Origin: Blastocladiella emersonii ATCC 22665
Taxonomy: Eukaryota; Fungi; Blastocladiomycota
Reading direction: 5' to 3'
Length of the DNA: 64,000 bases
Assembly: GCA_025594325.1 (NCBI GenBank)
Contig: JANHCV010000003.1
Coordinates: forward strand, 1,674,001-1,738,000
The notes below the pieces were generated by a model. That model saw nothing but the letters and a program-made list of their open reading frames with translations, was not told where the DNA came from and did no database searches. Both the position numbers and the translations under genes were made by a program. How positions within the stretch are numbered: the stretch's first letter is position 1; every line of letters starts with the position of its first letter. This document shows, piece after piece, positions 1 through 64,000 of the stretch.

Positions 1-1555
1 TGCGCGTCGTCGGGTCGTAGCAGTTTTGCTTGACGAAGCCGCAGTCGACGACAAAGACGATGCCCGGAATCGTGATCGAGGTCTACATGATGAGAAGTAG
101 TCGGTCAGTCAGCTGTTGTGAGCGGAAACTCGTGCGGGGGAGTCGGGCGGACCTGCGCAATGTTCGTCGCAAAGACGATCTTGCGGTATCCCGGGCGCGC
201 GGGCCGGAACACGGCGCGCTGCTCGACGGTCTCGAGCGAGGCGTGGATGCCGAACACGTCCATGCCGATGATGCGGGGGTGGGTCTCGGACTCGCCGTCG
301 CGCTCGCCGCGCTGACGGTGGTGCACGACGTCGCGGTCGTACCGCAGCTGCTGGTCCAGGCGCTTCATCTCGTTGACGGCTCGGTCAATCTCCTGCGAGC
401 CGCACAGGAAGACGAGGATGTCGCCCGGCCGCTCGTGCTTGTGGATGTGCAGCGCCGTGTCGATGGCGCGGTCAACGTAGGTCGACTGCAGCGTGGCCAT
501 TTTGGTGTTGCGCGAGTAGAGGATCTCGACGGGGTACGGGCGGCCGGGGATCTGAAAGATGGGGCACTCGTGGAAGAAATCGGAGAACTTTTCGACATCT
601 ACCCGGTCGCATCGTGTCGTGTGAACAGACGAGGGGGTGCACGTCGGGGATGGGAGCGTACCGAGAGTCGCGCTCATGACGAGCAACTTGATGTCCTTGC
701 GCTTCTGGAGGCACTGTTTGAGCAGCCCGAGCAGAATGTCGGTGCCCACAGTTCGCTCGTGCGCCTCATCTAAAAGGTTGTGACAGGGAAGGTAAGAGCG
801 CCGAGTGGGAGGATAGGAGACCAGTTGGCGTACCGATAATGACGACCGAGTGGGCCGAGAGCGTGTCGTCGTCAATGATCTCGCGGAGGAGCACGCCGTC
901 GGTGACGTAGCGGATCTGGGTCGATGTCGAGACTGCCGACTCGAAGCGGATGGCGTAGCCCACGCGCTCGCCGACGTGGCCGCCCATCTCAGCGGCTACG
1001 CGCTTTGCGTTGGAGATGGCCGCGATGCGTCTGGACGATATCTTAGTGAGCGACGGCGTAGTAGAGTGGTTCGGGGAGCTCTAACGCACCGAGGCTGGGT
1101 GACGACGATGCGCGCATCCGGCTGGTCGTCGAGAATGTACTGCGGGATCTGCGTCGTCTTGCCCGACTACGTGCAGAGCGTCGCGGGAGTGAGCAAGAGA
1201 ACACCGAGAGTTGATGCGGCCGTCGAGCTCGTACACCAGTCTCGCCTAGAAGGAGAGCGAGGTGTCAGCTCTTGCACGGCTGAGCGGACGAGCTAGGTCG
1301 CTACTCACCGACGATAACGAGCAGGTTGTGCTCGCGAATTGCGTCCACGAGATCCTTGCGGAATCCCGCGATGGGGAGCTCGGAGCGGTCAGCGTCAACC
1401 GCTGCGACCGGGGAGGGCTCGCGGCGCGGCCGCTCGGCTGGGACGCGGTCGTCGCGACGAGCCCTCGGCCGGTCGCGCGAGCGGCTCCGAGAGCGACGAT
1501 CACGCTCGTTACGTTGCCGGTGGTCTCTTGACCGGCTCCGGTTTCTCTGCTTCAT
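1..1555 (-). CDS. DEAH-box RNA helicase (Prp22/DHX8/DHX40-like family), multi-exon, runs off the left edge
   Basis: RS-rich N-terminus, then LPIAGFRKDL, Walker A GETGSGKT (assembled over an 11-nt exon at 1235-1245), TQPRR, VGYAIRFE, YVTDGVLLRE, DEAHER, MSATL, GDILVFLCG, RKIVFATNIA. Confidence 0.92.
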
Positions 1556-3266
1556 AGTGGGTGGTGGTGAGGGAGGGCAACCGCGAGCGACTTTGCGCGG
1601 CTTGGCCTGCGCGCGTCTCCGAGTTGAGTAAGCTGATGCGAGTCAACGCTGAGGCGCGCGTCGGTGTTCGTCGCGGCGGTCCTCAGTCCTCCAACCATCC
1701 GCCTCCTCGAAGCCGGGACGGCTAATGCTCGGTCTCAAGTGATCAAACGAGTGCTGTACTATCGACGCCGCGTCGGGGTTGTTCGCGGAGGGGACTTGCT
1801 GTAAGGGAGGAAGCACCCGCACACACTCCTTGACCGACACTTCGAGCGCGGTCGCAGGAAAACTCAAGCCAGCCAGCCACCAAGGGAACTTCTTTCCACC
1901 CGGGTGAGACGACCCCCACCTCCTCGGCCGAGACCTTTCGGCGGTTCCGAGACCGTTGACGTGGCCGACGATTAGTGATGAGACACGCGCGGTCGCGAGG
2001 CACTCGCCTTCAGACTCCGCCGTCCCGAGGCCCACGACGGCGCGGGAACGTGTACTCTCAACTCAACTCGCACCCGCATCCATGAAGCCCAAGCAAACAA
2101 TCACCACATCAAGGGCCGCGACCAGCACAAGCTACAGCCGTCTCGACGACTTGCCTACAGCCATGCGAGTATGAGTGCGCGACCAGGCGCCGCCGTCGTC
2201 GCAACTCACCTACCATGACGAGGACCGCGCTTCGTTCCCGTCCAGCAGACCCGCTACGAGTCTTTACAGAACAGCTCTACCCTTACTTTCGACGGCCGCT
2301 GCCGAGTCTTTGAGTGCCGCAGACAGTGACTGCTCGGCCGGGTCCATTACACCCGGGTCGGTGGTCAGCACCTAGCTCGAGTCGCAAGATTGCCTTGCCA
2401 TCACCTTCGGCGGGCCGGTTCCGGTCTCCACGTTGCGGGCGGTCCATCAACCCACTCATTTCCCACATCTGTTCCATGGCACACGGCGGCTGGGAGCGGT
2501 GGACGAACGGGTTGAAGCTTGCTCGAGCCCCTGTCATCAGCCCCCCTGCTGTCATCGACTGTGGATGTGGCTGAGCCAGTCACGGGATGCGCCTCAGCCC
2601 TCGCTCCCGCCCGCCGGCTGCCCTGAGCGGGCTTTGGTCGCAGCCGGCCTCGCGCTCCGGCATTGACAAGTCCTCCTGTCGAATTCGCCGTTTCCTCTCG
2701 GTGTTCGTCCAAACCGCATCCACGAATCGCAATGCCGCCTAAGTTGGGAGGCGCTCGTCACGGTTAGCGCGCCCGCTGCTCCTCACTCAAGCAGCAGTAA
2801 GCTTCCATCGCATCCATCGCGTTGCCATTAGTCTTATCAACGACTCAAGTATCAGCGTTCCATGGCGGCGGTTCAGCTAAGCAGCTTTACGCGGATCGGG
2901 AGGGACGAAGTGGCGCCGAGCGCGCGAGTCGCTGTCAGCTGACGCAAGCGCGAGCTTCGCTTGAGTCGCTTGAGGCTGCGCGAGGGGCCCATCCCTTGGC
3001 TCACGATTCGACCTGAACGATATGGAAGTCTTTTACGCACGGTCACTCACGATGCTGACCCACCGCAAGAAGTAGCAAAGACGGGGCAACTTACATATAT
3101 GAATTCACATGCAAAATTCTCCCAACACTGCCTCGCCCCGCTCCACGACATGCACGCTAGTCCCCCGTCATCGCGAGCGCCCTTGACGCTGGTGGATGGC
3201 TAGGCATCTACTCGAGTCGTTGGCAGAACGGTTAGCTTCAATCACTGTGAGGGGAACGCGAGCAGA

Positions 3267-3730
3267 TCACGTACCAAGGACACTTGGAGAGAGCGCACAC
3301 ACAATCAGCGACCGGCCAGTGTTGTGCTTGGCTGCGTCCGTGCGCTTGGCTGGGCGCCGGATCATGATTGTCGCGCCCTCGACCGGCGGCGCCACGTTCC
3401 ACGCTTCGCCCATGAACGACGCGTTGGACACGACCTTGGTGAGGTAGGGCAACACGAAGCACGAGTGAGCGCCGAGGCTGTACGACGCCTCGTAGTTGTC
3501 GGTGCTTGCGGTCGCCTCATTGCTGGACCCATCGCCGCGCATGACTTCGTTGCGCGTACCGAGAATCATCCCAACGCTGGCGCGCACCGAGTACCCAGCA
3601 TGAATCGCAACGCGAAGCACGTCCTCGGCGCAGAAGAGTGACGAAGTGCTGATCATACCGCCAAGCTGGACCGTCGTCTCCAAATCAACTTGCTCGGGTT
3701 CAAAAGCAGCGTGCACCTCATGCTTTGCAG
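3267..3730 (-). pseudogene. C-terminal half of an intein-like (Hint + LAGLIDADG) ORF split by the Harbinger insertion
   Basis: ISTSSLFCAEDVLRVAIHAGYSV resembles intein endonuclease block E. FMGEAWNVAPPVEGATIMIRRP...RSLIVCA resembles Hint blocks F/G. Joins in frame to 6984-7313 once the element and one TAA are removed. Confidence 0.6.
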
Positions 3731-4003
3731 TAAGGGCCCGTTTGGTTCCGGGGTGAATCAGGTGGATCAATCGATTTTACACGGTCCGGTGTTCACCCAG
3801 CTGAAACGTGGCATTTTCACCCCGTCGTGTTCATCGCGGCGTTTGGTTCAACCCCCGGGTGAGCTGAATGGAACCCTCGTCGCTGAATCGCCCGTCTGCT
3901 CGCCCCCGAAACCTTCAGGCTGTGCTCCCCGGCCTATATAAACGCCGTTTTCCTCCAAAGTAACTCGCTCTCTCTCCCCCGTCCTCCCTCAAAGCCGAAA
4001 AGA

Positions 4004-5133
4004 ATGGCTCCCCCGTCAAGCAAAAAGCGCGCTGGCCGTACGGCCATGTCCATCGAGGAGATCGTCAAGAACGTGCCCGAAATCCCGCCGCCGCCCGCCG
4101 ATAGCGACGAGGATGCAGATGACGACGCTGCTGGGAGCGACGGCAACGCTGCTGTCACGCCGACCAACCCGCTGCCGCCCGTGACCATCGCCAAGCCAAG
4201 CAAGCGCAAGGCCAGTGGCAGCAAGGCCAGCAGCGGCAAGGCCAGCGGCGGCAAGGCCACCTTCTGCTCCGCGTCGACCAACTTCCTCCTCGACCACTTC
4301 TGCAGCCTCGCTGACGACGGCGTGCTCGGCGACAGCAACACGCTCAAGGCCCAGCACCGTGTGTCGATTGCCCAGGCCCTGTCGGACGAGTTCAACATGC
4401 AGTTTACGGCGGAGCAGGTCAAGAACCGCGTGACATACGTACGCTTTGTCTTGCGGACACGCGTCAACCGTAGCGCTAACAACGTCAGCGTTCGGCTCCA
4501 GCTTCGCACTTGTTTTCGCGCCGTAAAACGGCTTCTGTCGTACTCGGGCAACGGCTGCACCTGGAATGAGGGTGAGTGCACGGTCGACGTGCCAGAGGAG
4601 TTCTGGAACGATCTCTCGGTACGTTTGTTCAATATCGTTACGCGTCAACTCGCGGCGAGCTAACAGCGCCTGGCCTGCTTCAATTGTAGGCAGAGCTCAA
4701 GGAGGAGCTGACTGCGGGCTGCAAGCCCTTCCCGTACTACAAGAAGGCCAACATGCTGTGGGGCAGCTCGACCGCCACCGGCAAGTACTCGCACCTCGAG
4801 CAGGACGGCAAGGAGTCTGGTGACGTGGAAGGTGTTGATGGTCAAGACGACGCGGCCCCCGCCAGCAAGCGCAGCCGCACTTCGGACAGCAGCTCGCGTC
4901 GCCTCTCGGACTCGGAATTCCTCATGGGCATCAAGGAGGTGTTCCAGAGCGTCGCGACCGCCGACTCCAAGCCCGTTCTGACCGCCGCACTTGAATGGGT
5001 CCAGGACGCGTACAATGACAATGAAGAGTACCAGATCGACGTCGCCACCCGCCTGACCGAGGATCAAGCGCTTCGCGTCATGGCCGTGTCCGAATCGAAG
5101 CGCAAGCGCGTCCTCGAGTTTTTCATTCAGTAG
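4004..5133 (+). CDS. Harbinger ORF2, Myb/SANT-like DNA-binding protein; introns 4439-4501 and 4619-4689
   Basis: Spliced product reads FTAEQVKNRVTY|LRTCFRAVKRLLSYSGNGCTWNEGECTVDVPEEFWNDLS|AELKEELTAGCKPFPYYKKANMLWGSSTATG, the typical PIF ORF2 Myb/SANT pattern. Both introns have GTACG donors and AG acceptors. Confidence 0.85.
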
Positions 5134-5446
5134 CTCTCTCGCACATGTCCCCCTCCCCTCGCGTTGCTTCCTGGCCTTGTTCTCGCCCATTTGTGTCCAA
5201 TACATCTGGCTTTGTGTCCATCGTATCTTCAATCGTTACCCTTCGCTCGAAAATGACGCGACTCGTTGAGAAACGCGTGGTTCTCAAAGTGTCTCGCACG
5301 TCACGTGATTGATCGACGCGTCTCCACCGATGCGTTCTGACCTCAGCGACGCGTCAAATCATCTGGAATCGCTTATCTAACGTTATAGTACTTGACAAAT
5401 CAGTATATTACAGCATGCATGCGGGTACAACAATTATTTCGCGCCT

Positions 5447-6764
5447 TCAAAGACGGGTCCCACGAGCGGCCATGACGCGCCTGTACTCGGTCCAAAGAAC
5501 ATTTGCGACGCGGTTCCGAAGCGAGATACCGCGCTGACGAGCTCCGTCCAGCGAGGCCTCGAGGACAGCGGCCTCGTCGTCCTCCTCGTTCTCGTCGTCC
5601 AGGGGCTCGCGCCCACGTACTGGCGCCTCACGCGCCGCGTCCCGCGCGCGCCGGAGCTCCGTCTCGGCGTCGCGAAAGAAGGCGTCGCCGCCTTGGTTCC
5701 ACTTGTTGATCATGTTGTGCAGCGTGCAGAGCGCGTACACAAGCTTGACTTGAGTCTTGATTGGGTAGGCCGCGCCAATCGAGAGGACGCGGAACCGCTT
5801 CTTGAGCACGCCAAAGATATGCTCAATGGAGTTGCGGAGCGACGCGTGACGCAGATTGAAAAGCTCTTCGCGGTTCTTAACTCTACGTACGTTGGTGAAG
5901 CAGATGAGATGGCGCCAACGTGATGGTCATGGCAGTGAGAACGTACCCATCCTTGCCGCGGGCAAACTCGCGAAGATGATAGCGGGTGCCGCTGAAGGGC
6001 ACGATGATGGACGTGCGGTTTGCGTAGCCGCCGTCGGCGAGGTAGAAGCGGCCGGCGGGGATCTTGAACCCACGGGCGAAGGCGTCCGAGAGCACGCGCG
6101 AGTCGTGCGCCTTGCCCTCCCACCCTGCGAGAACGTAGGTGAAGTTCAAGTCAAAGTCGCAGGCAGCGAGGACATTTGAGGAGATGGTCCCCTTGCGGTT
6201 TCGGAACGAGTCGTGAAGCTTGGCGGGCACAACAAACGGGATGTGCGTTCCGTCAAGCGCGCCGACCGCGTTCTGGAACGGAGCGTATTTCGGGTCGTGG
6301 GCGATGCGCTCATGCACGGGCGTAGAATCGGACGGCTGGACAATGAACTCGGGCATCAGGCGGTACAGAGCGTCGAGCACCTGCTTCAGAACCCTGGACG
6401 CGGTCTCGCCAGAAATTTGGAACCGCTCCCTGAGGTTGCGGTTGGTGCTGCCCTCGCCGGCCATGACAAGAAAAACCATGAAGCGCGCCTCGACGGACAG
6501 CTCGCGGCCGTCGGTGAGAAGGCCACGGTCGCGGAACAGGCGGCAGATGGCCTTGAAGGTCTCGCGGGGCATACGGGCGATTTCCGAAAAACGCGTTTTG
6601 CTGTTGCACGTCAGCAGCTCTTGAACCCACGACTCGCCAGAAAGCGTGGACGTGCGGATAGGCTCCCACGAGCGGCGCTCGTTGCGCGCAGCGAGACGTC
6701 GCAGGAGAGCGAGGGCGGCCGTGAGCATGAGGCCGCGCAGCTTGCGGTTGTATCCCTTGCCCAT
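5447..6764 (-). CDS. Harbinger/PIF DDE transposase (DDE_Tnp_4-like), about 417 aa; intron 5883-5946
   Basis: GALDGTHIP, FRNRKG, NVLAACDFDLNFTYVLAGWEGKAHDSRVL, FYLADGGY, then after splicing KNREELFNLRHASLRNSIEHIFGVLKKRFRVL and LCTLHN. Frame is uninterrupted once the 64-nt intron is removed. Confidence 0.95.
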
Positions 6765-6983
6765 GTTGTTTGAGGGCTCGAGAACACGATGCGTGAGGTT
6801 AGGTGTTGATTCGTTGCAATAAGTGCGGCTGCAAAGAGGTGGGAAAGATTTTATTGCGGGGGGGGGAGGGGCGTTCATCCAGCGGGGCGTTTGGTTCGCA
6901 CGGCCGCTGAGATGAACGGGGGTGAGGTGAAACGTGGCAACTTTTTCAGCTGATCCACCTGATCTGAACCAAACGGACCCTAA

Positions 6984-8108
6984 GACGCGTGAGGCGTTCA
7001 TTCTGGCGGGCCTGGGTCCCATCGGCGTAGTGCAAGCCCGCAAGAAGGTAATCACACTGTACAGCGTCAAGCTCAGAGAAGGAGAAACCCAGCTGCCACT
7101 TCACCGACTTGACAAAGTTGGTAATTTCGGCCTTATAGGTGAACAGCGACGTGTCGGTGCCTGCGTCGGCAGCCACAGCAGGAAGTGGAAGGCCGTCGTC
7201 AATGATAGGCAATCTGGCATGTACCCGATGACGTGTGTCCTTGCCGTTCTCATTGCGACCATGAACATACTTGTGCACAAAGCCGTTGAGGAAAAAGCGG
7301 TTCCACGCCTCGTTCAGGATGGTGTAGCGACGAACCGGAGTCCCATGTGTAGCATCCGTCTGTACGAGGAAGCCAGGTTCGCCTGCATCACAAGTAATTG
7401 TCTTAGTGGCGCGTCAGGTAGCAAGACATGTGCAGGAACAAGCAGGGCCCGCGTTGCAAGCAGGTCTACACAATTGTTGTCGTTGCCCAAAAGACGCACA
7501 AAGCGTTGCGCGCCGCGGTGCCGCACAATGTTCCTGAGCCCGATGCGGTAATAGACAAGGCGGTTAGGGTGTGCAGGCGCGCCACATGCAATACCGATAT
7601 CGTGGTGCGTAATCAGGTACGTCACAAGCGCAATATAGTCCAGGAACCCGCGCGACGTGAGGATCTCGGTCCCGTCTGTAGGGAAGTCCGGGAACAAGCG
7701 CGCCAAGACTGTTGATTGCGTGACATCGGACTCCTCAAGCGGAACTTCACGCAGGGGCATCGCGTGTATAGTTGGGCCATTACCTGCAAGAGGAAGCGCT
7801 GCAACTTCTTCCGGCGAGATACGCTTCTTTCGTGCAGGGGCAGGTTGGATAATGACAGGCCGTGGGACAAGCGGGTGCACAGGAGCGATTTGAAGAGGGT
7901 CAAGTGGTGCCTGAGCGGGTGGCGGGATACGCGGTACAATTCGAGCATTTTGAGCGCGGCCAAGTTCGCTGTCCCGAGGTGGCACCACAGGTCGCAGTGA
8001 AGGAGAAGCGCCGAAATCTACATCCATGCGATCTGAGCGAGCGCCATGGAGAAGACCACGACCGCGAACGCAAAGTGGTGGTTCCAGGATACTGACATCA
8101 ACATCCAT
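6984..8108 (-). pseudogene. N-terminal half of the intein-like ORF (Hint-N and LAGLIDADG-like motif), frameshifted near 7314-7400
   Basis: DFPTDGTEILTSRGF (7644-7688) resembles intein block A, VDLLAT resembles block B, and LAGLHYADG (7018-7044) resembles the LAGLIDADG helix. Stop at 7314-7316 with continuation in the -1 frame. Confidence 0.6.
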
Positions 8109-8863
8109 GCGAGCAGGTTCGGTGGCGCGGCGAGTGCGAGGAGGTTGAGTCGTTACGGCGTGCAGCGGTGGAAGTGGAACAGTAGGGCTGATAGTTGAGT
8201 GGCGTGGGCTGATGGTGCGATCAAGCTCACGCGTGGGAGCGGGTGCTGGAACGCGAGGTTTGGCAACAATAGGCGGGGTAACTGGACGATCTCGAGCGTG
8301 TCAGGGAGCGCTGATGAGAGGAAACGCACGCGTATGTAGCGGTGCAATGGGAAGCGCTGGAAGCGGTGCAACGGGAAGCGCTGGAAGCGGGTCTGAAGGA
8401 CTGCTCGATTCTACGTGGCCAAGACCGTGGCCAAAAGGCTGCTGCTGCCGCTTGTGTTGCATTGGCGGAAGCGGTTCAGTAGCAAGATTATGAAGCCTGG
8501 TCAAGCTCCGGGTCATCCGCAGCGACGGCCGCAAAGGATCCGAATGCGGCGACGCTGGGGATGGCGGTGATAGTGGAGCTGGCAGCGGCCGCCCGCGCTT
8601 GCCTTTCCATTGGTTTTGCATAGACATGATTGTGAATTGTTACAGCAAGAGCAGGAGCGGTGATCATAAAAAAATGCCTTGATAAACCAAGGGTCACAGC
8701 CATGTGGGCGACTTTTGGCAACAAACTGGCGCACTGAGTGTTTCCGCGTTACAACAATACCTCCCACACTGCTGTCAGTCAGGGAGTGTCATTGTCTCAC
8801 AGTGGCTCCTGCCCGCTTCAATCGTTTGACGAACTGACTCAGCGAGTCAGCGCGAATCGATGT

Positions 8864-8891
8864 GAGACGCGAGACGCGAGACGCGAGACGC
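8864..8891 (+). repeat. (GAGACGC)x4 tandem repeat
   Basis: Directly visible in the sequence. Confidence 0.9.
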
Positions 8892-9550
8892 GACGCGCCG
8901 CCGACGCCACCTCACATGACCGATCAGTTGAACTTTGGCAGCTCATGTGTGGCGGCACCTGAGCACGCTCACCCCGCCACTGTCACGTTCCGTTCTGTAG
9001 TTGTGGATTGTCGCCATGCACTTGCATGAGCCATGTAATAAATAATGAAGTTGGACTCGGTGCAACAGGGCTTGCGGCTAACCGCACCGTCCAAGTGCGA
9101 GCGGCTCACGCTGCGCGTGCTGCGGGAGCAGCAACGTCAACGGTCGCTGCGTGCGGCACCTGGTCCAAGGGTTGTCTGTGCCGCGACCCCGCGGCACTTC
9201 GCGCAACTTGGTCAATTTGGTGTGTTTGTACATAGCAGGGAAGACGGTGGGAGGGTGGGCGGGGCGGGGGCCGTCACCAGTTCATTCACTCGAGCTTTAA
9301 TTTATCAATCGTGCATCGTAGCTTGCGAGTTGGCTTGCGAGTCGGCTTGCGAGAAGTGCAGGAATCGGCGGCGCCGAGGCGAGGGTAGTGGCGGAGCACC
9401 GTGGCCGGCCCTCGCGACTCACCGATCAGTCGCTGAGTCGCGAGGGACACCGGCCGACCGACCCGTGCCGCGCCGTGCGCTCCCCTCCGCCTTCCCTCAC
9501 AATTATCCCGCTAGAGACGAAATCGCGGAGAATAAAAGAGCATAAACGGT

Positions 9551-12328
9551 TTATCCATTGTACGGAGGACGGGTAATCCGGTCAAAATGCTCGCGGAACT
9601 CGTCCCACCCGCGGAGTCCCTCCTCGTGCGGGATCGACTGCACCGCCAGCTTGACCTGCTCGCCCACGACGGCATCTGCAGCACGTGCACTTGCGACCTT
9701 GGGCGGGGCAAAGGACGGCGCGTACTTTTCGATCTCAGCCTCGACGTCGGCTTTGGTCAGCAGCTCGGCCAGCACCGCGTCCGTGTCCTCGTCGCCGTCG
9801 GCGCCCGCGCAGCAGCTATCGTCGTCGTCGTCGTCGTCGTCTTCATCATCGTCGACGGCGCCCGAGACCGCGGCCGCGCACTCGGTGTCGGATTCAGAGT
9901 CGCTCGGGTCGGGCGAGCGGACGCGCGCGACGGCGACGGGCACGGCGCAGTTGACGGCCGAGAATCGGTCAAGGACGGACTGCAGGATCTTGGAGCGATC
10001 GTCGACTACATGACATACAACGTAGAGTCAGTTTCGGTACGCGCGACCGCGATGCGCACTGGTTCCGCGTACCGCGCGTGTTGAGGATGACGGCCGTCGC
10101 GGGTTCCGGTGCGCGGGGCGAAATGTAGTTGAGGTGCGCGGGCGAGATAGCGGCGACGAGCGCGACCTGGGCCACGAACTTGAGCGCGGCGAACGGCGTC
10201 GCGTCGATCATCCGCAGCGTCGCGGCGACCATCTTGTCGCGTATGTCGGGAACGCGGAGGCCGAGCATCGGGATCGCGCGCCCAAACTTCTGGAAGACAG
10301 TGGCGGGGATGGTGACGCGGGCGGCGAGCGGGTCAATGTCCGCGAGGGACTCGGACGCCTGGATCGCGGCCTGCAGCACGCGGTACTCCTTGCGGACGGC
10401 CTTGCCCTTGCCCGCGCGCGGACCGGTTGCGTGGACCGCGTCGCGGCGCATGTACATGAGCAGCGGCGTGACCTTGGCGTAGGCCATGAACCGCCGCCAC
10501 AGCGGGTCCGAGTTGCCACCCTTCTTGAGCCACGCCGGGTACTCGGCCTTGCCAGCGTAGACGGTCTTGAGGTACCACTCGCGCGCGTTGTTGAGCAGCG
10601 ACGCGTGCAGCGAGTGGATCAGGGCCGCCATGATCTCGAGCTTGGTCGTCTCGGGATGGACGAAGACCTTCTCGCACTTGAGCGCGTCGCGGAGGTTGTC
10701 GGCGACGCACGCCAGGAAGAGCACGATCTCGACGAGCTGGTCGGCCTCGACGGCGAGCGACGACGTGGACCGGCCGTGCGACGGGTTGAGGTGCCGGTCG
10801 AGCAGGCGGCGGTAGTCGTCGACATCGCCCACGATCTGCATCACCTCGGCGAGGACACCGGCGTCGTCTGGCCCGTCGGCGAGGATCTGGGCCACGAACC
10901 GATCGAGTAGGTCCGGGTTCGTGAGCAGGATCTCGATGCACTTGTACACGAGCGCGCCGAGCAGGTGCGTCTCGGGTTCGGGGCCCGTCGGATCCACGAC
11001 GCCGAGGAGCGAGTGGATGTGCGCGCGGAGGAACTCGATGACGCGTGCACCGACGGACGACGGCGACGACGCGGCGATCTGCGACTCGGACGACGCGGCG
11101 ATCTGCGACTCGACGACGCCTGCTTCTTACTCTTCTTCGACCTGTTCTTCTTCGACTTGCCACCCTTTTGCCCTGTGGGGATTGCGGCGGCGGGCTCGGG
11201 GGCGAGCACGACGTCCTCGTCGGACAGGTCGTCGATTTCGGTCCGGTCCGAGTTCATGATGGGCGCAGCGGCGAGTGCGTCGTCCTCGTCCGATAGGTCG
11301 TCGATCTCGACCTGCGCCTTCTCGCGCGGAGGGGATGACGGCAGGTACGGCGGGTCGATGATTTCGACCTCGGGCGGCGTGTCGCGCGGGTGAGGCAGCG
11401 TCTGGTCGACGCTCATGGGCTCGGGCACGGGCTCGCCCGACGGAACGCGAGACGTCAGGGCCACGATGCCCGCGAAGTGCTCGTCCGCCTGGATACGCTG
11501 TGGCGGCAGCGAAACGGTGCCCTCGAGGTCGCGCGACACGGCGTGCGACGGTGGAAGCGGCAGCGTCTCGGCCGTCGCGATCTCGAGCGTCTTGGAGGAG
11601 AGCGACGGCGGCAAGGGCGGCGTGAGCAGCGCGTCGTCGCGAGCGCTCGCGACCGAGATCGGATCGAGCGGCACGGGCCGATCGCGTTGAGTGCGGGCCG
11701 ATGATGGGGATGAAGCGGCGACGGAGACCGTGGCCGTGGGGCTGATGCTGCGGCGGCCGGCGCGAGTGGAACTAGTCGCGCGGCGAGCGACGCTGGCGCG
11801 GCCGCGCTTCGAGTGCATCGAGTGGACCACGGGCAACGCGAGGGCCGCCGTCTGCTCGGCGTGCTCCATGCTCATCTTGCGCACGAGCCCGTCCCAGTTC
11901 CGCTGGGCCCAGTCCCAGACGTGCATCGAGTCAAAGAGCATGGCCTCGTCGGCGGGCTGGAAGATGACGCGATAGCCGTTGGGGTCGTTGACGTAGAAGG
12001 TGTTAGACGAGCCGTGCATGCGAGCGGGCTTCGAGGCGACGCCGTTGCCGTCAAACGACTTGAAGTAGCGCCACGCGGCGAGCTGAGTTGCAGGGAGGAG
12101 GGGAGCGGCGGGTTGTGCATTCGGACGGTTGGGCAGCGGGACGGCGCCGGCGGCAGCGGCAGCGAGCTGCGAGGCAACTGAGCCACACAGCGAGACGGTC
12201 GACTCGGCCGTGGCCGCGCGGCGGACGGGCCCGGCGTGCTCGTCGTAGGGGTCGACAAACTCCTCGTGGTGGTTGTAGTGGTCGGCCTCGGCGTATGTAT
12301 AGTCATCGAAATAAATGTCCCGTTCCAT
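9551..12328 (-). pseudogene. Large orphan gene (about 900 aa if repaired), intron 10006-10072, one frameshift near 11120
   Basis: ORFs 10841-12328, 9969-10997 and 9551-9943 have host-like GC3-rich codons. The last two are joined by a canonical 67-nt intron. The first two need a 1-nt shift with no plausible intron. No family recognised. Confidence 0.55.
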
Positions 12329-12528
12329 CGTTTGGTCTCGGGAGCGAGGACCGGGCGCGAGAGTCCACGGCTGCTTCAGCTTCGAGTCAGCGCGGCCGGC
12401 GGCGGCGAGCTACTCGGCGCTGCGCACCAGCCATGTCGCCCGCAGCGGGCTGCAGCAGCCCCCGCGCCACAACTTCCCCTTCGCTCGCTCGACTCGCTCT
12501 CTCCCCCACCGACCACACAAACAAAAGC

Positions 12529-13781
<1,253 letters not shown>

Positions 13782-14169
13782 ATGTGGGAAACATGTTGTT
13801 GCGTTAAACAGAATCAGAGCGTCAAGCTTGGGTATCAGATCATGGACGCGTCAGGACGTGCGCGAACGCTATGCAGCGCGCAGCGATCAGGTCGTCCGCA
13901 TGTTCGGACCCGGGTAACGTGCGTCATTGAGCAGAGGGTGAAGGGCAAGGAGTCAGTGGCGTCAGAGGCGTTGGGGGGGGGCACGCGGGGGCTTGCGGAT
14001 CGATTGAGTCAGCCGAGGGTGTGGCTGATCGAGTCAGATGACCAGCCTGCGCCTCCGGTTGCGCCACCTGCGGGAGCCTTTTAACCCAGCGACCTCGCAG
14101 TAATCGAAGCTCTCCCTCAGACCTCATACGCCGCTCCCTCTACATTGGTGTCCGGTCCAGAAAAACGCA

Positions 14170-15143
14170 ATGCCGCCTAAATTTGACCCCAACGACGTCA
14201 AGATCAGTAAGTTTCGCTTCGCGAGCGTCACTCCCGCCGTTTTCCCATGCAAAACCGATGAAATCGTCGTTTTGGTCGTCGTCAACGTCACCGCGACCGT
14301 TTTCACGGGCGACGCAGCCGCCATGTGCGTGAGCTAAAGCGTCGCCCCTCGCCGTGCACTGCATGAAACCGCGCCCGCACGCCGGATGGTTGGGCGTGAC
14401 AACCTCTGCTCTTGCAGGAGGGGGAAACGCTGCCGAACCACCTGGAACGCTGCTCGGCCGTGTACTCGCCACTGCTCTTCGCCTGTATCGGGGATACGCC
14501 CGTGGCGAGCGAGCGAAAATGCGGCCGCGCTGGACTTCGTGCGGTCATGCGTGCCGTGGCGACGGCTGCGACGACGACCACGACGACGACCGTCGTGATG
14601 CATGGGATTTTGGCGGGGACCGCTATTTTCTCGATCCGCCCCCCGAGAACCGCCCGCTGACGACGCTCCGCTCGCACTCTAGTCACCCTCCGTGTTACCG
14701 GTGGTGAGGTTGCTGGTGGTTCCGCCCTGGCCCCCAAGATCGGTCCCCTCGGTCTGTCGCCCAAGAAGGTCGGTGACGACATCGCCAAGGCCACGCTCGC
14801 CTACAAGGGTCTGCGCGTCACCGTCCAGCTGACCGTGCAGAACCGTCAGGCCGCCATCTCGGTCGTGCCCTCGGCTTCGTCCCTGGTCATCGGCGCCCTC
14901 AAGGAGCCCGCCCGCGACCGCAAGAAGGAGAAGAACATCCGCCACTCGGGCAACCTGACCCTCGACGCCATCATCGACGTCGCCCGTCAGATGCGCGACA
15001 AGTCGATGGCCCGCACGCTCGAGGGCACCGTCAAGGAGATCCTCGGTACCGCCTTCTCCGTCGGCTGCACCGTCGAGGGCGAGTCGCCCAAGGACATCTC
15101 GGACAAGATCGGCGCCGGCGAGATCGAGATCCCCGAGGAGTAA
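14170..15143 (+). CDS. RPL12: 60S ribosomal protein L12 (uL11); intron 14207-14682
   Basis: [12 protein letters not shown]|[36 protein letters not shown]...[16 protein letters not shown]...[14 protein letters not shown]...[16 protein letters not shown]. Confidence 0.98.
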
Positions 15144-15379
15144 AAGAAATTGGATTGGTTCCCCTCTCTTATTTCTAATACAGCGGACACTTTTCCCCAC
15201 GAACCATCTCTATTATATTAGCGTTAGTCCTTAGATTCAAATCCTGGTCACTGTCTCGCATTCAACACGTGGGTCGACGCGTCGTGTGCGAGACGCGTCT
15301 CACACGCTCGTTTCCGAGCTCTCACATGCCGCACACCGGGCCTGCTCCCCACACTTCACATCCATGAACTCTGCTCGCC

Positions 15380-18300
15380 ATGAATGACGTTGCAACTCGC
15401 AGCAAACCGCTGCAGCTCGGCAGGGTCCCCGCTGGCGGCGACCATGCCGCGATTCAAAAAGCCGAGCTCCAGGCGCTCACCGCGCTACGGCAGAAACACG
15501 GACCCGTCTCTGTGCAGATCCTCGATGCCCACTACGCGGGACCCGGTGGCAAGGGCGACGACGGCCACACCCAGCTGAGGCCCACGCCCGTGGACGCGGT
15601 CAACTACGCGCGCATCCGCCAGCTCTTCACGGACGAGCTCACCCGGCAGCTCGACGACCGCCATGTCGATGTCCTCGTTAAGCTGGCCCGTGTCTACAAG
15701 CAGTCGACCATCGTACGTGAGCGCGAAAGGAACCGCTGGCCCTGGTCACGACTGACGCATCGAGTCCATAGCCGCAAGAACACGTCGACTCGCTCGGCCA
15801 TGTCTTTTCTCTCGCGCTCGCCCGCATCGAGACCGAGGGCGTCGCGAGTCTCGTCGATCCGCTCGAGGCCTTGATCGAGCTCAGGTACTGCTACTCTGCT
15901 GCTGACGCGATGCAATCTCGACTCACGCGAAGCGCGCGATGGCCATGTAGCGTCCGCGACCTGTGCAAGCTGCGGCTCACGCTGCCCCTCGTCGACGCGT
16001 ACTGTTCGCTGCTCGGTTCTCCGTCCATCTCGTCAGCCGCGAAACGGAACATCCTCAAGGTCGCGTCGACCGCGTCGCTCGCCAACCAGTTCGACATGCT
16101 CGCGTACGCTCCCCGCTTGACCACGGCCATCACGTCCGACCCCGCTGACCGCTGCGCGAGTGTAGCCAACTGCTCCCGAGCATCCACAGCGTGCTGTGCT
16201 CGCTCGACGACCCGCGCTCGATCCTCAAGCTGCTGCTCGTGTGGAGCGACTCGCCCGCGATGCAGCTGCGCATGTCGATGCTCGACCTCTCGACGCCGCT
16301 GCGCGACGTGCTCACACAAGTCGCTGACCCGGTCGTCCGCCTGCTCGCGATGCAGCTCGCGACGCGCATCGTGCAGCCCGACAAGGAGACGGTCGAGGAC
16401 TGGATCCCCGTGCTCGGCACGATCCAGGCCGATGTCGCACTCACCAACGACGTGCTGCTCTTCGTGTGCGACATCCTGGCCGCGAACCCGAAGCACTGCC
16501 CGGACCTCGTGGACTTCGTGCTCAACCGGACCACGTTCGAGCTCAGCTACAACGGCGATGGTGGCCAGGCCGCGCCGCCGATCCCGCCGCCGCCGTCGCC
16601 GCTCGCGCTCGAGAGCAAGCAGGTCGGCCTCCGCCTCATTGAGCTGTTCCTCGAGGACGCCGGGTCGCGCGGCCAGCTCCTGGCGCAGCAGTACGCCGAC
16701 TTCTGCTTCGGGTACCTCACGTTCCAGCTGCAGGACGGGTTCGACCAGGGCTGGGCGCTGCGCGACCTCAAGCAGATCCAGGCGACGTGTCTCGCGCACC
16801 TGACGACGCTGTTCGCGGGCGGCGACCTGTTCGCCGACGCCGAGAGCATCAGCTGCGACCCGGCCTTCTCAGCGTTCCTGCGCGAGGCGCAGGTCCTCGA
16901 CAATGGGACGGCGGACCGGCCCAACGCCGTCAACGCGAGCGTCGGTCTCGTGCCGCGGTTCCTGCACCTCATGCGGACGCTGTGCACGTACGGGCCGAGT
17001 GTGCAGGTCAAGCTCGGCGAGCTCGGGCTCGTGCACGAGTGCGTGACGATCCTGACGGCGCGCAACACGGCGTGGATCACCGAGGGCGTGCGGCGCAGCG
17101 TGTGCATGGTGCTGGCGGCTTTGTGCGATGGCGAGTGTCGCGAGAACCAGCTGCTCGTTGCGCAGACGCCCGCCGTGTTCCACCTCGTGCACCTCGTCGC
17201 GTGGACCTCGGCGCACCCCGCGCGCCAGGAGCTCATGCGGCTCGCGGTCCTCGACGCCGTCTGGTCCGCCGTGTGCGGATGCCGGCTCAACGAGGAGAGT
17301 TTTCTCGAGGCCGGCGGCGTGTTCCGCCTCCTCGACCTCCTCGCCGCGGCCGAGCGCGCGGTCCAGTCGCATCTGCTCTCGGTGCTCCTCGAGCTGCTCG
17401 AGAACCCCAAGACCCACCAGCACGTCGTGACGTGGTCGTCGTCCAAGTACCCGAACGCGCCCGCGCTGCTGCTCGACCTGTGGCGGAACGAGAAGGGTAC
17501 CTTTTCTCTGCTCGTGCGAGCGCGATCCGACGAGCACTGACCAGACCGGATCGTGTGTATAGCCCAGCTCAAGTTTGACCGCAACCTGAACGCAATCGAC
17601 GAGATGCGCATCAACTTTTGCGTACGTGTGGCCGTCATGCTCGCGGCCATGGCCATGACCACGGACGGCTCACTGACCACTTGACCGCGCCGTGTAGTGC
17701 AAAATCTTCGGGATCCTGAGCCACACGGGCTTCAACATCTTTCGCCACCAGCTCAACGAGAGCGACCAGCAGCTGCTGCTCTCGGTACGACCTCCCGCCC
17801 TGCCCCGCCGTCATCCACGCCTCTCACTGACCCAAACCGCGTAGGTGGAGCGCTACCTCGACCTGAAGATCGGCGTGGTGTGGGACGAGATCGCGTACGA
17901 GCTGTCGTCCGAGGGCATCCGGCCCGTGTCGCCCGACCAGCACGTCCTCGACAGCGTCAAGCACGCCGTGGCGCAGAAGCGCGACCTGATCGCGCGCATG
18001 CAGGCCGACCTCGGCAACCGGTTCCAGGCCGCGCGCCTCGAGGCCGAGTCCGTCTTCTACGACGACTTTATGCGCGCGCACCAGGTCTCCGAGTCGCGCT
18101 CGCCCTCGCCGCCGCGGCCCGTGCGCCGGAACAAGGCGGCCGCGCCGAGGGAGCAGCATGGCGGCGGCGGGCCGCGGGTCTCGAGTCCACGCGCGCAGCA
18201 TCAACCTGCTCCTGCAGCCGCGAACGGGCTGGCCGAGGACGAGGACAGCGTCGACGACGTGTGGGGTCCGCGTCCCCAGCCCAACCACGGCCACGGTGGC

Positions 18301-18665
18301 CGCAAGGCGTCGATTGTCGCGTTCGCGCCCGTGGCCCAGGAGGTCGCGACTCGGCGCCGCGTGGTACGTTTCTCAGCGCCGCTACGAGCACGCCCACCGC
18401 GTACTGACCTCCGTACCCCCAGTCCATCTTCACGGAACCGAGCGGTAGCGACACTGAACCCGCCTCGCCGAGCTCGCGCGCGCACGGCCCTCCGCTCCCG
18501 CCCATCGCGGCCGCGGGCAAGACGAACGCTGCGAGCCGGCCACGGTCGCCGCCGACCATGGTCGCGTTTGGCCGCACGACACCCACCGCGTCGGCAGCGG
18601 CTGCAAGCGGTGTGCCGGGTCCGAGCTACCACCGCCGGCCAAAGCACCGGCCGTCGTTGCCGTGA
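15380..18665 (+). CDS. CFAP69: Cilia- and flagella-associated protein 69, multi-exon
   Basis: ARM-like body with LAVLDAVWSAVCG..NEESFLEAGGVFRLLDLL, LLELLENPKTHQHVVTW, LLLDLWRNEK and ERYLDLKIGVVWDEI..EGIRPVSPD, matching recalled CFAP69 blocks. Exons are joined by canonical short introns. The 3' end is inferred from a final intron near 18364-18422. Confidence 0.8.
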
Positions 18666-18832
18666 GCGAGCGCACGAGGCGAAGGGACGGGATTGTACAT
18701 TTGATATATATACGAGCGAATAGAGCAAGCTAGGAAGGAGGAAACAAAACCACACGGCGGTGCGCGTGCTCTATGATAATGGTACACAGTTGGGCGAGCA
18801 GCCGTCGCCCATCGCCGTCATGCCCGCGCCGA

Positions 18833-21800
18833 TCAGCGGCACTTGGACCGGTTGGCGAGCTTGAGCGAGATGAGGGCGATGAGGCACCACGAGGTACCGA
18901 GGGCGGCCATGATGGCGAGGCTCGGGAAAAAGTGCGAGATGCGGTACGTGTAGAGCTGCTCGTCGACCTGGTTCTCGTTGAAGGGGCGGGCCTGGACCTC
19001 CTTGACGTACAGGGCCTCGATGGCGTACCGCGGCGGCGAAATGTCCCACAGCCACGCGATGCCGTCGTAGACGCCCGACGTCTTGACTTTCTCGAGCGAC
19101 GGGATCATACCCGAGAGCACCATGCTCCACAGCAGCGCGAACCCGGTGCCGACGAGCCCGACCGACTCCTTGGGGAACCACACGCTGAGAAAGTACCCCA
19201 TGCCGAAGGCCGTGTAGTACAGCAGCAGCGCGATCGAGTACAGCACCATGAAGTGCGACCGGTACGGGAAGAAGATGATGAGCGACAGCGTGAACATGAA
19301 CGCGGCGATCACCATGCGCGGCACGTCGGCGAGCATCTTGGCGATAAAGTACGGCAGCGTGGCGCGGCCGCTCGCCGTCTCGCGCCAGTACACGACGCGC
19401 TCGTTGCCAAACGTGTTGGTGGCGACGCTGATCCCCGCGAACATGACGCCGAGCGACATGAATACGCCGATCTGGCGCAGGCTGTCGACGGGGCCGAGGC
19501 AGAACGGCTTGAGCGCGGCGGGCGTGATGTCGCAGATCTCCTTGGGCTGCTTGCCGAGGTAGTCGAGGTTCTCGGACGCGACCGAGATGAAGGCGCCGCA
19601 CCCAAGGTGCAGCAGCTGGTCGATGACGAACTGCGGCGGCGTGCGGTAGATCTGGAACGATGCGCGCCGAAAGCACTGCCAGAAGATCATGAGCGAGCTC
19701 GGCGTCTCGCGGATCGGGTCGCGCGCGCACGTCGCGAGCCCGACGAGCCAGTCGGCAAACTCGCCCGCCACGTCCTTGCAGTACGTGACCCACTCGCCCC
19801 ACATGTCGGCGAGGTTCTCCTGCAGGTCCTGGAGGAACGTTGAGTGCTGGTGCGCGTCGAGCGTCGCGGGCGACACCGACGAGGCGAAGTCGGGCGGGTC
19901 GGGCGACTCGCCGCGCGTGAACCGCTCCCACGCGTGCACCAGGTCCATGGGCGTCAGCGGGCCGAACCGGTCCGACATGCACTTGCCCGACACCACGTCG
20001 AGCAGGTACTCGGCGTGGTTGACGTTGTTCGGGCAGTTGTACCCGAGGCTGCGGAAGTACTGCAGCGCGTACGACCGCTCGCCGAAGTATGCGGTGCGGC
20101 CGCCCTTGGCGAGGAGCAGCAGGTCGTCGAACTTCTCGAACGCCGCGGGCGACGGCGAGTGGATGACGGCGGCGATGGTGATGAACTGGTCGCGCGCAAT
20201 CGACTGCAGCAGCGAGCACACCTCGAAACTCGTCGAGCTATCGAGACCGGACGTTGGCTACAGCGGGACGAGCTGGGGTGAGTCGCGATCGCCTCGACCA
20301 GCGGAGCTAGATCCGTACCTCGTCGAGGAAAAGAACCGCGGGCTCGGCGACGAGCTCCATGCCGATGTTGGTGCGCTTGCGCTGGCCGCCACTGAGCCCG
20401 CGCTTGGCCTCGTCGCCGATGGGCGTGTTCATGACGTGGCCGAGGCCGAGGTACTCGATGGTTTCCAGCACCTTCTGCTTGACCATGGAGTGCGTCCAGT
20501 GCGAGGGGAGCCGCGTCTTGGCCGAGTGCATGAGGGTGTCGAGGACCGTGAGCTCGCGGATCATGACGTCCTCTTGAGGCACGAAGCCGACGAGTTTCTA
20601 CATGTTTAACAAGCGCGTGTTAGCAACCTAACGGGTGATGCGCAGCCGTAGCGAGTGAGCAGAGTCGTCGGACGTACCTTGTAGAGGTTGAGCTCGCCCT
20701 CCATGCCGTTGATCGACACGGACCCGGACGTGCGCCTCACGGAGCCGCGCAGGACGTTCAAGAAGGTCGTCTTGCCGCCGCCCGACGAGCCCAGTACGCC
20801 GCAGACGCGGCCGGCCTTGAGCTCGCCTGAGACGCCGCGCAGGATGTCGACACCGTTGTGGAGGCGGAGGCCGAGGTTGCTGAACTGAATGTCGAAGACG
20901 CGCTTCTTTTCGTGGTCGGCGCCGCGACGCGGGAGCGTAGCCGGACCACCGCCACCGGCAGCGCCGCCGAGCGCCTTCTTCTTGTTCTCGGCAAGAGCGC
21001 TGCTGTGGATGTTGGCCATGTTGGCCGAGTACTTGAGGTAGCGCAGCGAGTGGTGGCGGTTCTTGAGGGTGAACGAGGCCCAGGCGAGGAAGATGAAGGC
21101 GAAGACGACGTAGAGGACGCCGACGCGGCGCGGGTTGGCGGTGCCCTCGGGGCAGTTGGCGATGAAGTGGCACGGGAACGGGCGGATCGAGCCGCGCGGG
21201 CAGTACGAGCCCTGCGGACATGCGCGGATCGTGTCGGCGGTCGGGCAGTAGTAGCCCTCGCAGCAGTACAGCGGCTGCGCCGTGTTGGCGGGGCAGTAGA
21301 AGCCGAGACTGCACTTGAACTGCTTGGACGGGCCGAACGGGCAGAAGTTGCTACAGGGACGTGACAGGTTGACGGTCAGTCGGCGACAGCGTAGAGCGAG
21401 GCCGAGACGCGGAGAACGTACCCAGCGTCGCAGTCGTACATGTCGGTCCCGTTGCGCGGCGTTGACACGTAGTGGCAGACGTTGTTGGTGCCATTCTACA
21501 CGAAGACGAGGGTCAGATCACACCATCCAACATTCGAGGAAGATCCTGTCGTACAGCGAACTTGACGACCCGCACGCCCGGCGCCTGCTTGAGCTGGAAC
21601 AGCGAGGCAAAGTACTTGAGCGAGAACAGGTCGGACCACACGTCGGCCGAGTCGTCCTTGTCCTTGGGCGCCGCATCGCGGGGCGCGTTGTTATTGTTGT
21701 TGTTGTTGTTAGCGGCTGCGGGCGCGGGTGCTGGTGCAGGCGCAGGGGTCGGCGTAGGCGACGTTGCGGGTGCCGGCGTTGGCCGAGGCGCAGGTGGGGT

Positions 21801-21938
21801 AGAGGCCGGCAGCCGCTGCGACGACGACGACTGCGCGCCGACCTGGGCGATGGCCAGCATCGCAACCAGAGCGGCGAGGAGGAGCGCGGCGAGCCGCACG
21901 CGCGGTGCGCCACGCGGTCGAAGGGATGATCCCATCAT
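18833..21938 (-). CDS. ABCG half-transporter with signal peptide and Cys-rich extracellular N-terminal domain (ABCG24/28- or Adp1-like architecture)
   Basis: Walker A GSSGGGKTT, signature LSGGQRKR, LFLDE|PTSGLDS, IAAVIHSPS, C-terminal TM domain with ERVVYWRE. N-terminal CSLGFYCP/CCEGYYCP/CPQGSYCP repeats followed by a TM helix. Confidence 0.9.
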
Positions 21939-23035
21939 GGGCCAGCCAAGCGGGAGGTGGTGTCGAGGTCACGGCGGAAGGGGAGGTCGGGTCCGAGTCG
22001 AGCTGAGGAGCGACGAGAGCGGACGGCCCAGAGGCGAGGGGATGCCGCCGGTAGAGGTCGATGCGTGGGTCTGGCGAGAGTCCGTTGCACGAGGTCGGAG
22101 AGTCGTTGATGCAAAGCTGCGCTGGAATACGGTTGCAGTGTCTACCTGGAATGTGGCGTGGCGGAGGCGAAGGCGGTCCCTGGGGCCGGGCAGCCTGCCG
22201 GGCAGCGGCGAAGGCGAACCGACCAACCGGAGCGGCCATGCGCCACCGCCACAGCGCACGTGCGCGCTCAGCCCCGAATTCGACCAATCCACCGAATTCA
22301 TTGCGCATAGACCTGCGTCGCGTTTTATAAGAATCTGGACGCGTTAAATGGCTTCTTATAGTGTTGGGACCGTGTTGGTCTCCTGAAATGAGCGCTCGAC
22401 CGACGCTCCGCAAGCTAGCACATCGGAACGACTCGCATTGAAGAATAGTGACATTGACTGCAGTTTATTGATAAATCACAACAACAACATCAATTCCTAG
22501 TTGAAATAGTCGAGGAAAGCATAGAAGCCGGAACGTGGGATTGGTTGGGCGTAACCTTCCCAGACGCCATACACCAGCAGCTGGCGGAACCTCGCGACTT
22601 AGAATAGACCAAACAAGATACCGGCTAGCCGTGCAAAACCTCCGGATTGCGTACCTGTTGCAAGTAGCACCAGTGGAACTGGATTGCGTCCCTCTCCTAC
22701 TTCATGGGATCGTCGGACGGGCCACGTGCGTGGGTATCAAGGTCGACGAGCGGCGTGTGGAGATCGAGCGAAGTCGGGCCAAGGCAATGGAGCTCCTCGT
22801 TCTCCACCGCATCTTCTCGACCAAGGTCAAGAAGTTTGGCATACTATGGAGCAAACTCGTTGCCCGATCTGCGCCCTCAGGAACCAAGGTGCCAGAGTCG
22901 CTTGCACTGGAGATCGTCTTGCTGTACGCGGCCGTGCGTGAATGCATTCGTGCCACTCATTAGCTGCGCCTCAGTGCGAAACTTGTCAATACAAGCCCAA
23001 CGTGTGTATCTCCTTTCATGTCATCAACTCATCAA

Positions 23036-25178
23036 TCACTTGGCCGCGCCGCCGGGCATGCTCGGCTTCCCACCGCTCGCCGGCTTGCGCGGGGACGGCG
23101 ACGAGGCCTTGGTCGGCGACGAGGCCTTGGTCGGCGACGACTTGCGCGACGAGGTTCCCGGGCGCGCCGCGGAGCCCGTACCGGTCCGTCGCGTCGGCGA
23201 AACTGGCGCGTCGGTGGCCGCCGTGGCCGAGGTCGCGACCGACATGCTGGACGCGTCCGTGGGCGCCGTGTCCAAGTTCTGGCCGGGCTCGCCGCTCGAT
23301 CCGTCTTGAGCCGCCGGTGCCCCGGCGCCGTCCGAGGTCGCGGTGGTTTCCGGCTCAGGAGCTGGTGCCGGCGGCGGAGTCGGCGGCCGCGGGCGCAGCG
23401 CGTCGAGCTCCATCTCGGACAGCATGATGGCGACCTCCTCGGGCACCTCGTTCTCGGGCACACGGGTCCGCGGCGCGAGCGGTCGGCCGCACGCCTCGTC
23501 GTCAGCGACGCGCTCGCTCACCGTAGTGACATCCTGCCGCTCCTGTTGCAGCCGCCAAACTCGGAGCGCTGCGAGGTGCCGATCCGCGCGGACGCGAGCC
23601 CGCACGACGCGGATCGCCTCGGTCCAGCGCGCCCGCGCGAGAAGGCGAAAGCCGTAGACGGCGACCGATTCGGCGGCCGACGTGGTGTTGGCGGACATGA
23701 TGGGCGCGGCGTCGCGGCCGTGCGGGGTCTCGAGCTCTGGGTAGACGAGCGAGATGTGACGCGGGCCCGGCAGGCTCGACTCGAGGACGAAGGCTTTTTC
23801 GAAGGCGGCTCGTTCGCGCTTCATGTCTACAGTCAGTGCGTGTTAGTGTCCGAGCGTGAAGCAGGTGAGATAGAAGCGTGTACCCTGCGCTTCCTGGGCG
23901 GTTAGCGTTGGAACCCCGGTGAACTCGGTCCAGTGCGTTGGTGACGCAGTGGGTGCAGGTTTACTCTACACCTCGCGTCGTTTAGCGTTCGAAGACCGCT
24001 CGGTGAGTCGCAAACGAGCGTACCAGAGCCTCCCACCGATCCATGAACGACACCGGTTCCACTTCCGCCGCGGGAACTGCAGGCCGCGGACTCAGCGGTT
24101 CCCGCAGCAGCCCACGAGCGCGTCGAGCTCGCCGCTCGAGCAGCGGGTCCAGCGGCGGGATGGGCTCGATAGTTGAGACACGACCGAACAACGGGACCGA
24201 GAACGACGGGCCGCTCGGCGCGACACGGACGACGAGCGTGTCCTTGAACGGGAACTCGGGCCGCTCCTCGTCCCCCTTGTCACCGCGGTCGAGCGTCGGT
24301 GGCGGGCGGACCGAGCGCGGGTGGAAGGTCACGGTCAGGTCGAGCGTCAAGGCGCCGTCGATGGTGCCACGAGCGGGTGTCACCGAGTACACGGATCCCG
24401 GCGTGTGTAGCGATGCGGAGAGGGTGAAGCGGCGCGGTGTCGGGTTGGTCAGGGTGAAGGATCTGGTGGTCTTGCGCAGCGCGCCGTCGGGGGTCTGGTC
24501 GACGGCAAAGTCGAGGCCGGCGAGGCACTCGGGCGCAGCGATGGCGGGTGCGCTACTCACAGCTTGCTGTCAGCTCAACTCGGTGACATGCCAGCTTCCG
24601 AGTGAAGCGTACCCCTGCAGCGAGATGACCAGGTCGCGGCCGTCCTCGGACACGACGCGGAACTCGTCGACGTAGTCGGACCAGACCTGTGGCGTGAGCG
24701 AGATGCGAACAAGCTGGTCGGATCCGGGGTTGAGGAACGCCTACATTGCCCATGTCAGTAAAGGTTTCCCCTTCGACCTGGCGAACCCACACACCTTCTT
24801 GGTGAACTTCAGCTGAAACTCAGTCGTTCCGCGGTTCGGGTGCAACTGGAAACGCAAGGGTAAAGTCCCATAGTTGAAGACGCGGCACGTTGCGTGGGTT
24901 GGGACGCCGAGGGCCGAGAAATGGACGCGCACGACGGGCGGGACGCAGACGAGCCCCATGGGTCCACCGGCCCGGGACTCGCCGCTGGTCGGGCGCGACG
25001 AGCCGAGGTACGAGTCGGCCGTCATCTCATTCAGGAGCACCTCGGCGGGGCTGTCGCCAGCAGCGGCCCAGTCGGGGACCCACGGGCCATGGTGCGGCGA
25101 GTTGGGCACCGACGTGTTGGGCGCGCACACGTCGGCGAGGAAGCCCGACCATTCCGAGGTGTTGGGTGCAGTATCCAT
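23036..25178 (-). CDS. Ciliary ASH/Ig-domain protein, CFAP221/PCDP1-like, multi-exon
   Basis: VRVHF..LG...CRVFNYG..LRFQLHP..TTEFQLKFTKK|..LNPG...VRISLTPQVWSDYVDEFRVVSEDGRDLVISLQGY, plus a second Ig-like block (SFTLTNPT...YSVTPARGTI...LTVTFHP). Start chosen at the ATG after a CT-rich leader. Confidence 0.55.
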
Positions 25179-25326
25179 GGCTGTGAGAGGGTTGGTGGAG
25201 AGGGCGGACAGGGAAACGCGTCTCGACGATCGCGACGCGTCGGCGGCGGGACTCACGTGCCACGCGCGAGACGTTTCGGGATCGACTCGCTCGACCCGCA
25301 GTCGCTCCCCTACCACCGGCCCTACC

Positions 25327-27976
25327 ATGAAAGCATCCGCCCCGGACGGGGACACACTCCATGCAACCGACTCGGCGGCACCGGCTGCCAACCCACTGGC
25401 TCTGAGCGACGTAAGGGTTCATGTCCGCTCCCGACTACGATCCTTCGACTGACGAAGCCGTCGCCCTAGCCCGTCGTCTTCACCAAACGCCGCCGGCCGA
25501 ACCCCAAACGCAACACTGAACCCACTACCCCACCCTTTCCGCCGCTCCTGAACGGCGACGAGCCCGCGGCGCTCGCCGAGCTGCGGCGGGCTCAGTACGA
25601 GACCGACCGCACAGCGGCCGACGCCATCTTCACCCGCGCGTGGGCGTCGACGCACCACAGCTCGGTCGCCGCCGTCGCCGAGTTTGTCTCCAGCGCATGG
25701 CGCCCCGCTGCCGTCGCCGCGCGGCCGCGGCTGACCATCCCGACGGCGCTGGTGCTGTCGGGGATCAACGTCGCCGACAACCTCAACGCGTTCACGATGC
25801 TGACCGCGCAGATCCGCGGTGACGGCGAAATGGCCGCTTCCCCCACCGGGCGGACGATCGCTGTGACACTCGGGTCGACGGAGCTGGGCACGCTGCGCAC
25901 GTCGATCCGGCGGATCACGGGCGAGGTGACGGGCGCCGCGTCCGAGGACGCCGACGATCTGGCCGCGTGGCACGAGTCGCTCGCCGCGGCTGACCGCCCG
26001 GCGTCGGTCGTCCTGCTGTTCCCCGAATTCGAGCGGTGTGAGTTCGCGCTGCTGTCGCGGCTGATCCAGATTCTAGGGGTGACCGTGGACCCGTCCTCGA
26101 CGCCGGCCCCTATCCCATGGGTGTTCGTGTTCGGTCTCGCGTCACAGGCCGACCTGGTGCGCCGCGGGCTCGACGCAGCCGCGCTGCGGCACCTGTCGAC
26201 GACGCCGTTCCGCCTCGCCGCGCCGCGCGCCGCGCTCGACGAGGCCGTCGAAGGTCTCTTCCTCTCCTCCCCGCCCGCGGTCTCGGCGCGCCTCGCGGCG
26301 CCCGTCCTCGAATGGGTGCTCGACCGGTTCCGGTTCGCAACGCACTGCGGCGCCGAGGCGGGCCGCGGCGTGCGGTACGCGCTCATGGACCACTACTTCG
26401 GTCACCCGCTGAGCGTGCTCGGCCCCGCGGCCACGCGCGCCGCGGCGATCGCGCACCTGACGCCCGACCTGTGCGAGCTCGTGCGCGCGCTGCCGACGGT
26501 GCGCGGCGCGGTTGACGCGCTCGCGGCGTCCAAGTCGGCGAACCGCCGCGCGCACGCGGTCGCGGTGCTCACGTCCGACGCGGCGCTCAAGGAGCAGCTC
26601 GCGGCGTGGCTCGCGGACATCGACGCTGCGCACGACCGACACGCGCGCGCGGTCATGCTCGTGTTCCGCCTGCAGGCGCTCACGCGGCTCGGGCGCCGGC
26701 CCGTCGCGACGCTGTACGCGATCGCCGTCGAGGAGAATCTGGCCGACGAGGCGAATGTGTCGTTGATGCTCGGGCTCCTGCGGTACGTTTTACCTAAGGG
26801 GGGTGGTTGGATAGCGCTAACTGTTATGTGTAGCAAGCTGCCATTCGACACCCCGTCGCCGACGCTCCCGCTCAAGGACATGCTGTCGGTCCTGGACCTC
26901 GCGCGCGACACGCTCGTGCTGACGGCCGACGGGCCCGACGCCGAGACGGCCGAAGCGCTCGCCGAGCACGTCGCCCGGCTGCAGACCCTGCTCGATGAGG
27001 CGACGGCCGCCGAGAGCGGGACCGCGACGCCGACGACCTCCGCTGCTGCTGCCGACGACGAGGACGAGGCGGAGCCGGGTACCGAACCCAAGGAAAAGGA
27101 TGAGGAAGAAGACCTGGCCTCGCGCGTGCGCGACAGCATGTTCAACACGCTGCAGGCGGGGCAGCACCGCGCGCCGACGACGGGCCGGACGACGGCCAAC
27201 AGCCTGGGGAAGCGGACGCGGCGGGACTCGGACTCCGAGGAAGACGATGGCGGGATCCGCGAGCACGCGGTCCTGGACCCGACCAAGACCGCGCCCGCGA
27301 CGGGGGCGGGAGCCGCAGCCACGGTCCGCAGCCGCGCGCTCGCGCTCCTGCACCGCGAGGCCGCGGACCGCGCGTGGATCGCGCGCGTGGGCGAGCGCAC
27401 GGCCAAGGAGCGCAACGCGCTGCCCGCGCGCACCGCGGCAGCCGTCGCGGCCGCGTGCGACTGGCTGTTCGGCACGGTGCTCCGCCGCTGGCTCAGCCCG
27501 CCCGCGCGCCGGCCGGCGGCTGAGGTCGTGTATGCGGCGCGTGTCGCGGCGCTTGAGCGGGTACGTTTTGCGGTGCAAGGGCGAGGTGATGTGACTGACA
27601 TTCCGTGGATGTGTAGACTCTCGCGGTCCAGCCGCGCGTGCTGGTCCAGTCGGCGCTGGGCCACCCGGACCTGTTCGTGCAAGTCGACGGCGCTGATCAG
27701 TCGAGCGGCAACCAGACGGGCCTGATCGCGCCGACAGACCCGGACACGGCGATCCTGTACAAGCTGCACCTCGAGTCGGCGCGGCTCATCAACCTGTTCG
27801 ACTGGTACACGGCGTTCTCGGCGGTCCTCGCGCGCCGCCCGGGCCACGTACCCGATATGCGGACCGACTACGTGCGGTTCATCCGCGGGGTCAACGAGCT
27901 GCAGCTGCTCGGGTTCATCAAGCCGACGGCGCGCAAGACGGACCACGTTGTGCGGCTGACATGGGGTAAGGTCTAA
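25327..27976 (+). CDS. ORC3: Origin recognition complex subunit 3
   Basis: PFPPLLNGDE, VVLLFPEFERCE..LSRLI, FVFGLAS, YALMDHYFGHPLSVL, and C-terminal PDTAILYKLHLESARLINLFDWYTAF...RFIRGVNELQLLGFIKPTARKTDHVVRLTW. First intron 25411-25469 region (GTAAG...CTGAC...TAG). Confidence 0.92.
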
Positions 27977-28006
27977 AAGTCGTCGTTTATATCTCATTGC
28001 AATCGT

Positions 28007-29109
28007 TTACGGCCGGCCCGAGCGCACCGCGAGCCCGTGCTTGACGCGGATATAGTTCTCCATGGCGCCGTACCAGAGCACCTCACGCAGTCCCGCTACG
28101 TACGCGAGGCCGAACACGGACCCGCCGAGGTGCGCGACGTGGTCGAACGTCTGCCACCCGCGCACGACGCCGGCGAGGTCGAGCCCGACGAGCCCCGGGA
28201 ACGCGTACTTGAGCGGCAGGTCGACGCCCGGCAGGAAGATGAGCGAGACGCCGAGGTCCGGGTGCATCACGGCGACGGCGCCGAGGCACGCGAGCAGGGC
28301 GCCCGAGGCGCCGAGCGAGGGCAGCAGCATGGCGTGCGCGATGGTGCGCAGGGCGACGGTGTGCGAGGCGAGCGAGGCCATTAGGCCGCCTGCCGTGTAG
28401 AAGGCCAGGAACTCCTCGGTCGAGCCCAGGCCCTGGTGCAGCAGCGAGCCCACGGTCCACACGCCGAGCATGTTCATGCCAAAGTGCTACAGGGGCGCGC
28501 ACTTGTAAGTCTGGGCCGCCCGAGAATGGCAGAGATCAAGCGTACCAGGGCAGTCTGGTGCGAGTACGTCGACAGGAGCAGCGTGACCGACCGGCCGGAC
28601 AGCGGATGGTGGGTGAACCACTTGTACATGAACCGCTGCACGCCGACGCGCGGGATCTGCCACGCGAGGAACACGGCGGCGTTGACGGCAATCAGGCCGG
28701 CCGCCACCTTCTGCCCGTCGTACAGGTTATACCAGCGGTTGACGACCATGGTGCACGCCTTCTTGACCTCGAACGGGACCGCTGACCACTCGGCGATCCG
28801 GTGCACGGCGGCGCGCTTGGCGGCCGCGGCCTGCGCGCGCTGCCGCCGCCACATGTCCTCGAACGACGACGTGCCGCCCTGGCGCAGCACCTGGTTGCGG
28901 TCGTAGACGGCGACGCCGAGGCCGAACGCGGCCAGCGACCCGCCCACGGCGAACAGCGCAGGGCGAAGGTACCGGACCCGCGGGACCGTCGTGCTCCACA
29001 GCTCGGCGAGCGCCGGGTCCGCGTGCGTCGTCAGGGACCGCGAAGCGGGCTTGAAGAGGCGCGGCGCGGAGGTGCGCAGGGCGGCGAGGCGTGGCATGAG
29101 TGATTGCAT
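28007..29109 (-). CDS. Mitochondrial rhomboid protease (PARL/Pcp1-like)
   Basis: Arg/Ser-rich presequence, NAAVFLAWQIP, LLSTYSHQ..|HFGMNML, catalytic SLGASG and HVAHLGG. Confidence 0.92.
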
Positions 29110-29192
29110 GGTATGTGATGAGTGTGTACGGTTGAGGGGGAGAGAGAGGGGGGATGCGAGGGGGACGCGGCCGGAAGATCGACAACGCGCAC

Positions 29193-29364
29193 CGCCAGGG
29201 GTTCTAAGTGGGGTGGTCAAACCTGTGTTGGTGCATCCTACGGCCCCCTCTTCCGGAACAGTGGCTTGACGGTGGCTTGACGCTCACGCGGGCACGTTCC
29301 AGAGCTTCCGCACGTGCGCGGCGCCGCCCACGTGGGCGCGGCGCGACACGTCTCTCACCTCGCG
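29193..29364 (+). repeat. 172-bp inverted repeat, copy 1 (upstream of rhomboid gene)
   Basis: Reverse complement of 30812-30983 with a single mismatch seen (ACAC vs ACGC). Contains a tandem GTGGCTTGACG pair and CACGTG palindromes. Confidence 0.95.
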
Positions 29365-30811
29365 AGCACGATGAACGGCCTCATCGAACGAATACTTTGC
29401 TTCAGCTAGCGGCGTGAGAGTAGGTGCACTCAGTTCAAGTCAAGGGCCGAGTGAGCGGCGCCCCTGTTGCCTAGCGTGAAGGCGAGTGTGCCGCTGCGAC
29501 CTGAGGGAGGAGTGGCGGCGTGGGATGCCCACAGCTTGGAAAGTAAGCTTGAGTGGTCCTCGTACTACACACGGACCGTGCGCTCGAGCGAATCGCCCAC
29601 GAGGAAGCCCGCGCCAACTGCGGTTGCTGTCGGTATGTGCCGTGGAGCGCGGGAGGTTCAAGCAAGCGGTTTCGTCTGCGAATCCGCGGGTCTCATTGAC
29701 GGGATCGAGCGAGAGTCGTTTCACGGAGTACGAGTAAGCGGGCTCAGAACTCGCAGCCGCGTCGGCGCAAGCTGCAAAGCGCGGGCCGCGGACGCTGAGC
29801 TCGCGACGGGCAGTAGGATAGCGAGCGGAAGTACTGCGACGACGAACTATTGAAGTTGACTACATGGTCCGGGTCGCACCTGCGGCCACGAGCTCTCGAC
29901 GGCGCGGCCCACACATCATTAATGTAAGCATGTGAGCGTACATGCGCAGCCTGGCGGAAGTGGTGAGCGGCGCACCTAGGATCTCAACGATCTCTGGTAA
30001 AGCCAGCTAAGCGGATGGCCGCGATTCTCAGGCCCGCGCGATGATGATCATTGTCGTACGTCCGCGCAAACAGCCCACCGTTCGCGACGCGAAGTGTAAG
30101 ACAAGCAAAATTCCGCGGTGCTGCTGTCCGCGCGGTGCTCGGACCACAAGACGAGCGCTGCACGCGGGACGGAGCCCTAACGCAAGCGGAACTCGCCGTG
30201 TTTGCTGAGGATTGAGCGCTGCGGTAAAAATGAACGAGAGTACCATGGCCTAAGGATGATGAGCCGGCGCATGAAGCACGACGGACGAGTGTTTTATCAA
30301 TACGACGAGCTGCCGCCGGGACGGAATGTGAAACTTGGAGTCGAAGGTGCCTGAGCTGTGCGCTGAGCGTGGTGGCCGCCTGATACCTTGCTGTTTAGCA
30401 ATAGAATCTCATGGGAATCGGACGGTATGGTATCGAGCGAGAGCTGAACTTCGTGCGAGGTCGCATAGAGCACGAAGGTGACGCACTATTGTCGCTGAGT
30501 GGGTCATGAACGAGCTGGATGCGATGAACGAGTTCCGCGTCAAGGGTGACTACGTGAGCAGGCTCGCACACAGCGTCTGAGCGCTCACATAGACCTTACA
30601 AGTGACTATTCAGCGAGCGGCGGTTTACGGAAGCCGGCCTCAAGAGCTCAGCCTGACAGACGCGGCATTCCGCATCCGCAGATCAGGCGGGGACACGTAA
30701 AGCAGCAAGTCAGGACGCTGCAGCACGCGTTGCATGGAGTGTGCATGATTTACGAGTACTATTGATGCCACAGAGCGGCCGTACGGCCATGTGGAGGAGT
30801 GTGAGCGCCGG

Positions 30812-30983
30812 CGCGAGGTGAGAGACGCGTCGCGCCGCGCCCACGTGGGCGGCGCCGCGCACGTGCGGAAGCTCTGGAACGTGCCCGCGTGAGCGTCAAG
30901 CCACCGTCAAGCCACTGTTCCGGAAGAGGGGGCCGTAGGATGCACCAACACAGGTTTGACCACCCCACTTAGAACCCCTGGCG
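30812..30983 (-). repeat. 172-bp inverted repeat, copy 2 (abuts the Fanzor ORF)
   Basis: Reverse complement of 29193-29364. The ORF track shows the same 52-aa translation on opposite strands. Confidence 0.95.
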
Positions 30984-32571
30984 CGGCCAAGCACCGTGTC
31001 CGCGCCTACGCCGGGATCGACGTCCCGGGCCTGTCGTGGCTCGACCGTCTCGTTCGTCTTCGAGATGCCCGCGAGTACTTTGTCGACCGCGAGCTCGTGT
31101 CGGCCTCGACGCCGCGCCCGCGCATGGTCCCCAAGCTCGAGGTGCGCGGCCGGTTCTTCAACGTGCCGTTCGAGACGCTCATGGCCGTGGCCGGCATGCC
31201 GACCCACAAGCACCGGCATCCGCGCACGCCAGCGCCGGGGCGAGGGGATTGGCCCGCCCGACCCGTCGCTGACTACGACATCATCGCCGCCGACGAGGAC
31301 CCCGTCGCGGTCGCCGCCGCCCGTGTCCGCGTCGCCGCGTACGAGCTGCAGGACGGGCGGACGGCCAAGGCCTACTGGGACTACGTGCTGCACTGGTCGT
31401 CCATGTACGTCAAGCACTCGCTGTGCTGGCGCCTTCGACCTGGCGCGCAGCCCATCAACCAGTTCATCGGCTCGATCAAGACGGACGGGTACTCGGCCCG
31501 CGTCCCCATGTACCGCGACGGCATCTACCCGGTCGAGGGCGCCCCGTCCAAGGCCGCCACCGGTGCGCTCTCGTCCGCAGCGCTCCTCGCTCGCGCCCTC
31601 GAACCTCCTCTTGTACCTCCCGCTGTCGCCCCAAACGACCCACCCCTCGTCGTCTCCCACCCTCCTGATCATCGCGTCGCTCGTCGCCGCGGCGCCGGTA
31701 CCAACATGCACGACGGCGACATCGACGTGGCCGAGGGCATCGACCGCATCACCTTCGTGGACCCCGGCGCCAACTCGCCCATCACGGCGTTCACGGTCGC
31801 GCTCGTCCTGTTCTTCTACATTGTCGCCGTCCTCGAGCGCATCGCCATGATCCACGCCGACGGCACGCTCGACGACGACGCCCGCGCCGCCGTGCTCGAC
31901 GCGGTGCGCCCAATCCTGCTCGACATCGCCATGACCAAGGAGGGCATCAACCACCGGTTTGACGAGATCACGGCGTACGAGTGGCAGCACAAGACGGGCG
32001 CCCGCCTCAAGTCGAGTCGGTCGCGGATGTGGCGTGCCAAGTACGGGCTCGACGACCACGACGAGGACCGCTCGAGGGCGTCGCACCCCGCCGCCGACCC
32101 CGCCGCCGACCTCGGCGCCAAGATCGCGGCGAACGCGGCCGCCGAGGACGCGACGCTGGCCGAGGCGTGGCGCACGCGCGTCGGCCGGCTCGGGTTCTTC
32201 ACGCTCGGGCTCCGGCAGAAGATGTTCGACAAGCTCACGCACGCGTTCAAGGGCGCCTACGTCCTGATCGGGCACCAGTTCCACTACGGCGGCGTTTGGG
32301 TTCATCGTCGTGGTCCCGTCGCTGAGCTCGTCAAGCAGCTCGTGCGCCGTGGCACCAACATCTTCCGCGTCGACGAGAACTACACGTCGAAGCGGTGTCC
32401 GGTCTGCTCCGCGCTCTCGACGCCGCAGCAGCGCGCCGACGGCGAGTGCGACCTCATCCAGTCGCGCGCGTGGGGCACCAAGCACTGCCCGCGGTGTCGC
32501 GCGACGTTCGGCCGCGACCGCAGCGCCGCCTTTGGCCTGCTGCTGACCCACGCCCATCGCCTTCGGTTTGC

Positions 32572-32607
<36 letters not shown>

Positions 32608-32611
32608 GTAG
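30984..32611 (+). CDS. Fanzor1-type (TnpB-derived) RNA-guided RuvC nuclease, 5'-truncated; first in-frame ATG at 31124 (495 aa)
   Basis: SIKTDGYS (TDG 31481-31489), RuvC-I FVDPG (D 31760), RuvC-II VDENYTSKRCPVC (E 32375), CPRC, RuvC-III RDRSAA (D 32516). Intronless, with no stop from 30956 to 32609. Confidence 0.88.
32572..32607 (+). repeat. (TCAAGG)x6 microsatellite encoding a Gln-Gly tail of the Fanzor ORF
   Basis: Directly visible; followed by a CT-rich tract at about 32625-32695. Confidence 0.95.
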
Positions 32612-32719
32612 TTTGTGCCGTTGTGTTCCCTTTCTTTCCCTCTTCTCTCCTCTCCTCTCCTCTCCTCTCCTTTCCGCTTCTTCATCTCTTCCTGGCTGCT
32701 CAACAACCTCGAAACCCTC

Positions 32720-32860
32720 GTTGGAGACGGCCCCTGCGTCTCAGGTGCTTCATTGCGCCTTCGGTCCTACGGGATCACCTCGTGGTGCCGACCCACATTG
32801 GTCACGGCCAATGTGGTCACAGGTCTGTGTGCCTGTCAAGTATGTAAATGGCCTGCGCAT
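32720..32860 (+). ncRNA. Candidate Fanzor omegaRNA (scaffold plus putative guide)
   Basis: Run of hairpins directly 3' of the nuclease ORF: GAGACG/CGTCTC, GGTGC/GCGCC, GGTCC-TACG-GGATC, CACC/GGTG, CCACATTGG/CCAATGTGG, ACAGG/CCTGT. Position matches known Fanzor architecture; identity is inferred. Confidence 0.5.
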
Positions 32861-32900
32861 CCAGCGTACTCCATTAATACACAACAGGCTCCACACCACA

Positions 32901-34176
32901 TCACTGGAACTTGCGCTCGGCCTCGTCCGCGTCCATAGCGCCGCTCTTGACCGCGGCCACGCGCTGGTCGTACTTGTGGACGTAGCGTCGGTACCGGTCG
33001 CCGCCGTCGGTCCCAAAGAAGGTATCGACGACGCCCGAGACCCCAAACTGGTAGATGAACGCGTAGTGGTGCCAGTCGTGCTTGCGGGCGGACGGCCACC
33101 CGAACAGCTCGTAGCCCGAGTGCGTGTGGACCGTGGTCGTGATGGCGAGCGTGACCCAGACGAGCGCCGAGAACGGGTGCATGGCGAAGAGGACGATTCC
33201 GCCGAGGACCGGGGTCAGGTTCGACAGGAGGTGCTCGACCGGATGCGCGTAGGTCGCGGCGAGCCCGACGGGCGCCGTGAACTCGTGGTGCTGCTTGTGG
33301 AACGCGCGGTACAGCGGGCCCCAGTGGAACAGCCGGTGCGACGAGTAGAAGAGCAGCTCCTCGATGCCCGCGCAGATGGCCAGGTCGCGCGCCACCGTGG
33401 CCGCCGAGGGGAGCGATGCCGCCCAGGACGTCGCCGCAGCGGCCGTCGACAGACCGTGGTGGTACTGCAGGGCGGCCGGGTACGCGTACTTGAACAGGAC
33501 CAGGCCGTACGGGATGTTGATGAACACCTGGTTGCGCAGGACGACGAGCGCGCACTTGACCCAGTCGCGCGACGACACCAGCTTGCCGTCCTGGATCTTG
33601 TGCGCCAGCGCGAACCGGCCCAGCGCCGTGCTAGGGAAACGCAGCGACACGTCCAGCACGCCCAGGAGCAGCGCGTGCGTCCAGTACAGCGCGGCTACAC
33701 ACAGGCGGTCTCAGCGTCAGTACCCATGGGTCCTCGCAACTAATGAATCCGCACGTACTCGTCCACAGGAACAAAGCAATGGTCATGAACCCCTCGACGC
33801 CCCAGTACTCGACCATACTCGCCCACATCGCGCGGAGCGCGAGCGAGGCCGCATGAACATGACCGAGCGCGGCGCCGAGCCCCGGCACGTCTGCGAGCAC
33901 GCCGCGCACCGCGGCCGGGAGCACCGACGCGGGCGACGCCAGGTCGAACAGGTCAGGCATGCACAGCAGCACCGTCACGGCGGCGAAGAAGAGCGGCTGC
34001 CCGGCCTCGCGCAGGTGCAGCGACCGCAGGAACAGCTGCGTGTCGGTCGGCAGCGGGGACTCGGTAGTGGGAGCGGCGGCGGCGGGCTTGGCGGGCTTCG
34101 CGGCCGCGGCTGGCGCCGCCGCCGTCGTCGTCGTCGTGGATGGTGGCGGTGGTGGAGTCACGGTGGCGGTCGTCAT
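32901..34176 (-). CDS. Fatty-acid hydroxylase / sterol desaturase superfamily protein (FAXDC2-like)
   Basis: His boxes SHRLFH, HKQHH and HDWHH; EFTAPVG, YAHPVEH, HSGY, FG..G.VD..FGTD. Confidence 0.9.
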
Positions 34177-34762
34177 GGGCGAGAGGAGGGTGCGGTAAAA
34201 GGGTTGGAGTAGCGAGCGACGCGCGCGGAGCAAGGGAGAGCGGGGAGCGAGCGAGGGAGAGGGGGCCTCGCTCGTATTTGAGGGCGAATCCGCACGCACA
34301 CGGAGCCGAGCGAACCTTGACGAGCGGGAGCGGACGCGGTGGTGGTGCCTTCCCCCGCCGCCGCTCGGCTCGGCGGCCATGGTCGGTCGCGGCGGCAGTC
34401 CGCGCACTCGGCGCCTCATCCTCCGCTTTCACGGCGGCCGCGCTCGCGTGCGGGCCGATGGTCAGGTGCGCGGGTCGGCAGCGCGGGCGGCGACGCGTCG
34501 CGGGGCCCCCGATGCATGTGGGTCCATTTCGTTCATGGGCAGAGCGTGGAAATCCGCGGCGGAGGCGGCGAAGATGGCGGAGCGGAGCGGCGGAGAGGCG
34601 GCGGCGCGTCGCGCCTCACGGCGGCAGCGAATTCCCCCGCGCGACTCGGCGGCTCCCCGATTGCGTTGTTCATCCGCGCTGACCACGACGACGACGGTGC
34701 ACGATGATGGTGAGGGAGAGTATATTCAAGAGAGCGAGAGGGTAGAGATCAGCGACAACAGC

Positions 34763-35795
34763 TTAGGCGAGCTTGGCCTTAAGGATAGCCTCGAGCTTGA
34801 GCGCGTCCTCGGCAAACTTGCGGATACCCTCGGCGAGCTTCTCGGTGGCCATGGCGTCCTCGTTGTGCTCCCAGCGGAACGCCGCCTCGTTGAGCGACCG
34901 CTTGGTGTCGGCCTTGGCGGCGGCCGTCTCGGGGACGAGCCTGCGGACCAGCGTGCCCTGCGTCTGCTGGAGCTCAGCGAGGAGCGCGGGCGAGATGGTC
35001 AGGAAGTCGCACCCGGCGAGCTCCGTGATCTCGCCCGTGTTGCGGAACGAGGCGCCCATGACGATCGTCTTGTACCCGTGCGCCTTGTAGTAGGCGTAGA
35101 TGCGCGACACCGAGATGACGCCGGGGTCCGTGGACGCGTCCGTGTACGCGTTGCCCGTCGCCTTCTTGTACCAGTCGAAGATGCGGCCGACAAACGGCGA
35201 GATGAGCGTGACCTTGGCCTCGGCGCACGCCACGGCCTGCGCAAACGAGAAGAGCAGCGTCAGGTTGCAGTGGATGCCGTCGACCGCCTCGAGCTCGCGC
35301 GCCGCCTGGATGCCCTCCCACGTGGACGCGATCTTGATCAGCACGCGGTCCTTGGACACGCCGGCCGCCTCGTACAGGGCAATCAGGCGGCGCGCCTTGG
35401 CCAGCGTCGCCTCCTTGTCGAAGGACAGGCGCGCGTCCACCTCGGTCGACACGCGGCCCGGGATCAGCTTGAGGATCTCCACGCCAAAGTTGATGAGCAG
35501 CTTGTCGTTGGCCGCCTCGAGCTGCGCAGCGGGGTCCGTCGCCTGCGTCTTGGCCCACGCCACGGCCTCGTCAATGAGGCGCGCGTACTGCGGCTTCTGC
35601 GCCGCGGCCAGGATCAGCGACGGGTTGGTCGTCGCGTCCGTCGGCTTGTACTGCGCGATGCCTGTGGGCGGGATGGGTGTGAGCGGCTAGGCTCCCATGC
35701 CGGCGCGCGGAGGGGAGAGCAGCAGGCATACTCTCAAAGTCGCCCGTGTCGGCGACGATGGTGGTGAAGTTCTTGAGCTGGTCGAGGATCGACAT
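34763..35795 (-). CDS. TAL1: Transaldolase; intron 35662-35731
   Basis: [78 protein letters not shown]. Confidence 0.97.
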
Positions 35796-36226
35796 TTTGC
35801 GTGCGGGTTGGTTGATACAGAGCAAGGGAGCCGGTGGGTGATTGCTGGGGAGCAGGTCTGGGGGACCGGCCAGCCTTTTGTATGGTGGGCTCGGGCCCAG
35901 GCTCGGGCCAACCGACTGGCCGGCCAACGAGGCTTTTTTGAGCCGACGCGTTCGCGTCCCGTATCAGACCGCAAAACCCGGGTTTCGCCTGCTCACGTGG
36001 CCTGCCAGATCCAATGTTCGACGCGTTGGCGCCTCGTTCCGCCCGCTTCCGGCCGCCTTGCCGCCTGCCCGCGCCGCCTCGCTGACGAGAGCGAAAAAGC
36101 ACGCGATCGTCGTTCGCGGTGAGGGATTTAAAACCGCCCTGGCCGCCGCGGGCGACCCTCGCTCCCCTGCCCGACGACGCACTCCCACGCATCGCACGCA
36201 TCACCACCCTTTATCGAAACATCACC

Positions 36227-36688
36227 ATGGTCAAGGCCGTTGCAGTTCTCCGCGGCGACGCCAACGTCACGGGCACCGTGACCTTCACGCAGGAGACCGA
36301 GTCGTCGCCCGTGGTCGTGGAGGCGACCATTTCGGGGCTCAAGGCGGGCAACCACGGGTTCCACATCCACGAGTTTGGCGACAACACCAACGGCTGCGTG
36401 TCGGCGGGCCCGCACTTCAACCCGGCCGGCCACACGCACGGCGCGCCCTCGGACGCGGTGCGCCACGCCGGCGACCTCGGCAACATTGTCGCGGGCGCCG
36501 ACGGCGTCGCCAAGGTCAACCTCTCGGACAAGGTGATCACGCTGGTCGGCGTCCACTCGATCATCGGCCGCACCGTCGTCGTGCACGCCGACGAGGACGA
36601 CCTCGGCAAGGGCGGCCACGAGCTCTCGGCCACCACGGGCAACGCCGGCGGCCGCGTCGCGTGCGGCGTCATTGGCATCGCCAAGTAA
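36227..36688 (+). CDS. SOD1: Cu/Zn superoxide dismutase, intronless, 153 aa
   Basis: [75 protein letters not shown]. Confidence 0.98.
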
Positions 36689-37034
36689 GCGAGTGTGCGT
36701 CTCTTTGCGATGTGGCGCGCGCGTGGTCCCTGAACTCGGAGCACTGACCTCCCCTCGCGCGTCCTTCTCGTAGGGCTCCCGAGACCAAGAAGACCAAGAG
36801 TCGCCTGTAGAGAGATTGTTGTCGTGTTGTTGGCGTGTGTGACTGAGATGATTCCGGGCCGCGGGGCCGTGCGTGCCCCTCGGCCGAGTAAAGCTATTGA
36901 TGGTGAACCCTCTTTCGTGGACGGTCGGCGACGTGGCAGAGTCATCTATGCTAGGGAACAAGCGCGAACGAGAGAGAGAGAACATGAACAACAAGAAATG
37001 AGGAGAGAATCAAACACATCACCACCGTCAACCA

Positions 37035-38075
37035 CTACCCTTCGAGACCCATGGGAATCGCCTCAGTCGCGAGCGCGAACGTGGACCGGGACCCGCCGCC
37101 ATTCGACACGTTGCCGGCGGACTTGTTCCACCCGCCGCCCGACAGCGTGAGGACGGGAACCCCGTCGGCGTCGACGCCCGTGGCGCTGGCCGCGCCCGCC
37201 GTGGCCGCCAGCAGCCGCATCTTGCGCTCGGCCACCTCGCGCATGTGCGCGTCGTGCATGGCCAGCCGCGTCTTCTTCTCCTCGAGCTCGCGCGCGCGGT
37301 TCGCCGCGATCCGCGCCTCGCGGTCCGCCACCAGCGCGCGGAGAAGGGTTGGGTCTAGGTCCTTGTCCTTGGCGAGCGCCGCCGGGTCCTATGTTGAGGG
37401 ATATCGTCAGTGTTCTGCGGAAGGAAGCGATGAAGAGAGAGACGGACGAACCTCCTCCCACCGCGTCTCGGCCTCGCGCAGCTTACGCTGGATCTCGTCG
37501 TTGCTGAGGTGCGCCATGGGCTGCAGCTGCGTGCGCCGCCGGTTGCGCGGGTTCGCGGACATGGGCTTGCGCGCACGCACCTTGACCGTGTCGTCGAGCG
37601 GGATGTCGAAGGACGTTGGCCGGATCGATTCCTCCGCGACTGCCGTGGCCGCCGTCAGGCTGACCCCCGTCGGCGAGATGGACGGCAGCGCGGCCCGCGT
37701 CACGCCCGCAGACCCAACGCCGAGCGACTTGGACGACCCCGCGCTGTGCCGCGTCCCGATCCCCGAGTCGCTGCGCACCGTCGGGTCGACCTTGGCCGTC
37801 GCCGCCGACGCGGGCTTGGAGGCGCCGGAGGTGGCGAGGCCGGCGGCGGCCGAGCTGCGACTCGAGGGCGACGGCGCCGCCGCCGAGCGAGCGGGCGAGT
37901 GCGATGGTGGTGGTGCTGAGACGGCGGTCGGCGGGGCGGCGGCCACGACGGGAGCAGGTGCCGGTGCGGCCTTGGCCGTCTCAGCGACGAGTACGGGTGC
38001 TGCAGGAGCGGCGGCCGTGGTAGTCGATGGCGACGCGGCAGCGTGCGCGGCTTCCTTGGATGCGCCACAGCCCAT
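37035..38075 (-). CDS. Stathmin-domain protein (STMND1-like) with N-terminal MGCGAS acylation motif; one intron near 37390-37450
   Basis: MGCGASK start, low-complexity linker, SFDIPLDD, LSNDEIQRKLREAETRWE and a predicted coiled coil (RARELEEKK..AMHDAHMREVAERK). Confidence 0.6.
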
Positions 38076-38901
38076 GGTTGGTGACGGGTAACGGGGTAGA
38101 GATAGGTATAGCAGGGGTGCGAGATCAGGGCGTGACCTCGACGATGGATGGCAAAATGTGGGTAGAGAGGGAGGGCGAGCGGCTGGACCAGCAGCAGTCG
38201 CGCAAGAACGGGTACAGGCGGAGGCGGGGTGGTACGAGCACGGCCAGCGAGCTCGACGCGGTCTATAGGGGTGGTGGTGGTGGTGGTGGTGGTATGGATG
38301 AGAGAGAGGGGAGCCCGACCACGTTGCACGGTGCGCGCACGTCGTGGGTCGGCGGGCAGCGGAGCGAGGGCGAGGGCGAGTGGAGGTGCAGGTCGAGGTC
38401 TGTCGGCGAGGCGACGACGGGAGCGCGTTGATCGAGCTGTTGCGTTGCGTTGCCGTCGGATACAGATGCGTGGTAGCGAGCGTGGCGTTGGTCGCAAGAA
38501 TAGACGAGCAAGTCGGGGGGAGGGAGGGTGGGACGGGGAGAGAGAGAACGGATCAGTACGCGTGCACGCGTCGCGGGGGTCGGAGCGGGGGTAGCTCCTC
38601 GAACCTTGATAGATCGGTGAGTCGGACGTGCGTGTGTGGCGGCAGGATGTGTCCGAGCTGAGATATCGCAGCGACGCGTGCGTGCGTGCGCCGTCTGGGC
38701 CAGCGCGACCTCGATGTAGCCGTTGCGACGGGTTGTGGGGGTTCCGGCCAGGCCAAGGTGTACCACGCGTGCGATACAGCGGGCCCGTGGACCGCCGCGT
38801 CCACACAGCAAATTACACTATCCAGCGCGTGACGCGGGTCGCTGTCAGCTTGCGTCGCACTGCGCCGGGACGCGTGAGGCATTTGGGCGCGAGACACGCG
38901 C

Positions 38902-38988
38902 GCGCGAAACAAAATTTCGCGCATGTGACGGCATGTGGCGGCGCGAAACGAGGGGGAGGAGAGGCGCGGCGCGTCTCGCGAAACGCGT
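38902..38988. promoter_or_regulatory. Cluster of E2F/SBF-type sites (GCGCGAAA x3, CGCGAAA, ACGCGT)
   Basis: GCGCGAAA 38902-38909, TTTCGCGC 38915-38922, GCGCGAAA 38941-38948, CGCGAAA 38977-38983, ACGCGT 38983-38988. Intergenic, upstream of the stathmin-like gene. Function is inferred. Confidence 0.5.
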
Positions 38989-39170
38989 CTCCCGAACGGC
39001 ACGCGTCGCTCATGTGATCGCGTGTGTGTCTCTGCCTCACGCATTCCGCGCCTCGCCCATGTTTCTCGCAGAAGTCCCTTGGTCACGATCACACACGCAC
39101 ACGGAGATCGTGAAGAAGAAAAACGTAGTGTGGATTCGCATAATAGAGCCACCTTCCCCCCAAACCCGCG

Positions 39171-42100
39171 CTACTGCCCCGCCGTCTGGATCTGGCTGGC
39201 GTCGAGCCCGAGCGCGTGGAGGAACAGGTTGACGTTGAAGATGGACCGCTCAGCCTTGTCCGCGGCGACGCCTTCGGGCGCAGCGGCGCCGTCGTACGCG
39301 ACGTCGAGCTGGCCGGCGACCACGTTGCCCAAAATCCGCTCGCGGACCTCGGCCACGAGCATGTGCTGCTGGTCGGCGGACGCGGCGACGGCGAGCGACG
39401 CGATGAACTGCCAGACGTGCGCGTCGTCGGTGAGGTAGAACTCGAGGAGCTCGGCGGCCGAGGGGACCGCGATCCCCGACTCGGGTGGCGGGAGCGGCGG
39501 GACGAGCAGGCTCGGCAGGCGCGCGAGCGGGAGCGACGCGGGCAGGTTCGACATGGAGGTCACGGGGAAGAAGGCGAGGTAGTGGCCGTGCAGCTCGCCG
39601 AACACGCGCTGGTACAGCTGCGGCCACCCGTCGGCGGCGCCCGCCTGGCTGAGGATCTCGGCGCGCGACACGAGCATCGTGAGCAGGGCGAGCCCGGCCT
39701 TGGCGCTGCCGAGCCGCACCACGTCGTTGCGGTCGAGGAGCACCTCGAGGCACGACGACACCACGTCCCAGGAGGCCTCGGTGACGAACGCCACGACCGG
39801 CGGGAACACGTGGTGCATGAACGTCTCGACGTCGTCGACGAACTGAAGCAGCGCGTCGACGCTGGGCCGCGACGACGCGAGCCCGGGGAACAGCTGCGGC
39901 GCCGCGAACAGCGCGGGGATCGACGCCTGGCGGACCACATCGAGCTGCTGCGCGTGCGCGAACAGGGCGAGCACGAGCAGCGTGACGTGCTGCGGGGCGA
40001 GCGCGCGCACCATGCGCGGGAACAGCTTCTTGCCCTTGGCGCACGCGAGCGTCTGGACGAGCGGGTGCACCTCGCCCTCGCCCGACGTGTGCATGCGCGC
40101 CCACAGCGTGTCCATGGCCGTGCCGAGCTCGCGCTCCCACACCTCCGTCTCCTCGTCGAGCGACAGCGGCCGCTCGTCGCCGTCCTCGGTCACGACCACG
40201 GTGCGCTTCGAGTCGGCCGTCGGCGCCGTCCGCTGCAGGTGCTCGACCTCGAGCACCAGCGCGTACAGGTCCTCGGTCACCTTGAACACGAGCTTGCGCG
40301 CGAGCTTGCCGTTGAGCCCGCCGAGCGACGACGAGGGGGTGCCGCTGGCGGGACCCGACCCGGTCGCGCTCGTCGGCGCCGACGTGTTGATGCTGACGAT
40401 CTGGCGCGGGTTCTTGGTCGTCTTGAGCGAGATCTTGCCCAACGCGCCCTCGAGCGAGACTGGATTCAGGTCGCACATTAGTTTTCCTTCTCGCGCGCTA
40501 GTGAACGGGTGAAAGCGCACACTGCGTGGTCTTGGGCCGCTTCTTAGCGTTTTGGACGATGCGGTTGATCTGGTCCTGGAGCGAGCCGTTGCGCGCCGCG
40601 CGTTGGAGCAGGCCGGGCTGGCGACGGCGGTCGTTGCCGCCGCCGTTCTTGTCGTTACCGCTGCTGCTGCTGCCGCCCGCGGTCGTCGACGCCGCCGCGT
40701 TCTCGGACGCCGCAGCGGGAGCGGCGCCCTCGGCCTTGCCCGACTCGGCGTCCGCAGCCGGGGTCGCCGGAGTCGCCGGCTCCTGCTGCTGCTCCTGCTG
40801 GGGCTCGCCGCTAGCCGCAGCCGCAGCAGCAGCTTCCTCGTCCTCGTGGGTGGCCTTGAACACCTGGAAGTAGTAGTCCTCCTGCATGGGGTCGGCCGAG
40901 ACGAGCTGCGAGATCTGGATGCGCGCGATCATATCCTTTTCGTACTGGGACATGATGCCCGTGAACCGCTGGGTCTCGCGCATGCGCGTCTCGCGGCGCG
41001 CGCGACGCAGCGCCCGCGTCTGCTGCTCGCGCGCCTGAGCGTGCATGTGCTGGCCGAGCATCATGCGCTCCACGTCCTCGAGCGACATGGGCGGCATGCC
41101 GGGAGGCATCATGCCCGGCGGCGGGGGCGGCATACCAAACATGGGCGGCATGCCAGGGGGCAGCATGCCGAACGGCGGCGGCATCATCCCCGGGTGCGCC
41201 ATGTGCGGCGACGGGACGGCCGCGGCAGCGTCGCCGTTGTTCTTGTCGGCGTCCTCGCCGGCTTCGCCGGCCGGCGGCGGGGGCGGCTGCATGCCCGCGG
41301 GCGGGTAGCCCGGCGGCATCATGCCGGGCGGCGGCGGCATCCCGAACATGGGCGGGTACCCGGGCGGCATGCCGGGCGGCGGACCCATGCCCGGCGGGAA
41401 CATGCCCATGTACGCGGGGTGGCCGGGCGGCGGCGGGTACATGCCCATGGGGCCCATGACGTGCGGCGGCATGTCGGCGGGGTTGCCCGTCGACGGCAGT
41501 GGCAGGTTGCTGGAGCTGTTGTTGTTGGAGGGCGCGCCCGAGGGGTGCTGCGACGGCGGCTGCGAGTTCATGAGGCGCGCCTCGAGCTCGGCGAGCGACA
41601 GGCCCTGCTGCTGCTGCTGCTGCTGGGCAGGCTGGCCGGAGTACAGGGCGTCCGAGGACGCGTTACCCGAGGGGCCTAGGTGTGGGCGGGAGTCGTGTCA
41701 GTGCGAGATCGTTACTGGACCCGCGTAACGCGGCGTACCCGAGTGGCTGGCGCGACGGGCAGCCTCGAGGCAGTTGAAGGCCATGCTGAGGGCGCTGTTG
41801 GCGGCCGAGTCCTTGCCGGCGCCGCCGGCGCTGGTGTTGCCACCGGCGAAGCGCATGGCGTCGAGCTGCTGGGCGAGCTGGTCGTTGGCCTGGCCCTGCT
41901 GGTACTGAGCAGGCGCACTGGTAGACGACGGACACGCTGTCAGCCTCATCCCTCCTACTCGTAACACCGTGGACGCGTACCCCCACCCGCCCTGGACCGG
42001 CATGCCGTGGATATCGCGGACGGGCCCGCCGGCCGGGTGCTGCATGGCGGCGTTGGACACGGGCGCGTTCTGGCGCTCAAAGACGCTGAGCAGGTCGCTG

Positions 42101-42354
42101 TTGCCGCCGGTCGGCGCGCCGGGGTACGCCGCGGGGGCGTGGTACGCGGGGATCGCGGAGTCGTCGGTCAGGCCCTCGAGGTCCTTGAAGTGGATCACGT
42201 CCATGTCGCCGCGGCCGCCGTCATGGTGCTGGTGCTGGTGCGGGTGCTGGTGGTGCGGCGGCGGGGGCAAGTTCCCCCACGGCGAAGCGGCCTCGGGCTG
42301 CGGCGGCGGCGGTTGCTGGCCGCGGCCGCCGGCGTCGAACCGGTAGAATGACAT
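39171..42354 (-). CDS. PAT1: mRNA decapping activator Pat1 (topoisomerase II-associated protein), multi-exon
   Basis: Pro/Met-rich region, then FTGIMSQYEKDMIARIQISQLVS.DP..EDYYFQV, GALGKISLKTTKNPRQIV, IEDLY-like LVFKVTEDLYALVLEVE, LACAKGKKLFPR, VWQFIASLAVAASADQQH.LVAEVRERIL, VNLFLHALGLD. Confidence 0.92.
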
Positions 42355-42914
42355 TGAGGGTCCGGTTTCCGTGACGTTGCGCGGAGCTGCGTGTGGCTTC
42401 GTTGCCGATCAGACGTGCATGCGCAGGGGGTCGCGGGGAGGGAACGGCGGAGACGCGCTGCGCGCGGCGTTCAAGGGGCGGCCGAGACGGCGTCGGGCGA
42501 GAGCGTGGCGCCAAGTCACCCTCTCGCTTCAACGTGGCGCGACGGTCACTTCTTTCGTGAAGGCCGATCGTCGACGAAGACCATCTCACACTCGAGAACT
42601 TCAAACCAGACCTCAAACTGACAGCGAGGACCTCCAACTTGGACGAGCACAATTGAGGAAACAAAATGGACCAGAGAACAGAGGCCAGCACCGAACATTC
42701 CGAGAGACAGACGCTCGAGGGGGCCATCTGTATTAGACACTGCAGCAAGGTCAAGAAGGAGCTGGTGCATTGCAAGAATGCCGAGTGGGAGGCGGAGAGA
42801 GCGGGGGTGACAATGACAAAGGGTGGCGGCAGGAGGGAGGCGATACAAGGCGAGGAGCAGTAGTCAGCGACACGAACAGAAAGGAGCAAACGAGAACGAG
42901 AGAGAGCACGCACT

Positions 42915-43973
42915 TTACTTCTTCTTGGCGACACCGACGGTCTTGCCGCGGCGGCCGGTGGTCTTGGTGTGCTGACCACGGACACGGATGCCCCAGTAGT
43001 GGCGGAGACCGCGGTGAACGCGCATCTTCTTGAGGCGCTCGAGGTCCTCACGGAGCGTGTTGTCGACGGCGTTCGACACGTGCTGCGTGTACTCACCGGT
43101 GCGGATGTCCTTCTGACGGTTAAGGAACCACTTGGGGATCTTGTACTGCAGGGGGTTCTGGATGATCGTCACGATGCGCTCCAGCTCCTCGGCCGTGATC
43201 TCACCAGCGCGCTTGTTGGTGTCGACCTCGGCCTTCTTGCACACCAGGTTGGCGTAGCGGCGACCCACACCCTTGATCGACGTCAGGGCGTACATGATCT
43301 TGTCCTTGCCCTCAAGGTTGGTGTTGAGGACACGGAGGATGAAGGAGAACGAGCCCTTCTCGGAAACGACGAGCGACTGTTCGGTGGGGACGGCGGGACG
43401 TGGTGGAAATCGTTAGTTCAGAGGTTCGCGGGACGGCGTTTTTTTTTTCGCAGTGAGGGCGCCCACGCAGGGCGACGCAAACGCAGAGGTGACAACGCTC
43501 GCCATGCACGCAGTCTCGGAATTGTCGGCGGCCGTTCCGCAGCACAGACGTCGCCACAGCATCGTCGTAGTCGTCAGTCGGCCGCGTGCGACTGCCGAAC
43601 GCACACCGCGACAGGGCAAACCGAACGCGCAGCATGCCGGCATGCAAACGTCGATCAACGATTCGGGGTGCCGCATCGCAGTGACGAGTGGCAGCGTCGC
43701 CGGTGCACAGCACGATCCGTTGTTCGGGTCGTCACGTCCAGCCATCCGGACGTTGGAGTCGCCCCGGCAGCGTTAGCACCACCCAATCGACGATAGTCTC
43801 CCCGTGCATGACGGATGGTCCAGCGTGACGACGTGGTCTGCGGCCTGCGACGGCGCTGGCGGTGTTGATACATGGTGTCGGCCGTCTGGCGACGAGATGC
43901 ATTTTCATGGCGAGTGGTTTGCGTTGCGTCGCGCGCGCATGCGTGGGCGCCGTAACGGGCTAGCGCGTGCCAT
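42915..43973 (-). CDS. RPS18: 40S ribosomal protein S18 (uS13); exon 1 is the ATG only, candidate GC-AG intron 43377-43970
   Basis: [39 protein letters not shown]...[17 protein letters not shown]...[22 protein letters not shown]. Protein call is certain; exon 1 placement is inferred. Confidence 0.95.
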
Positions 43974-44537
43974 GATGGATTCTTCGGTCTGATCGCGAAA
44001 GAGAGCCTGCAGTCTTAGTCGCTCCAGCGTCCTTGACTTCGGCGGCAGGCCGGTGGCGCACAGGTCAAAACTGTGGCTGATCCGGTCATGTGAGTGGCGC
44101 CCTTCACTTGTCTCGCAGGCTGCTGCGCCATCGACGACGCGTGTTGCTCGACGCGTTTGGAGACGTGCTGTTTCGGGATACTTTTTTCAACCGCACTCCA
44201 CATCTCCAACGCGGGCGACCCTCGGCCCAGGCACGGAGGCTCCAGGAGAGCGCGCGCGAGCATCCAACAAGGCGGCGCCCTTGTTCACTTCGGCAGTCTC
44301 GCGCGTTGAGCAGCCGCGACGTTGGATCGCGCGCGCCGACCGTACATCGCTGACCCCCTGTCCGGCGCTCCTCGCTTCTCCTGAGGTGGCACAGTGCTCG
44401 GCACCACTACGCTCCCCACGCCCTGATCCGACCCGCTGGCCAAAAGACGGCGCATAAAGAGCGCCCCGCGTCCCTTTCACCCCCCATCTCTTTGCGATTG
44501 AGCCCTTTCCCCGCGAACAACCCCCCTGTTCTGCCGT

Positions 44538-46238
44538 ATGGACTCGATCAAGTCGCTCATGTCGCAGCTCATTTCCGCCATCACCGAGGCCGCGTCGTCG
44601 TCCGACAAGGTATCCGCGCTCCTCGCGACCGCGCAGGCCAAGTCGCAGCAGCTCGGTCCCGGCGGCGCCGTCCTACTCGGCCTCCTCACCCTCTGGCTCC
44701 TCCGCCGCCTCCGCGGCTCGCGCCAGCGCACGCTCAATGGCCTGCCGCTCCCGCCGCAGCCCGCGGGCCAGTGGCCGGTGGTCGGGCACCTGCCGCTGCT
44801 CGGGATGCACGCGCACGACACGCACAAGCTGATGCAGCGGCTCGCGGGCGAGCTCGGGCCCGTGTACATGCTGCAGATGGGGACGGAGCGGGCCGTGGTG
44901 ATCTCGAACGAGGAGCTCGCGCGCGAGGCGCTCATCAAGCGCGGCAAGGCGTACAGCGGCCGGTTCGTGACGCGGCTGTGGTCGCTTGTGACCGAGAACG
45001 GGTCGAACCTCGCCATGGCGCCGTACGGCGACGGGTGGCGGCACACGCGGCGCGTCGCGCACAAGATCCTGACGCCGCTCGCGCTGTCGTCGCTCGACGC
45101 GTCGCTCGAGCGCGAGGCGGTGCGCCTGCTGTCGCACCTGCGCGACACGCCCGAGCTCAACGTGATCCCGCTGTTCCAGCGGTACACGGCCAACGTGATT
45201 TTCTCGAAAGCGCTCGGCCTCTCGTTCGCGTCGCTCGACGACCCGACGCTCACCACCATCATCCAGTGCGCGGCCGACCTGTTCGACGCGGTCGGCGTCG
45301 GCGGCGTCGAGGAGTACCTGGGCAAGAACGGGTGGGCCATGGCGTGGCCCGGGTCCGCCGTGGTGCGGCTGCTCTCGGCGCGCAAGACGCGCCAGGTCGA
45401 CTCGGTCATCGAGCGCTTCTACGTCGGTATCCTCCTCCCGCGCCTGCAGTTCCTCAAGGACCGGCTCGCGCACGAGACGCCCGACCAGCGCGCCGCGCGC
45501 GACCTGTGCTACGCCGAGGAGCTGCTGCTCAACGGCGAGTCGGACGCGGAGCTGGCCATGTCCATGACGCAGATCAAGCAGCTCATGGCGGACCTGCTGA
45601 TCGCGGGGCTCGACACGACCGCGGCCACGCTGTCGTGGCTCGCGCTGCAGCTCGTCAACCACCCGGCCGCGCAGGCCAAGGCGCACGCCGAGCTCGACTT
45701 GCTGCGCGACGCGCACGGCAAGCCGCGGCTGCCGGGGCTCGAGGACATGGATGCGCTGCCGTACACGCGCGCCATCATCAAGGAGGTGCTGCGCGGCGTG
45801 CCCGTGGGCCCGCTCGGCCTGCCGCGCATGACGACCGAGGACACGGAGGTCGGCGGGTACGCGGTGCCGAACGGGACCCAGGTCATCTTCGACATCGTGA
45901 GCATCCACGACAGCATGTACCCGGGCGCCGGGACCGAGTTCAAGCCGGAGCGGTGGCTCGCCGGAGGCAAGGGCGACGCCAAGGCCAACCTCGAGATCCC
46001 CGACGGGCTGTACACGTTCGGCCAGGGCCGCCGGCTGTGCCCCGGGTTCCACCTCGCGTACCGCGAGCTGTTCCTCGTCACGTCGACGATGCTCGCCGCG
46101 TTCGAGCTGCGCAGCGGCGACCCCGAACGCAAGACGCTCCGCATGGACGAGGCGTTTGGGCTCACGGTGCTCCCCAAGCACGGCGTGCCCGTGCAGTTTG
46201 TGCCGCGCGGCAAGGTCGAGTGGGCCGGCAAGGCGTAG
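44538..46238 (+). CDS. Cytochrome P450, intronless, 566 aa
   Basis: N-terminal TM then PPQP..WPVVGHL, I-helix LLIAGLDTT, EVLR, FKPERWL, heme motif FGQGRRLCPG. Confidence 0.97.
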   Translation: MDSIKSLMSQLISAITEAASSSDKVSALLATAQAKSQQLGPGGAVLLGLLTLWLLRRLRGSRQRTLNGLPLPPQPAGQWPVVGHLPLLGMHAHDTHKLMQRLAGELGPVYMLQMGTERAVVISNEELAREALIKRGKAYSGRFVTRLWSLVTENGSNLAMAPYGDGWRHTRRVAHKILTPLALSSLDASLEREAVRLLSHLRDTPELNVIPLFQRYTANVIFSKALGLSFASLDDPTLTTIIQCAADLFDAVGVGGVEEYLGKNGWAMAWPGSAVVRLLSARKTRQVDSVIERFYVGILLPRLQFLKDRLAHETPDQRAARDLCYAEELLLNGESDAELAMSMTQIKQLMADLLIAGLDTTAATLSWLALQLVNHPAAQAKAHAELDLLRDAHGKPRLPGLEDMDALPYTRAIIKEVLRGVPVGPLGLPRMTTEDTEVGGYAVPNGTQVIFDIVSIHDSMYPGAGTEFKPERWLAGGKGDAKANLEIPDGLYTFGQGRRLCPGFHLAYRELFLVTSTMLAAFELRSGDPERKTLRMDEAFGLTVLPKHGVPVQFVPRGKVEWAGKA

Positions 46239-46423
46239 GATGGACGGTCGTGAGAAGTGTACATAGTCAGTGGTGTCGTATCCCCATCAAGAGGGAGTAG
46301 TAGCAGTAGCCGTGATTTGTTCCTCACATCCCATCATGTCGGATCGGCAGCGGCGTGGCAAAAACGAGACTAGTATGTTGATGATGTGAGGTGAGAAACA
46401 GACGACGAGCGGACGCAACCGGT

Positions 46424-47258
46424 CTAGGCCGATGGCTGAGCAGCACCGGCACCCGCGGCCGCCTCCATGTCCTTGACGCGCTGGCCGAGCAGAGCCGCGA
46501 GCGAGGACTGGTTCTGGCCGAGGATACTGGCGATGCGCTGGGCGGGGGCGCCGAGGACGGCGACGAGCTCGGCGCGCAGCTGGCCCATATTGGGGAGCGT
46601 CGAAAAGTGCTGCACGGCGTCGGGCGCGTAATAGGTGCCGTTGAGCACGGCGCCCGTGATCTGCACCTTCTTGAACTTGGTCACGGCGGCGAGGATGTCG
46701 GCGACGGTCGCGGGCTCGACGGACTGCGACTTCGGGTACCGCAGGAAGCCGGACGGCGCGGGCTTCGCAGCCTTGGCGGGCGCGGGGAGGGCATAGAAGG
46801 CGGCGTTCTGGCCGGTGAGGTCGGGCGCGAGACGCGCCGACTCGACGCCATGGTTGCGGGCGGCGACGCTGAAGGTGCCGTTGGCAATGGACTTGACGCC
46901 GACGCGGTGGGCCTTGAGGGCGAGGCGCAGGGCGCCCCACTCCTTTTCGCTCATGTTGGGGGCGCGCGCGACGACGAGCGCGGGCGAGTTGAGCAGCGTG
47001 TACTTGTACTCCTTGACCAGCATCTGCTTCTTGACCGGGTACTTGCGCTTCCCCGCGGGCACGGGGCAGATCACTGCGCGACGGGAGGGGAGGTGTGAGG
47101 GAGGGGGTGGGAGGGCGATCGAGATCCCGGTGATGCGTACGGGTACGCCGGGGCATGGCGAGAGCGGCGGGCGTGGTCGCAAAGGCCTTGGGGGCCACGG
47201 CCGAGCGGAGGCCGGCGCCCAGCAGGGTCGAGGACGACGAGAAGAGGGACCGGTTCAT
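46424..47258 (-). CDS. Mitochondrial ribosomal protein uL10m-like
   Basis: Presequence MNRSLFSSS..., one intron, then KKQMLVKEY..LL, NMSEKEWGALRLALK, VKSIANGTF, GAVLNG, STLPNMGQLRAELVAVLGAPAQRIASIL. Confidence 0.7.
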
Positions 47259-48575
47259 GGCGGGGTCGCGCGTTGCCGAGAGTCGTCGAGGATCAGCGGC
47301 CGCACAGGGCAAGATACATGGGTTCTGGGTCGCGGGTTGGCCATGGTGATCGCGGCGGGCAGCAAGAAGCTCGCTCGCAGAGGCAGAGACGGGAAAACCG
47401 TTGGCATCACATGCGGCGGCGTGACCGCGGTTTTCAGCCCGTCACCTGGCCACGGCGCACGCTGATTGGCCGGCGTGAGCCACATTTTCATTTACGGCGC
47501 GGGTTCCCGAAAATCAAGGCCAGCCACGCTGTGGTGGCGCGACCGCGCGACAAGGAAGCGGTTGACGGCGCCGGTCGCCGACCATGTTGCCTTCCTCCCC
47601 TCTCCCTGCCTCCCTGACTCTGCCCGCTGACGCATCGACGCTCATACCCGCACTCGTTTGCAGCATCGCATCGCATCGCATCGCACCACTTTCGCCGCCG
47701 CTGCCGCCGCCGCCCGCAACTCCTGCCGGCAGGCGCCGCCACCGACCACCACCACCTCGCTCGCTCGCGACCGACTCCCCCCGCACCGCTCCGCGCTCGA
47801 GCCCCGCAGAGCACTCGTCCTCTGCGGGCCCGTCTCGCGCACCCGCGACCTCCTCCGCCTCCATTCTCCTCGAATCGAGTCGAGTAGTAGAGCTCTCCGC
47901 ACCCGCGAGGTAAGCTGTTTCTCTGCCCCTCTCCACCCCTCCCCTCTCATCCTCCATGCATCGACATCAACATCGGCATCGGCCCTCGCGTGTGCGTGGC
48001 GACGATGGCGTGACGGCAGGGCTTCATGCAGCTGCTCGCCGTTGCGATGCAGCGGTGGCGCACGCTCGGCCGTGTCCCCACCTCGCACGCACGAAAGCAA
48101 GCAACGTAATCTGCACACGTTGCTGGCCGTTCGCAATCGCCCGCTCGCTCACTTGGTCGTTCGGCCAACCCTATACGGCCTGCCGGACCGAATCCGAGCG
48201 CTACGGCCGCCTGCCGCCTCGGGCCGCTGGCCATGTCTCAGACGGCGACCCAGGTGGACCGCGCGACCTGAGACGTGGCGGGCCTGCCCGTAACGCATCG
48301 CGGTCTGTGCCCTACCCGTGCCATGGCTGCCCGATACGGAACAGGGCATGGCGACGGGCGGCGACAGGCGTGCGCTGATCGGTGATGGGAGACGGCGCGC
48401 GGGCCAGCCGACCGGCCGCCGACCGGCCGCCGACCTTCCCGAATCCGCTCTCCTCTCCGCCCCACCCCATCGCACTCTATTTCATCGGCGGCGAACTAAC
48501 GCTCTCTCCTCGCTCGTCTCCACCAGACTCTCTCGCTCGCTCATCGCGCCGTAACCACACCCGACAACCACCACC

Positions 48576-51500
48576 ATGGGCAAGGCCCGCAAGAAGGGCG
48601 CCGCGCCCGCGGTGCCGGACCTGGTCCGCATCGAGGCCGCCGAGCCCATTGCCGTGGCCGTGCACGAGGCCCTGCGCGTCGCCGACGCCAAGGCGCCCGC
48701 CTACCACTACGGCTACCGCGCGAACGCCTCGCAGGACTCGCTGTTCGACGACGCGGGCGTGCTCGACGCCCTCGACGACGCCGACGCCGCCATCGCCGCC
48801 ACCCTCTACGGCGGCTACAACGCCTCGCAGATGTACACGTGGCTCGGCGCCGCCGCCATGGTCGGCGTCACCCCGCCCACGGCCTCGTCCACCATCCTCG
48901 CCGAGCTCACCTCGGACGCCGCCAAGGACCGCTGGTACAAAATGTACAAGAACATGCGCCCCGAGCCGCTCCCCTCGGCCATCGAGGCCGCCAAGGCCGC
49001 TGGCCGTAACCCGCCACCGCCCCGCGACGTCGTCCCGCACGCCTTCGCCATGGCCAACTCGCTCTACTTTCACCTGCGCCGCAGTGGCGTTGACCAGTCG
49101 CTGATCCTTCGGTACGCTCTTCTCACTGGTCGATCTGCCAGGAACCGCGAGCTAACCGACACGCACCTGCCGACAGAGGCGAGAACGGATCCGGCAAGAC
49201 CCTCCAGGCCGACCTGATCCTGCAGCAGCTGTGCAACATCTCGGGCAACTCGAAGCGCGACGAGCGCGTGCACCGCCGCGTCCTCGCCGCCCAGACCGTC
49301 CTCAACGCCTTCGGTTGCGCCAAGACCACCTCGGGCGCCGACTCGTCCCGGTTCGGGTCGTACCACGAGGTGCAGTTCAACGAGCGCGGCAAGCTCGTCG
49401 GCATGCAGCTCATCGCGTACGGGCTCGAGCGCAACCGCGTGCTGCGCCAGCGGCTCTCGGAGCGCAACTACCACGCCTTCTACTACCTGCTCGCGGGCGC
49501 CGACCCGGAGCTGCGCCAGGAGCTCGGCCTCAACGGCGCCGTGTTCCCGTACCTTAGTTTCGGCGCCAGTATGCCCGTGCAGGGCGTCGACGACGCCGGC
49601 CGGTTCGCCGCGCTCCAGGACGCGATGCGCGCCGTCGGCATCTCCAAGCGCAACCAGTACCAGATCTGGAAGCTGCTGGCCGCCGTACTCCACCTCGGCA
49701 ACATCCGGTTCGCCGTCGACAAGTTCAACGAGCAGGAGTCGTGCGTCGTGGCCAACCCGGACGCGCTCCAGTTCGTCGCCGGCCTGCTCGAGGTCGACCC
49801 CGACTTCCTCGCCAACGCACTCACGTCCAAGACGGCGCTCGTCGGCCGCGACCTCGTCACCCAGCTCCTCACCGTCGAGCTCGCCAACGACCACCGCGAC
49901 GCCCTCGCCAAGGTCCTCTACACGGTCCTCTTCACCTGGCTCATCGAGCAGATGAACAAGAAGCTCTCGGTCGAGGACGACATGGCCAATTTCATCGCCC
50001 TCGTCGACTTCCCCTCGGCCCCGGCCCCCGCCGCCTCCGCCGACAACGACACGTCCACGCGCGCCGGCGCCAAGGCTGCCGCCGCGGCGGCCGCCGCCGA
50101 GGCCTCGGCCGACGTGTCCAAGGTCGCCTTCGCGTACGCCAACGAGCGCATCGACGCCTTCGTCAACAAGCGCGTGTTCGAGTACGGCAACGCCGAGCTG
50201 CGCCAGGAGGGCATGGTCGTCCACGACACCAAGTACCCGAAGCCGGCCGCCGCCGAGAAGGCGTTCCTCGCCGCGGCCACGGCCGCCGCTGCTGCCGAGA
50301 CGGACGCGTTCCCCGGCGACTTCATCAACCTGTTCCGCGGCGGCAACGGCCAGGGCGGGTCCCGCGCGCCGCTGTTCCACGAGCTCTTCTCCGAGTCGAT
50401 CATCTCCATGGAGGCGTTCGAGAAGAACTCGGCGACCGTCGTCCGCGGCCAGTCGCTCATGCGCCGCAAGCCCAGCATCAAGCGCGCCAACTCGCGCGGC
50501 CGCGCGGGGAGTACCTCGGGCTCGCTCCGCCGTACGGGTTCGTCGGCGACCGCCGTCGGGCCCAACGGGCGCTCGGGTAAGGACGCGAACGGCGGCGTCA
50601 AGCCCGAGTCCGAGGCCGGCGTGTTCATGGAGCAGCTCGACGCGCTCATCGACGCGCTCGAGAACACGCACGCCAAGTTCCTGTTCTGCGTGCGGCCCAA
50701 CGCCGACCACTCGACGTCGTTTGACCTCAAGCTCGTGCGCGCGCAGGTCCACGACCTCCGCCTCGGGCTCGTCCTCGCGCACGTCGTCCGGCGCGGCGGC
50801 GGGTACACGCTGCGGTTCACGCACGCCGCGTTTGTCGAAAAGTACGGCCACCTGTACGACCTGGCCGAGGCCGGCGACGACCCGCGCGCCAAATGCGCGC
50901 TGTTCAAACAGACCAAGGGCATGGCCGACGCCGAAATGCACGTCGGGGCCTCGCTCGTGATCCTGCGCGACGACGCGTGGCTGCACCTCGAGAACGTGGT
51001 GCGCAAGCGCGAGCACGACGCCAAGCGGCGGTCCAAGAAGACGCCGCTCGGGCCCGGCGGGATCCCGCTCGCGCGCGACCGCCCGCTCTTCTCGCCCAAC
51101 GGCGACGCCCGCACCGAGTATTCCGGGGAAAACGACTCGGTGTACTCGGAGGGCGACTTTGGGGATGACGGGTTCGGGTCGGAGTGGGACGGCGACTCCA
51201 TGTACGGCGAGTCGGTCGCCGACGACATGGCGACCAACTACGAGCTCAACGAGCGCAACGTGCGCGCGCACGACGCCATCACGCGCGGCGTCAACGCGGC
51301 GCTCGACCTCAAGAACGAGGGCAACGGCGCCGGGATCGCCGCGTCGCACGCGCCCGACCACGACGACGGCTACGCCATGACGTCCGAGCGCCGCCGCTGG
51401 ATCCGCATCGTGTGGTTCCTGACGTGGTGGATCCCGACCCCGTTCCTGCGGTGGTGCGGCGGCATGCAGCGCGCCGACATCCGCATGGCGTGGCGCGAGA

Positions 51501-54500
51501 AGACGGCCATCTGCATCCTCATCGCCTTCGCGTGCGCCGTCCAGCTCTTCTTCATCATCGGGTTCGGCCGCATCATCTGCCCGCGCCAGAACATCTTCAA
51601 CCTCAATGAGCTCTTCTACAAGAAATCGCAGGACGAGTCGTTTGTCGCCATGTACGGCGCCATCTACGACCTGTCCGACTTCACCAAGGAGGGGTACCAC
51701 TCGTACGACATGCTCAAGGTGTACGCCGGGTACGACGTGACGGCCGGGTTCCCGCGCACGCCCGCCTACTACTGCGAGTACGCGCGCGACGCGGCGCCCG
51801 ACTCGCCGCCCCTGTACACGGAGCGGTCCAACGCCAACGGCACCTTCATCCAGCTGCGGCACCGCGAAATGTACGACCGCGACTCGTTTGGCGCGCAGCG
51901 GCGCGTCGACTGGCGGCTGCGCAGCAACATCAAGGCCATGGTCGGGTGGGACCCGACCGACATCCTCACGCTGTCGTCGGGCGCCTCGTCGGCGGCCAAC
52001 CGCGCCATGTTCTCGATCAAGGGCCGCGTCTACGACCTCCAGCCGTACATCAACTCGAACCTCGGGCTCAAGTTCCTCCCCGGCGATATCGTCACCCTGC
52101 TCCAGCAGAACCGCGGCAAGGACATGACCGAGGTGTCCGAGTTCATGGCGGCGTGGAACTCGAACAAGAAGCTGCGCGACTGCATGAACAATCTGTTCGT
52201 CGTCGGCGTCGTCGACTACCGCAAGTCGGGCCGGTGCATGTTCACCAACTACATCCTGCTCGCCTTCTCCATCATGCTCGCGGCGGTGATCGGCGGCAAG
52301 TTCCTCGCGGCGCTCCAGCTCTCGTCCAGCGGCACCCCCGAGGAGCACGACAAGTTTGTCCTGCTGCAGGTCCCCTGCTACACCGAGGGCGAGGACTCGC
52401 TGCGCCGCACCATCGATTCGCTGTCGACGCTCCGCTACGACGACAAGCGCAAGCTCCTGTTCATTGTGTGCGACGGCAACATCATGGGCTCGGGCAACGA
52501 CCGGCCCACGCCGCGCATCGTGCTCGACATTCTGGGCGTCGACCCGATGCTCGACCCGGAGCCGCTCTCGTTCCAGTCGGTCGGCGACGGCATGAAGCAG
52601 CACAACATGGGCAAGATCTACTCGGGCCTGTACGAGTGCCAGGGCCACCTGGTGCCGTACATTGTCGTGGTCAAGGTCGGGAAACCGTCCGAGGCGTCGC
52701 GCCCGGGCAACCGCGGCAAGCGCGACTCGCAGATGATCCTCATGCGGTTCCTCAACAAGGTCATGTTCGACGCGCCCATGTCGCCGCTCGAGCTCGAGCT
52801 GTACCACCAGATCAAGAACGTGATCGGCGTCAACCCCTCGTTCTACGAGTACGTGCTCATGGTCGACGCCGACACGGTCGTCATGCCCGACTCGCTGTCC
52901 CGCCTCGTCTCGGTCATGATCCGCGATACCTCCGTCATGGGGTGCTGCGGCGAGACCCGCCTGTCCAACGAGAAGGATACCTGGGCCACCATGATCCAGG
53001 TCTACGAGTATTTCATCTCGCACCACCTTGCCAAGGCCTTCGAGTCGCTCTTCGGCTGCGTGACGTGCCTTCCTGGGTACGCGCTCTCGCTCGCCCGCTA
53101 CTGCCGCCCGTTCTTGACTGACCGACCCCCGCTCGCCCGTCGAACAGGTGTTTCTCCATGTACCGCATCCGCTCGCCCAACAAGAACTCGCCGCTGCTCG
53201 TGTCCAACGAGATGATCCACGACTACGGCGACTGCAACGTCGACACGCTGCACAAGAAGAACCTGCTGCACCTCGGCGAGGACCGGTTCCTCACCACGCT
53301 GCTCCTCAAAAACTTCCCCTCGCACCGCACCGTGTTCACGGCCGACGCCAAGTGCGACACGCTGGCGCCCGACCAGTGGGACGTGCTGCTCTCGCAGCGT
53401 CGCCGCTGGATCAACTCGACCATCCACAACCTCGTCGAGCTCCTCAAGATCCGGCAGCTGTGCGGGTTCTGCATCTTCTCCATGCGCTTTATTACGCTTG
53501 TGGATCTCTCGGCAACGCTTATCCAGCCCGCCATCGTCGCGTACCTCGGGTACCTCATCTACCTCATCGTCGACTCGGTCCAGCGCAACGACACCAACAA
53601 CTTCCCCATGATCTCGATCATTCTGCTCGGCGTCATCTACGGCCTGCAGGCCATCATCTTCCTGATCAAGCGCGAGTGGCAGCACGTCGGGTGGATGATC
53701 GTCTACATCTTCGCCATCCCGATCTTCTCGTTCATGATCCCGGTCTACTCGGTACGCGCTCGTCTTTTCGCTGCCCCCGCGCTCGTCCCGCGCTCGTCCC
53801 GCGCTCGCCGCCCCCATTCTTCACCGCCGCTGCTCTTCGCCGCTCCCGCCGTCCCCGCCCTCGCCCTCTCCGCCGTCCCCACATTATTCGCCATCCTCGC
53901 CCACCTCGCCGCCCACCGCCGCATTTTTCTCGCCCGTCCTCGGTCTCGCGACCGGGAGTGACGTCACTGTGGCGCGTGTGAGTCACTGGTCGGGGTGACT
54001 TGAACTCCGCGAACTTGTCACTTCTCTCGACTCCCCCGACCTCCCCTCGCACGCTACTAACACTCTACTACCCTCCCGTATAGTTCTGGAAGCAGGATGA
54101 CGTCAGTTGGGGGAGCACTCGCATTGTCGCCGGCGAGAATGGCAAGAAAGTGGCGGTCGCGGCCGAGGTGGCCGAGAAGTTCGACCTCGCAGTCATTCCG
54201 CACCGCACCTGGTCCGAGCACGAGGCCGAGATGATGATGGGCATGGAGCACGCCATCGACGAGTTTGGCAACGAGCTGTCGCCGCGCGACATGCACCAGC
54301 AGCAGTACGCCGGCTCCATGTACGACGACCCGCTCGGTTCGGCCGCCATGAAGATGGCCATGGCCATCCCGCTGCCCGCCGACGACATGCGCAGCGAGCG
54401 GTCCGGCTACTCGTACCGCGGCACGCCGGCTTCCGCATCGCTCGGGTTCGGCGGTCCGTCGCCCGTCGGCATGGGCGGCATGGGCGCCGTCGACCTCAAG

Positions 54501-54815
54501 CGGTCCAACTCGGCGCATACGGCCATCTCGGCCTTCTCGGTCGGCCAGTACTACGGCGGCCCGACCACGCCGTCGCCGCTCCCGTCCATCCCGGCCGCCT
54601 ACGGCGGGCCATCACCGCTCGGCGGCATGGCCGGGTTCCCCACGGACGAGGAGATTTACCACGAGGTCCGCCGCATCCTGTCGACGGCCGACCTCATGAC
54701 CATCACCAAGAAGGCCGTCCGCGACGAGCTCTCGGCGCTCTTCAACGTCGACCTGTCCCCGCGCCGCGACTTTATCAACCAGTGCATCAACGAGATCCTC
54801 GCCAACGGGATCTAA
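48576..54815 (+). CDS. Myosin-motor chitin synthase (division 2, class V-like): myosin head, cytochrome b5-like, CS2 catalytic, DEK-C
   Basis: P-loop GENGSGKT, SSRFG, ERNYHAFY. Then LQVPCYTEG, DG.IMGSGND, GNRGKRDSQ, MVDADT, QVYEYFISHHLAKAFESLFGCVTCLPG, LHLGEDR, QRRRWINST, FWKQDDVSWG and C-terminal DLMTITKK. Introns near 49110, 53076 and 53752-54083. Confidence 0.97.
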
Positions 54816-55309
54816 GGTCGAGCGCGCGCCTCTCTCACACCACCACACCCCCCTCCCCCCTCACACCTGTATTCTTTCCTCCCTTATCCCACTCTTTTTG
54901 TTCTTGTCATCGCACTCCTTTTATGTCCATTAGATCCACATTTTTTCCTCACCCGCTTCGCGTCGTGCCTTGAATGTGTGACTCGAGCGACGTGGCGCTT
55001 TTGGCGCAACGCGTTCACTGAACCGGAGTCAAGTGCGCCCGCCGCGCCCGCACCCGACTCCCGCTCCCTCCCCGCGGCCGATGAAGCGATAGAGCTAGCA
55101 ATGTATAGAGCGACTCGGCAGGCGATCGTGCACGCAGTTTCGGTACGCACACTAACTCTGCGCTCTCAGCTGCGGGCTAACGCCACGACCACCGTAGTCG
55201 CGGAACTGGCGCTTCGGGGTGCACCCAGGGTTCAGTTTGCCTCAGCAATGGAACCACGGCTACATGGCCGCGCTCGCTGTGTCCGCTGCTGAGCCCGCCA
55301 CCGACGGCA

Positions 55310-55696
55310 AGGTGCTCGGCCACGTTCAACAAGGCCGTCAACCGCCTGCTCGACCGGTACCGCGTCAACGACAGCACGCGCCAGTCCGCGCTCCAGTTCA
55401 ACGCCGGGTGCATCACCAACACCAACGCGCAGATTCAGGCCATTGAGTCTTCGCCCGCCTACGCGCGGATCGGTACGATTCCTTTCTCCTTTGCACAGTC
55501 CCCGCTTGATGCTGACTCGACCGATTTTCTAGCGCCATTGCGCCACGCCCTCTTCCTCGCCGCCAACCGCCGCGCGCACGCTGGCGATTACCGTTTGGTG
55601 TTTCGGGTCGACGGTGGGCGCTCGTTCAACGTCGTGACCCGGCGCATGGCGCGAGTTCCAACCCCGGCTGACCTGCCTCAAGCACTTCAAATTTGA
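55310..55696 (+). pseudogene. Spliced gene fragment, left arm (intron 55473-55532)
   Basis: CSATFNKAVNRLLDRYRVNDST... has strongly GC3-rich codons; 60-nt GTACGA...GCTGAC...TAG intron. No in-frame start; product unrecognised. Confidence 0.5.
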
Positions 55697-57776
55697 CTGC
55701 AAGCGGTGCGAGTCCCCCTGGTGCGAGGCGGCGGCCATGCCTTCAAGACCCGCGCGATTAGGAAGCACGAAGGATTGCTACACCGCAACCCCCCGTGCTC
55801 TCTTCTTCACTGCGCCAGAGACCTTTGCACGACACGCTCGCGTCGACCGGTAACCGCTGGCACCGCGGCGCTCGCGCTTCACGCTCTCCACTCTGCCTCG
55901 AGTCGACGGGACCGGTCCGTGTCCGTTCGCCCGCGCCGGCTGCGCGGCCGCCGCCGTCGTCCCCACCATCTCCAACTCGTTCCCCTCCTGATCGACATGC
56001 TCATTCGCTCGCTTCGGCGACCTCTTCCCGTCCTTTGACGACGCACAACCCTGCCCTCGCACGCTCGCGGGCCGCGCCTTTGAACAGTGCGTCGGGCGAC
56101 GGACGGGAAGGGGGCTGCCGCTCGCGCTGCGCTAGTCCGCATGATCAGGAAGTGATACGGGGGACGGTGCGGGCCGGCCGGCTTGCAAGGCCACGGGCGC
56201 GTGCGAGCGGATGCGGACCCTCTCGACGACTCGCGGATTGGTGGTGGATGGGCGTAACCAGGCCGTGGTGCACGTCCAAGGTAAAGATCGGGTCGGGATG
56301 GACGACGACGCGTTCTTGTGTTGAGCAAATAGCAAGCAAATTGTGCGTGTATGATTCAAACCTGAAGAGGGTGGTGCTGAGTGACCGTCGGCGGCTCGAT
56401 GGGCAAGGCGGCAGGGGCCGTCGCGTCGCACCAGCGGCAGCACACCTGGACGACGTGGTCCGCACTGCCAAAATCCATTCGTTGCATCGAGTCCATGAGC
56501 GCAAAGCGGTGCGTGGTAAGGCTTCATGAGAGACAGCTCGGGAGCGAGCGGAACTCGACCGCGACGACGCGGCTGGCAGATAGCCTCGCTTTCACTCTGT
56601 CTCCGCCCGCTCACGTGTTTTCTAGACGCGTGAGGTCGGAGCGAGGTCTGTCGCGGTATGCCCCTTTGAACGATGCATGCTTTGGTTGCACAGGACGTCA
56701 TAGACATGGCGACAAACGGTCGAACCTTCTAGCTGGAGTACCTTCACCTAGCGTGAAGCTCTTCGCTCACCCGCGCCCTGGCTGAGCTTCTCTCATCAAT
56801 GGAAGGTCACGGAGACTCGCAGCAAGTCAGGGTCCGACCTCACGCGTCTAGAAAACACGTGAGCGGGCGGAGACAGAGTGAAAGCGAGGCTATCTGCCAG
56901 CCGCGTCGTCGCGGTCGAGTTCCGCTCGCTCCCGAGCTGTCTCTCATGAAGCCTTACCACGCACCGCTTTGCGCTCATGGACTCGATGCAACGAATGGAT
57001 TTTGGCAGTGCGGACCACGTCGTCCAGGTGTGCTGCCGCTGGTGCGACGCGACGGCCCCTGCCGCCTTGCCCATCGAGCCGCCGACGGTCACTCAGCACC
57101 ACCCTCTTCAGGTTTGAATCATACACGCACAATTTGCTTGCTATTTGCTCAACACAAGAACGCGTCGTCGTCCATCCCGACCCGATCTTTACCTTGGACG
57201 TGCACCACGGCCTGGTTACGCCCATCCACCACCAATCCGCGAGTCGTCGAGAGGGTCCGCATCCGCTCGCACGCGCCCGTGGCCTTGCAAGCCGGCCGGC
57301 CCGCACCGTCCCCCGTATCACTTCCTGATCATGCGGACTAGCGCAGCGCGAGCGGCAGCCCCCTTCCCGTCCGTCGCCCGACGCACTGTTCAAAGGCGCG
57401 GCCCGCGAGCGTGCGAGGGCAGGGTTGTGCGTCGTCAAAGGACGGGAAGAGGTCGCCGAAGCGAGCGAATGAGCATGTCGATCAGGAGGGGAACGAGTTG
57501 GAGATGGTGGGGACGACGGCGGCGGCCGCGCAGCCGGCGCGGGCGAACGGACACGGACCGGTCCCGTCGACTCGAGGCAGAGTGGAGAGCGTGAAGCGCG
57601 AGCGCCGCGGTGCCAGCGGTTACCGGTCGACGCGAGCGTGTCGTGCAAAGGTCTCTGGCGCAGTGAAGAAGAGAGCACGGGGGGTTGCGGTGTAGCAATC
57701 CTTCGTGCTTCCTAATCGCGCGGGTCTTGAAGGCATGGCCGCCGCCTCGCACCAGGGGGACTCGCACCGCTTGCAG

Positions 57777-58163
57777 TCAAATTTGAAGTGCTTGAGGCAG
57801 GTCAGCCGGGGTTGGAACTCGCGCCATGCGCCGGGTCACGACGTTGAACGAGCGCCCACCGTCGACCCGAAACACCAAACGGTAATCGCCAGCGTGCGCG
57901 CGGCGGTTGGCGGCGAGGAAGAGGGCGTGGCGCAATGGCGCTAGAAAATCGGTCGAGTCAGCATCAAGCGGGGACTGTGCAAAGGAGAAAGGAATCGTAC
58001 CGATCCGCGCGTAGGCGGGCGAAGACTCAATGGCCTGAATCTGCGCGTTGGTGTTGGTGATGCACCCGGCGTTGAACTGGAGCGCGGACTGGCGCGTGCT
58101 GTCGTTGACGCGGTACCGGTCGAGCAGGCGGTTGACGGCCTTGTTGAACGTGGCCGAGCACCT
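57777..58163 (-). pseudogene. Mirror copy of the spliced gene fragment, right arm (intron 57941-58000)
   Basis: Reverse complement of 55310-55696. An extra upstream exon and intron lie in 58164-58396, but their frames do not join cleanly. Confidence 0.5.
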
Positions 58164-58835
58164 GGACCCGTGCCCGTCTCGTGCTCCGCGTCGCAAATGT
58201 GAGTTGCATGGATACTCGAGCAGGCGGACGACGAGCGCGAATCTACGCGACGCGGTACGCGAGTCAGTTGAACGTCGTCGCACTCCACGAACCTGCGGAT
58301 CTCGAAGCACGCGTACCAGCAGCGTCCGAGGCAGACTCGGCGGCGGGCGCAGCGGGCGCGGCGGCCACGGCGAGCGCAGCCGACGGGTTGGGGTCGGCGG
58401 ACACAGCGAGCGCGGCCATGTAGCCGTGGTTCCATTGCTGAGGCAAAATGAACCCTGGGTGCACCCCGAAGCGCCAGTTCCGCGACTACGGTGGTCGTGG
58501 CGTTAGACTGCGCCAGAGAACGAAGATTCAGCACGCTTACCGGAACCGCTTGTACGATCGCCTGCCAAGTCGCTCTATACATAGCTAGCTCTATCGCTTC
58601 ATCAAACGCCCAGAGGGAGCGGGAGTCGGGTGCGGGCGCGGCGGGCGCACTTGACTCCGGTTCAGTGAACGCTTTGCGCCAAAAGCGCCACGTCGCTCGA
58701 GTCTTACGCTGGCTCCATGACCATGGGCATGGGGAAAACGTCGCTGGCAACCCTAACGCGCCCAAGGGACGCGTTGCGCCACATCATGTGAACGGTTACC
58801 AACTGGCTGAACGTATTCTATTCGACAACCGCTCA

Positions 58836-61800
58836 TCACAGCTCATGCCGCCCCTTATCTCTGCTTGCCGAATCCAGCCGCGGCAGCGACGCGACGCGCG
58901 TGAGCAAGTTAGCCGAGCGGGCCTTGCGGAGCTGGTCGCGGTGCACGCCCGTCGTCGGCGATCCGTCCGGCCCCGCGGCCCGCGACGGTGACGGCGACCG
59001 ACTCCCGTTACCCTCGAGCGGTGGGAGACCGGGCAGCGCCGTAGCCGGGTCGTCGCGTAACGAGACCGGCGGGGCCGTGACCGCGAACGGCGTAGCGGAC
59101 GGGTCGTTGTTGAGCGTGCGGCTCCCCGCGGTGCGCAGCGCGACGAGCTGGTCTGTCGATCGGCCCGTCGAGAGCGGGGACGGCGACCGCGACGCGCGGC
59201 CGAACCGCGTCGATGGGCTGAGTGTCGAGGGGTCAATGGCGGGGGACGACGGCGACGGGAACGTGGTCGTGGGCACCATCGAGGCCGCGGGTGAGCCCGT
59301 GCGGACCGAGGTCTCGACGCTGAGCAGCCGGTCGCGCGATGCGCTGTTCCCGCTCTTGGACGGGGACACGAGCTTGGTCGTGCTCCCACCGCGGAGCAGC
59401 GAGCGCCCACGGCGCGGGTCGGGGTCGTGGTCCTTGACGCTTTCCGTATCACCGCCCTCCTCGGCGCGGAGCAGCATCGCCGACCCGAACCCGGCGCGCC
59501 GCTCGAGTCCGCTCTTACCGCGGACCCAGTCGCGCAGCGCAGGCCAGCCGTACGTGTGCACCAGGACCGCGGCTGCGAGGACCATGCCGACGCTCGCGAG
59601 CCCGCCGAGGATGAACAGCCACGACGCGCCCGCCGCGGCGAGAGTGCTCGGACTCGCGCGGCACGTCGTGGTCCCGTCGGCGTTCGCGACCGCGTCTTCG
59701 GCCGCGCACCGGCCACGGAACTCAAGCCGCCAGCTGTCGAGGACGCCCGCGTCGGCCGCGTGGCCGCCCGCCGACGCGACGTCGGCCGCGGACCGCGTGT
59801 CGCGCACCTCGAGCGACCACGTCCCGACCGGGTCCTCGTCCCAGTGGCGCACCGTGGTGAAGGTCCAATCGCGCAATCCCGACGTCGACGCGTCGTTGGG
59901 CCGCACCGTGGCGAGAACCGACTTGCTGCGCCGCTCGGGCGCGACGAGCGTGATCTCGAGCGCGCCGCGGCGCGGGTGCCGCAGCGTCACGGTGACGAGG
60001 ACGTGCTCGATGTGCCGCAGGGTGCCGACCTCGGCCCGCGTGACGGTGCGGTTGACGACGAGGAGCGGCGCCACCGGCACGTCGGCCGTCGCGGCGGGGA
60101 TGTGGTATCCGGCCGTGTCCGCCGACATCTGGTTCGCGAGCTGCGGCACGGGAACGCGTGTCCACGCGTCGGCCGCGGCGATGAGCCGGCCCGCGTCGAC
60201 GAGCCCGAACGCGTACGTCGGGTGCACCATGAACCCGGCGCGGTTCGGCGCCCACGCCGTGTGGTTGCGGTCGTTGACGACCGTGGACCGGACGAGCAGG
60301 TGCATGACGTCGCGCCACCCGAGGTCGGGGCGTTTCTCGAGGAGGAGCGCGATCAGCGCCGAGACCTGCGGCGCCGCGGCCGACGTGCCCGTGTGCCCGG
60401 ACGTGCACCCGCTCTTGATATCGGTCGTCGACACGAGCCGCTGCGCGGTCGGCCCCGTGGTCGGTGCGCCGGCCGCGGTGCCGCCGCCGAGCGCCATGAC
60501 GAGGTGCGCGGCGCACGGTTCCGCGTAGTACGGTAGCGTGCCGTCCGACGACAGGCTGCCGACGGCGATCGTGTACGGGCTGTTAGCGTACCCGTCGGCG
60601 TTGCAGTTATCGCCCTTGTGCCCGCCGTTGCCGGCGGCGAACACGTAGACGGCGCCGCGCCCGCCGCGGCCCTGCGTGACGCCGCGCGCCATGGCGGCGA
60701 CGGCGAGCGGGCCAGGACCTTCCATCGATGCCCCGTCGTCGCGCGGCCCCCATGACGAGCTGTAGATGGCGTGCGTGTCGTACTGGTGCGTGAAGGCCAT
60801 GGCCTCCTCGGCGTCAGTCGGGAACGTGTCGCCAATCACCTTGATGCCCGTGATGCGCGCGCCGTGCGCGATCCCGACGCTGCACACGCCGTTGTTGGGC
60901 TGCGCCGCGATCTCGCCCGCGCACCGCGTGCCGTGATTGTCCTCGGGGACTTTGGGGGAGACGTCGGCCGTCTTGGCGAGGACGTTGAGCGCGAGGTCCG
61001 TGTTGAACTGTGACGCGAGGTCTGGGTGGTCGCCCTGGACGCCTACTCGTGCGGATAGCGGGAGTGAGCGACGGGACAGGAGGGAGAGCCCGCGCGGTTG
61101 CCGTACCGTCATCGATGACTGCGACATTGACGCCCTTGCCCGTCAACCCGGCCTTCCACGCGGGGAACACGTTGAGGCTCGGGATCGCGCTCGTGTCCGG
61201 GTTCGGTCTGTTCTGCGCGTTGACGCCGTATCGTCGTTAGCTTCGAGCGCTCCCTCGCCAGCAGAGTACGCGTACCACTTGCCATGTCTGCTCCCACATG
61301 GGGTCATTGTACTTGTGAAACTCGCCAAACCCGTCATCCTCCCCGCCCGCGTCCACTGGCGCGCGCGGCTCACTCTCCACCGTCATCAGCGCCTCGTCGC
61401 GGCGGAACCGCGGCCGGCGCTCCTGCTGCGCGAACCCCACGTACTCTGCCCCCGCCTCGAGCGCGGCCCGGATCTCGTCTGCGGACCGGCGGCGCGGCCA
61501 GCCGCGGGCGTTGGTGCGGGCGACCGCCGCAACGGCTGCGGGAACGTCGCGGCTCACGGCGAGGTCTTCGGCGACCTCAAAGATCCAGTGCCCGGGCAGC
61601 GCGCCGACGGGGCCGCGGTTCACGAACCCGTCGCGGGCGGCGAGCGCGTCCACGGCATCGCGCGTCGCGTAGGTTGCGGGTAGCTGGACGACCCACTGGC
61701 GCGGCGCGGCGCGGGACCTGGCGGTGACGGCGGCCGCGCGGTCTGGATCCGGCGGCGCGAGCGCGGTCACCGCGATGGAGGCGGCGAGGAGCGCGAGGAG

Positions 61801-61836
61801 GAGGAGGGTGCGCGGTCGCTGGTGCCGGCGCTGCAT
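58836..61836 (-). CDS. KEX2: Kexin/furin-type proprotein convertase (S8B), multi-exon
   Basis: Signal peptide, prodomain ending RPRFRR, catalytic VAVIDDG, NHGTRCAGEIAA, AAGNGG, GTSAAAP; LGWRDVMHL, P-domain, TM helix and cytosolic tail. Confidence 0.95.
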
Positions 61837-62117
61837 GATAGGATTCATCTATATAGTTGAGTTCTATAGTGTTTGTATTGGGGAGGGAGGAGAAGACGGC
61901 CCCGCGATGAACGCGCGCGCGAGGAACGCGTCTCGAAGCCGGCGCGAGACAAGAGTGTCTCCCGCGCTCCGCGTGAGCTGCGGTGTGGGTTCGAGACGCC
62001 GGCCGGCCGCGGGGGTCCAGGCCGGCGGCGCGCTCGCGGGGCCTTGTCCAAGGTTTGCTTCTGCTCTCGCCCTCGCTCTCCCACACAGCACGAAAGCAAA
62101 CAACACAGACCATTGCA

Positions 62118-62801
62118 ATGAACGCCTCGCTCCTGCTCCTCCTGGTCGTGGTTTTCGCGACGCTCTCGACGGCGCAGAAGGCCGAGTCGCCGACGGGCGC
62201 GCAGTTTTCGTGCACCAAGCTGGACGCGAAGACGGACCCGACGTGCGCGCTGTTCCCGTTCGAGAGCGCGCTGCCGGCGGGGCAGACCGAGGGCTTCATC
62301 AAGAAGATGGGGCTGACGGCGCTCCTGTGCCCGACGCTGCCGCCCAAGACCATCGGCCTGTTCCTGTGCTTCACGCCGCTCGGCAACTGCAACGGGCTGC
62401 CGTGGCCGCTGCCCAAGGACGAGAACGACCTGCCGGGCGTCGTCAACATGTACAACACGGTCAACCTCGCCGAGTTTGTGCCCGTCGCCAAGGCCAAGGG
62501 GTTCCCCGACAAGGTGCTCTGCTACGACGAGTGCAAGGCCTCTATCGACTTTATCAAATCGTGCCCCGCCGCCTTCAAGGGCGTCAAGCCCGACGCCGAC
62601 CCGTGCGCTGGTCTCCCAACCACCAACTGCATCTCGGCCAAGGACCTCAACGCGACGACGACCGCCACTGCCGCGACCACTGCGGCTGCCCCCGCTGCGA
62701 CGGCGGCGGCGAAGCCCACCAACAGCGGTGCTGGGGCGTCGGCGGCGGGCAGCCTCGGTGTCGCCGCGGCCGCTGTCGCGATTGCGGCTGCTGCCCTCTA
62801 A
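62118..62801 (+). CDS. Secreted, probably GPI-anchored 10-Cys protein with Frizzled-CRD-like spacing
   Basis: Signal peptide MNASLLLLLVVVFATLSTA, 10 Cys, Thr/Ala stalk, hydrophobic C-terminus LGVAAAAVAIAAAAL. Confidence 0.8.
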   Translation: MNASLLLLLVVVFATLSTAQKAESPTGAQFSCTKLDAKTDPTCALFPFESALPAGQTEGFIKKMGLTALLCPTLPPKTIGLFLCFTPLGNCNGLPWPLPKDENDLPGVVNMYNTVNLAEFVPVAKAKGFPDKVLCYDECKASIDFIKSCPAAFKGVKPDADPCAGLPTTNCISAKDLNATTTATAATTAAAPAATAAAKPTNSGAGASAAGSLGVAAAAVAIAAAAL

Positions 62802-64000
62802 GCCGTGTGTCCAGCTCGGGGCAAGAGTGAATAGATGAGCATTGTGTGTGTAAGCTTGTTCTCACGAGTACGCGCTCGGTTTCAAGTGCTAGCTGAAGCG
62901 TCCGATCGAGGTCAGGCGGATCCCGCGAGAGGCAAGATTGTGGGAGGAACGGTTTATTGCGGCGACTCCAGTCTCACTCACATCGCCCATCCTGAAAGTA
63001 TGGCCACTCGCCTGGCCACTCGCTCACACTCACCTCTGACCCGAACGCGCTAGCGCCAGCGTCGCGGCCGTCCGAGGTCACAGGTGGAGGCGGCGGTAGG
63101 GGCGGCTCGTCAAACGAGTCGAGCAGTTCGAGGAGCGTGGCCGTCGGCGAGTCAGGCCGGTTGGGCACGGGTTCGGGCGGTACGGGGCTCGTCGCGACGG
63201 GCGACACGGACGCGGGCCGCCAGGTCCCGCATGTCCTGTGCGGCGTCGAGTACGGGAGGACCGACGGGCTCGGCGCGGCGAGCGAGGCGCCGCTGCCGAA
63301 CGCGGGCGAGGGCGGCGGGATCGTACCGTAGGGTGTTGGGCCCGTGAAGAGAATTGTTGGCGGAGGTGATGGCGGGAGTGCCGGCGGTGGTGGTGGCCGA
63401 CGCACCGCCGACAGCCGCGTCGGTGTCGATGCACCCGTGGAGGACAGGTCGCCGCGGGGAAACGACATCCTGTCAGCGCAGTGGTGAGGACCCGCTCACA
63501 CCCAGAACGGCGGACGCGGTGCGCACCGCGCGTGCGGGATGGCGGCGAGGTCGGCCGACGGGCGCGCGACCCTCGGCGCCGGGGCCGGCGGGTCGTCGTC
63601 GCGCGGTCGCTCGCGGCGGTGTGATTGCACGGAGTGGTCGCGGTCGCGGTGATACATGGTCGCCGGGATCGTTGATTCGGCGGCTCGCGGCGCCGGACAT
63701 GAGCGTCGCGAAGCCGACGACGAGGGCCGATGATCGGTCACGTTCCTCTTGCCATCCATCGCACGTGGCGCGTGAGTCACGGCCACGCGGCTATCTTTGG
63801 GGCCCGCGCAGCAAAAGGTGTTTCGGATCCTAGGAACAGCCCGCTCCGGGATTTTCCGATGCAGCCCAGCCACGGCGTTTTCCAAAACGGGACGCGCCGC
63901 ACTGCTCCACTCACGCGGCTCCATCGCATTTCCATCGGCCGGCCGGCCCACGCTTGCCCCAGCCCTGCACGCGGCCCTGCACACTTGCGCCGACCAACTG

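What the first reader, a model, noticed from the sequence alone, without database searches (positions are those of the whole stretch)
3267..8108. Hidden free-standing intein-like LAGLIDADG ORF, split in-frame by the Harbinger
Removing 3734-6983 gives ..QNERLTRL|TAKHEVH.., one reading frame. The repaired protein has block A-like DFPTDGTEILTSRGF, block B-like VDLLAT, LAGLHYADG, block E-like ISTSSLFCAEDVLRVAIHAGYSV and block F/G-like MGEAWNVAPP..IMIRRP..RSLIVCA. The splicing residues look lost: Asp at the Cys1 position, no block-B His, no terminal Asn. The endonuclease is shortened (about 40 aa between the two motifs), and no conserved host extein is evident. This suggests a nuclear, extein-less intein-derived element, a poorly described class in fungi.
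Basis: partly seen in the sequence, partly recalled or inferred. Interest (0 to 1): 0.75.

Follow-up and report, generated by a model that had tools for sequence, protein, structure and literature searches.

The report
Decayed escaped-intein gene split by transposon
This stretch of the Blastocladiella emersonii genome holds a broken copy of a gene that began as an intein (a self-removing protein insert carrying a DNA cutter), now stands alone without a host protein, and was recently split by a jumping gene; one intact sister copy elsewhere makes it a rare yeast-HO-like "escaped intein" of separate origin.

Summary
The core observation holds. A PIF/Harbinger transposon occupies 3734-6980, with 15-nt inverted ends and a TTA target duplication. 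Removing it plus one TTA rejoins one reading frame (…RLTRL|TAKHEV…).

A profile built only from 99 canonical inteins hits exactly three of the window's 876 six-frame segments. They lie in collinear order:
- N piece, 7317-8108;
- M piece, 6982-7398;
- C piece, 3270-3731.
The M and C pieces abut seamlessly across the insertion site.

All splicing residues are gone: Cys1 is Asp, the block-B His is Leu, the terminal Asn is Ala and the +1 residue is Leu. No extein is present.

- The N piece is in a different frame, with a stop at 7314-7316.
- About 125 codons, including the first LAGLIDADG motif, are deleted. LAGLHYADG is therefore the second motif. The copy was most likely already a pseudogene before the Harbinger arrived.

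The genome (B. emersonii ATCC 22665) holds one intact paralogue on contig 2, NCBI H9P43_007679. It has both catalytic Asp, and its predicted fold matches PI-SceI-type inteins. At least four copies are decayed.

Similar stand-alone, non-splicing relatives occur in marine and other metagenomes.

This scan had already noted the intact paralogue on other DNA (s1-259957). The kind is HO/WHO-like but of independent origin. Whether it is mobile is untested.

The parts
7317..8108 (-). N piece. A 264-codon ORF holding about 140 residues of unassignable leader, then Hint blocks A to B. Block A is DFPTDGTEILT, with Asp at the Cys1 position (7686-7688). Block B is LATRAL, with Leu at the His position (7443-7445).
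   Evidence: ORF. Canonical-intein profile positions 8-80, E 2e-9. A1 profile positions 16-97, E 1.8e-7. Alignment to the RPB2 intein start CFPTEDHEILT. No Pfam hit and no word-search relative.
7314..7446 (-). Deletion scar and frame break. The N frame stops at TGA 7314-7316, and the M frame is open from about 7446. About 125 codons, the start of the endonuclease domain with the first LAGLIDADG motif, are missing here.
   Evidence: profile gap 81-207 or 98-223; the intact paralogue and the contig-1 copy carry YGYWLSDG / YGYLLSDG in this interval; the contig-2 1042k copy lacks the same segment.
6982..7398 (-). M piece. The middle of the endonuclease domain, with the second LAGLIDADG motif LAGLHYADG (7018-7044, catalytic Asp kept). 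It ends at the Harbinger insertion point.
   Evidence: Profile positions 208-292, E 3e-11. 62% identical to the contig-2 1042k paralogue. Alignment.
6981..6983 (.). Target-site duplication TTA (left copy as read on the minus strand).
3734..6980 (.). Autonomous PIF/Harbinger transposon, 3247 bp. TIRs lie at 3734-3748 and 6966-6980. The DDE_Tnp_4 transposase is on the minus strand (roughly 5447-6760, probably with an intron). The Myb/SANT-like ORF 4004-4663 is on the plus strand.
   Evidence: I2. DDE_Tnp_4 E 8e-12, HTH_Tnp_4, and Myb_DNA-bind_3 E 4e-5; at least 25 full-length copies at 98-100% identity and at least 15 internally deleted copies, all with the same ends.
3731..3733 (.). Target-site duplication TTA (right copy).
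3270..3731 (-). C piece. It holds block H (ISTSSLFCAEDVLRVAIHAGYSV), block F (EAWNVAPP..TIMIRRP) and block G (GRSLIVCA). Ala stands at the terminal-Asn position (3294-3296) and Leu at +1. The stop codon is at 3267-3269.
   Evidence: Profile positions 291-404, E 2e-11. A1 profile positions 339-463, E 8.5e-13. Alignment.

Best explanation
The locus is a dead member of a small Blastocladiella emersonii gene family. The family descends from a homing-endonuclease-bearing nuclear intein of the eukaryotic 'N|CFPxxDHEILT ... IVGN|T' clade.

Shown: before the family diversified it lost protein splicing. Position 1 is Gly or Asp instead of Cys. The block-B His is Leu. The terminal Asn is Ala. The +1 residue is Gln, Leu or His, not a nucleophile. 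The family also lost its host protein, so members are stand-alone genes.

Shown: one member (contig 2, H9P43_007679) is still intact. It has a Hint fold, a two-motif LAGLIDADG domain and both catalytic Asp.

Inferred: the intact member probably still binds, and perhaps cuts, a specific DNA site. It would do so either as a selfish free-standing homing endonuclease or as a domesticated one.

The window copy went further down the usual path of such elements:
1. Shown: a deletion of about 125 codons removed the first LAGLIDADG helix and left a frame break.
2. Shown: codon usage decayed.
3. Shown: very recently a young, active Harbinger inserted at a TTA. The site lies in the variable loop just after the second LAGLIDADG helix.

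Inferred: the window copy encodes no working protein.
For: Organism:
- Contig 2 has the same length (1,735,363) as the contig that carries NCBI protein H9P43_007679 of B. emersonii ATCC 22665.
- The assembly has 21 contigs, as published.

Homology to inteins:
- The intact paralogue hits inteins in RPB2, ribonucleotide reductase, PRP8, oxoprolinase and other hosts.
- 213 library hits have E<1e-3.
- Of 108 full-length units, nearly all have Cys1, the block-B His, terminal Asn/Gln and +1 Cys/Ser/Thr. The Blastocladiella protein has G, L, A and Q at these positions.

Window pieces:
- Only the three pieces hit the canonical-only profile, and they are collinear.
- The residue substitutions show in the alignment.
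- The uninterrupted paralogue on contig 2 at 1042k reads straight through the insertion point: RVQRI-AERKQ against RLTRL|TAKHE.

Fold of the intact paralogue:
- The model has pTM 0.83.
- Foldseek's top matches are the TliVMA intein (E 3.8e-10), PI-SceI, PhoVMA, PI-PfuI and then I-DmoI.

Family census:
- One copy is intact. Decayed copies lie at the window, C2:1042k, C1:2963.6k and C20:41-42.7k.
- Copies are only 68-70% identical in DNA and share no flanks.
- No canonical intein of this clade was found in the genome.

Decay of the window copy:
- The first motif is missing and there is a frame break.
- GC3 is 0.53-0.75 against 0.87 in the intact gene.
- The C piece evolves near-neutrally against its paralogue: p(pos1+2) 0.42 against p(pos3) 0.46.

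Young Harbinger.
Against: - Both halves of the window copy are still long open frames (328 codons; 155 plus 169 codons). That is unexpected after long neutral decay in a sequence with about 3% stop-like triplets.
- The M piece shows purifying-type divergence: p(pos1+2) 0.28 against p(pos3) 0.56.
- A 32-nt GT..AG stretch at about 7361-7392 would join the N and M frames if spliced. It looks too short for an intron, and I could not test it.
- No expression data were available.
- Endonuclease activity of the intact member is inferred only from conserved motifs and a predicted fold.
Confidence: 0.85

Rival explanations
1. Until the Harbinger arrived, the window copy was a working gene for a truncated, single-LAGLIDADG protein. 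Such a protein might act as a homodimeric nuclease or a DNA-binding factor, made from the M plus C frame or from a spliced N-M-C message.
For: - The frames are long and open.
- Both the window copy and the C2:1042k copy lack motif 1, yet both keep an open M-C frame of about 300 codons.
- The M piece shows constraint-like divergence.
- The second-motif Asp is kept.
Against: - In the C2:1042k paralogue the only Met in the M-C frame lies near its C-terminal end (AMLMIRHP), so that frame has no usable start.
- The N part of that paralogue has three TAG stops and a frameshift.
- The C piece is near-neutral and GC3 has decayed.
- The Hint fold would lack its middle.
- The word search found no database protein matching the N-piece ORF.
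Confidence: 0.1
2. The family, including its intact member, is not a selfish homing element. It would be a host-domesticated nuclease or DNA-binding protein, as HO or WhiA became, and the other copies are ordinary dead duplicates.
For: - There is a single intact copy with high GC3 (0.87), like host genes.
- No flanking repeats or duplicated target fragments were found at any copy.
- The branch is long, meaning a changed constraint.
- An extra C-terminal tail is annotated in the NCBI model.
Against: - One intact copy plus at least four dispersed, highly diverged, decaying copies is the usual picture for homing endonuclease genes and for WHO elements (PMC7282813).
- Both catalytic Asp are kept.
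- The intact copy sits inside a 3.2-kb intron of an ABC transporter gene. Several paralogues have that junction in one long open frame, which looks like an insertion.
Confidence: 0.3
3. It is a genuine, still-splicing intein of an unusual class, sitting in an unrecognised host gene.
For: - Some inteins lack Cys1 (class 2 and 3) or end in Asp or Gln (established knowledge).
- About 140 unassigned residues precede block A.
Against: - All four key positions are non-functional at once: Asp or Gly at position 1, Leu for the block-B His, Ala for the terminal Asn, and Leu, Gln or His at +1.
- The frame stops 8 codons after block G.
- The leaders of the different copies are unrelated to each other and to any family.
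Confidence: 0.01
4. The motif resemblances are chance matches in GC-rich, ORF-rich DNA.
For: Pfam finds no Hint or LAGLIDADG domain in any piece. Spurious ORFs abound in this genome.
Against: Three collinear hits at E 2e-9 to 2e-11, and no other hit among the window's 876 segments. Paralogues and the fold evidence agree.
Confidence: 0.005

Closest known systems
HO endonuclease and WHO elements of Saccharomycetaceae (Coughlan et al. 2020, eLife, PMC7282813)
   Same: An intein-derived Hint plus LAGLIDADG protein encoded as a stand-alone gene with no exteins and no splicing. The family consists of very divergent genes and pseudogenes (compared).
   Different: - Independent origin. The nearest relatives are canonical nuclear inteins of PRP8, RPB2, oxoprolinase and similar hosts, not VDE.
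- There is no C-terminal zinc finger.
- The block G strand is retained, with Asn replaced.
- Copies are dispersed, not clustered next to one host gene.
- No duplicated host-gene fragment was seen.
- The lineage is Blastocladiomycota.
- Cleavage and homing are untested.
Canonical nuclear inteins with LAGLIDADG endonucleases (PI-SceI/VDE; PRP8 and RPB2 inteins of fungi and protists: PMC1635734, PMC5784728, PMC10710043)
   Same: The same block order, A-B-(C-D-E-H)-F-G, and the same fold. Full-length homology at E 1e-17 to 1e-35.
   Different: Not embedded in a host protein, and every splicing residue is replaced. The window copy also lacks block C, the first LAGLIDADG motif.
Stand-alone non-splicing relatives found here in metagenomes (P0007/P0158 cluster from Tara Oceans, P0010, P0013, P0031)
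   Same: In these proteins of 499-582 residues the intein-like domain is nearly the whole protein. All have Gly at position 1, no block-B His, and Asp, Lys or Ala instead of Asn. Both LAGLIDADG Asp are kept.
   Different: - Only 26-29% identical to the Blastocladiella protein, and their organisms are unknown.
- A clade of the Blastocladiella protein with P0007 and P0010 is not rejected (p-AU 0.62).
- A single clade of all five is borderline (p-AU 0.052).
PIF/Harbinger DNA transposons
   Same: A DDE_Tnp_4 transposase plus a Myb/SANT-like second gene, short TIRs and a 3-bp TWA duplication.
   Different: Nothing unusual. It is simply the disrupting agent here.

Membership tests
Intein (protein-splicing element) | Hint-fold splicing domain with blocks A, B, F and G | tested here: met
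   The window pieces match a canonical-intein profile at blocks A-B and F-G. The intact paralogue's model matches the TliVMA, PI-SceI and PI-PfuI inteins.
Intein (protein-splicing element) | Catalytic set: Cys/Ser at position 1, block-B Thr-x-x-His, terminal Asn (or Gln/Asp), and Cys/Ser/Thr at +1 | tested here: not met
   The window copy has Asp, T-R-A-Leu, Ala and Leu. The intact paralogue has Gly, T-P-A-Leu, Ala and Gln.
Intein (protein-splicing element) | In-frame insertion in a host protein (N- and C-exteins) | tested here: not met
   - The frame stops 8 codons after block G.
- The leader has no Pfam hit, no word-search relative and no similarity to the other copies' leaders.
- The intact paralogue has no family hit in its flanks.
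LAGLIDADG homing endonuclease (two-motif, monomeric) | Two LAGLIDADG helices, each with an acidic catalytic residue | tested here: not met
   The window copy has only the second motif, LAGLHYADG, because the first is deleted. The intact paralogue meets the feature: LYGYWLSDG and LQGLRFADG.
LAGLIDADG homing endonuclease (two-motif, monomeric) | Site-specific DNA cleavage | not testable with these tools
   This needs an in vitro or in vivo cleavage assay of the intact paralogue.
HO/WHO family | Intein-like domain without exteins, encoded as its own gene | tested here: met
HO/WHO family | C-terminal Cys-X-X-Cys zinc-finger domain fused to the intein-like region (PMC7282813) | tested here: not met
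   No Pfam domain was found, and no CxxC cluster appears in the tail of the NCBI model or in the window copy.
HO/WHO family | Descent from the VDE/VMA1 intein lineage | tested here: not met
   All sequence relatives are inteins of the PRP8, RPB2, oxoprolinase and similar hosts clade, or stand-alone forms of it. PI-SceI is matched only by fold, at 11-13% identity.
HO/WHO family | Sits beside its target gene together with a duplicated fragment of that gene | tested here: not met
   The window flanks are unique in the genome. There is no ABC-transporter fragment inside the intron that holds the intact copy. Diverged fragments could have been missed.
PIF/Harbinger transposon | DDE_Tnp_4 transposase, Myb-like partner ORF, TIRs and a 3-bp TWA duplication | tested here: met
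   The TTA duplication is read directly.

The most novel reading that the evidence does not exclude
Nuclear inteins of this eukaryotic clade may repeatedly escape their host proteins and persist as stand-alone homing endonuclease genes: here in a zoosporic fungus, and in marine and other uncultured eukaryotes. They would keep both catalytic Asp while discarding every splicing residue. In B. emersonii the surviving active copy would ride antisense inside a spliceosomal intron of an ABC-transporter gene. That would be a new niche for a homing element, with RNA splicing of the host gene replacing protein splicing. The window copy and three others would be the burnt-out remains of earlier invasions.
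Probability: 0.2. Interest if true: 0.8.

Novelty: new variant of a known kind. Interest (0 to 1): 0.5.

Why it matters
Stand-alone intein-derived endonuclease genes were known only from HO and the WHO elements of a few budding-yeast genera. [quoted passage not shown]

A second, independently derived family in an early-diverging fungus suggests the step from intein to free-standing endonuclease is a recurrent evolutionary route, not a yeast oddity. The family has one intact member, several decayed members and look-alikes in environmental eukaryotes.

The intact member is a candidate new rare-cutting nuclease. It also gives a testable case for how homing elements change niche.

The window copy itself is a pseudogene. 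Its value is as evidence of the family's birth-and-decay history, and as a clean example of a very recent Harbinger insertion.

Tried and rejected
- Pfam scans of the three pieces, the intact paralogue and the stand-alone relatives found no Hint or LAGLIDADG hit. Only 3 of 30 relatives reach a weak LAGLIDADG_3 match.
- Sequence and profile searches of PDB chains found nothing meaningful. Only the fold search worked.
- The word search with the N-piece ORF was blank.
- The exact look-up of the NCBI protein's contig was blank because the window's own genome is withheld there.
- The WHO-like architecture was not found. Flanks of the copies share no DNA. The window flanks are unique apart from a simple repeat. 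No host-exon fragments lie in the intron around the intact copy.
- An unfiltered tblastx gave only GC-rich noise.
- The AU test on the full 104-row tree did not finish in three runs. A 34-row test was used instead.
- Ka/Ks methods mostly failed by saturation, so only raw codon-position distances are quoted.
- A giant-virus origin was considered because the first RPB2 hit is only 36-40% identical to the fungus's own polymerases. It was set aside because the clade's hosts are typical eukaryotic nuclear genes such as PRP8, UPF1, NOG1, Nop and Ufd2. It is not excluded.
- The joined, Harbinger-excised protein was never handed to a search or fold tool, because it has no reference. The pieces were searched apart, and the uninterrupted and intact paralogues served instead.


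Full report
**What is there**

The region 3267-8108 holds three minus-strand open frames and an inserted transposon. The insert runs from 3734 to 6980.
- Its ends are 15-nt inverted repeats (pair I2).
- It is flanked by TTA at 3731-3733 and 6981-6983, read directly.
- It carries a DDE_Tnp_4 transposase (E 8e-12) and a Myb_DNA-bind_3 ORF (E 4e-5). It is therefore an autonomous PIF/Harbinger.
- The genome holds at least 25 further full-length copies at 98-100% identity with exactly the same ends. At least 15 more copies carry one internal deletion.

The family is therefore young and probably active, and this insertion is recent.

**The frame across the insertion**

Removing 3734-6983 joins CTT (6984-6982) to ACT (3731-3729).

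Two independent results back this up:
- A paralogue on contig 2 (C2:1042.7-1043.6k, locus L002) is uninterrupted. It reads through the same point with similar residues.
- In a profile built only from canonical inteins, the upstream piece ends at position 292 and the downstream piece starts at position 291.

I did not hand the joined sequence to any search or fold tool. The pieces were searched apart by reference.

**Is it intein-derived?**

Pfam sees nothing in the pieces. The evidence comes from an intact paralogue and from canonical inteins.

The genome has an intact paralogue at G000:C2:656.4-659k. It is NCBI protein H9P43_007679 of Blastocladiella emersonii ATCC 22665. Matching contig lengths identify the assembly, and it has 21 contigs as published (PMC9730499).

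That protein is homologous over its whole length to canonical inteins in RPB2, ribonucleotide reductase, PRP8, oxoprolinase and other hosts. In the 1.84-billion-protein library, 213 hits have E<1e-3.

Its model (pTM 0.83) matches endonuclease-bearing inteins first: TliVMA at E 3.8e-10, then PI-SceI, PhoVMA and PI-PfuI. It then matches the LAGLIDADG enzyme I-DmoI.

I built a profile from 99 canonical inteins, leaving out all Blastocladiella and stand-alone sequences. I ran it against all 876 six-frame segments of at least 40 residues in the window. Only three segments hit, and they are collinear:
- 7317-8300: profile positions 8-80, E 2e-9.
- 6949-7413: positions 208-292, E 3e-11.
- 3270-3776: positions 291-404, E 2e-11.

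Chance is excluded.

**Splicing residues and exteins**

Of 108 full-length units of this clade, nearly all have Cys at position 1, the block-B His, a terminal Asn or Gln, and Cys, Ser or Thr at +1.

| Position | Window copy | Intact paralogue |
|---|---|---|
| Cys1 | Asp (DFPTDGTEILT) | Gly |
| Block-B His | Leu (LATRAL) | Leu |
| Terminal Asn | Ala (SLIVCA) | Ala |
| +1 nucleophile | Leu | Gln |

The window copy's frame stops 8 codons after block G. The roughly 140-residue leader before block A matches no family, no database protein and no other copy. The element is therefore not an intein by function or by context. It is an intein derivative encoded on its own.

- The three pieces are not one frame. 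The N piece ends at TGA 7314-7316, and the M piece is in another frame that is open from about 7446.
- Profile positions 81-207 are absent. By alignment with the intact paralogue they include the first LAGLIDADG motif: LYGYWLSDG in the intact copy and YGYLLSDG in a contig-1 copy. LAGLHYADG (7018-7044) is therefore the second motif, and ISTSS.. is the following block.
- The C2:1042k copy lacks the same segment between similar flanking residues. The deletion probably predates their separation.
- GC3 is 0.53-0.75 in the window copy against 0.87 in the intact gene. The C piece differs from its paralogue almost equally at all codon positions.

Together these make a pseudogene the best reading. Three points count against it. 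The open frames are long. The M piece shows constraint-like divergence. A 32-nt GT..AG stretch could formally join the N and M frames, though it is too short to trust.

**The family**

There is one intact copy and at least four decayed ones:
- the window copy;
- C2:1042k, with three TAG stops and a frameshift in its N part;
- C1:2963.6k, which keeps motif 1 but has stops, frameshifts and a rearrangement;
- C20:41-42.7k, which is split over three frames and has lost its second-motif Asp.

The copies are only 68-70% identical in DNA and share no flanks.

All copies end in ..CA instead of ..GN. Splicing was therefore lost before the family spread. No canonical intein of this clade was found in the genome.

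**Relatives elsewhere**

Five lineages in the library are stand-alone and non-splicing:
- the Blastocladiella protein;
- a 28-member Tara Oceans cluster (P0007/P0158), called as complete genes with separate neighbours;
- P0010;
- P0013;
- P0031.

All have Gly at position 1, and all keep both LAGLIDADG Asp. Many canonical inteins have lost one of these Asp.

On the 105-row tree, well-supported branches force at least three changes of this state. On a 34-row tree, a single clade of all five is borderline (p-AU 0.052). A clade of the Blastocladiella protein with P0007 and P0010 is not rejected (p-AU 0.62). One to three escapes are therefore possible.

**Comparison with what is known**

HO and WHO (PMC7282813) are the known stand-alone intein derivatives. 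The present family works like them in architecture: no exteins, no splicing, and a family of divergent genes and pseudogenes. It is not a member, for four reasons:
- it has no zinc finger;
- it does not descend from VDE;
- its copies are not clustered beside one target gene;
- no duplicated target fragment was seen.

I found no paper linking Blastocladiella and inteins. Two surveys of eukaryotic inteins hold none of the terms I searched for stand-alone forms. The genome paper does not mention inteins or transposons.

**Earlier notes of this scan**

The scan had already flagged the intact paralogue on other DNA as a free-standing non-splicing intein derivative (s1-259957). My independent tests agree with that note. 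The Harbinger (s1-276446) and the surrounding 12.5-kb island (s1-276354) were also noted.

**Mechanism, with its status**

- Shown: descent from an intein; loss of the splicing residues and of the exteins; deletion of motif 1; the frame break; the recent Harbinger insertion.
- Inferred: the window copy is inert. The intact member is a site-specific DNA binder or cutter. The family history is that of a selfish homing endonuclease gene that invades, fixes and decays.
- Not shown: any cleavage, expression or mobility.

Noticed in passing
L027 (G000:C2:655000-664999), about 1155-4345: The intact paralogue (plus strand) lies antisense inside a roughly 3.2-kb intron of an ABCC/MRP-type ABC transporter gene. 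The intron falls between the end of the second membrane domain (..VALNYSG) and the exon encoding ..SVERIRKY...GIVGR. A second small intron splits the Walker A motif. Several ABCC paralogues have this junction in one long open frame, so the big intron looks like an insertion.
   Followed up: partly
window 3734-6980 and genome-wide: The Harbinger family has at least 25 near-identical full-length copies. At least 15 further copies share one internal deletion (element positions 222-1024). This points to an active autonomous element with a non-autonomous derivative.
   Followed up: partly
L004 / P0001 (G000:C2:658.3k): The NCBI model H9P43_007679 places an intron right after ..NGVVPHT. That removes the conserved last strand GRPVLVCA, which is kept in all paralogues. 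The 3' part of the model is doubtful.
   Followed up: partly
L026 (G000:C20:34000-43999), 7038-8705 and 9516-9935: A fifth, very divergent family copy is split over three frames. It lies directly downstream of the mitochondrial ATP synthase alpha-subunit gene on the same strand. The C2:1042k copy lies just upstream of ribosomal protein P2.
   Followed up: no
L030-L034, and proteins P0007, P0010, P0013, P0031 and P0158: Complete stand-alone, non-splicing intein-like genes occur on marine (Tara Oceans) and other metagenome contigs. They have Gly at position 1 and Asp, Lys or Ala for the terminal Asn. Both LAGLIDADG Asp are kept. Their organisms are unknown.
   Followed up: partly
proteins P0006, P0033, P0055, P0083 and P0122: Some library proteins carry two or more intein units of this clade in one polypeptide. 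This recalls the massive intein content reported for Anaeramoeba (PMC10710043).
   Followed up: no
window 8861-8893: A short repeat here recurs in tandem arrays with about 21-nt spacing on contigs 21 and 4.
   Followed up: no
window 108-1642, minus strand: A DEAH-box RNA helicase gene with an Arg/Ser-rich N-terminus starts near 1555-1642. It runs away from the intein-like pseudogene, which therefore lies upstream of it on the same strand and not inside it.
   Followed up: partly

Follow-up and report, generated by a model that had tools for sequence, protein, structure and literature searches.

A conserved and structured right-end tail of a truncated Fanzor element in Blastocladiella emersonii as a candidate omegaRNA scaffold

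A stretch of 64 kb from the genome of Blastocladiella emersonii ATCC 22665 (assembly GCA_025594325.1), hereafter called the window, carries on its plus strand the remnant of an open reading frame (ORF) for a Fanzor, a eukaryotic protein of the TnpB family. The remnant extends from position 30985 to 32611 and is open up to its stop codon at 32609-32611. It is followed by a pyrimidine-rich, CT-rich linker of low complexity, which is about 110 nt long (32612-32721), and by a conserved tail at 32722-32881, the candidate omegaRNA scaffold that is the subject of this study. The neighbouring host gene is convergent and encodes a member of the fatty-acid hydroxylase family (32901-33659 on the minus strand; Pfam E 2.9e-20). 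Between the right end of the tail at 32881 and the stop codon of this gene (32901-32903) there are 19 nt. Fanzors are the only RNA-guided DNA nucleases known from eukaryotes. They are being mined as compact genome editors, and for every new lineage the scaffold and its boundary have to be defined. A literature search for papers linking Fanzors with Blastocladiella found none.

The protein family of the ORF was assigned by profile and motif searches. The plus-strand ORF at 30956-32611 matches the Pfam domain Cas12f1-like TNB with an E value of 1.2e-7. Among the paralogues, all five match this domain (PF07282; best E 8.6e-11), and all five also match the NCBIfam family guided_TnpB (best E 3.4e-8). 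In the window protein, the DPG motif is retained, and so are both CxxC motifs, the first preceded at six residues by a Glu and the second followed at six residues by the final Asp. The combination of DPG in RuvC-I and a Glu six residues ahead of the first CxxC has been described as a fingerprint of Fanzors (Yoon et al., PMC10711439). It is present in the window protein and in the annotated paralogues P0001, P0002 and P0004, while P0003 has DPD instead. With 199-202 and 26-29 residues, the spacers between the motifs exceed those of the published search pattern, which is therefore not matched in its strict form. The closest clusters in the ESM Atlas consist of eukaryotic and giant-virus TNB proteins. 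A sequence search of the PDB revealed nothing significant, the only hit being Cas12f with an E value of 0.24, and an AlphaFold2 model built from five sequences was unusable (pLDDT 34). As judged from domains and motifs, the protein is a TnpB-type RuvC nuclease with a zinc-finger (TNB) insert.

A word search identified four annotated relatives of the Fanzor protein, all of them in B. emersonii ATCC 22665 (loci L001 to L004). Further word searches with the C-terminal half and with a profile of the five paralogues returned the same four annotated proteins and no additional ones. Moreover, viral and metagenome contigs yielded no relatives in scans with exact motifs and protein patterns. The copies are of two types. 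By blastn, window 30985-32881 is about 85% identical over 1.9 kb to L001 5291-7143 and to L002 4066-5946; these three copies are referred to as A-type. The B-type copies, L003 and L004, are 69% identical to the window copy in the coding part only. The reading frames of all three A-type copies are still open, and the host genes surrounding these copies are mutually unrelated, the neighbours of the paralogues being a DUF4750 gene and a protein kinase gene. The full A-type element has a length of about 2.15 kb, contains a single gene and begins with ACGCTCC and ends with CATACA. Comparison of the A-type copies revealed neither inverted repeats nor target duplications at the termini, and only two left flanks are intact, which is too few for calling a transposon-adjacent motif. 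A profile of both tail types detected no additional or RNA-only copies in the window and the four loci. According to these alignments, the segment at window 30985-32881 belongs to a single-gene mobile element of B. emersonii of about 2.15 kb and represents a copy that is truncated at its 5' end.

Some further features of the copies were observed. A (GGTCAA)n microsatellite at window 32572-32607 encodes a C-terminal (QG)n tail; in L001 and L002, the corresponding repeat has another sequence and another length. The deposited model of P0001 (L001 4001-6882) joins an upstream alpha/beta-hydrolase gene to the Fanzor ORF, yielding a protein of 866 aa with an Abhydrolase_3 domain in addition to the TNB domain. 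This fusion is probably an annotation artefact because the left end of the element is located at L001 5007. The two B-type loci are unrelated at their 5' ends ahead of a shared N-terminal coding stretch, and the upstream parts differ (L003 4000-4200 and L004 4780-5360), L004 being about 360 bases longer. L004 also contains a second, decayed Fanzor fragment (7313-7943) 250 nt downstream of the B-type copy, which is 69% identical to L003 and has lost the zinc-finger cysteines.

The window copy is incomplete at its left end. L001 and L002 extend 284 nt further upstream to a sharp left end, and this part includes an ATG opening the sequence MPRRLPRE. The window copy lacks these 284 nt and with them the first 25 or so codons, the start codon and the left end of about 220 nt; the first in-frame Met of the window ORF is codon 57 at position 31124. 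The missing piece is absent elsewhere in the 64-kb window. In place of the left end stands one arm of an inverted duplication of 172 nt. This right arm (30812-30983) is 99% complementary to its partner at 29193-29364 and abuts the start of the paralogue homology at 30985. Since the arm stops one base before the Fanzor homology, the rearrangement that gave rise to the duplication also beheaded the element. The inverted duplication encloses 1447 nt of lower GC content that are rich in stop codons. The sequence-only reading had located its candidate RNA downstream of a Fanzor gene; the TnpB/Fanzor-type ORF is indeed there, but the 5' truncation of this adjoining copy and the loss of its start codon had gone unremarked. 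Thus, the window copy can probably not make the full-length protein and is probably either a relic or a trans-acting copy. With the left end and the start codon lost, an RNA from this copy could act only together with the protein of full-length copies such as L001 and L002, and the copy would otherwise be a relic. The use of a protein provided in trans by another copy has been proposed for gene-less loci of Spizellomyces punctatus (PMC10432273).

The boundaries of the tail emerge from a three-way alignment of the A-type copies. The pyrimidine-rich linker, which is found in all three copies, hardly aligns, with 46-55% identity to L001 and L002. The conserved block starts at about 32722, is about 80% identical to L001 and L002 and stops abruptly after ATACA at 32881. 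The first base past ATACA is C, G and T, respectively, in the three loci, and from there the flanks are unrelated. A search with the tail profile recovered exactly 32722-32881. As the homology ends sharply at 32881 and the flanks are unrelated, 32722-32881 represents the conserved right end of the element. The tail is located on the ORF strand and 3' of the ORF end (32611), and one-base indels between the copies indicate that it is not protein-coding. When A- and B-type copies were compared, third-codon-position identity did not rise towards the 3' end, which gives no sign of a scaffold reaching into the ORF. Lack of conservation among the Fanzor paralogues had been named beforehand as an observation that would speak against a guide RNA at this place; the segment is conserved in both L001 and L002.

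The sharp boundary also determines where a guide could be located. It has been shown that Fanzor guide RNAs are derived from non-coding sequence 3' of the gene that directly adjoins the right end, and that they run about 11-21 nt into the variable flank (PMC10432273, PMC10530073). For instance, the RNA of SpuFz1 from S. punctatus consists of a conserved scaffold that is followed by a variable sequence of 14-15 nt (PMC10432273). The guide of the B. emersonii element had been proposed to start near 32841, and this coordinate turned out to be wrong. The segment 32841-32860 is identical to L001 at 18 and to L002 at 16 of its 20 positions, and in the consensus fold it pairs with 32862-32881. Because it is conserved and paired in the last hairpin, it belongs to the scaffold, where it forms the 5' arm of that hairpin. 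Following the logic of SpuFz1, any guide would have to begin at 32882, which is 41 bases to the right of the earlier proposal. The only possible source is the unique flank at 32882-32901, since the flanks of the three loci are unrelated. For the guide, a length of about 15-20 nt was assumed from the published Fanzors (PMC10432273). With the earlier coordinate, any experiment would have failed. What does hold for the corrected guide is its predicted orientation, which is antisense to the 3' region of the convergent hydroxylase gene, here to about 19 nt directly following the stop codon.

The right ends of the other copies are placed similarly. The distance from the right end to the stop codon of the convergent gene is 19 nt in the window (32881/32901), 35 nt in L001 (7143/7178), 61 nt in L002 (5946/6007) and 140 nt in L003 (5898/6038). 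As the right ends lie close behind convergent stop codons, the putative guides would be antisense to host 3' regions. The convergent arrangement is found in four of the five loci, and with so few loci a preference cannot be distinguished from the effect of a compact genome.

The tail is predicted to fold into a row of hairpins on the plus strand. All six stems that had been named from the sequence are present at their coordinates in minimum free energy (MFE) or consensus folds. SL1 (32724-32742) and SL2 (32743-32760) have 6 bp each, and SL3 (32763-32776) has 5 bp with one G-U pair and a UACG loop. SL4 (32778-32785) is weak. SL5 (32786-32821) contains a core of 9-10 bp at 32793-32816, and SL6 (32820-32839, comprising the named stem 32820-32836) is formed in a register that differs from that of the paralogues. 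Moreover, there is a seventh hairpin on this strand, SL7 (32843-32881), which was missing from the earlier list of six stems and whose stem takes in the very last base of the element. In the fold of the window copy, the putative guide flank also pairs with SL6. This pairing was discarded as meaningless because it has a core of 6 bp, for which about 0.5 chance matches are estimated.

The folding energies were compared with those of dinucleotide-preserving shuffles. The plus strand of 32720-32860 has an energy of -59.8 kcal/mol and a z score of -2.85 against 200 shuffles, while the z score of the minus strand of this segment is -1.3. The signal is stronger for 32732-32881 (z -5.0) and for 32720-32902 (z -5.6), both on the plus strand, the latter segment including 21 nt of the flank. 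For the plus-strand tails of the window copy, L001 and L002, the MFE amounts to -62.5, -62.7 and -58.8 kcal/mol, respectively, with z scores of -5.0, -3.9 and -3.1. The corresponding minus strands have energies of -50.6, -39.0 and -39.4 kcal/mol and z scores of -1.7, -0.5 and 0.0. For a comparison with the rest of the 64 kb, 150-nt windows were folded on either strand, and the energy was adjusted for GC content by regression. After this adjustment, the tail ranks within the top 0.2-0.7% of the 5110 windows. A difference of 12.5 kcal/mol between the strands, as seen in the window copy, is nothing unusual for this genome because 29% of the windows reach it, and the asymmetry was dropped as a stand-alone argument. 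About half a dozen other places in the 64 kb fold as well as the Fanzor tail. Comparably or more extreme windows are located at 9301-9550 on both strands, at 1326-1700 and 40901-41100 on the plus strand and at 19651-19800 and 49926-50075 on the minus strand. Over 29000-34000, Rfam 15 gave no match at E values up to 1, a result that carries little weight because Fanzor RNAs differ widely between lineages (PMC11423790). A tRNA/tmRNA scan likewise gave no match and thus no tRNA-like element. The tail of the B-type copies L003 and L004 is about 110 nt long and also has a sharp end. It has no sequence in common with the A-type tail and gave no significant structure signal.

The three A-type tails allow the question to be addressed whether the fold is maintained by evolution. 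The consensus fold has 58 pairs, of which 55 are located inside the tail. Among the 165 cells of these 55 pairs, pairing is lost in 8, and five of the 8 belong to SL6 of the window copy, which is refolded in another register. Eight pairs are altered on one side and yet still paired, mostly by changes of G-C or A-U to G-U. Such one-sided changes via G-U fit an RNA that is read from the plus strand. Only one pair inside the tail is changed on both sides among the three sequences, two of which are 95% alike (L001 and L002). With so few and so similar copies, covariation has no statistical meaning, and a placement test was used instead. For this purpose, the same number and kind of substitutions was put at random positions in one copy, which was then refolded. 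The real tails have energies of -71.5 kcal/mol (window copy) versus -69.9 (L001) and -65.4 kcal/mol (L002). When the 29-31 substitutions that separate the window copy from L001 and L002 were placed randomly, the energy was -54.7 +/- 4.5 kcal/mol, which corresponds to a loss of 12-17 kcal/mol. Only 0.1-1% of 1000 random placements matched the real fold (p 0.001-0.01). No signal came from the minus strand (z -1.2 and -0.3) or from coding sequence, of which eight blocks as long as the tail were tested (z -1.7 to +1.2).

One part of the tail has changed in a different manner. At window 32829-32840 (L001 about 7092-7104), roughly 13 consecutive bases have been replaced and are unlike those of both paralogues; this looks like a single template-switch-type event. 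Pairing of the new block with the upstream arm again yields a hairpin, in a different register. When the 13-column block and four edge columns were kept fixed in the placement test, the fold was still better than expected in the direction from L001 or L002 to the window copy (p 0.004), but the effect weakened in the reverse direction, with p values of 0.11-0.14. The primary sequence of the tail is not conserved beyond expectation, since its identity of about 80% between the window copy and L001 or L002 is no higher than that of third codon positions (85-86%) and is thus at most neutral evidence. Moreover, the divergence between L001 and L002 is the same at first, second and third codon positions, which is the pattern of neutral decay. 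Together, the folds and the placement tests give moderate but not conclusive support to the idea that the tail of this family has evolved under constraint on its sense-strand fold.

Position, strand, conservation pattern and sharp boundary match what has been described for Fanzor guide RNAs (PMC10432273, PMC10530073). The tail is also unusually stable, and its fold is kept although the sequences have diverged. We consider it reasonably likely that 32722-32881 encodes the scaffold of an omegaRNA. The sequence-only reading of a scaffold and guide behind the Fanzor gene is thereby upheld in position, strand, paralogue conservation and fold, but not in the coordinate of the guide. The predicted RNA would be transcribed from the sense strand, contain about seven stem-loops and either be derived from the 3' UTR of the Fanzor mRNA or be made along with it. 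It would continue for about 15-20 nt into the unique flank from 32882 onwards, and this extension would provide the guide. If the system behaves like TnpB and the characterised Fanzors, the protein would bind this RNA, and the complex would cut DNA that carries a match to the guide beside a short motif. A possible target is the element-free copy of the insertion site, the cutting of which could help the element to persist. The tail corresponds to the expected anatomy of such elements and the window copy is truncated, so the finding is only a modest surprise. Its value lies in a testable scaffold, namely 32722-32881 and its equivalents in the two full-length copies, and in a scaffold/guide junction for the Blastocladiella family.

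Other explanations for the tail have to be weighed. The structure could belong to the host, as the minus-strand 3' UTR or terminator of the convergent hydroxylase gene, whose transcript probably enters the segment given that the stop codon is only 19 nt from 32881. This explanation is very improbable and is largely refuted by the paralogue alignment: the segment is common to Fanzor paralogues that are located beside unrelated genes (DUF4750, protein kinase), the minus strands of the paralogues fold no better than shuffles, and the minus strand lacks a structure-preserving pattern of substitutions. The tail could also be without a function at present. A dead transposon copy would then be decaying neutrally at this end, with hairpins arising from GC-rich composition, ancestry and template switches that create inverted repeats. 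Such decay would be in line with the tail identity not exceeding that of third codon positions, the equal divergence of L001 and L002 at the three codon positions, the truncation of the window copy and the other places of the window that fold equally well. The 13-column block, swapped in one event that itself created a new hairpin, also fits. However, z scores of -3.1 to -5.6 against dinucleotide shuffles were obtained across all three copies, and the fold has survived 15-31 substitutions far better than random placement predicts, on the plus strand only and with null results for the coding controls. Moreover, all three ORFs remain open. Neutral decay, which we consider unlikely, could explain the present copy but not why the tail of the family has such a form.

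A role of the tail as a cis element rather than as a guide RNA is somewhat less easily dismissed and appears rather doubtful to us. The tail would then be a DNA structure at the right end, formed by the top strand as in IS200/IS605, Helitron or Crypton-type elements and recognised by a transposase or recombinase acting in trans, or it would be a stabiliser or terminator in the 3' UTR of the Fanzor mRNA. Indeed, the structure ends exactly at the boundary, with the last hairpin taking in the terminal bases; the lack of inverted repeats and target duplications resembles elements that are moved by single-strand or recombinase mechanisms, and pairing that is specific for one strand would suit a single-stranded DNA intermediate as well. 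However, known end signals consist of one short subterminal hairpin, in contrast to the seven stem-loops that span the 160 nt of the tail. No matching structure or repeat is present at the left end (L001 5007 onward), and the termini are unlike the 5' TC and 3' CTRR of Helitrons. In addition, the region encodes a guide RNA in every characterised TnpB/Fanzor element (PMC10432273, PMC10530073, PMC10711439). The two roles are compatible and not mutually exclusive, so that a tail encoding an omegaRNA scaffold may at the same time act in cis.

The scaffold reading can be extended to a more far-reaching scenario, which we regard as a long shot. In fungal promoters, start sites are commonly preceded directly by pyrimidine-rich tracts. 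B. emersonii might possess a lineage-restricted family of solo-Fanzor elements without inverted repeats, in which an unusually large guide RNA of about 160 nt with about seven stem-loops is launched from the pyrimidine-rich tract as an internal start region. The elements would insert tail-to-tail at 19-140 nt from the stop codons of convergent host genes, and the guides, being antisense to host 3' UTRs, would allow them to influence the termination or expression of their neighbours. If this were true, even a beheaded copy would affect a neighbouring gene and not only its own spread.

The candidate scaffold can be compared with those of characterised systems. Known Fanzor scaffolds have a length of 75-150 nt and two to four stem-loops (PMC11423790). 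The B. emersonii tail is at the long end of this range and has more stem-loops than the known ones. The element of SpuFz1 is similar in being a single-ORF element of about 2.1 kb from a zoosporic fungus (Saito et al. 2023, PMC10432273). In S. punctatus, partial gene copies occur as well, and there are also RNA-bearing copies without a working gene (PMC10432273). However, the SpuFz1 scaffold comprises 75 nt with two stem-loops, and the element has 30-nt inverted repeats at both ends (PMC10432273), whereas the B. emersonii element lacks inverted repeats, and its tail of about 160 nt forms about seven stem-loops and is set apart from the stop codon by the pyrimidine-rich linker of about 110 nt. 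A match of the protein to the solved SpuFz1 chain was not detectable in the PDB sequence search. The RNA of S. punctatus has been shown by small-RNA sequencing, while that of B. emersonii is a prediction from the sequence. A long scaffold of 150 nt with four stem-loops has been described for GtFz1 from Guillardia theta (Xu et al. 2024, PMC11423790), the locus of which also lacks inverted repeats and a recognisable transposase (PMC10432273). In contrast to the B. emersonii scaffold, which gives no sign of reaching the ORF, the RNA of GtFz1 extends over the final 17 codons of its gene. Fanzor1 RNAs have a first stem-loop of 7 bp in common (PMC11423790).

The fRNA of CrFNuc-1 from Chlamydomonas reinhardtii resembles the tail in being conserved across gene copies (Jiang et al. 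2023, PMC10530073). Further RNA-only copies exist in that organism, and processing of the fRNA from the mRNA has been proposed (PMC10530073). The fRNA was observed by RNA sequencing and stabilised the protein, although no cleavage was detected (PMC10530073), whereas the RNA of B. emersonii is a predicted one. Finally, the omegaRNA or reRNA of bacterial TnpB systems such as ISDra2 and ISXfa1 (PMC10711439) shares with the B. emersonii tail the scaffold at the right end, the guide taken from the flank and the lack of target duplications. The bacterial scaffolds overlap the 3' end of tnpB and form a pseudoknot beside the guide (PMC10711439), whereas the B. emersonii element is predicted to have a hairpin there, closed by the bases that directly precede the flank.
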